Source of the DNA: Octopus bimaculoides | Taxonomy: Eukaryota | Assembly: GCF_001194135.2 (NCBI RefSeq) | Contig: NC_069005.1 | Coordinates: 29,235,004-29,280,569, forward strand | Direction: 5' to 3' | DNA: 45,566 nt | Part shown: piece after piece, positions 1-45,566 of the stretch | How positions within the stretch are numbered: the first letter of the stretch is position 1 | Layout: every line of letters begins with the position of its first letter | The notes under the pieces: generated by a model | Seen by the model: only the letters and a program-made list of their open reading frames with translations | Told to the model about the DNA's origin: nothing | Databases searched by the model: none | Translations under genes and position numbers: made by a program

Positions 1-32
<32 letters not shown>

Positions 33-120
33 ACCAAAAATTAGTACGGAATTCTTGGTGCCTCAACTTAAGTACCTAATTCAACTGAATCTCAAGTATT
101 TTGCTTAACTCATCAACCAA

Positions 121-174
<54 letters not shown>

Positions 175-575
175 NNNNNNNNNNACATACCATGTCATAT
201 TAACAATTAAGATTTCAAATATAAAGGACATTTAGCAATTGCTAAATGTCGGTCGATAAATTAAGTACCAGTTGCATACTGGGGTTCAATCTAATTGACT
301 GGTCCCCTCCTCAAAATTTTCGGGCCCTGTGCCTAGAGTAGAAAAGAATATTAAAACGGACGAGGGAAGGTTTTTGAATTGTCACGGGTACAGTTTATTC
401 CATGGCATAAGGTATCAACGTTAAGAATGATAATGCATACTGAGTTTATTAACGAAAGCTAATTCATAAACACAGGTACGGCTAAAATGAATATTCAATG
501 AAATCTGATGCCTAAAGTTTACGTGTGTTTGTGTTTAGATAATAATTCCAGGCAGAACAAATGGTGTGGGGGAAA

Positions 576-880
576 GAGGTTGTATCAAAGAGTTTCCAGA
601 CTAGTTACATTTAATAAAGAAATAACTTATTTACCTAAGTTTTTACATCATCTCCTTCAAATAGTCACCTTGTGGAGCAATACTCTGGTCCCAGTGTCCC
701 TGCCACTTTTGGAATCCAGCCTGGACGTCGTTGTCCATAAGTGAGTCAAGGACCTTCTGCAATTCGCTCTGGATTTCGACAACGGTATTAAAATGGCAAC
801 CTTTGAGCTGCGTTTTCATCTTAGGGAAGCATAATTGTTGCCAGAGCAGCTGACTGGCTGCTGGTGGTGCGTGAAAATGC
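576..880 (-). mobile_element. Mariner transposase C-terminal remnant plus terminal region
   Basis: FPKMKTQLKGCHFNTVVEIQSELQKVLDSL...FQKWQGHWDQSIAPQGDYL resembles the DD34D mariner C-terminus. Confidence 0.75.
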
Positions 881-1045
881 ATTCGAGTGAGGTCGTTACC
901 AGTGCTGCTGGACTGACTCCTGTGCAGGTGGCACATAAAAAACACCATTTGAGCGTGGCCATTGCCAGTACCGCCTGACATGGCACCAAAACACCATTCC
1001 TGGGGGTGTTACAAGGCAACACGAATGGGAAATGTGTGTATGTTA

Positions 1046-1118
<73 letters not shown>

Positions 1119-1422
1119 CTGACATCATAAGACTNNNNNNNNNNNNNNNNNNNNNNNNNNNNNNNNNNNNNNNNNNNNNNNNNNNNNNNNNNNNNNNNNN
1201 NNNNNNNNNNNNNNNNNNNNNNNNNNNNNNNNNNNNNNNNNNNNNNNNNNNNNNNNNNNNNNNNNNNNNNNNNNNNNNNNNNNNNNNNNNNNNNNNNNNN
1301 NNNNNNNNNNNNNNNNNNNNNNNNNNNNNNNNNNNNNNNNNNNNNNNNNNNNNNNNNNNNNNNNNNNNNNNNNNNNNNNNNNNNNNNNNNNNNNNNNNNN
1401 NNNNNNNNNNNNNNNNNNNNNN

Positions 1423-1496
<74 letters not shown>

Positions 1497-1923
1497 CTGA
1501 CATCATAAGACTTTAGAAACTTTGCAGTAATTCTTTTTTGGAATAGTTTATCTTGAAGTAGATGAGGATAGTGGTGATGATGATGATGATAACGGTGGTG
1601 GTGATGGTGGTGATGATGATAATGGCAATGATAATACAATGATGATGATGATGACAGTGATGGTGACGATACAATCAACCCCCAGTACTAGATTAGAATT
1701 TCGTTTTATTATTGTCCTTGGTGAGACAAAAGGAAAAGCTGCCTGTGGCAGGTTTTGAACTCAGAATGTACAGAGCTGGAACAAATAAAGCAAAGCATTT
1801 TCCCAACTTGCACCTGAAAGATTTTGCCAAGCCACTAGTTTAACCCTTTTGATAATAACCTGCCTGAGATGGCCCCTGGTTCTGTGACTGCTCTTCAAAA
1901 CTGTCCTTCAAGATTTTGTGCTT

Positions 1924-2180
1924 ATGTCCGAAACATCAGCTTAATAATGACAAAGTTATTTCGTTATTTTCAAAGTTAATTGAAATGAGGACAAAAGTAT
2001 TTCATATCATAATTATGGTAAGAAAAGGGTAGAAGACTGATGATGATGACGATGATGATGATGATGACGATGATGATGGTGACGACGACGACGATGATGA
2101 TCACGACAACAATGATGACGATGACGATAACAACAATTACAATGATGATGATGATGATGACAATGACCACAATGACAACA
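1924..2180. repeat. Microsatellite tracts; example given includes (GAT/GAC)n at about 2036-2180
   Basis: (TA)n, (GA)n, (CA)n, (TACA)n, (AAT)n and (GAT)n tracts occur throughout the window and explain most supplied ORFs. Confidence 0.8.
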
Positions 2181-2191
2181 CTACAATATCC

Positions 2192-2834
2192 GGATCTATT
2201 TTAAAACGGGGGCACCAGTATTTTCTTAACGAAACACTAACGAAACACTTTGAAACTTGGGACACTGGTAGAATGTGTCATATAAAACATCTTTTACTCT
2301 TAGTCTTCTTAACAAAAAAAAGGAATTCGCAAGTTATTCCATGTTAAAGTTGTCATATTTCTGTAATTTCAACCAATCACTGACGTCTATTCAGCTGAAT
2401 AGAGTTACTGCTGGGCGGTCATAAAAATGTTATTCCCTGTGACATAATTCATCTGGTTTAATCGTAATTTATACGCATATATTGTTTATATAATAAATTA
2501 CGCTGTGCGTATCTATGTGTGTAACAATTTTAGAGTTCGGATTCTAGAGTTAGGGTTACGGTTATGGTTAACAGTCTGGTTAGGGTTAGGGTTAGGGGAT
2601 TAATACAATATACACCGTTACAGCGCTAACTGTTTTCAACTGAATAGACGTCAGTGATTAGTAGAAATTATCGAAATAAGACAATTTTTTACATGAAATA
2701 AATTCGAATACAAAAATATTTTTCTGTTCTATAACACAAAATAGATAAGTATACGAAGTTTGAAAGTCTTTCCGTACCAAAAACACTACGTAAAACATAA
2801 ATGAAAACTGGCGCCCCAGTTTTAAAATAGATCC
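2192..2834. mobile_element. Merlin-like non-autonomous DNA transposon (MITE)
   Basis: ~28-bp TIRs starting GGATCTATTTTAAAAC; exact 8-bp TSD CAATATCC (2184-2191, 2835-2842); ~90-bp internal inverted repeats. Confidence 0.8.
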
Positions 2835-3270
2835 CAATATCCAACTAGAAACTGGGACCCTGCTCTGCTCACATACCCACGCATGAAAACACACACACAC
2901 ACATGCATATACACGCATACACACATCCACAGATGCTAGTAGACTAATCTTGTGTTGACACTAAGGTCAAATCATCCAATTTATTTGTTTGTATAAGATG
3001 CTTCAGCTTCTCTCCCCCTCTCTTTCTGCTTGTATCTTCCTCTTTCTCACACTCACTATTTCCTCTCCTACTCCACTTCTGTTTGTCAATAATTCTGCCT
3101 GCCTACTTATATCTCACCTCACCCTTTTCTCCCTCTCTCTCTTGTATGTTTGAGTGCCTATCTCTCTGCTAGTTGTCTATGAGCCTCTTTCCCTCTCCCT
3201 CTCTATCTCCATCCTCTCTACCTCCCCTTCCCCCTCCTCTCTCAATTTGATAACATATCTTCAACAACAT

Positions 3271-3659
3271 AGGTGTGGGAGTGGCTGTGTGGTAAGTAGC
3301 TTGCTTACCAACCACATGGCTCCCACTGCGTGGCACCTTGGGCAAGCGTCTTCTACTATAGCCTCAGGTTGACCAAAGCCTTGTGAGTGGATTTGGTAGA
3401 CGGAAACTGAAGGAAGCCCATCGTGTGTATATATATATATATGTGTGTGTGTGTTTGCGTGTCTGTGTTTGCCCCACCACCATCACTTGACAACCGATGG
3501 TGGTGCGTTTACGTCCCTGTAACTTAGTGGTTCAGTAAAAGAGACCGATAGAATAAGTACTAGGCTTACAAAGAATAAGTCCTGGGGTTGATTTGTTCCA
3601 CTAAAGGCGGTGCTCTAGCATGGCCACAGTCAAATGACTGAAACAAGTAAAAGAGTAAA
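3271..3659 (+). mobile_element. Full-length tRNA-headed CORE-like SINE (family A)
   Basis: tRNA-like head, CCTTGGGCAAG core, internal (TA)(TG) tract. Further copies or fragments near 4535, 7330, 11330, 17590, 25120, 25465, 33960, 36990, 38320, 39110, 42700, 45420. Confidence 0.85.
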
Positions 3660-3947
3660 CGCATTGAGCAGTGGCCATTCAGCAGTAATTATGGCCTTCA
3701 TGAAGTCTGGGCCGTGGTTTGTACAGCCAAATGTGTCCTGACCACTTTCCAGTATCGCCATGTTAATGACATTTTTTGATCAGCAAGATGAAAGCCTCTT
3801 CGCCAATGTTATCCAAGCACTGCAACAACACCAATGGAAGAAGTGTGTGGACTGCAAGGGGAACTATGTTGAAAAAATAAATCTCATTGGTCACAATCCA
3901 TGAGAGTATCCTGTTCGGCTTTTGAACTTTACAACTGATCCTCACGG
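3660..3947 (+). mobile_element. Mariner transposase 3' remnant and right terminus
   Basis: QWKKCVDCKGNYVEK motif followed by a TIR-like end. Confidence 0.65.
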
Positions 3948-4729
3948 GGTCGGTTTGTGTATGCAGGATGTTTAGTGCACTTACACGGACAATTCTGATT
4001 GGTTTACTGACAATAGAGAAATAAACAAATGAATCATTTCCAATAGCTTGTTGTTGGTGGTGGTGGTGCTGCTGCTGTTGTTGGAGTTGCTGTTGTGGCT
4101 GCCGCTGTTGTTGTTGTTGTTTTTCTTCTTTTGGCCCACACCCTTGGAAGATATCTCAAGAAAGAGAGAAAGACAGACAGAAAGAAAGAAAGAAAGAAAG
4201 ACAAGCAGCAACAAGTAAAGAAAATAGAAAAAAACACAGAGAAGATAAAAGAGGTGAACAAAAAGTACAACAGAGGTTTTTCACCTTTAAATATATATGC
4301 ATGTGTGTGCATATATTTATCTATATGTGTGTGTGTATGTGAATGTTTATATATATATAATGTGGTAATGCTTCAACACCTAGAAAAGCATTCTGTCAGA
4401 TGAGACAGGAAACCATAAACTAAAACTAAAAACCATAATTTTTTTGCAGCTTAATAAATGGTGGAATAGTTGTAAGTGCAAGATTTGTGGTCTTTAATTT
4501 AAGTTATATATAGGTGCAAGCATGGCTATAGGCACAGGGGTGGCTGTGTGGTAAGTAGCTTGCTTACCAACCACATGGTTCCAGGTTCGGTCCCACTGTG
4601 TGTGGCACCTTGGGCAAGTGTCTTCTACTATAGCCTCGGGCCGACCAAAGCCTTGTGAGTGGATTTGGTAGGCAGAAGTTTCAGTGCTCCAACTTTTCTG
4701 CATCTGCATATATCATTTTCTGAGATATT

Positions 4730-4900
4730 CCATCGTCAATCATCAATCGTCATCATCTATAATCAATTGTCATCATCAATCACCATCAATCATTAATCAC
4801 CAACATTCATTAACCGTCATCAATCATTAATCATCATCAATCATTAATCACCATCAATCATTAATCACCACCAATCATTAATCGTCATCAATCATCATTA
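4730..4900. repeat. Degenerate 17-bp minisatellite (CATCAATCATTAATCAC)n
   Basis: Direct reading of tandem units. Confidence 0.75.
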
Positions 4901-5410
4901 TCCTTTAGCGTCCGTTTTCCATGCTGGCATGGGTCAGACTGGAACAGGTAAGCCGGAGAGCTGCACCAGGCTGCATTCTGTTTTAGCTTGGTTTCTATGG
5001 ATGCTCTTCTGAATGCTAACCACTTCACAGAGAGTACCAGGTGCCTTTTACTTTATCTGTCACAGGCACGGGATGTCTTTTATGTGTCGCTGGCACTGGC
5101 CACGACACCAATTTCACTGAGGTATTTTAGCTATTTTACATATTTATTTATTTATATATTTATTTATCTCAATTTTGCTAAGAAAAAAAAAACCAAAACC
5201 AAAAAAACAACCAACCAACCAACCCTCACTCCCCACCTGCACCTAAGAAAAAAAAAGAAAAAAGTTGGTGGAAAATTATATAAAGTTTAAGCAAACTTTA
5301 TCTGTCTAAGTTGGAAAGTACAAAGATCGCCCTGCCACAAAAAAAAAAAAAAAAAAAAAAAAATCAAGTGGTGGAGGGGGAAGACAGACATTAATATTGA
5401 TTATATAATC

Positions 5411-5448
<38 letters not shown>

Positions 5449-5496
5449 GTTTGTTTTTCTCTTGTATTGCTTTGACTTCTACTTCACTCAGTTGTT

Positions 5497-5517
5497 ATGG
5501 AGGTTTACAAGTTACAC
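5497..5517 (+). CDS. SLC6 probable start micro-exon (MEVYKLH)
   Basis: Acceptor ttctacttcactcag|5492, ATG at 5497, donor GTGAGT at 5518, phase 0 matching the phase-0 start of exon 7089. Confidence 0.55.
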
Positions 5518-7004
5518 GTGAGTAGAGATGTTTTATTGTCTTATAATAGATTTTCGTTAAAATATTTTCATTAACTTCAGGTGCATTATTGTGAAACTTT
5601 GATATTTCATATTCAAATATTACTCATTTAAACAATGTTGTGTAAGAATTTAAATTATGTTTGATTGTCTTTTTCTTAACATTTTTCTCAATATTCTTGC
5701 TCTCTCTCTCTTCCTCTCTCTCTCTCTCTCTCTCTCCAAAAAATCTCCGTTTATGGCACAAAAGCCCTTGAATTCTTTTGTCCTCAGTAATAAATTAGAC
5801 TAAGATTTGAAATAAAAGCTCCCCTTCTTCATCTTTTCTTCATTTTTCTATGTCTTCTTCTTCATTCTTCTTCTTCTTCTTCATCTCCTTCATTTTTTGT
5901 TTTTTTTATTTTGTTTTTCTTCTTCGTTTCCTTTTTTCTTTCTGTTTTTTTTTTACTTTGTTTTAATTCTTTTTGTTCTTCCACTTCTTTTCATTTTTCG
6001 TTTTTTTCCCCTTTGTTTTTCTTCGTTTTTCTTTCCTTCTGATTTTTACTTTGTTGTTGTTGTTGTTCTTCTTCTTCTTCAATTATTGTCAGGTCCTTGG
6101 GAACAGTATCAGAAGGCATCAAGGGGGAACATAAAGGAAACTGGCATAGAGTGCCCGGTAGAACTGTTACAAAAGGTTTGCCACCTTGGCATAGCCAGAA
6201 TAATCAAAAAAGTATTAGATAGCTGAAAAGAAGGGACAGCATGGTACCGAAGGCTGCAGGTAGCAAGCCCTCTATGCATGCAAAACTCCAAGAGCTCCAA
6301 CAAAACCTGTGATAATTAGAAATAACAATGGTTGGCATTCTGTCGGTTACGACGTCGAGGGTTCCAGTTGATCCAATCAATGGAATAGCCTGCTCGTGAA
6401 ATTAACGTGCAAGTGGCTGAGCACTCCACAGACACGTGTACCCTTAACGTAGTTCTCGGGGATATTCAGCGTGACACAGTGTGACAAGGCTGACCCTTTG
6501 AATTACAGGCACAACAGAAACAGGAAGTAAGAGTGAGAGAAAGTTGTTGTGGAAGAGTACAGCAGGGTTCGCCACGATCCCCTGCCGGAGCCTCGTGGAG
6601 CTTTAGGTGTTTTCGCTCAATAAAAAACTCATAAGGCCCAGTCTGGGAATCGATACCGCGATCCTATGACTGCGAGTCCGCTGCCCTAACCACTAGGCTA
6701 TTGCGCCTCCACAATAACAACAACAACAATAATAGTAATAATAGTAACAATAACAACAACAACAACAACAATAATAATAATAATCCAGTCTATTATAGGT
6801 TCAAAGCCTGAAATTTTGGGGTAGAGGGCTAGTTGATTATATCGACCCCAGTGCATGACTGGTACTAGTTTTATCAACCCCAAAAGGTTGAAAGATAAAG
6901 TGAACCTTGGCAAAATTTGAACTCAGAATGTAAAAATTGTTATTGTTTTTGTTGAATAAAATTTGTTGAAAAAAAGCCACAATAATTATGCCCCAACCCA
7001 ACAC

Positions 7005-7040
<36 letters not shown>

Positions 7041-7542
7041 TTGTTAATCTTTTTGTATGCATGTTCTTCTCTCCTTGATTGATTAAAGGCGGAACAGAAA
7101 CCCACAAATGGCATATGCCAAGGAGCAGAAATCACTGAAGCTCCATCATCAGGAGGAAAAACACCTAAACAAAGAGGTACCTGGGGAAAACAGATAGAGT
7201 TTTTCATAACATGTGTTGGTTTTGCTGTAGGTTTGGGTAATGTATGGCGCTTCCCATATCTCTGTTACAAGAATGGAGGAGGTAAGTGAAACATGCCTGC
7301 CATTTGTTATCTTTTATCTTAAATTGTTTCACTCTTCAGATTGTGGTCATGCTGGGGCACTGCCTTAAAGAGTTTAGTCAAACAAATCGACTCCAGTACT
7401 CATTTTTTTAAAAGTTAGGTACTTATTCTATCGGTCTCCACTGCCAAACCCCTAAGTTACAGAGATGTAAACAAAAATCAATTGTCAAGTGATAAGGGGG
7501 ACATACACAAACACACACACACAAACACATGTGCACACACAA

Positions 7543-7577
<35 letters not shown>

Positions 7578-7765
7578 TATATAATAATTAAAGTCCAGGA
7601 GTAGTGAGAAGTATGAATATTTAATTCCATATGTTTACAGCTGTTTCATAATTCACATTCAGTTACATGAAATTCTTTGAACAGGTATGTGTCTTATGCG
7701 AAATCTGTGACAAGCCCAAGTGAATGACCTCGAATGACGCTGACCTGGAGTCGCCTCTGATACAT

Positions 7766-7798
<33 letters not shown>

Positions 7799-9028
7799 TA
7801 CTACCATGAATACAATGAATCTGATGAGGGTAGCATTAATCCTCTAGGTTATTCAATTTCTCTCAACCGATCAATCGACTGATTGAATAAACCAATCAAT
7901 CAACAAAACTGTAATGATTATCAGAAAACAGATGTCAGTTAAAATTCACTACAACGAAGGAATCTGTAATGACCATTAATTATCCTTTGTGATATATATA
8001 TATNNNNNNNNNNNNNNNNNNNNNNNNNNNNNNNNNNNNNNNNNNNNNNNNNNNNNNNNNNNNNNNNNNNNNNNNNNNNNNNNNNNNNNNNNNNNNNNNN
8101 NNNNNNNNNNNNNNNNNNNNNNNNNNNNNNNNNNNNNNNNNNNNNNNNNNNNNNNNNNNNNNNNNNNNNNNNNNNNNNNNNNNNNNNNNNNNNNNNNNNN
8201 NNNNNNNNNNNNNNNNNNNNNNNNNNNNNNNNNNNNNNNNNNNNNNNNNNNNNNNNNNNNNNNNNNNNNNNNNNNNNNNNNNNNNNNNNNNNNNNNNNNN
8301 NNNNNNNNNNNNNNNNNNNNNNNNNNNNNNNNNNNNNNNTATATATAAATTATATATATATGACTGAGGATGTTAGAAACACCTACATTGCTAGAAATAA
8401 GAGTTAAATGCTCTAATGCTGAGGTCAAAGCACATAATATATACATACATACATATGTATGTATGTATATATATAAGCTCTTTGTATAGGGACTTCCCTC
8501 ACAATGTCTGTCTACCAAATTCATTCACAGGGCATTGGTTGGCCCAAGGCATTGGTTGGCCCAGGGCATTGGTTGGCCCAGGGTATTGGTTGGCCCAGGG
8601 CTATTGACGACACTTGTCCAGGTTGCCGTTCAGTGACCTTGAACCTGAACCACATCGCCATTCCTGGATAATTTCCTTGTTCCTTTCCCAAAGACTATAA
8701 ACTCGCTGTGAACCCTCAACCATTACTTTTTGCTTCCAGGTGCATTTCTAATTCCATATTTCATTTGTCTGATAACCATTGGCATCCCTCTCTTCTTCAT
8801 GGAAATCTCTGTCGGCCAGTTTAGTGGACTTGGACCACTCACCATATTTCGCCATTGTCCACCTTTTAAAGGTAAGTCCAACGTAGCTGCTGTTGTTGTT
8901 ATTCTTTAATCCCACCACCACCACTACTATCACACATACCAACTAAGTCAGCTCACACTGAGCAGAGCTAAGACTGTAAGCACTTTGTCTGTGACCATAT
9001 TAAGACTCATCAGCATTGTTATTATTCA

Positions 9029-9059
<31 letters not shown>

Positions 9060-12000
9060 GAGGTGCAATGGCCCAGTGGTTAGGGCAGCAGACTCGCGGT
9101 CATAGGATCGCGGTTTCAATTCCCAGACCGAGCGTTGTGAGTGTTTATTGAGCGAAAACACCTAAAGCTCCATGAGGCTCCAGCAGGGGATGGTGGCGAA
9201 CCCTGCTGTACTCTTCCACCACAACTTTCTCTCACTCTTACTTCCTGTTTCTGTTGTGCCTGTAATTCAAAGGGTCAGCCTTGTCACACANNNNNNNNNN
9301 ACACGTGTCTGTGGAGTGCTCAGCCACTTGCACGTTAATTTCACGAGCAGGCTGTTCCGTTGATCGGATCAACTGGAACCCTCGATGTCGTAAGCAACGG
9401 AGTGCCAACAACAACAACAACATTATTATTATTATTATTACATAAGTGAGGGTGCATGGCCTAGTGGTTTGGGTGTTGTACTCATGATCTAGTGATTGTG
9501 ATTTTAGTTCCTGGACTGAGCGGTGCATTGTGTCTCTCAACAAAAACACTTCACCTCACATTGCTCTGTGGTCACTTCGACACCTGATGCGTGGTACACT
9601 GTCCACCTGTTCAGACAACTTCGGTTTGATGGAGTGAATGAACTAATTATGTAGCATGAACATATGATGATGATGATGATCATCATCATCATCATCGTTT
9701 AACGTCTGCTTTCCATGCTAGCATGGGTTGGACAATTTGACTGGGGACTGGTGAACCAGATGGCTACACCAGGCTCCAATCTGATTTGGCAGAGTTTCTA
9801 CAGGTGGATGCCCTTCCTAACGCCAACCACTCTGAAAGTGTAGCAGGTGCTTTTACATGCCACCGGCACGAAGGCCAGTTAGGCAGTACTGGCAACAGCC
9901 ATGCTCAAAATGGTGTATTTCACATGCCACCTGCACAAGAGCCAGTCCAGTGGCACTGGTAACGATCTCACTCGAATGTCTTTACATGTGCCACGGGCAC
10001 AAGTGCCAGAAAGGCGACGCTGGGCACAGGTGCCATCACGATTTCGTTTTTGCTTGCCCCAACAGGTCTTTGCAAGCCGAGTTTCGTGTCCAATGAAGGA
10101 GACGACGTTGGCATGGGTGCCAGTCGTCGAATTTAGTTCGGTTTCACTTGCCTCAACAGGTCTTCGCAAGCGAAGTTTAGTGTCCAATGAAGGAAAGGTA
10201 CGCATAAGTGGGCTGGCTACACCCCTGGCAGAGGCCTTAAACAAATAATTTGTGGAAGTTGTTCAGCTAAAATTGGATACTCATACATCCTCTTTGATAG
10301 AAGAGTCCATCATTATGTAAGAGCAATGCATCAAAGTGACACTGGGGTACAAATACTGTTAATCTTTGCAGGTGTTGGCTACTCCATGTTGATTCTTGTG
10401 TTCCTCATTATAATCTACTATAACGTCATCGTGGCATATTCCATCTACTTCCTCTTTGCATCCTTCACATCGTCACTGCCATGGCTCAAATGCAACAACA
10501 AGTGGAATACATGCAACTGTACTGTAAACATTTATGGCGACAAGTTCACCAATATTGCCGCTACAGACCCCAGCAATCAAGTACCATCTCTAAGCGACAT
10601 TGAAGGTCTGTTTAATGAAACTCGTCCTGAGTGCAGACGTAAGTAGAATGTTCATTTTTGTATTCTGTCATTCTTTTGCTCTTTTACTGATTTTTCAACT
10701 TAATGGACTATGGTCATGCTGGAGCACTGTCTTCGGTCTAACTATACAAAGATCCCTGTCCCCGCCACAGACTTTGTTTCCTCCTAACTTTATACAAAAT
10801 GGATATTTTTAAATGAAATTTGCTACAGATATGTTTCAAAGGATGTAAATTTAGAATTTGTTGTGAAAAAAATTCTTCAGAAGTATATGGCATGCCTTCA
10901 CTTTATTTCCTCATGCTTTTTAGAAAAATAAACTTTTGCCTATCATTCCAGACCAGACTAATAAATAAACTCTTACCTATCATTCCAGCCAACTTAACAG
11001 ACTTGATAACCTTCTCTGGAAATGTTACTCCATCTTGGAAAGCCATCATTGATCCATACTTTTACAACTATACATCTAAGACTGCAAGTGAAGAATATTT
11101 CTTGTACGGCAACTACTTTTTCCTATCGTTTTACTAACTTCCCACCTTTTTATCTTCCTCTATTTCCATCTTCCTCTTTTATTGTCCTCCCATCATAATA
11201 CCAATCTGTCTTCCCATCTTATCCTCTTCTTGTCTTCCCATCAACCTGTCTTCTTGTCTTCCTATTATCCTCACTTCCTATCTTCGTATCTCCCTGTTTT
11301 CCTGTTCTCCCATCATCATTCCTGTTTCCCCCCCACCACCACCATCACTTGACAACCGATGCTGGTGTGTTTACGTCCCTGTAACTTATCAATTCAGCAA
11401 CAGAGACCGATAGAATAAGTACTAGGCTTACAAAGAATAAGTCCTGGGGTCGATTTGTACGACGAAAGGTGGTGCTCCAGTATGACCGCAGTCAAATGAC
11501 CGAAACAAGTAAGAGTAAAGAGTGTACTAATTGTGCAAAAACCCTTTCTCTCTCTCTCTTTACACACACACACACACACATTAGTGACAGAGACAGTATT
11601 AGCACTGTGAGATAATCTTTATCCCCACTTAATCCTGGATGTTCTGTTAGAACAAACTATACTGTGGTAGATACCATTAGTTTTTTTGGTGCAAAATGCA
11701 CTCTTGTTTATATCCCTGCTAGTGGGGAGATAAATTCTAGCCACCTCCAGTGCTGAGAACACCAGATCACGTGATTTCGACCTTCTTTGGTCTCATCAAT
11801 GCTGGACACCCAACTGCTAGAGAGAGCAGCAACTCATCTCCCCACCAGCAACATATAGATTGAAAGTGCTAGAACTGGCACTGGTGTCATGATTAGTCAA
11901 TTAGCTGGCTTGAGGGTGCTGGGCGTTTTGAGGATGGTCATGGTTGGAATGTTTTTGATCAATAGGTTATGCTGGATCATGTTTGGCATGATAGTCATGG

Positions 12001-13814
12001 CCAGAATCACTTCCATCAATAGGCCTGCTGGATCAAGTTTGATAGGATGGTTCATGGTTACAATATCTTTGATCAATAGGCCTGTGAGATCAAATTTAAA
12101 AGGGTGGTCATGGCTGAAATATCTTTGAGCAAAATGTCTGCTGAATCAAGTTTGACAGGATGGTCATGGCCAGAATCTCTTCATTCAATAGGCATGCTGG
12201 ATCAAGTTTGAAAGTGTGCATGTGGGTGGAATATCTTTGGTCACATGTCTGCTGAATCAACTTTGACCTGGAGCTAAACAACACCAACAATAATATCATT
12301 GATGGATTTTTTCTTTTTGTTAAATGTCCAATTCTAATTGCGTCCTTTAAAAATGTCTGTTTTAAGCAATCAAGTTCTAAAGATGACTGACAACATCTAT
12401 GAAATGGTCACAGTGGAATGGGACCTCAGCCTCTGTCTTCTTCTCGCCTGGTGTATAGTATTCTTTGTCCTTGTGAAAGGAATCAAGTCGTTAGGGAAGG
12501 TAGGTGCTTCCTTTCGTGTTGTTTCTTCTTATTTTAGTTTTTGGTGTGCGGGCCAGCTCTGCACATGAGTCGACAGGTCTTGAGTCAAATTTTGACATGA
12601 GGTCACTTGCTTTTCATAGACAGGGCAGTCCAAGTAGTTGAGGAGAATGTGGGGGTGGGATTCACTTATTGATGTGAGGAAACTGACCTCCTCTTGGCCA
12701 ATGATAATGACGGTACTGGTGCCATGTAAAAAAGCACCCAGTACACCTTAAGTGGTTGGCATCAGGAAGAGCATCCAGGTGTAGAAACCATGCCAAGACA
12801 GACAATTGGAGCCTGGTGCAGCACTCTGGCTTGACACCACCTGTCAAACCTTCCAACCCATGCCAGCATGGAAAAACATTGAATAACGACGATGATGATG
12901 CTGAGTATTATTATCATTATTATTTAGCAGAGACTCCAGCAAATAAGATCTGAAGAAGGAATTCTAATTCCGAAATATCATCGGACTACAGTTTACCAAG
13001 TTACAACAGGTATACAGTCCATTTTTTGTTCTATATTGCATTGTTATACCTTCCTAAACTTTTTATTCTTTACAAACAATACACAATGCTTCAAGCAAAC
13101 TACAATACTCTCCTATCTATATGTATATATGCACATACACATATATATATATACACACACACACACACTTACATATATGAAGACACTTGTCCAGGCTGCC
13201 GTTCAGTGGGCTTGAACCTGGTAGCATGTGGTTGCAAACTGAGCTTCTTATCCACATAGCCATTCCTGGATAATTTCCTTCTTCCTTTCCCAAGACTATA
13301 CTCTACTATAGACACAAGGCCTGAAATTGTTGGGGAGAGGGCTAGTCAATTGCATTGACCCCAGTGTTTCACTGATACTTAATTTATCAATCTTGACAGG
13401 ATGAAAGGCAAAGTCAACCTCGGTGGAATTTGAACTCAGAACATAAAGACAGATGGAATACTGCAAAGCATTTTGTCCAGCGTGCTAATGAGTCTGCCAG
13501 CTTGCTACCTTAATAATCTTATAATAATTCTACTGGCCGTTACGTTACTTAACCTGTTATTAACGCTTTCACATGATTAGAGGAAAAGAGGAAGCAAGAA
13601 AGAGGATGAAGCGAAGAATAAGGTAAAAAGAGAAAGAAAAAGATGGAGAGAGAAAAGATGGAGAGAGAAAAGATGGAGAGAGAAAAGATGGAGAGAGAAG
13701 CGTCCATGACATGTGATAGGGGGAACGTAATATTTATTACGTGGTTAAAAAAGTTAGTTGAAGGTAGTGATATAGAGGAGAGTTAATGAAAATAGTAATA
13801 ATAATAATAACAAC

Positions 13815-13851
<37 letters not shown>

Positions 13852-16339
13852 TAGTTGATTAGTAAAGTCTTCCATACAATTCCAGGCTGCTTGTTTAATT
13901 TCTCTATTTCCATATATTTCCAGGTTGCTTATTTCACTTCTCTGTTTCCATATATTTTATTGGCTTGTCTCCTTGGCAAAGGAGCCACACTGGAAGGTTC
14001 TTCAGATGGAATCTACTATTACCTACGGCCAGATGTCTCGAAATTAAAGAATGTTCAGGTAAACTCATAAATATATGAAAGGACTCTCCTGCTGAAGATG
14101 GCGTGTGCGATGTTCGGCTTTTGCTGATTGGCCTACACAAATGATTTGTTTACGATGATCAAATGTCTATGTGCTGTACGTTGGCTCACAGCCTCCATCA
14201 AAAGGACTTTGCCCGAACAGGTGCACAATGTGCCACACGTCAGGTGTGAAAGTGATTGTAGAACAATGTGAGATGAAGTGTTTTGCTGATGAACATAATG
14301 CAGAAACCCAGTCTAAGAATTGAAACCGCGATCTCATGATCATGGGTACAATACTCTAACCACTAGGCCAGGCATCCTCACTCAAAATATATAAAATGTG
14401 TGTGTGTTTGAATATATATATATATATGCATGTATGTATGTATGTATGTATGTATGCATGCATGTATGTATCCGTGTATTCTCTTATTTGTTTCAGTTAT
14501 TTTCACTGTGGCCATGCTGGAGCATTGCCTTTAGTCAAACAAATCGACCCCAGTCAAACATCATACATACATACATATATACATACATCATACATACATA
14601 TATACCTACATCATACATATATATATATATANNNNNNNNNNNNNNNNNNNNNNNNNNNNNNNNNNNNNNNNNNNNNNNNNNNNNNNNNNNNNNNNNNNNN
14701 NNNNNNNNNNNNNNNNNNNNNNNNGACTAAAACTTCTTTAAGGCAGTGTTCCAGCATGGCCACAGTCTAATGACTGGAATGCATAAAAGATAAAGATAAA
14801 GGATAAAAAACTAAGAATGATGAATAATATTAGAAGAAAACAAGAGCAAAAGTACATCAAACTCCATCTGATTAACAACAAACCATGTGAATCCATGAGT
14901 AAAGAATAATTAAATTCTTTAGAGGTTCCCCACTTAATCTCCCCCCCCCCACCACAAGTGCATGTCCTGACATATGTTGACCATTATTTCTCTGACTGTC
15001 ACTCTCCTTATCTTATCTGACTCTCTAACTCACTCCCCCCTTCCCTGCCAACAGGGTTAATCCATGCACCTACAGCTAGACACCTACTTCTGTCCCTCTA
15101 TAACTTTAATCTCTCAACTGGCACAAAGCAACCATCACCATACCTCTCCCCTCTCCCTTCTCCCAATCGAGGGGTCTTTTTTTGTCTTGCAAGGTATTTG
15201 GTGACCCTATCAGTGCTGGTGTCACATAAAAAGGCATCTATGGGTGTGCCACGTGAAAAGCACCCAGTACATTCTGTAAAATGGTTGGCATTAGGAAGAG
15301 AATCCAGCTGTAGAAACCAACCATGCCAAAACAAACTATGGACCCTGGTATGGTTTCTGAGCTTCCCAGCTCCTGTCAAACTGTCCAACCCATGCCAGCA
15401 TGGAGAACAGACATTAAATGATGATGAGAATAACAACGATGATATAAGTTCTTAGAAGCATAAGAAAGAGTGGACGTACCATAAGACACAAAAAGTAGTA
15501 TAAGAAATAAATTGTTCTATTATAAAATTCAGGGTTTGTAGCAAAAAAAGTCTTAGAGTAGGTGAAATGATTACAGGCAAGTTCACTGCAGGGAACGTTC
15601 ACCACCATCAGTTCACTGTGCAAATAGTTCACTGTAAGGAAAGTTTACCAAGAGGAAAGTTTACTGATAAAATATATCCATAGTATTTCACCATTAATAG
15701 TTAAAAACTATTTTATTGAAAAAAAAAGGGTGAATTGATAATGGTAAACATTCTCTGCAGATTCTGTCAGCTTGCTGCCTTAACAACAATAATAATAATA
15801 ATGCCAATACACACAGATAGAGAAATTAAGGCAAATAGACCAGATATAGTTGTCAAAGATCATGAAGGAAAAAAATGCNNNNNNNNNNNNNNNNNNNNNN
15901 NNNNNNNNNNNNNNNNNNNNNNNNNNNNNNNNNNNNNNNNNNNNNNNNNNNNNNNNNNNNNNNNNNNNNNNNNNNNNNNNNNNNNNNNNNNNNNNNNNNN
16001 NNNNNNNNNNNNNNNNNNNNNNNNNNNNNNNNNNNNNNNNNNNNNNNNNNNNNNNNNNNNNNNNNNNNNNNNNNNNNNNNNNNNNNNNNNNNNNNNNNNN
16101 NNNNNNNNNNNNNNNNNNNNNNNNNNNNNNNNNNNNNNNNNNNNNNNNNNNACCAGGACTTACAAATATATATAACATACAGAAAATTGCACTACTGGGT
16201 ACTGCACACATTCTACACAAAACACTTTCAATACAGTAAACATAAGAGCACCACAGCAAACCACAGCACATACCCAAGGCGCACAGAGCTGCGCTCGGTA
16301 GTGAAGTGAAAGCACGTTATAAAAATAAAACTACTGAAC

Positions 16340-16370
<31 letters not shown>

Positions 16371-17074
16371 GTTTCAAATTTTGACACAAAGCCAGCAACG
16401 TTGGGGGAGGGATTAAGTCAAAAACATTGACCATAGCATTCGACTGGAACTTATTTTATCAACCCTGAAAGGATGAAAGGCAAAGTCGACCTTGGCAGAA
16501 TTTGAACTCAGAACGTAAGGACGGATGAAACACCGCCAAGCATTTCTTCCGGTGTGCTAAAGATTTTGCTAGCTTGCCACCTAATACTACTAATGATAAT
16601 AAATAATAATAATAATAATAAAAACAAACACGAATATAAATGTGAAAATTCTCCTAGAGAGGTCAAGGAGAGAAATAAAGAGAGAAATACAGGTGATTTG
16701 GGAGGAGAAGAGGATCTAGATCGTTACTTTTGAGTACTCCTCGGGATAAATAGACACTTGAAAAATCCTCAAGAGTTCCAGATAAACTATAAGAGTTACT
16801 TACTTACGTCACTTATCTCTATTTTTTAAAAACTTTTTTCATTTTTATAAATGAGGATCTCGTTCTTACAGTAAAAAAAAAAAAATGATTTGTTATCTAA
16901 GAGAATTTCAGTTAGAGTTGTTAATTAATTGTCTTAATTAATTTAAGGTGTAGGCATTGCTATGTGGTAAGAAGTTCGCTTCCCAATCACGTGATTTGGG
17001 GTTCGGTCCTACTGCATGGCACCCTGAGCAAGTTTCTTGTCCGTCATGTATAAACATATGTATGTACGTGTGTA

Positions 17075-17114
<40 letters not shown>

Positions 17115-19596
17115 CACATATATATATATTAATCATAAGGACACACTAATATGTCTACCTGCTAGAAATGAGAGTTAAAACCCTCATTTAAACCACCAAA
17201 AAATTTAACACTGAAAATAATAACAGAATCAACAGTACTCAGGCAAGCAGATCGAAAAAAATCCCTCACATACTTATATAACATAAAGCTATATATTTAT
17301 TGGTATAGGTATACACGTAGACTGGTTTCTGGTTTGCTATAAAAACCTCACCTTCCTCAGCACGTATTAACCAATAGAAAAAATTTTTCCCAATCTGCTG
17401 GCATCCTGAATTGTTTTGCATCAAAATACAGACAGCCTCATTGTGAAAAATATAATAACCTCATTAGACAATTAAGTTTAATGATTTGAATATAAAGGTA
17501 ATTAGCTCTTCCATGACGTTATTTATAAAGAGCAGATTTCCACAGAGTTTTAAATGATTTTTAATATAATCATTCTTTTCTCTTGTCTTTTACTTGTTTC
17601 AGTCTTTAGATTGTGGCCATGCTGGGGCCCTGCCTTGAAGAATTTTTAGTCAAATGAATCAATTCCAGTAAATATATTTTTTTTAAAGCCTGGTACTTAT
17701 TCTATTGGACTCGTTTGCCAAACTGCTAAGTTACAGGAAGGTAAAAACATCAACACTGGTTATCAAACACATACACAAACACATAGTAGAAGAACACTTA
17801 CTCAAGGTATCACACAGTGGGACTGAACCCAAAACCATGTGGTTGGAAAGCCAGCTTCTTACCACATGACCACACCTGCATCTATTTAATCACTCTGTTT
17901 ATTTATTGTATTTTTATTCTACAGGTATGGGTGGATGCCGCCGTGCAAATATTTTTTTCAGTAAGTACCAGTATGGGTGGACTGATCACCATGGCCAGTT
18001 ACAACAAGTTCCACAATAATACATTTAGGTAATCCATCAACTTCGATACCTAATAATCTCATATATGTCCCCTCATATATGTCATCTCATATATCTATAT
18101 TACTAAACATATGAAGATAAGAAATAACAATAATAATCCTTTCTGCAATGGACACAAGGCCTGAAATTTGGTGGGAGGGGATTAGTCGATTACAAAGACC
18201 CCAGTGTTTCATTGGTACTCAATTTATTGACCCTGAAAGGATGAAAAGCAAAGTTGACCTTCATGGAAATTGAACTCAGAACATGCAGGTGAAATGAAAT
18301 ACCACTAAGCATTTTGCCCCACATAGAAATAATAATAATAATAATAAAGATGGTCTACAGCAAATATTCTGCTCAATACCCAGATTTGCTTGACCTTAAC
18401 CAGTTGAGCATGTCACTTGCAGGCATCCTATTGGTTACGACAATAAGGGTTCCAACTGATTCGATCAACAGAACAGCCTGCTCGTAAAATTAAAGTGAAA
18501 GTGGCTGAGCACTCCACAGACATATGTAGCCTCAACATAGTTCTCATGGAGATTCAGCATGACACAGAGGGTGACAAGGCTGGCCCCTTTGAAATATAGG
18601 GACTACTCATTTCTTGCCAGCTGAGTGGACTGGAACAACGTGAAATAAACACTTACACACACAAATGAGTAAATAGGAAGTTAATGCCTTTATGAAATGC
18701 CCTTCCAAACATAAATTAAATCTATTCTATTCTTTCAGGGATAGCATACTACTGCCCTTCATTAACTGCTTGACCAGTTTCTTAGCTGGGTTTGCCATTT
18801 TCTCTGTGTTGGGGTTTATGTCATACAAGAAAGGTGTACCTCTTGACAAAGTTGTCGAAGATGGTAAGTGTTAATTTCTTTGGATTCATCATTGGTAACT
18901 GAAGCAAAACAGGAAATTTACCACGGTACATAGCAGCAAAACACACACACACACACACACACGCACACACACTCAGACATGCACACACAAGGAGACAGAG
19001 GTACATACATACATATACACACATGCACACACATACATAAAAAAAAAACACACAAACACAGGAATATGCAGAATACATACATACATACATGCAAACACAC
19101 AGATACATACATATATACATACACACACATACGTACATACATACATATGCACACACACACAGACACACATGCACACATACATGCATGCATACATACACAC
19201 ACACTGAGACACACACATGCGCAAAAACAGAACGCAGCATAAATAACGGACAAAGTCTAGGCTATTGAAAAGGTTGCAAGACGCAACGAAAATTTTAGGA
19301 AAATAAAAATAAGAAATAAGTGGAAATTTTACCGGTGAGTGTGTTAAATTTTAAGGCACAATAAGAAAATGACTCTCCCCAGACATAACAGTATANNNNN
19401 NNNNNNNNNNNNNNNNNNNNNNNNNNNNNNNNNNNNNNNNNNNNNNNTATGATTGAACACCACGCATCCTCTTTCAAACAACGAAAGACACAAATGGAAA
19501 ACAAGATAAACAATATAAAGAACGACCTTTCATCAGTTGTTCGCTGATTTTCTACTCTTGTATTTCGAGTGTGTGTGTATGTATGCATATATATGA

Positions 19597-19640
<44 letters not shown>

Positions 19641-19824
19641 GATACATAATATAATATCTAAAACAGGTCCTGGCTTAGCCTTTGTGGTTTATCCTGAATG
19701 TCTTGGAAAAATGCCTCTTGCTTCATTATGGTCAGCATTGTTCTTCATAATGATGTGGTCTTTGGGTGCCAGTAGTTTGGTAAGTAAACTTTTTTCTTCC
19801 TTCACTCTACCTGTATAGTTGTTG

Positions 19825-19855
<31 letters not shown>

Positions 19856-22104
19856 AAGTGTTGTTGTTTTTAGCCCCAAATCAGGCCCAGTCCTGCATAT
19901 ATACAATCAAAGCATTCTACTATGATGATGGTTCAATTTTATTGCAGACAGTAAATTACAATTATGTAATAAATATGCCTTGTCTTATTCATTAAAATAA
20001 TAGGTTATATGATTAGAAATCTGCTTGCTATTTCTAGCCAGTTGAGCAACTGCATAGAGGAGCCTACATTGTGTGTTTGAATGTGTATAGCTGCATATCT
20101 GCAGATGGCATAATGGTGAGGAGAGGTGCCGACATAGAATTAACCTATGGAAAGAATAACTAAAATAATTTATTATGTGGTGATTATGAGCCATTTAAAA
20201 TAACACACAAAAACCGTTAGATTCACTTCAACATTTAAATTTAATTTGTCAAAATATTTTCGTCACTTTGAGACCGCGACCTGTTCACTGAGATGCAGCA
20301 CAGAATCTTGTCAGTGAACAGGTTGCGGTCTCAAAGCGACGAAAATATTTTGACAAATTAAATTTAAATGTTGAAGTGAATTTAACGGTTTTTGTGTTAT
20401 TTTAAATGGTTTATACACACCTTCCACGCTGCAATAATTTATTATGTGTTTCTTCTGATTCTTTAGATTCTGAGTTCAAACCCTACCATGTTGACTTTGC
20501 CTTTTGTCTCTTTGGAGTTAATAAGATGGAGTACCAGTGATGTACTGGGTTTGATGAATTAACTAGCCACGTCCACTCTTCAAAATTGTTGGTCTTGTCC
20601 CTAAATCAGAAACAATTATTGGTTTCAAATTTTGATACAGTGAAGGCGCATGGCTTAGTGGTTAGGGCATTCGGTTCACGATCGCAAGGTCGTGAGTTCA
20701 ATTCCTGGCGACGCGTTGTGTCCTTCAGCAAGACACTTTATTTCACGTTGCTCCAGTCCACTCAGCTGGCAAAAATGAGTGGTACCTGTATTTCAAAGGG
20801 CCGGCCTTGTCACATTCTGTGTCACGCTGAATCTCCCTGAGAACTACGTTAGGGGTACACGTGTCTGTGGATTGCTCAGTCACTTGCACATTAATATCAT
20901 GAGCAAGCTGTTCCGTTGATCGTATCAGCTGGGACCCTAGTCATCGTAACCGACGGAGTGCTCCTATTTGATACAAGGCCAGCAATTTCAGAGCAGGAGG
21001 ACTGCCACACACAAAGACTACATTCTGTTAACCTTCTCATGATTCCACTGCACCTCTTATGTGTCCACAGTTTGCTCTGGGTACAATGTATGAAATGCTT
21101 ACCCACACCCTTTCTACATATAAAACGGGGCCACTTTCCTGAAAGAATAAGAGCTTTGTCTCCTTTCTTTCTTACTAGAATTTTGGTCTTCACTAAATTA
21201 ATTTTTTGCATGCATACATACAAACATGCACGCACACATGCATACATACATACATGCACGCATGCACACACGCATACATACATGAGTTTATCATTCAAGT
21301 ATACATGCACACATCAAGACATGCAACTATATATGCATGAAAATATATACATAAAACAAAACATACAAATTTGCACATGCACTGATTCCAAATAGTGCAC
21401 ATATACACACATACATAAAACTGACTAATGACATAAACACACACACACACACATATACAGACAGACATATAAGAGAAAGAGGACATCTATGGACCATTGA
21501 TAAAGGAGTTTGCAAATCTGGTACTCAAGATACTCTTTCAGCTTCATACCTAATATTATTAGAGCAACAGGATACATACCAACCTGCCTGGAGCAGCAAA
21601 GTACAGCTGAATTTGGGATCCTCGGGATAGAATGCAAATCCTTAATTCTTATGCTACAAATGGTCATGATATCTGGGACTATAAACATCTGCAAGAACTC
21701 CTTAAGATTTAAAGAACGATGCTTAAAACAAGATGCTGGCCTTCACAACGTTGATACCAAGTAGGTGGTTGGCCAAAATTTACTCAAAATTAAAAAGAGA
21801 AAAAGAACATACATACATACATACATAAGCATACAGACACACACACACACACACACATGGTTGACAAAACCATGCCTTAAATTCTTATGTTCCATTTATT
21901 TCCCAGAGAATGTACTGAAATTAATTCTTGAATAAATTCTTCAGTTCTCCCTGAGCGAAAATATTTTTACTAGCATCACAGACGAGTATGCGAAAACTCT
22001 GCTGAAGTTCAAAAACTCGATGATTTTTCGGGTGACCATCGTCCTTCTTTGTTTCGTTTGTGGCCTGATCATGGTGACCAAGGTAAGATGTTTAATAAAA
22101 CCTG

Positions 22105-22139
<35 letters not shown>

Positions 22140-25100
22140 TGCCTAGGTACTAAAAAAAACAACAACAACAACAATAGTGGTAATTGTTGTTGTTTAGTAG
22201 TAGTAGTAGTAGTAGGAGGAGGAGGAGGAGTCCCTTGATTTTATGTAGCTTTAACATGTTTTTTCTTCTTTTTATTTGTGTGTGTGTGTGTGTTTTTTTA
22301 TTAGTCTGGCCTGTATTGGTTGAACTTAATCGACAATTCCGTGGTTGGATTACCATTAATCATCATCGGNNNNNNNNNNNNNNNNNNNNNNNNNNNNNNN
22401 NNNNNNNNNNNNNNNNNNNNNNNNNNNNNNNNNNNNNNNNNNNNNNNNNNNNNNNNNNNNNNNNNNNNNNNNNNNNNNNNNNNNNNNNNNNNNNNNNNNC
22501 ATCGGTTTCTTTGAGATCATTTCGTTCCAATGGATTTATGGTAAGTGAGAGTTTTTCTTTGTTTTTTTTTCATTTTTCTCATGATTTAACAATTCAATAA
22601 AGCAGAGAAGGAAAATGTGTGAATTGGCGGGGTCAGTAGAGCATTAGATAAAATATTTAGGACACAGGGCAGTATTTGGTACAAATCTCTGCACTGTGAG
22701 TTCAAATCCTACCAAAGTAAACGTCACCTTTCATCTTTTCTGAGAGTTAACAAAAAAAACAAAACAAGTACCAATCAAACCCTAATTGACAGAACAAGTA
22801 CCCTAACCCTAATTGACAGAACTGTAAGAACATTGGATTGTATACCTTGTGGTATTTTTCTGGCTCTTTGCATTCTGAGTTCAAATCCCACCATGGCCTA
22901 TCTGGCTGATAGACTACAATCTATCATCCAGTTTAATACTCCAATCTGGTACCTTGCATGCTCTTAGCGGTGTCCACACTTGCTGCAAGCGTCCAGGTCA
23001 GGTCTTTAATTAGACGATTTCTTTCTCCCCCTCTCTCTCTCTCTCCATCCCTCCCTCCTACCCACCAGTCTTGAAAGACCTGTTACTGGTCATGGGCTAC
23101 GTTCTGAGTTCAAATTCCGCTGAGGTCAACTTTGCCTTTCATCCTTTCAGGGGTCAATAAATTAAGTACCAGTTACACACTGGGGTTTATGTGATCGACT
23201 TAATCCCTTTATCTGTCCTTGTTTGTCCCCTCTATGTTTAGCCCCTTGTGGGCAATAAAGAAATAAGAAACATTAGCACGCCAGGCGAAATGCTTAGCGG
23301 TATTTCATCTGTCCGTTTGTCTGTCCTTGTTTGTCCCCTCTGTGTGTAGCTCCTTGTGGGCAGTAAAGAAATAGGTATTTCATCTGTCTTTACTTCTGAG
23401 TTCAAATTCCGCTGAGGTCGACTTTGCCTTTTATCCTTTTGGGGTCGATACATTGTGTACTGGGGTCAATCTAATTGACTGGCCCCCTCCCCCAAAATGT
23501 TCTACTCTTGTGCCAAGAGTAGAAAAGATTATTATTATTATCATTATTATTTTCTTTTGATTTTTTTTTTTCTTCCTTTATCAGGCAACGTATCAAATGA
23601 CATCACTCTGATGTTAGGGAAAAAAACATTTATGGTCATGAATTTTTGCTGCAAGTTTATCACGCCCATCATTATGTTCGTAAGTCACAACTTTACTTGC
23701 TACAGTGTTGTTGTTGTTGATGATGTTGTTGTTGTTGTTGATGATGTTGTTGTTGTTGTTTATTTATCCAAGGGCCATCTACACAGATTAATTATCTTAC
23801 TTCATTCAATAAAGGATGGCTGACTGATTTTTTTTTTTTAATCACTTTGTTATTCCTGCTGTTTGTTTCTTTAACTGGTCTCAGTCATTGGATAGTGACC
23901 ATGCTGGGGCACCACCTTGAAAGGTTTACTCCAGTGATTCTCAACCATTTTCCTACCTACAGACCCTTTGATCCTTATTTTGCTCCACTGGACCCTCAGA
24001 GCCAAATGATGTTTAAAAAAATCCTATTATATTTTTATGATTAAATATTATTAAGAATTGCATTTTAAAAAAAACTTTAAATATTTTGTGCATTGTAGAA
24101 GTATAACTGATTTATTGCAGATAAATTTTAACAACAAAATCTTATATGAACCCCTAAGGGTCATGTGGACCTTGGTTGAGAACCACTGGGTTAGTCAAAA
24201 TAATTGGCCCCAATACTTGTCTTTAAGTGTAGCATTTATTCTGTTGGTCTCTTCTACCAAACTGCTAAATTATGGGGATATAAGCAAAAGAAGCAGTGGT
24301 GAGGACAAATACATGCACATACACACACACACACATGATGGGCTTCGTCACAGTTGCTCTAGATGCCAGTCAGGGAGACTGAGCTCAGAATTAGCAAAAT
24401 GAAGGCCAGGGCAGGGTCCATCAGTAACCACTTATTATAGCAGAGTCACCATTGACCCTTTCGTCCTTTCAGGGTCAATAAATGAAGTACCAGTGAAACA
24501 CCAGGGGGGGGGGGCATGTAATCAACTTATCCCCTCCCCCCAAAAAATTTCAGGCCTTGTGCCTATTAGCAGAAAGAATTATTTCAATGTCCACTTTCCC
24601 ATGCTTGCATATCTTTTTATCCATCTATCCATTTCTGTCTTTCATTTCAGTTGCTGATATTATTTAAGTTTGTGAAATTCCAGCCAATAAAAATGGGTAG
24701 TTATGAGTACCCCATGTCAGCCCAAGTGATCGGATACCTCTTATCAGCCCTTTGTGTCATATTCATACCAGGATATCTTATATATTACTTACTCAGAAAC
24801 TGCTCGGTTAGTTGGGATTTTTTTTAATGTTTTTTTTTTCCCTTCCTTTGCCTCCAACCCAACCTCTTCCCCTCCCAAATTTTCCCACCCTATTTTCAGC
24901 CTTTACCTTGCCCCCACTCTTGTTTGTTAATCTTCTATAATGTCTCATTAATTTTTTTATTATCATTAGGTGAAAGCATGGCTCTGTAATTGCAAATGAA
25001 ACAATCCTGGGTCTGGGGCTTGGGTTTGATCTTATGATAAACCTACACTGAATGCAAGTAGCTTCTATGCCCTAGTCTCAGTTCAACCAGCCACAACTTT

Positions 25101-25258
25101 GTGAATGACGTTTCATACACAGGAGTGGCTGTGTGGTAAAAATCATCCTTCCCGACCACATGATTCTGGGTTCAGTCCCACTGTGTGGAAACTTGGGCAA
25201 GTGTCTTCTACTATAGCCTTGTGAGTGGATTTGGTAAACAAATTGAAAGAAGCTCGTC

Positions 25259-25347
<89 letters not shown>

Positions 25348-26601
25348 CATATATATATTATATGGTATATATGTATGTATATGTTTGTGTCTGTGTTACC
25401 CCACCATCGCTTGACAACCAATACTGGTATGCTTACGTCCCCTTAATTTAGTGGGGTTTTTTTTTAGTCAAATAAATTGACCCCAGGACTTATGTCTTAA
25501 GCCTAGTACTTATTCTATTGGTCTCTTTTGCCAAACAAATAAGTTACAGGGACATAAACACACCAACACACAGATACAAACACACACATACAACGGGCTT
25601 CTTTCAGTTTGCGTCTACCGAATCCACTCACAACGCTTTAGTCGGCCTGAGGCTATAGTAGAAGACACTTGCCCAAGGTGCCAAGCAATGAGATTGAACC
25701 CAGAACCATGTGGCTGGGAAGCAAGCTTCTTACCACGCCTCTACCTACGATTACATTTTTGCTGTAATCTCCTACGTTGAACATAACAGTGATTAAACAT
25801 ACTGACGTTTGAATCTGCCAGACCATAATTAAGAAGACATATGCAGGTCATCGTTTACATCAGTGGTTCTTAAATGTTTACGGACTGCCGACCCCTTGGT
25901 TCCCAGACCACATTCTTAGCACCCCCAACATGACAACCACTACATCACCATAAACATAGATTTCTTTCTACTACAAATTCAAAACAACTGTATTTCGAAA
26001 TTAAAACTTAACCTAACGAACCCATTATTTTGCTGCTTTTACAATACGAAAGAACAGGTTTACATTTACATTTCTTATTTAACGTATTTTAATGTGTATA
26101 AGGAGCCCTCGTATATAAGGAACCACCTAATTTGGTGGGGGGGGGGGCTTAAAATTTGGAAAATGGTTTTGTAAGGGATTATAATACTATCCATGTATAA
26201 GAAAATCCCATATTTTAAAACCTAATTTTTGACAAAAAAGGGTTCCTTATACACATTAAAATACGGTATATTGTGAGGGACGTACTTTGTGCAATGAATA
26301 TCAGCTTCCCAATGTCAGGCTGAAAGACATTACGAAGAAGTCTTATATCCCTGTGTTCAATAGTTTTCAGTCTAGTTTTACTTTGCTTAGAAAGAAGATG
26401 AGCAACTGTACTGAGGATGATGTTGGGAAGGTATTGTTCCACAATGCCTAATACCAGTCAGAAATGCAATCAAAAACCATGCTATGATTTTTTAAACTCT
26501 GGTCTCAGTTCAATATCATTTTAAAGTGAAAACAATTCTGTCTCCATTATTCTTGTTTCCACATTACCTACATCTAGGAATCACCCAGACTGGTGTTTTA
26601 A
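5497..26601 (+). CDS. SLC6 (NSS) Na+/Cl- dependent amino-acid transporter, GlyT/PROT/ATB0,+-like; spliced gene, ~616 aa
   Basis: Manual splicing at GT-AG sites with consistent phases: 5497-5517, 7089-7281, 8740-8871, 10372-10638, 10989-11103, 12367-12499, 13924-14058, 17925-18028, 18739-18863, 19667-19779, 21945-22082, 22305-22540 (false gap inside), 23585-23679, 24651-24806, 26578-26601. Family motifs [48 protein letters not shown]. Gly at the TM1 position where monoamine transporters have Asp indicates an amino-acid substrate. First and last exons are uncertain. Confidence 0.93.
6082..6325 (+). mobile_element. R4/Dong-like (RLE) LINE 3' end
   Basis: IIV.SLGTV...[32 protein letters not shown] with one frameshift. 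Confidence 0.75.
6331..6712 (-). mobile_element. Full-length tRNA-derived SINE (family C)
   Basis: Reverse complement of 9059-9420; A box TAGCCTAGTGG, B box GGTATCGATTCC, (AAC)n tail. Confidence 0.85.
7089..7281 (+). CDS. SLC6 exon: N-terminus and TM1
   Basis: AEQKPTNG...[36 protein letters not shown]; donor GTAAGT at 7282. Confidence 0.95.
8740..8871 (+). CDS. SLC6 exon: TM2
   Basis: [44 protein letters not shown]; ttccag| acceptor, GTAAGT donor; not in the supplied ORF track. Confidence 0.95.
9059..9420 (+). mobile_element. tRNA-derived SINE (family C)
   Basis: TGGCCCAGTGG...GGTTTCAATTCC head. Related copies near 14090, 18390, 20641, 33105, 43400-43720. Confidence 0.85.
9690..10245 (-). 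mobile_element. SINE family D (GGAAGGGCATCC central domain, (GAT)n tail)
   Basis: Copies near 884, 4905, 12680, 15200, 31335, 31660, 35200, 39650; internal ~48-bp direct repeat at about 10052 and 10147. Confidence 0.75.
10372..10638 (+). CDS. SLC6 exon: TM3 and first part of EL2
   Basis: [50 protein letters not shown]...RPECR; phase 1-1. Confidence 0.95.
10989..11103 (+). CDS. SLC6 exon: second part of EL2
   Basis: [38 protein letters not shown]; phase 1-2; CTAAT branch-like motif at 10958; an in-frame alternative acceptor lies at 11001. Confidence 0.85.
11762..11805 (-). ncRNA. Degenerate minimal type I hammerhead ribozyme motif
   Basis: CA-uUGAUGA-GACC aaagaa GGUC-GAAA-UCACGUGAU-C-UG; C3 to U change; palindromic stem III. 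Confidence 0.5.
11932..12268. repeat. ~56-bp degenerate tandem repeat, about 6 copies
   Basis: GGATGGTCATGG...TCAATAGG..TGCTGGATCAAGTTTG recurs near 11932, 11989, 12045, 12101, 12158, 12213. Confidence 0.8.
12367..12499 (+). CDS. SLC6 exon: TM4
   Basis: [44 protein letters not shown]; phase 2-0. Confidence 0.93.
12947..12982 (+). ncRNA. Minimal type I hammerhead ribozyme motif (Penelope-like)
   Basis: GAU-CUGAAGA-A-GGAAU ucua AUUCC-GAAA-UAU-C-AUC; intact core, predicted cleavage after C12979. Confidence 0.6.
13643..13700. repeat. 15-bp tandem repeat (GATGGAGAGAGAAAA) x4
   Basis: Direct reading. Confidence 0.85.
13924..14058 (+). CDS. SLC6 exon: TM5 and EL3
   Basis: [45 protein letters not shown]; 135 nt. 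Confidence 0.95.
15579..15665. repeat. Degenerate 15-16-bp periodic repeat (AAGTTCACTG core)
   Basis: Six GTT(C/T)AC(T/C) units; probably a DNA-transposon subterminal array. Confidence 0.55.
15801..16368 (+). mobile_element. R4/Dong-like (RLE) LINE 3' end spanning an N-gap
   Basis: [19 protein letters not shown]...[20 protein letters not shown], 3' UTR, (AAT)n tail; preceded by (AAT)n. Confidence 0.85.
17925..18028 (+). CDS. SLC6 exon: TM6
   Basis: [35 protein letters not shown]; 104 nt. Confidence 0.95.
18739..18863 (+). CDS. SLC6 exon: TM7
   Basis: [42 protein letters not shown]; 125 nt. Confidence 0.95.
19667..19779 (+). CDS. SLC6 exon: EL4 and TM8
   Basis: [38 protein letters not shown]; 113 nt. 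Confidence 0.95.
20180..20432. mobile_element. Foldback element with 16-bp TSD carrying hammerhead motifs (Penelope-like pseudo-LTR)
   Basis: Arms 20191-20291 and 20311-20409 (3 mismatches plus a 2-nt indel), 19-nt loop; direct repeat AATAATTTATTATGTG at 20164-20179 and 20433-20448. Confidence 0.8.
20308..20356 (+). ncRNA. Minimal type I hammerhead ribozyme with G3-C8 swapped core
   Basis: UUGUCA-GUGAACA-G-GUUGC ggucucaaa GCGAC-GAA-AAUAUU-U-UGACAA; mirror copy on the minus strand at 20246-20291. Confidence 0.6.
21490..21760 (+). mobile_element. Highly decayed RLE LINE 3' fragment
   Basis: [28 protein letters not shown] is reminiscent of the P.IIGA.G...QK.ALLGT motif. Confidence 0.4.
21945..22082 (+). 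CDS. SLC6 exon: end of TM8 and TM9
   Basis: [46 protein letters not shown]; 138 nt, phase 0-0. Confidence 0.92.
22305..22540 (+). CDS. SLC6 exon: TM10, interrupted by a false N-gap (net 100 nt)
   Basis: [22 protein letters not shown] + [12 protein letters not shown]; CATCGG is present on both sides of the gap. Confidence 0.9.
23090..23530 (+). mobile_element. Nested SINE family B copies
   Basis: GTTCTGAGTTCAAATTCCGCTGAGGTC core twice, plus an internal ~55-bp duplication. The family also occurs near 241, 1680, 6790, 13310, 16380, 18140, 34790-35190, 35630, 40505. Confidence 0.8.
23585..23679 (+). CDS. SLC6 exon: IL5 and TM11
   Basis: [31 protein letters not shown]; phase 1-0. Confidence 0.9.
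23932..24188. mobile_element. hAT (Charlie-like) MITE inserted in a SINE
   Basis: 15-bp TIR CAGTG(A/G)TTCTCAACC; decayed 8-bp TSD GTTTACTC/GGTTAGTC; the SINE sequence resumes after the element. Confidence 0.7.
24651..24806 (+). CDS. SLC6 exon: EL6 and TM12
   Basis: [52 protein letters not shown]; donor GTTAGT at 24807. Confidence 0.9.
26082..26266. mobile_element. pogo/Tigger-like MITE
   Basis: 27-bp TIR (A/C)CGTATTTTAATGTGTATAAGGA(G/A)CCC, TA TSD. Confidence 0.75.
26578..26601 (+). CDS. Candidate SLC6 terminal exon (ESPRLVF*)
   Basis: Pyrimidine-rich acceptor ending catctag, phase 0; the same frame continues past TAA as AKIDILKSARRLWG. Competing candidate at 27384-27539. Confidence 0.4.
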   Translation, partial: ESPRLVF

Positions 26602-28205
26602 GCAAAAATAGATATCCTGAAGTCTGCCAGACGTCTCTGGGGNNNNNNNNNNGGGTCATCCACTTGGACAAAAAATATGGAGCGAGGGTTTGGACAAAAA
26701 CATGGAGAGAGGGCTGATTTTATCTTGATATGGTTTAACCTCATTCCATTGCAGTTACAAATTAATTTCATTGAACTTTGTAGGTCCTGCTTGATATTAT
26801 TTAATTCACCACACATACACACACACACACATAATTAAGCTCTTCAACAACTGTTTTGAAAAGGGAATAGAAACTTTCAGGCAGTTTCCCATTTCCAGCC
26901 ATCGAACTTCTGTATGCAACAACAATAATCCAGAATCTTTATCATTCTCGATGTAGAGCTGTAAAAACAAGGGGGAACTGAGGGCATGTGCCTTGATTTT
27001 ATTTTACTGCTCTGATAACGATGTGTTAAGTCTACCACTTACGTTATTTGCAATGTGGGCAAACACACTCGGTTATACCGAGTATCGGTATAACATTTTC
27101 AATAAACCGAGGAAGCAGTGACGACAACCTACCATCTGTGGTATTCTATTCAGCTTAAAAACGAAATATTGACAACATTTTTGTATATGTTTCTTGTTGT
27201 CTTGCTTGAATCAAACATTAATCTTTGACGAAGCAAATGCAAGCAAAAAAACAAACTATCGTTAATTGGCAGAAGACACACGTTTGTGAGCTACATTTGG
27301 TTGTTCTGTGCATGTTGCACAATAAACCTTAAATGTTATAACATTCCACATTTTGAAACACATGTAATATGCATTTTTTACAGAAAAAATTTTGTACTTC
27401 GACCTCTTTGTTGAAGGTAAAAATCCCGGAAAAGCAAAACACAAAAGAAAAATTCCGATTTCTACATGATGGCTTTTTCCAAATTTTATTCTGTAAAAAT
27501 ATAAATTACGTGTTTCAAAATGCAGACGATGAAAAGTAACAAGCGAATAGAAAATAAATATAGTGGTGACGATGAGGGGCTGGGTAGACATTTGAAAAAA
27601 CGAATGGATTAAGAAGTTTTATTTTAAAGAAACTTCGCTCGTGAATAATTTGAAATGTGAGACATTTATGAAATGTGGGACACTTATGGAATGTGGGAAA
27701 ATGCTGAAGAAACCCGAGAAATTCCAGTTTACTTAAGACAGTTATTCTGAAAGTTCAACAAATATAGAATCGAATATCTTCTTTTTAAAAGTTTCGTTAT
27801 GACAGAGTTTCTAAAATATAAATTTGAAAAAATTGTTGAAAGCACCGAAAATCAGAAAATGATGAGCTTCCAACCGATACTCCACTAATTCTGAACAACA
27901 ACAAAAAGCCACTATTATAATAGCTTATTTTAATCAGTCGATTATGTCGCCTGTATTTAAAGCAAATATACGAAGACGTATTCTAAAGTTTGTCTCATAC
28001 TGAAAATTTATAAAATTTATATATTTTTTTATAAAACCAAACTTTACAAAGAACAAAAGTTAAAATAACAATTATGGAAGATATATGAAGAATGTCTTAC
28101 CTTTAACTAAAAAATACAAACTCAAGACAACAGTTGAGCGAAACTTCGAAGTCACAATTGTAAATTATTTGTTTAGTAACAGTAATCTCTCCCCCTCTCT
28201 CTCTT

Positions 28206-28247
<42 letters not shown>

Positions 28248-28372
28248 GTGGCAAATTGGGCCTAAAAATATTGGTTGCCAGTAGACTAAGGGGGCCCACC
28301 CGCGACTACAATGCTATAATTTAATTTTTTTTGTTTTTTTGTTGAAAGTATTCTTTTATATATATATATATA

Positions 28373-28406
<34 letters not shown>

Positions 28407-29218
28407 TTCAAAAAAAGGAANNNNNNNNNNNNNNNNNNNNNNNNNNNNNNNNNNNNNNNNNNNNNNNNNNNNNNNNNNNNNNNNNNNNNNNNNNNNNNNN
28501 NNNNNNNNNNNNNNNNNNNNNNNNNNNNNNNNNNNNNNNNNNNNNNNNNNNNNNNNNNNNNNNNNNNNNNNNNNNNNNNNNNNNNNNNNNNNNNNNNNNN
28601 NNNNNNNNNNNNNNNNNNNNNNNNNNNNNNNNNNNNNNNNNNNNNNNNNNNNNNNNNNNNNNNNNNNNNNNNNNNNNNNNNNNNNNNNNNNNNNNNNNNN
28701 NNNNNNNNNNNNNNNNNNNNNNNNNNNNNNNNNNNNNNNNNNNNNNNNNNNNNNNNNNNNNNNNNNNNNNNNNNNNNNNNNNNNNNNNNNNNNNNNNNNN
28801 NNNNNNNNNNNNNNNNNNNNNNNNNNNNNNNNNNNNNNNNNNNNNNNNNNNNNNNNNNNNNNNNNNNNNNNNNNNNNNNNNNNNNNNNNNNNNNNNNNNN
28901 NNNNNNNNNNNNNNNNNNNNNNNNNNNNNNNNNNNNNNNNNNNNNNNNNNNNNNNNNNNNNNNNNNNNNNNNNNNNNNNNNNNNNNNNNNNNNNNNNNNN
29001 NNNNNNNNNNNNNNNNNNNNNNNNNNNNNNNNNNNNNNNNNNNNNNNNNNNNNNNNNNNNNNNNNNNNNNNNNNNNNNNNNNNNNNNNNNNNNNNNNNNN
29101 NNNNNNNNNNNNNNNNNNNNNNNNNNNNNNGTAACACTGAATCCCTGTATTCTAATGCTTTCTATAAATAAATTTGTTAGTTTCAAACAATCTGTGTTTA
29201 GAATTAAATAAGTAAATA

Positions 29219-29463
29219 TAGGGTGAGCCAAAAGTAGCTATACACTTTGAAATTCTTTCATTTTATTACTTTTACACTCATTTATTACAATTACATTTAT
29301 GAAACACAGTTTAATCTCGTAAATGGTCGAAATGTCCTCCTTCAGCATGGGAACATTCTTCAAACGTCCCAGAACACTGTAACACACAGCACATTATTCA
29401 CGGTACCTGTAAAAAACAAATAAGTTAATTTTAAAAGTGTTTACCTACTTTTGGCCCACCCTG
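29219..29463. mobile_element. Tc1/mariner-type MITE
   Basis: TIR CAGGGTGGGCCAAAAGTAG, TA flanks; internal minus-strand EECSHAEGGHFDHL transposase C-terminus. Confidence 0.75.
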
Positions 29464-29467
29464 TATA

Positions 29468-29665
29468 TACGGGGTGCATAGGTATTTGAGGACATACCGT
29501 TTTGGGGTCATTGTCAATTTGTATAATCTTTGTTTCAGAAAATAATAACAGCAGACCCTCAGCTTGCTTAAGAAATGAAAAGGCATGCTGTTACTGTGGT
29601 TATAAAGGTTGAGCATAGTGATTTAGAAATATCTCGATTTTTAAAAGTTGCCAGATTTTTCGATA
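29468..29665 (+). mobile_element. Tc1/mariner-superfamily 5' remnant
   Basis: [27 protein letters not shown]; homologous to 44190-44621. Confidence 0.75.
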
Positions 29666-30364
29666 GCATGTCATATAGCCAGCTGGAGATGCTGTTTCCT
29701 GCAGCCAAGTAACAGTAAAATTGGTCTTAAACCAGGACAGCCAAGTCATGTTGGCAAATGTCTCTCATTGAGACAAACAGAAATTTTCTAGTTTAATGTA
29801 TACACAAGCGCATATATATATATACATATATGAGTGTGTATACATTTGTCTTCATGTATAGTTATACATGAAAAATAAAAAAAAACTGCTGAACATTGGT
29901 GAGTTACTTGATATGTTGGTACATGATCATATTTATTTCATTTTTATGTGGAAAAGGTTTACATACTGAAAGAATTAATTTATATACGCAGACATCTTAA
30001 AAGTAAATAAACACTTATTATACATACAGGGTTGGCCAAATGTCACCTGACAGTAAATCAAAATTCCATAAATACTTAATTTTCAGTTTCATTTATTCAT
30101 TTGGAAAAAATGGTGTTGTTCAAGAAGGACTTCTGTTTGAACAATTTTCATGATGCTTCATATTTAGATGCTTTCGTTAAATTCATTCAGTTGTTAAACA
30201 TAATTAAATCTTGGAATTAAATGGTTTTTGATTCACTGTCAGGTGACTTCTGGCCAACCCCATATGTGTGTGTATATATATATATATATACGTGTGTGTG
30301 TGTGTGTGTTTGTGTGTATACATGTATGTATGTATATTTGCTCATATGTATTGTGAATTCATCT

Positions 30365-30544
30365 TTATTTCTTTGTTTTGTTGGCAGTCTTGTTGGGCCC
30401 CTTCTTTGCCCCCTTCTTATGAAATGGTGGTTTAAGGTCCTTCTCATCCAGATCAATTTGGTTTTCTTCCATTATCTTTATGCATGACTGTCTGTACTCT
30501 TCACGTTGCTGAAAAAAGTTCTCTCGAGCATGGTCAAGTTGTAA
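30365..30544 (-). CDS. ADGB: ADGB last coding exon with Lys-rich, NLS-like tail
   Basis: [59 protein letters not shown]; possible AATAAA on minus strand near 30092-30097. Confidence 0.9.
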   Translation of the reverse strand, partial: LQLDHARENFFQQREEYRQSCIKIMEENQIDLDEKDLKPPFHKKGAKKGPNKTANKTKK

Positions 30545-33500
30545 CTGAAAAACATTTAAAAAAACAAATTACATGTAACAACAACAACAACAAAAACCAT
30601 TTAAGCAAAACCAAATTATATATTCAAATATAAATTAGAAGCAGTGCTAGTATTGTAAACACTATGGAACACACATACTTGTAAATCAGCAGGCTGTGAT
30701 TTGGGACATTCAGTTTGACAGTAGGCTCTGATTTAGCATGTCCAGTTTCTCTCTAGTTCGGTTCAGGTAGATGACATTGATAAGCCACAGAAGTGATGAA
30801 ACATCAATGCCCATCACTCCTGGTTGGGATTTGGAGTGTGATGTCTGACCTGTCTATGACTTTCAGGTGTTTTATCATCTGGTGCTTTGAAAGAATCATC
30901 TAGACTGTGCCAAATCACAACCTACTGGTAAACGAACAAAGCACATACATTCAGTACGTGTTAACATAATGTCAATGAATTATATATATCTATGACTACA
31001 TTGCTCAAGCACACAATATGCTACCTGGTCCAGAAATCAAACCCACAATGCAATACCCTAACCACTACATTACATGCCTTTACATTCTACTCATACATAA
31101 GCAAATCACCAACCAAACATCATCAGGCATTCTGATCAGAATCAGTGAAAGGCTGAATGCCACATTCTCTGATGAAGAATACAATAGTAAAGCACTAAAA
31201 CATGGCTAATGGGACCATTTGCTCCAGAGATGCACAAGAGGTTGTGTACTGCTGGGTCATATAACCTCATTTGATTTACAAAAGGTTGTGTGGGCTCATG
31301 GATATTGATGCACCTGTACCAGTGCCATCATCGTTCATCGTTTAACGTCCGCTTTCCATGCTAGCATGGGTTGGACGATTTGACTGAGGACTGGTGAAAC
31401 CAGATGGCTACACCAGGCTCCAATCTGATTTGGCAGAGTTTCTACAGCTGGATTCCCTTCCTAACGCCAACCACTCCGAGAGTGTAGTGGGTGCTTTTAC
31501 ATGCCACCGGCACGAAGGCCAGTCAAGCGGTACTGGCAACGGCCATGCTCAGAATGGTGTATTTTATGTGCCACCTGCACAAGAGCCAGTCCAGGGGCAC
31601 TGGCAACGATCTCGCTCAAATGCATACATTCTGGTGCTGCATAAGCACACCCAATATGCTCTGTAAAGTGGTTGGCATTGGGAAGGGCATTTAGCCATAG
31701 AAACTATGCCAAAATGGATGTGGAGCCTGGGCAGGTCTTGTCAAGCTGTTCAACTCATGCCAGAATGGAAAACGAACATTAAAGATGATGATGATGGTGT
31801 GCATTACAGGGTCATATGACCCAATTTGATTTGATTTACAAAATGCTGTACCTGCATCTGTTGACAAGATTCGATTTGCTTTGCTTTTAAAATCTTCAAA
31901 GATCTTCTCTCGTTTTCTAACCATTCTTCGGCCCTCTTCCGATCTGACCGATATGCTTCTACTTTCATTTCTTTTTGTAACTGACGATTGTTCAACAGTT
32001 CTTCGGTCAAATATTTCACTGGTTTTCCCATGTTTCTTTATGGAAAGAAATAGAAAACAATCCCAAAGTGATTCAAATTCAGGGCTGGAGTAAGGAGTTT
32101 CTTGAGGGAGGAAAGAGAAAACAAAAAATTGGGGAAAAGGGGTTTCAAAGACTTATTGTTTCTATAAATTAATGTGTGTGTGGATATATTGTATTTAACT
32201 TCCTCTTACTTCATAAAGGGAGTTAGGTCAATTCGTGGTACTCTGTCCTTTAGAAAGATGCTCGGGGGTTCAGTTGTCATGGTGCCGCTTTCCAGTACGC
32301 TGTCCAAAAGCTCTTTGTCCACCTCAGTGGGTATCAGGTGAATATTAAGATATCCTTGATGAGCCTGATTGGCCTACAACAAAGACAGAAAGAGAGAGAG
32401 AGAAAAAGAAAGAGCGTCCAGCAAACTGCATTGTAATCAATGAAAATGGGTCCCAGGGAGTGTGCTCTAGAAATCCATATCTTGCTAATGGCTACCACAT
32501 GTAAATTTACTGACCTGAGGTCATTGAGCAAATGCATGTAATGATAATTATAATAATTGTTATAAATTTTGGTACAAGGCTAGTAGTTTTAGGGGAAGGG
32601 TGTTGGTTGCATCAACCCTGATGCTCAACTGGTACTTCTCTTATCGAGCTCAGGAAACATGAAAGGCAAAGTTGATCTCAGCAGAACTGGAACTCAGAAT
32701 ATAAAGGGTCAGAAGAAATACTGGTAAAAATTTTCTCCAATATTCTTTCATTCTTTTACCTGTTTCAGCCATTTGACTGGGACCGTACTAGAGCACCACT
32801 TTAAACCATTAGTGCCCAAATTTTTTTAATTTAATTTATTACCAAAAATCATTTTTTATACAACTTTATCGAATATTAAATATATAAAGACATTTTTATT
32901 ACAATATTTGAAAGACAGTCCAGTCTTGATGACTAACTAAAGATATCTCAGAAAAATACAGGTGTTGCAGATTATCCTTCTGGTCCTAAAAAAAGGACCA
33001 TGGGCGCTAATGAGTTAAGGGGTTTTAGTTGAACAAATCGACCCCCAGGACTTATTTTTAAGTCCTACAACTTGTTCTATTGGTACTCTGCCAGTTACAA
33101 GGACAAGGGTTCTAGTTGATCCGATCAACGGAACAGCCTGCTCGTGAAATTAACTTGCAAGTGGCTGAGCACTCCTCAGACACGTGTACCCTTAACGTAG
33201 TTCTCAGGGAGATTCAGTGTGACACAGAGTGTGACAAGGCTGGCCCATTGAATTACAGGTACAACTCATTTTTGCCAGCTGAGTAAAATGGAGCAGTTAC
33301 TTTTAGCGTTTTGACAGAAAAAAGTCATTCTAAAATTGTTTTTTAACATAAGCGTGCCCAAACAAGTCAAATGCTTACACAGAACAGGTTTTACAGCTAT
33401 ATCATCTGAACTGACTGGGTGAAACTGGGCTTAGCTTCTAGTATATATATATATATATATATTAATAAATCTCAGGGTAGCAAAAAAATTTAGAAATTCT

Positions 33501-33907
33501 TTTTTCCACCAGTGGTCTAGTGAGAAGAAAAAAACTAGTCAATAGACTATATATTATTCATATAAATACATGCAGTGTACATTTAAACACATAAGAGAGA
33601 TGTCCATAATAGGACATCTAACCCGCGAGAAGGAGCAGTCAAACTCCAAACCACAATTAGGGATAATTTCGAAAGAGAATGAAAAATAAAAACATTTACC
33701 ATCTATTTCCTGAACCAAAGTTTCAGGCTATTTTCAGCAAAATAAAATAATTTGCTAGGCCAGCAATCATCAGCAGGAAAGCCAAGATTAACACATAAAT
33801 ATGAGGCAATAGTTTGACTGCTCTTTCTAGCGGGTTAGATGTCTTATTATGGATATCTCTCTTATGTGTTTAAATGTACGCTGTATGTATATATATCTAT
33901 CTATCTA

Positions 33908-33943
<36 letters not shown>

Positions 33944-34375
33944 CAAAAATATACACACATGCCAGGCTTCTTTCAGTTTTGGTGTACCAATTTATTCACA
34001 AGCCTTTGGCTTGTTTGAGGCTATAGTAGAAGACATATGCTCAAAGTGTCATGCAGTGGGACTGAACCTGGAACCATGTGGTTGGGAGCTAGCTTCTTAC
34101 CACACAGCCACACCTGACCCATTTTTAAAATCATTTATCATGTCTGGAATGTTACTTACAGCACAATCTGGGTCAGATACAAAGCGTAGTAGCCAGTGTG
34201 GACGGAGGGAATCGAACTGGAATGAGGCTGGACGAATTTCCTTTGACTCTTTTGCTTCTTTTCCACTTCTGATTTTATTGGATTTTGCTTTGGAGGAATG
34301 GTTGGCTGGCTTTTCTACTTTTAGATTGGGCGATGGTGTTTCACTCTCTTTGAATTCCACTGAAATAATTAGAAC

Positions 34376-34406
<31 letters not shown>

Positions 34407-34750
34407 GAAGCAAAGATAATGGATGTTGCAATATCAGGTGATTCTAGGGTGAAATGTAAGGAAACAGAAAAGATTGAGAAATGCAAGCCACTGTGGGATG
34501 AAATAGGGACGTTATGGGGCATGAGGAAAGAAATGGTGATAGCAGTGGTAATTGGAGCATTAGGGAGCTGTTTCCAAGGGCTTTGAAAAGCATATTAAGA
34601 ATATTGGAGCTGTTGTCGAGGTGATCCGGAACACAGCATTGTTGGGTACAACTCGCATTCTAAGGAGAGTATTGTCTCTTGGAGTCACAGAAGAAGGCAC
34701 TACTTGAAATCTTTGGTAATTTGTTATTGCCTTTCATAATAATAATGATG

Positions 34751-34782
<32 letters not shown>

Positions 34783-36073
34783 TATAATCATTTCTACTAC
34801 AGGCACAAGGCCTGAAATTTGGGGGGAGGGGAATAGTCAAGGGGAGTTGGAACTCAGAAGGGGGTAAGTCAATTACATTACCCCCAGTACTTAACTGGTG
34901 CCTAATTTAATGACCCTGAAAGGATGAAAGGTAAAGTCGACCTCGGTGGAGTTTGAACTCAAAGTAAAAACAAATGAAATGCAGCTAAGCATCTTGACTG
35001 GAGTGATAACGATTCCATCAGCTTGCTACCTTAATAATAATAATAACCCTTTCTACTATAGGCACAAGGCCTGAAATTTGAGGGAGGGGGCTAGGCAATT
35101 ACATCAACCCCAGTGCTCAACTGGTACTTATTTCATCGACCCTGAAAGGATGAAAGGCAAAGTCAACTGCAGTGGAATTTGAACTCGTGCAGGTGCTACA
35201 TTAGAAGCATTGGTGCTGGTGCCACATAAAAAGCATCGAGTGCACTCTGTGGAGTGGTTGGCACTAGGAAGGGCATCCAGCCATAGAAACCATGCCCAGA
35301 ACAGGCAATGGAGTCTCCTGCAGACCCTGGCCTTATCATCCAGCATTGAAAACCGACGTGAAATGGTGGTGATGACGACGACGATGACAACAACGAAGAT
35401 GAAGATGATAATAAAAGGTCAAATTATTGGTGAATGGATGAAAGAATTCTTTAATTAGGTACTCACTTCTCAATTCGTTGCTCATGCTGCTTTTGGAAGC
35501 TTGGATAAACTGCCAGTCAACAGGAACAAGTGGCCATGAATTATTCAACACTGTAGCTTGTATTTTATACTTATGGTTCTGTAAAAACAAACGAACAAAA
35601 AAAGATAACAAAATAATAATAATAATAATAATCCTTTCTACAACAGGTAGAAGGCCTGAAATTTTGTGGGAGAGGGCTCAGTTGACTACGTCGACCCCCA
35701 GTAATCAACTGGTACTTATTTTACTGGCCCTGAAAGGATGAAAGGCAAAGTCAACCGCAGTGGAATTTGAACTCAAAATGTACAGAAGAGGAAGAAATGC
35801 TACAACACATTTTGCCCAGAGCCAACTAACTACCTTAACCCTTTAGTGTTTAAACCGGCTATATCCGGCCCAAATATTCTGCTCATTCTATGCTCAAACT
35901 GTCCAGAACCAGCATCTCACACCTACCCTGCAATGTCATTCTAAAAATAAACAATTACATCATTCAAATCTTGAAGCTACAAGATAATACCAGATTAATT
36001 TTTTTAAATGTAAATCAATACGGATTACTTTTGACATATTAATTTGAACGCTAAAGGGTTAATAATAATAATG

Positions 36074-36128
<55 letters not shown>

Positions 36129-37182
36129 TAATAGTTATTAGATACCCTAATGCAGGACCAGGCAGTGGCTCTCATGGCTTCAGATCTTAACTGATTAGAA
36201 GTGTTATTATGTGGATTGTTTTGTCTTGGTATAAAAAACAGACTACAGCATCTATTCTTTAGCGATACAACATTCAGAATCTCTAACAGGGTTTTGATTA
36301 TGATCAGAGGTACTAATTAATAATTGTCTTATATTTTTGATACGTCTAAAGGCAACAACAGGTGGATGAGGAAAGCATTAGTTGTTTATTTATTTACAAC
36401 AAAAATATATAGCAAACAATAACAGAAATATGGAATCACTCACCATGACTGCATCTCCTGCGCTTAAATGCTTTTTTGCAGTTAAAGCTGCAATAGAAAA
36501 ATACAGAGAATATCAGGGGACACAGAGACAATATGGGGACATCACCACGTTAATTGAATAAACAGATGTAACTGTATTAAAATAATTAAATTAAATTCAT
36601 TCATCCATGAAGGCAACAAATCAACATAGCCTTGAGGGAACCACCAAGCCTCCTGGAAATAGCAGCCAAAAACTTGGTAAATGGAAACTATTTATTTCTC
36701 TCTTTCTTTCTTTCTTTCTTTCTCTCTCTCCCTCTCCCTCTCTCTATTTTTCTGTCTCATGTACTTTTCTTTCTTCCTTCATGTCTCTCCCTCTCTCTTT
36801 CTTTCTTCCATTTTTCTTTCTCTCTTCTCTTTCTTCTTTCCCATCTTTCTTTCTTTCTTTCTTTCTCTCCATCTATGTCTGTCTGTTTGTCTAGCTATCA
36901 ATCTTACATACATATGTGCATGCATACATACATAAAACACACACACACACAACAGACACATAACACACACACGTACATACATACAAATATAGCATGGCTG
37001 TGTGGTTAAGAAACTTGCTTTGCAACCACATGGTTCCAGGTTCAGTCCCTCTACATGGCACCTTGGGCAAGTGTCTTCTACTATAGTCACAGGTTGACCA
37101 ATGCCTTGTGAGTGAATTCGGTGAGGAAGCCCATTGTGCATATATGTGTGTAAGTGTGTGTGCACACGTGTATGCATGTGTA

Positions 37183-37220
<38 letters not shown>

Positions 37221-40200
37221 TGCATGTATGTGTTTGTGTGAATTTGATAATGTGTAAATCAGTCTGGAGTGCAAACTGGTGCATTCAAACAGAAATATTT
37301 TACGGTAATCATTTCCAACCAATTTATCTTCTCCCCTCACAAACATTTACTTTTAGAATATATCCTGGTTCCAGACAAAGTCCTGGGCTTCCATCCAACC
37401 CATCTAAGGTGGAGCTCCAGCATGGTCGCTGACCAATAACTGAAACCAGCAAAAGAAGAAGAAGATGAGTGATAAATGGAAGGGACTACGTACATTCTTT
37501 TGAGCTTGTGCTTAGGGATTCTTCTTCGACGATATCCTTCAGAAATATAATGGAAGGGATGACAACATGACCTTTGCCCTTCACGTTGCACACCACTTCA
37601 TCATGGTCCAGGACGGTCAGTTGGAACTGGACATCTGGTTTCGATGTTGACATCTGTAAGGTTGCCAGATGGTCTTCGGTTACCTTTACGGAATAACTGA
37701 ACGTTTACAGGTAAACCATTAATACGGCAGAGAGATGTGAGGATTAAGAGAAAGTAAAGCAGATGTAAGGATTATCAAGGATTATCAAGACGGCAGAATG
37801 TAAATGTTAAGATTTAGATTGCAGAAAGTTGGTGTATGGATTAGCATAACAAAGGATTAAAGTTATGTAAAGTGGATGTAAGGATTAAGATGACATAATG
37901 TGGATGTAAAGATGTAGATTGCAGAAAGTTGGTGTATGGATTAACATAACATAAGGTAGATATAAGGATTAAAATTACATGAAGTAGAAGTAAGGATTAG
38001 CATTGCATTAAATAAGTGTGTGGATTAACACCATAAAGTAGATGTAAGGATTAAGATGACATAATGTAGAAGATAAGGGTTTAGATTACAGAAAGTTGGT
38101 GTATGGATTAACATAACAAAGGATTAAAGTTACGTAAAGTAGAAGTAAGGATTAACATTGCATAAAATAAGTGTGTGGATTAACACAACATAATGTAGAT
38201 GTAAGGATTAACAGGATGTGAAGTAGATGTAAGGATTAACAGGATGTGAAGTAGATGTAAGGATTAAGATGAGATAATGTAGATGTAAGGATGTAGATTG
38301 CAGAAAGTTGGTGTATGGATTCAGTTTTCGTCTACCAAATCCACTCATAAGGCTTTGGTTGGCCCGAGGCTACAGTAGAAGACACTCGCCCAAGGTACCA
38401 CGCAGTGGGACTGAACCCGGAACCCAGAACATGAGGATAAGCATATTAAAAGGGGTCTGTGGAAAAATTCATTAAAATAAAAGGGTTGGAAACCACTGTT
38501 GGGAACCGCTGTTGGGAACCACAGTTTTATAGCTTTGAGATTTTGATGATGTGATTGTTTATTAATAGAATGACATTGTAGGGTAGGTGTGAGATGTTGG
38601 ATATGGCCAGTTTGAACATAAAACAGGGAGGATATTTCGTCCAGACATGGCTGGTTTAAAATGCTAACAGGTTAAATTTGGCACAGCAATGACTGGGTGA
38701 CCAAGAAGCCAAATATACTTGACAGCAAAGCAAAAGGTTTGAAACGCCATTCAATGTACTCACCACATGAAGTATGGATAAGTATCAGAAGGAATATAGT
38801 AGTGTTTTATGTCTTGAATATAGAGGTGAGTGTTGAGTTCAGATTTTTGCAGATGCAAAAGAGAGCTTGAGGAGCCAATAAGACGCAGCCGCCATCTTCC
38901 ACTAGGTATGGCTTGTTCCAGACTCCGAGCCTCTGCGATGAAGGTGTACCCACGCTGTTCAAGGAGAAAAAATAAATTAAACCATAGCAAAAAAAAAAAA
39001 GAGATTAGTTCTTGACGATCGTCTTTGAATAAAAGTAATTTCAGGCTAATCTTTTGCTGAGGAATGTCATGTTTGGAACCATTTTTGGTTGGGATGTCCT
39101 TTATTTTCTATTTGTTTCACTCATTAGACTACAACCATGCTGGGGCACCACCTTGAAGAATTCTAGTTAAACGAATTAATCTCAATACTTATTTTTTTAA
39201 AGCTTGTTACTTATTCTATCGGTTCCCATTTGCTGAACTGCAAAGTTACAGGGACATAAACACACCGACACTGGTTGTGATGTCGTAGCGGGGGACAAAC
39301 ACTGACACAAATACACCCACTCACACACACACATAACGTTTTCGGTTTCCATCTACCATATCCAATTACAAGGGGCTTTCAACAAATCAGGGCTACAGTA
39401 GAAGACACTTGATCAAGGTGTTACATGGCGGGATTGAACCCAGGACCATGTTGGGAAGCAAATTTCTTACCACGCAGCCATGCCTGCAGCACCTATATCA
39501 AGTTTATTGAAGCAAGGTGACGAGGAGAAAATACCAATTCCATTTTCTGGTGGATATTTAACATCATTACCATGAAGTTTAATTTAGTGATCAAAGGGTT
39601 CCCCCTCCCCCTCCCCCTCCTCCACTGCCGCCACTGTCACTGCCACTACCACCATTACCACTTGATGTCTGTCTTCGATGCTGGCATGGTTGGACAGGAG
39701 CTGGCAAGCTAGAGGACTGCACCAAGCTCCACAGTCTGTTCTGGCAAGGTTTTTATGGCCAGATGCCCTTCCAAATGCCAACCACTTTACAGAGTGGACT
39801 GGATGCCTTTTAAATGACACCAACTATGGACATAAATTCTGCTGTGGTGGTAACAGGGCTTGAACTCTCTCTAACTTCATTATTGGTTTCCCAGTATTCA
39901 ACATTTCCTCGAAGCCCCTACAGTGGAACTCTGGGGATGTGAGTAAACATCTTGCAAAAAAAAAAAAAAAAAGATATGGGAAGCACTGACCTTATTTTTC
40001 CTATACACAAAAGGGGACACCTGCTTGAATACTCTGTTTATTTCAGCTCCATTGTCATTGTTGATGACACGCAAAAAGCAGGTTTTTAGGCTTACATAAA
40101 GTTTGGGAATGACCATGATTTCCTCCGACACCAAAAATACCTCCCTGGATAAAAAAGGAGAAAAGAAAAACATTAACAAATTATTCATCATCATCATTAC

Positions 40201-41112
40201 CGCTTAGCATTTCACCCAGCGTGCTAACGATTCTGCCAGTTTATGGTGACTTTTGCCCTTCTGACAGAACCCCATGGCTAAAACATGTCCAGCCATGGGG
40301 GTAAATACTATCTAATATAGAAAGAGGTGAGGGTTGGTGAGAGGAAGAGCATCCAACTGTAGAAAATTTGCTTCAACAAACCCTGTTGAATGCATGCAAG
40401 CATGGAAAAGGGGCCATGAAGAGGATGATGATGACTGCAAGCCATTTTGACTTCCACTCCGTCTACATTTGGTAAACCATCTTCAATGTTTGAAGAAATA
40501 TTGGTTTCAAATTTTGGCACAAGGCCAGCAATTTCAGAGGAGGGCGTAAGTCGATTACATCAACACCAGTGATAAACTGATACTTATTTTATCAACACCG
40601 AGACAATGGAAGTCAAAGTCAACCTTGACAGAATTTGAACTCAGGATGTCTAAAGACAGACAAAATACTGCTAAGCATTTTGTCCAGCATGCTGACAATT
40701 CTGCCAGGTAATTGCCTGTTTTGAAGAAATATTAACAAAATGAATATCTTACTTACCTGAAAACCACAAACCATGTGTCAGGGGGCTGTTCCCCGTATAC
40801 TCCTTGGTAATCGGTGTAAGATATTTTGTGCCAATCATCTTTGTAGAAGCTGTAGTATGGGATGGTTTGTGGGTTTTTACTTATCAGATTCCTGGATAAA
40901 TGGAGATGATATAATAATGCATAATTACGATTGTCTCTGATTCCTTATAATTATATTATAACATAACATTATGAATAAGCACACACACACATATGCACAC
41001 ACACACACACTCACTCGCATTCACACACACACATATGTATGTACATCTATGGAGATTGTCATGTCAAAATGGTATAAGAGACTTTATATCAATATATATA
41101 TATATGTATGTA

Positions 41113-41205
<93 letters not shown>

Positions 41206-44034
41206 AGGAACTTTATATATTTATTTATTTCAAATGGAACCTTAGCAAACGAGAGTAGAAATGTCTCCATTTTGTGGCTACGTAATTACAGAAAAACCAT
41301 TATATCTGTAGTTAGTCTGAAATATAACTGATGTAATTAAAATAATTACCTGAACACATTAAGACCAATCTCATCGATATGTGGTTTAATTTGAAGCCAA
41401 AACCTTTTCAAAACATCCCATACAAAGATGTTATCAGATGAACCTTTAAGAAGATATTTTAACTCCACTTTAATCTCATTTCAATAACTGATTGCAAAAC
41501 AACATCATATATACAGGTACAACACTGTTCCAGAACCTAATTTTCCCAAACTAGGTGTGGCTATCTTCTTCAACATACTCTAAACTAAAGAAATATTGTC
41601 TTCAAATTTTGGCACAAGGCCAGCAATTTCGGGAGAGGGGTAAGCCGATTACATCAACCCCAGCGCTCAACTGGTACTTCTTTTATCAATCCCAAAAGGA
41701 TGAAAGGCAAATTCAAGCTCAGTGGAATTTGAACTCAGAATGTAAGGCCAGACAGACAAAATGCCACTAAGCATTTTGCCCAGCATGTTAATGATTACAC
41801 CAGCTTACCGTCTTAGATTAAAAAAATATTGATCTCAAATTTTGACACAAGGCCACCAATATTGGGGGTTGGGGTAAGCTGATTACAGCAACCCCAATGC
41901 TCAACTGGTATTTATTTTATCAAGCCTGAAAGCATTATGAAAGGCAAAGTTGGTCTTGGAGGAATATGAACTCAGAATGTAAAACCGGACGAAATGCCAC
42001 TAAGCACCCGTTATGCAGATGATTCTGCCAGCTCATCTCTTTTATATTGGTATAAATTATAAACACCCTTTTCTACTCTAGGCATAAGGCCCGAAATTTT
42101 TTGGGGGAGTGGAGGGGGCAGTCAATTAGATCGACCTCAGTACACAACTGGTACTTAATTTATCGACCTCAAAAGGATGAAAAGCAAGGTCGACTTCAGC
42201 AGAATTCGAACTCAGGAGGTAAAGAAAGACGAAATACTGCTAAGCATTTCGCCCAGCATGCTAACATTTCTTATTTCTTTACTGCCCACAAGGGGCTACA
42301 CACAGAGGGGACAAACAAGGACAGACAAGTCAAGGCAGTGCTGGCATCAGCCACATTCGGATGGTGCTTTTTACGTACCACCGTCTTCTCAAGCACAGCA
42401 GGTCGTCCTACGATCCAAGGTACTTTTGAATGGGCTGGAGCTGGTTATGCAAAACTGGTTTAATTTGGCAAATACGCAATGCAACTGAAGGAATTAACAA
42501 TCATGCAGCACAGCTCTTTCTTACCGTGTATCTGGGATCTTTTTATTTTCCGAACATACGCCCCGCGCCAAAAACTCTGTATCTTTACTGCAGCGATTTG
42601 AAAGTCAATGTTGTTTTCCCTGTGAATTGTTTAAAAAGGATATCACAAATAAATTGATGAACAAACAAACAAACAAACAAACAAACAAACAAATAAATGG
42701 TTGTGTGGTTAAGAAGCTCACTTTGCCTCCACACAATTCTGGGTTCAGTCCCACTTTGCAGCACCTTGGGCAAGTGTCTTCTATTATAACCTCATACATA
42801 TGTATATGTGTTTGTGTGTGTGTGTGTGCATGTGCATGTACACACATATATGTATGTTTATGTGTTTGTGTGTGTGTATGTATGTATGTATGTATGTATG
42901 TATGTATGCATGTATGTATGTATGTATGTAAAGCTGTGTGGTTAAGAATTTTGCTTCCCAACCACATAGTTCCAGGTTCAGTCCCACAACATGGCTCCTT
43001 GTGCAAGGGTCTTTAAAGGTATTGTGAAAGGCCTGGTTGGAGGCCCAACCTTCCAGGTCCTTTTACAGGGTTTAGAAAAATTGACAACCTACTGCAAGAA
43101 GCATGTGAACCTCAATAAAATCCTAATTAACTGATCCTCCTGTATTTTCTTTTATCTAAAGCCAGGAACTTTTCTGCACACCTTTTGTGTGTGTGTGTCT
43201 GTATGTGTATGCGTGCATGCGTGTGTGTGTCATTATTCAGTTTATTTCAATATAGAGTTAACGAGGTACCAATTAGACATAATCTAAAAGAATCAAAAGA
43301 GAAACTCACATCTGCGGGAAAGGGTCATGCTTCTCTGTTTCTGCAGTAAAAGTACAAAGAAAAGGTCCATAAATTTAGGGATAAAAAAAAGGGGGGGGGG
43401 GGGGTAAAGACTTGTTTCAGTCACGAATGACCATGGGATTGCACCTAGAAAGTTCCCCTCCGAGGCACAGGTCTGAGCAATGTTATTTATGGAAGACCAG
43501 CAGTCGTCCATGCATACCAGCCTCCCTTTTCTATTCCACCGATGTTATTCAAAGGAAAGGCAAAGGGGCTGATACAGCTTGGCACCAGTGACATTGCAAC
43601 TCATTTCTATAGATGAGTGAACTGGAGCAATGTGCTCAAGAACACAACACACAGCCTGGTCCTGGAATCGAATTCACAACTTCATGATTGCAAGCCCAAC
43701 ACCCTAACCGCTGAACTATGCACCTTCACATAGCTATGCACCTTCACATAGCTATATGCCTTCACATATTTATGTGCCTTCACATAGCTATGCACCTTCA
43801 CATAACTATAATGACAGATAATCAGATAGATAGATGATACTTACTTAATTTGTTTGCTTGTTGAAGCGGAGCTGGAGTGTATTTCCAGTTCAGTTCAAAG
43901 AAGAATGCCCTCCATGCAAACAGAGTTTCGGTGTTGAAGGGGACTGTTTTAGAAAGGAGCCGGAGTAAAGACTCTTTAAAATTCTACAATGAGACAAAAC
44001 AAAACCTCAGAATAAATGTGTGCGCATGTGTGTG

Positions 44035-44066
<32 letters not shown>

Positions 44067-45138
44067 AGCACAGACATGCATACATACATATATATAATCA
44101 AGGCATCATAAAAGGGAATGGAGAATTAAACGCATCTTTAAAACTTGTTTATTACAGTATTATTCTCATTAAATTCACATTAGATTCCAATCTGCTGCAT
44201 AAGTGTCCTATTGTAGCATTTATGTGCATGACACATGGAGATCTTTTGCAATTGACCTCATGGACTTTCTGGGATTGTAATCAAAGGTCTGTTGAACTTG
44301 TTAGATAAATCCAGGTGTTCTGGTGATTTCAGAGTGTTTAGAATGCTTTTTCTGCTTTGATACCGGTGATACGTTTCCATCTTCAGTCTCTAGCTCCTTA
44401 CAAACTTTGTAGATGAAAGATCTGGCAACTTTTAAAAATTGAGATATTTCTAAATCGCTATGCTCAGCAATTATATAACCACAACAACAGCATGCCTCTT
44501 CATTTCTTGAGTAAGCTGAGGGTCTGCTGTTATTATTTTCTGAAACAATGATTATACAGTTAGCAAAAAATGTAGCAGTGGCCCCAAAAAAGGTATGTCT
44601 TCAAATGCCTTATGCACCCTGCATATAATGCAACAAACAAACAAAAAAAACACGTGACTTGGTATTTTTGTATATTATGTTCCTAGAAAAAACACCTTTA
44701 GTGATAGAATAAAAACAATATGTCCAGTTTATGTCCCCAAAATCTGATATTGTTAATGAAGGGCCTCCCTTATATCTCTCTCCCTCATCCCACTTTCTCT
44801 GTAGAATGGTAACAACTCGGCATGGTCCACCAAATTCAGATACTTAAAAGGGAGATTTGGCTATTATTTCCAGCTAGCCACGTAACTAAATATCGACTCC
44901 CTAAGTGGTTTCTGTGCTCCCTAGTGTAAGGTCAAAATGCTCAGTGTGAATAAGACGGGTTTTCCTTTACCTCATACTGCTGTCCCTTTGAATAAGCTGT
45001 TGCTGGTGCTGTGGGATATAGGTAAACTTTCAGGTTCTCCTTTGCTTGTCTATATTTTTCCTTGGAATGGAAATTCGCGACACAATTTTCAAAGCAGAGC
45101 ATCATTTGTGAAGCAGATTCTATGAAATGACTGCTTTC
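30365..45138 (-). CDS. ADGB: Androglobin, 3' portion (globin C-H/IQ/A-B through C-terminus), 15 exons, 697 aa; 5' exons outside window
   Basis: Exons 45138-44971, 43983-43845, 43340-43310, 42619-42525, 41443-41350, 40891-40757, 40144-39991, 38954-38764, 37696-37494, 36487-36444, 35578-35467, 34359-34160, 32373-32210, 32035-31852, 30544-30365 join in one stop-free frame. ADGB-typical blocks: [69 protein letters not shown], Lys-rich tail. Confidence 0.93.
30687..30927. mobile_element. Small inverted-repeat-bounded element
   Basis: ~26-bp imperfect TIR CAG(C/T)AGG(C/T)TGTGATTTGG; TSD unclear (GTAAAT/GTAAAC). Confidence 0.45.
31852..32035 (-). CDS. ADGB: ADGB exon (coiled coil)
   Basis: [61 protein letters not shown]. 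Confidence 0.9.
32210..32373 (-). CDS. ADGB: ADGB exon
   Basis: [55 protein letters not shown]; phase 0-2. Confidence 0.87.
32420..32540 (-). mobile_element. Possible LINE AP-endonuclease N-terminal fragment
   Basis: [20 protein letters not shown] resembles the APE DL....DV.A..ET motif. Confidence 0.35.
32805..33014. mobile_element. piggyBac-like MITE nested in a family A SINE
   Basis: TTAA at 32801-32804 and 33015-33018; TIR (AC/CT)CATTAG(T/C)GCCCA; SINE sequence is continuous across the insertion. Confidence 0.7.
33573..33883. mobile_element. Tc1/mariner-like MITE with ~80-bp inverted arms
   Basis: 33566-33645 is the reverse complement of 33811-33890 with about 6 mismatches; CAG...CTG ends with TA/TG flanks. 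Confidence 0.8.
34160..34359 (-). CDS. ADGB: ADGB exon
   Basis: [16 protein letters not shown]...[19 protein letters not shown]; phase 1-0. Confidence 0.9.
34403..34730 (+). mobile_element. R4/Dong-like (RLE) LINE 3' fragment
   Basis: [23 protein letters not shown]...VVIGALG...[15 protein letters not shown]; (AAT)n on both sides. Confidence 0.85.
35467..35578 (-). CDS. ADGB: ADGB exon
   Basis: [37 protein letters not shown]. Confidence 0.92.
35839..36058. mobile_element. piggyBac-like MITE
   Basis: TTAA TSD, TIR CCCTTTAG(T/C)GTT(T/C)AAA; partial inverted copy at about 38527-38675. Confidence 0.8.
36444..36487 (-). CDS. ADGB: ADGB 44-nt small exon
   Basis: (S)[14 protein letters not shown]; strong splice sites; supplies the required phase 1-0 bridge. 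Confidence 0.75.
37494..37696 (-). CDS. ADGB: ADGB exon
   Basis: [67 protein letters not shown]. Confidence 0.92.
37750..38322. repeat. Complex minisatellite with higher-order structure
   Basis: GTAGATGTAAGGATTAA subunits and a recurring CAGAAAGTTGGTGTATGGATT block (4 copies). Confidence 0.85.
38764..38954 (-). CDS. ADGB: ADGB exon
   Basis: [63 protein letters not shown]. Confidence 0.93.
39991..40144 (-). CDS. ADGB: ADGB exon
   Basis: [51 protein letters not shown]. Confidence 0.93.
40757..40891 (-). CDS. ADGB: ADGB exon
   Basis: [45 protein letters not shown]. Confidence 0.93.
41350..41443 (-). CDS. ADGB: ADGB exon: permuted globin helices A-B
   Basis: [32 protein letters not shown]; phase 1-2. 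Confidence 0.88.
41598..42335 (-). mobile_element. Cluster of 3 or more co-oriented family B SINE copies
   Basis: CACAAGGCC...CAACTGGTA...GAAAGGCAAA...GAACTCAGAA repeated at about 41598, 41834 and 42070. Confidence 0.8.
42525..42619 (-). CDS. ADGB: ADGB exon: IQ calmodulin-binding motif
   Basis: [31 protein letters not shown](G). Confidence 0.93.
43310..43340 (-). CDS. ADGB: ADGB 31-nt micro-exon
   Basis: (K)TEKHDPFPQ(M); strong acceptor and GTGAGT donor; supplies the required phase 1-2 bridge. Confidence 0.75.
43845..43983 (-). CDS. ADGB: ADGB exon: globin helices G-H
   Basis: [46 protein letters not shown]; phase 0-1. Confidence 0.85.
44190..44621 (-). mobile_element. Tc1/mariner-superfamily transposase N-terminal (HTH) remnant
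   Basis: [50 protein letters not shown]...[16 protein letters not shown] with stops; CAGGGTGCATAAG terminus. Confidence 0.8.
44971..45138 (-). CDS. ADGB: ADGB exon: globin helices E-F
   Basis: [56 protein letters not shown]; 168 nt, phase 0-0. Confidence 0.88.
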
Positions 45139-45566
45139 CTGAAATAAAAATTTTTAAAAAAAATTAAACAAAATTAAACAAAAATTGGAATTGCTTACAG
45201 ATTGGCTGTTAGGTGAAAACTTAGGAGAAGTATGGGTATAATTCTGTAATTGAGGGTCGGGTTGCATAGGAAAGATATTCAATTGAAGATCTGTATCACT
45301 ATCCATTGATCTTACAGCATTAAAAAATGATGCAAAGCATTATAGAACAAAATACGTTAAGAGGCATATGCACATGTATGTACACATGCACACACACACA
45401 CACATATACATACATACATTCTTTTATTCTTTCACCTACCTTGACTGCAGCCATGCTGGAGCACTACTTTGAAGGGCTCAAGTTGAACAGATTGATCCTA
45501 GGACTTATTTCTTAAGCCTAGTACTTATTCTCTTTTGCCAAACTGATATATATGTATATATATATA

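Follow-up and report, generated by a model that had tools for sequence, protein, structure and literature searches.

The window analysed here is a stretch of 45,566 nucleotides (45.6 kb) of the Octopus bimaculoides genome whose minus strand carries exons of androglobin, a large protein found in cilia and in the tails of sperm. NCBI holds the protein as 'androglobin [Octopus bimaculoides]' in two models, XP_052832610 (566 aa; P0009, used for residue numbers below) and the older XP_014773766 (732 aa; P0029, with a domain-II-like start, KKTWVDFELFCKSF), and both are incomplete and fragmentary. The octopus protein matches the Pfam families Androglobin_IV (PF22069) at 149.8 bits and Androglobin_V (PF22070) at 73.3 bits, with a cut-off of 27 bits, and FAP42_B2 is matched as well. 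The circular permutation typical of the globin module, in which helices E to H and an IQ motif precede helices A to C, is present in the exon order and in a column-by-column alignment with bird, turtle, and frog androglobins. Searched by itself, the 56-aa exon encoding helices E and F had no match in a word-index search for homologues, and an exhaustive phmmer search of 1.84 billion representatives returned only the octopus protein and an odd repeat protein (P0010).

The exon for helices E and F occupies 44971-45138 (P0009 residues 37-92) and, read on the minus strand, lies between an AG acceptor at 45140-45139 and a GTAAAG donor; its assignment draws on sequence, RNA, and alignment. Within it, TCT at 45115-45117 encodes Ser44 (exon residue 8) at the distal position E7 and CTA at 45019-45021 encodes Leu76 (exon residue 40) at the proximal position F8, 32 residues further on, both placed by the same three kinds of evidence and a register test. 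The remaining exons of the module follow on the same strand: the exon for helices G and H (43845-43983; an RNA contig piece and loose ends), which aligns to vertebrate FAFRSFTLDF; a 31-nt micro-exon that separates helix H from the IQ motif (43310-43340; a 30-nt loose end of an RNA contig, in agreement with P0009); the IQ exon (42525-42619, from the RNA joint 41441/42523 with the cut at +2), with the IQ motif at about 42597-42547; the exon for helices A and B (41350-41443; an RNA contig piece), with the A-helix Trp196 at 41399-41397; and, from splice phases, the exon that completes helix B and encodes helix C and the CD corner (40757-40891), with the CD1 Tyr225 at 40854-40852. This order (E-F, G-H, micro-exon, IQ, A-B, C) is supported by the loose ends and joints of one RNA contig. 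A direct splice from the IQ exon to an exon D extended upstream (GIRDNRNY...) was ruled out, since RNA shows the A/B exon 41443-41350.

Further along the minus strand, the exons for domains IV and V span 40144-33493 and were located by exact peptide mapping of the RefSeq model P0009, with approximate bounds of 40144-39991, 38954-38766, 37695-37495, 36485-36444, 35578-35468, 34357-34160, and 33516-33493 (the last doubtful). Two extra androglobin exons between 32373 and 31847 (32373-32210 and 32035-31847) are in neither RefSeq model; they correspond to positions 4696-5048 of a 5312-nt RNA contig, with a joint at 32035/32210, and in that contig the mRNA runs on past 31847 into an open reading frame near 30560. 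In the other direction an RNA contig reaches 3035 nt upstream of the E-F exon; the N-terminal calpain-like part of androglobin lies beyond the window. An Rfam search of the window gave no match.

Transcription and integrity of the gene

Over 44971-45136 the RNA contigs, which come from four runs in three studies, differ from the window by 0 letters and end precisely at the donor, and the 5312-nt contig over the E-F exon has a depth of 101. A raw-read run had one read on the E-F exon, and comparison of the exon with reads of a second species and of two DNA runs gave no match. The gene at 45138-44971 is androglobin, transcribed and correctly spliced. The minus-strand reading and the RNA contigs reproduce, with 0 differences, the exon translation and the TCT and CTA codons at the positions given in the initial annotation of this DNA, which had been made from the letters alone. 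Because the contigs are identical to the assembly, the Ser and Leu codons truly exist in the RNA too; they are the same in contigs of all four runs, so that the codon check in RNA proposed in that annotation came out in its favour, as did its view that a single base-call error at CTA is unlikely. The change from CTA to a His codon is beyond the reach of any single base-call error.

A survey of mollusc globins recorded Adgb in the other nine molluscs assayed and scored it as 'lost in the octopus' (PMC8136487). Adgb is present in the octopus, which contradicts that score at the gene level, and the survey presumably missed it because of an unrecognisable globin domain. The score, like the fragmentary state of both RefSeq models, could be taken to mean that the gene is decaying and that ligand loss is part of pseudogenisation. 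This is very improbable, and we regard it as largely refuted by a 5.3-kb spliced RNA contig at depth 101, by contigs in 4 runs, by a reading frame that is open in every androglobin exon of the window, and by a domain IV that is 54-58% identical to those of the bird and rotifer-like proteins and that gives the 149.8-bit match to Androglobin_IV. Since genome coverage here is the 45.6 kb of the window, one could also suppose that elsewhere the genome has a canonical copy of the E-F exon or another androglobin gene, and this too is quite improbable: every RNA contig carries the Ser/Leu exon, the published survey has no canonical Adgb in octopus (PMC8136487), and tblastn with the E-F segments of bird, frog, and rotifer-like androglobins matches only this exon in the window, ruling out an alternative E-F exon inside it.

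The two heme-ligand positions

The ligand positions were assigned in a MAFFT alignment of 27 androglobin sequences, 14 of which cover the E-F region (12 birds, a turtle, a frog, and one other); the bird, turtle, and frog androglobins were retrieved by profile search, and all span the globin module. In human androglobin numbering the domain starts at Glu785, the disulfide joins Cys787 and Cys978, and the distal and proximal residues are Gln792 and His824 (PMC11077535). The human string given in the initial annotation agrees with these published residue numbers, the human sequence itself standing outside our alignment. From the ES motif to the Pro after F9 the octopus sequence aligns without a gap to all 14 covering sequences, as in the bird sequence shown here against the octopus E-F segment: ESYRFIGQATAILKAVGNVINNFSSKPELSKALKELELTHCP. 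The F8 column holds His in 14 of 14 orthologues and Leu76 in octopus, and the E7 column holds Gln in 13 of the 14, Lys in the frog Ascaphus, and Ser44 in octopus.

The register was tested by scoring the octopus segment with BLOSUM62 against the 14 covering sequences at successive shifts. The E helix scores 39.3 at shift 0 and at most -1.1 at all other shifts, and the F core scores 9.4 at shift 0 and 4.1 at the next best. The margin for helix F (9.4 against 4.1) is smaller than that for helix E, which could be taken as a sign of an artefact by misalignment; a sequencing error, or RNA editing by which the ligands are regained, would be artefacts of other kinds. However, P0009 residues 61-141, which take in helices F to H in full, contain no histidine, so the ligand-loss result is independent of the F register and no shift rescues F8; and RNA from four runs is identical to the window. 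Coleoid cephalopods carry out extensive A-to-I RNA editing. Such editing is unable to restore Gln or His here, because UCU is without an A and CUA can be edited only to a synonymous codon, not to His. We consider an artefact of any of these kinds extremely improbable, and the replacements of Gln E7 by Ser and of His F8 by Leu in octopus androglobin, as the initial annotation had proposed them, are confirmed by the ungapped alignment with 14 androglobins, the register test, and the lack of His in helices F to H.

That annotation had also named another histidine, the one in NFHSK, as a possible occupant of F8. This residue was rejected as F8, since it lies 16 residues before that position, in the EF corner.

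An AF2 model of P0009 built with the 27-sequence alignment has a mean pLDDT of 64 overall and values of 82-95 in helices E and F; it places helix E at residues 39-57 and helix F at 62-76, with Leu76 as the last residue of helix F. A domain-only model (pLDDT 76, pTM 0.70) has the same helices. For human androglobin, the AF2 model is reported to have helix F collapsed into the heme space (PMC11077535). A Foldseek search with the domain-only octopus model alone returned no globin, and none of its matches fell below E=1. Foldseek respects chain order, and the octopus domain is permuted, with an IQ helix set into it; the search nonetheless lends no positive support to an intact globin fold.

State of the rest of the globin module

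The octopus domain was searched with Pfam Globin (PF00042; gathering threshold 22 bits) both in its native order and with its halves rearranged to A-to-H order, the procedure applied to insects before domain search (PMC7457136). It has no match to this family in either order, and the controls pass, with 28 bits native and 33 bits rearranged for a bird and 22.2 and 26.4 bits for a rotifer-like androglobin. Several features of the module are nonetheless kept in octopus, namely the A-helix Trp, the CD1 Tyr, Leu F4, the FAWRAFFF motif of helix H, and the IQ motif. The A-helix Trp196 is invariant among six sequences, and in the 27-sequence alignment one sequence (P0024) has Leu in its place. The initial annotation had described the A-helix Trp, the IQ motif, and all splice phases as intact, and the RNA-supported exons bear this out. 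The IQ motif, which sits between the two globin halves, fits IQxxxRGxxxR; with Pfam IQ the octopus protein scores 15.3 bits and the bird control 13.3 bits, both below the 20.3-bit cut-off.

The globin origin of the second half is visible in octopus helices A to C, which match residues 8-48 of a fish haemoglobin alpha with E=0.0011, and seven of seven PDB matches are globins. The C/CD exon aligns to haemoglobin alpha as PQTKTYFSHWKD, with Tyr225 on Phe CD1, and against the bird sequence Tyr225 likewise falls on the Phe of an F-P-C motif, so that a CD1 aromatic is present. In human androglobin, CD1 has been reassigned to Tyr976 (PMC11077535), and from the published numbering we infer that human Tyr976-Pro-Cys978 is the counterpart of the bird F-P-C motif. 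Neither residue of the human Cys787-Cys978 disulfide is a cysteine in octopus, which has Ser39 and Phe227 in their places.

In this small sample, octopus and bird are 31% identical over the E-F segment, the same as bird and rotifer-like, and the other segments show cross-phylum identities of 25-32% (G-H) and 26-39% (A-C), an ordinary degree of divergence. Selection on the module is gauged from identity across phyla only, the octopus being the sole cephalopod and the sole mollusc in the comparison. Judged in this way, the module looks like a maintained fold with a specific loss of ligands rather than one in wholesale decay.

A maintained module could in principle still bind heme or another tetrapyrrole through an axial ligand other than His, for which Tyr75, Tyr77, and His60 are the candidates. 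The hydrophobic scaffold, the CD1 Tyr, and Leu F4 are retained, and the VYLYP motif places Tyr at F7 and F9, on either side of Leu76. Tyrosine can ligate heme iron in other proteins. The rotifer-like androglobin, with Met at F8 and Gln E7 kept, hints that a non-His residue is tolerated. However, the frog has Tyr F9 beside a normal His F8, so that Tyr F9 does not stand in for the lost ligand; His60 sits in the EF corner, 16 residues ahead of F8; the distal Gln has gone as well; and the octopus domain has no Pfam Globin score where the controls do. Binding through a non-His ligand is unlikely on these grounds, and the narrower proposal that heme or some other hydrophobic cofactor is held by Tyr75 or Tyr77 next to F8 is distinctly so. 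If true, this would be an animal globin that is His-free and naturally Tyr-ligated, and its redox or NO chemistry in the sperm flagellum would be altered. On the sequence evidence, the octopus globin module is probably heme-free and structurally maintained.

Comparison with other androglobins and the function of the module

Hoogewijs et al. reportedly described hexapod androglobins with degenerate globin domains in 2012, as cited. The androglobins of all hexapods examined are without the E7 and F8 residues and have a degenerate globin domain (PMC7457136; Prothmann et al., 2020). The likeness to octopus is close, in that the chimeric protein is retained, the E7 Gln or His and the F8 His are missing, and the rearranged domain goes unrecognised as a globin; by the published definition of the hexapod type, the octopus protein shows both the loss of the two residues and the unrecognised rearranged domain (PMC7457136). 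The ligand-free state was thus described before, and the novelty implied in the initial annotation is limited accordingly: such androglobins are known from hexapods, and what is new is the same state in another phylum. We found no paper tying androglobin ligand loss to cephalopods in the literature searched. The octopus is a cephalopod mollusc, and its loss is presumably independent. Its helices A to C match haemoglobin alpha and its CD1 Tyr, A-helix Trp, and IQ motif are intact, whereas the hexapod domains are known to us by description.

With human and other vertebrate androglobins (Reeder et al., 2024; PMC11077535) the octopus protein has in common the order E-H, IQ, A-C, the 32-residue spacing from E7 to F8, the CD1 Tyr and Leu F4, the motifs ES..F..E and NF, and the Pro that follows F9. 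In the human domain His824 binds the heme, Gln792 is distal, and Cys787 and Cys978 form a disulfide (PMC11077535); the octopus counterparts of these four residues are Leu, Ser, Ser, and Phe.

In Tetrahymena, Adgb belongs to the C1b projection of the ciliary central apparatus as one of its subunits (PMC8175508), and Tetrahymena Adgb and Chlamydomonas FAP42 (PDB 7n6g, 7sqc) have Pfam FAP42_B2 and Androglobin_IV/V in common with the octopus protein. The best Foldseek matches of the full octopus model are Chlamydomonas central-pair C1 chains (7n6g_6M and 7sqc_1A-D, E 2e-5 to 3.5e-4), and on both sides of this comparison the function is independent of a recognisable globin. The octopus protein differs in that it retains an IQ motif and a helical module of clear globin origin. 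A core role of androglobin that is independent of heme is suggested by the Tetrahymena C1b subunit, the FAP42 and central-pair matches, and the ligand loss in hexapods.

The reading that we favour, and consider likely on the strength of residue and domain comparisons, is that the octopus module lacks canonical heme coordination and survives as a structural and calmodulin-docking part of an axonemal scaffold protein. With Ser at E7 and Leu at F8, the module would no longer coordinate heme in the canonical way, and the helical module may persist as a structural, calmodulin-docking part of a large central-apparatus protein (C1b projection, FAP42-like). The conserved job of androglobin would then need no heme, and the octopus may have reached its hexapod-like, ligand-free state independently. 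The initial annotation had interpreted the gene in similar terms, as a heme-free androglobin acting as scaffold or calmodulin sensor, and much of its account stands: it identified the gene rightly as androglobin and the exon as that of helices E and F, both residues are replaced, and the rest looks maintained. Most molluscs use hemocyanin. The part of its account that ties the loss of ligands to a hemocyanin-using lineage is unsupported: the survey has Adgb in the other nine molluscs assayed (PMC8136487), and androglobin is not a respiratory oxygen carrier.

The role of heme in androglobin is debated: O2 or NO chemistry is under consideration, and so is a function in cilia and sperm flagella that is structural alone. 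A second independent animal lineage that retains and expresses androglobin, with its helical module conserved but both iron-facing residues lost, would argue that the core function needs no heme, and octopus androglobin could serve as a natural "heme-ligand knockout" for comparison with vertebrates. Globin folds without canonical heme ligands also occur in the RsbR N-domain, phycobiliproteins, and photoglobin, which are non-heme families of this fold (PMC8717448). Those families are separate, ancient, and mostly prokaryotic, whereas the octopus module would represent a recent loss within an otherwise heme-binding group of orthologues.

Boundaries of the androglobin gene

Adgb has been reported as lost in octopus (PMC8136487), a statement in conflict with the expressed, NCBI-annotated androglobin gene of Octopus bimaculoides. 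In the RefSeq protein XP_052832610, residues 1-36 (MDSDTDLQ...SPNSQS) derive from an annotated first exon at 45199-45306 (minus strand). This exon looks like an annotation artefact, because RNA contig coverage is zero over 45187-45335 in four runs, each of which carries the next exon, encoding helices E and F. The true upstream exon lies past the end of the window, since an androglobin RNA contig extends another 3035 nt upstream.

At the other end of the gene, RefSeq places the stop after TTGGKKNF (33516-33493, minus strand). A 5312-nt androglobin RNA contig runs on past the annotated exons, through two exons missing from both RefSeq models (32373-32210 and 32035-31847, minus strand; the older model is XP_014773766) and then on into an open reading frame at about 30560-30370 on the same strand. 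The annotated stop is thus likely to be incorrect, and the protein to extend further at its C-terminus.

The assembly and the RNA also differ in sequence: at 43947 (plus strand) the assembly has T and the RNA run X6 has A, a polymorphism that on the coding strand changes ACA (Thr105 of XP_052832610, in helix G) to TCA (Ser). Single-letter differences are present in 41349-41441 and 31847-32035 as well.

Heme-ligand positions in other androglobins

Loss of the proximal histidine may be recurrent among invertebrate androglobins, as suggested by the alignment of a Logan contig (SRR28110207_1019192, here L001), which carries an androglobin E-F exon (DSCRFVDQ...ELLYANMSP) at positions 726-938. The F8 column of this exon holds Met, with no His nearby, and Gln E7 and the Cys are retained. 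L001 comes from a metazoan whose DNA is AT-rich and whose introns are small; it may be a rotifer, although this is a guess. Contigs near-identical to L001, ending short of the E-F exon, occur in a wastewater metagenome. In the tailed frog Ascaphus truei, an androglobin listed at NCBI as a hypothetical protein (P0021) has Lys rather than Gln at E7 (ESYSFMEKAT) and an intact His F8; it gave no match to Pfam Globin.

The sole non-self match of the octopus E-F exon among 1.84 billion representatives (E=7.8e-7) was P0010, a 307-aa NCBI/ENA protein from an 81-kb contig. In P0010 a ~52-residue unit is repeated in tandem about 4.5 times, and the end of the unit, ...FRHFVQSLHRYIYPSSPSP, is similar to the octopus androglobin F-helix segment.

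Repeats and assembly gaps

The intron that separates the IQ exon from the helix A/B exon contains, at 41580-42330, three tandem copies of a SINE-like element, which are 72-83% alike and follow one another at intervals of about 235-240 bp. Over these copies the RNA contigs stack to depths in the thousands to tens of thousands, and chimeric joints are numerous: the element belongs to a very abundant, transcribed repeat family. It has no match in Rfam. Assembly gaps appear as runs of N (about 28400-29150, about 22370-22500 and about 26640-26650; 1912 N in total), and TG, TA and CA-rich microsatellites are common in the window, for example at 45340-45400, 41067-41285 and 42700-43000.
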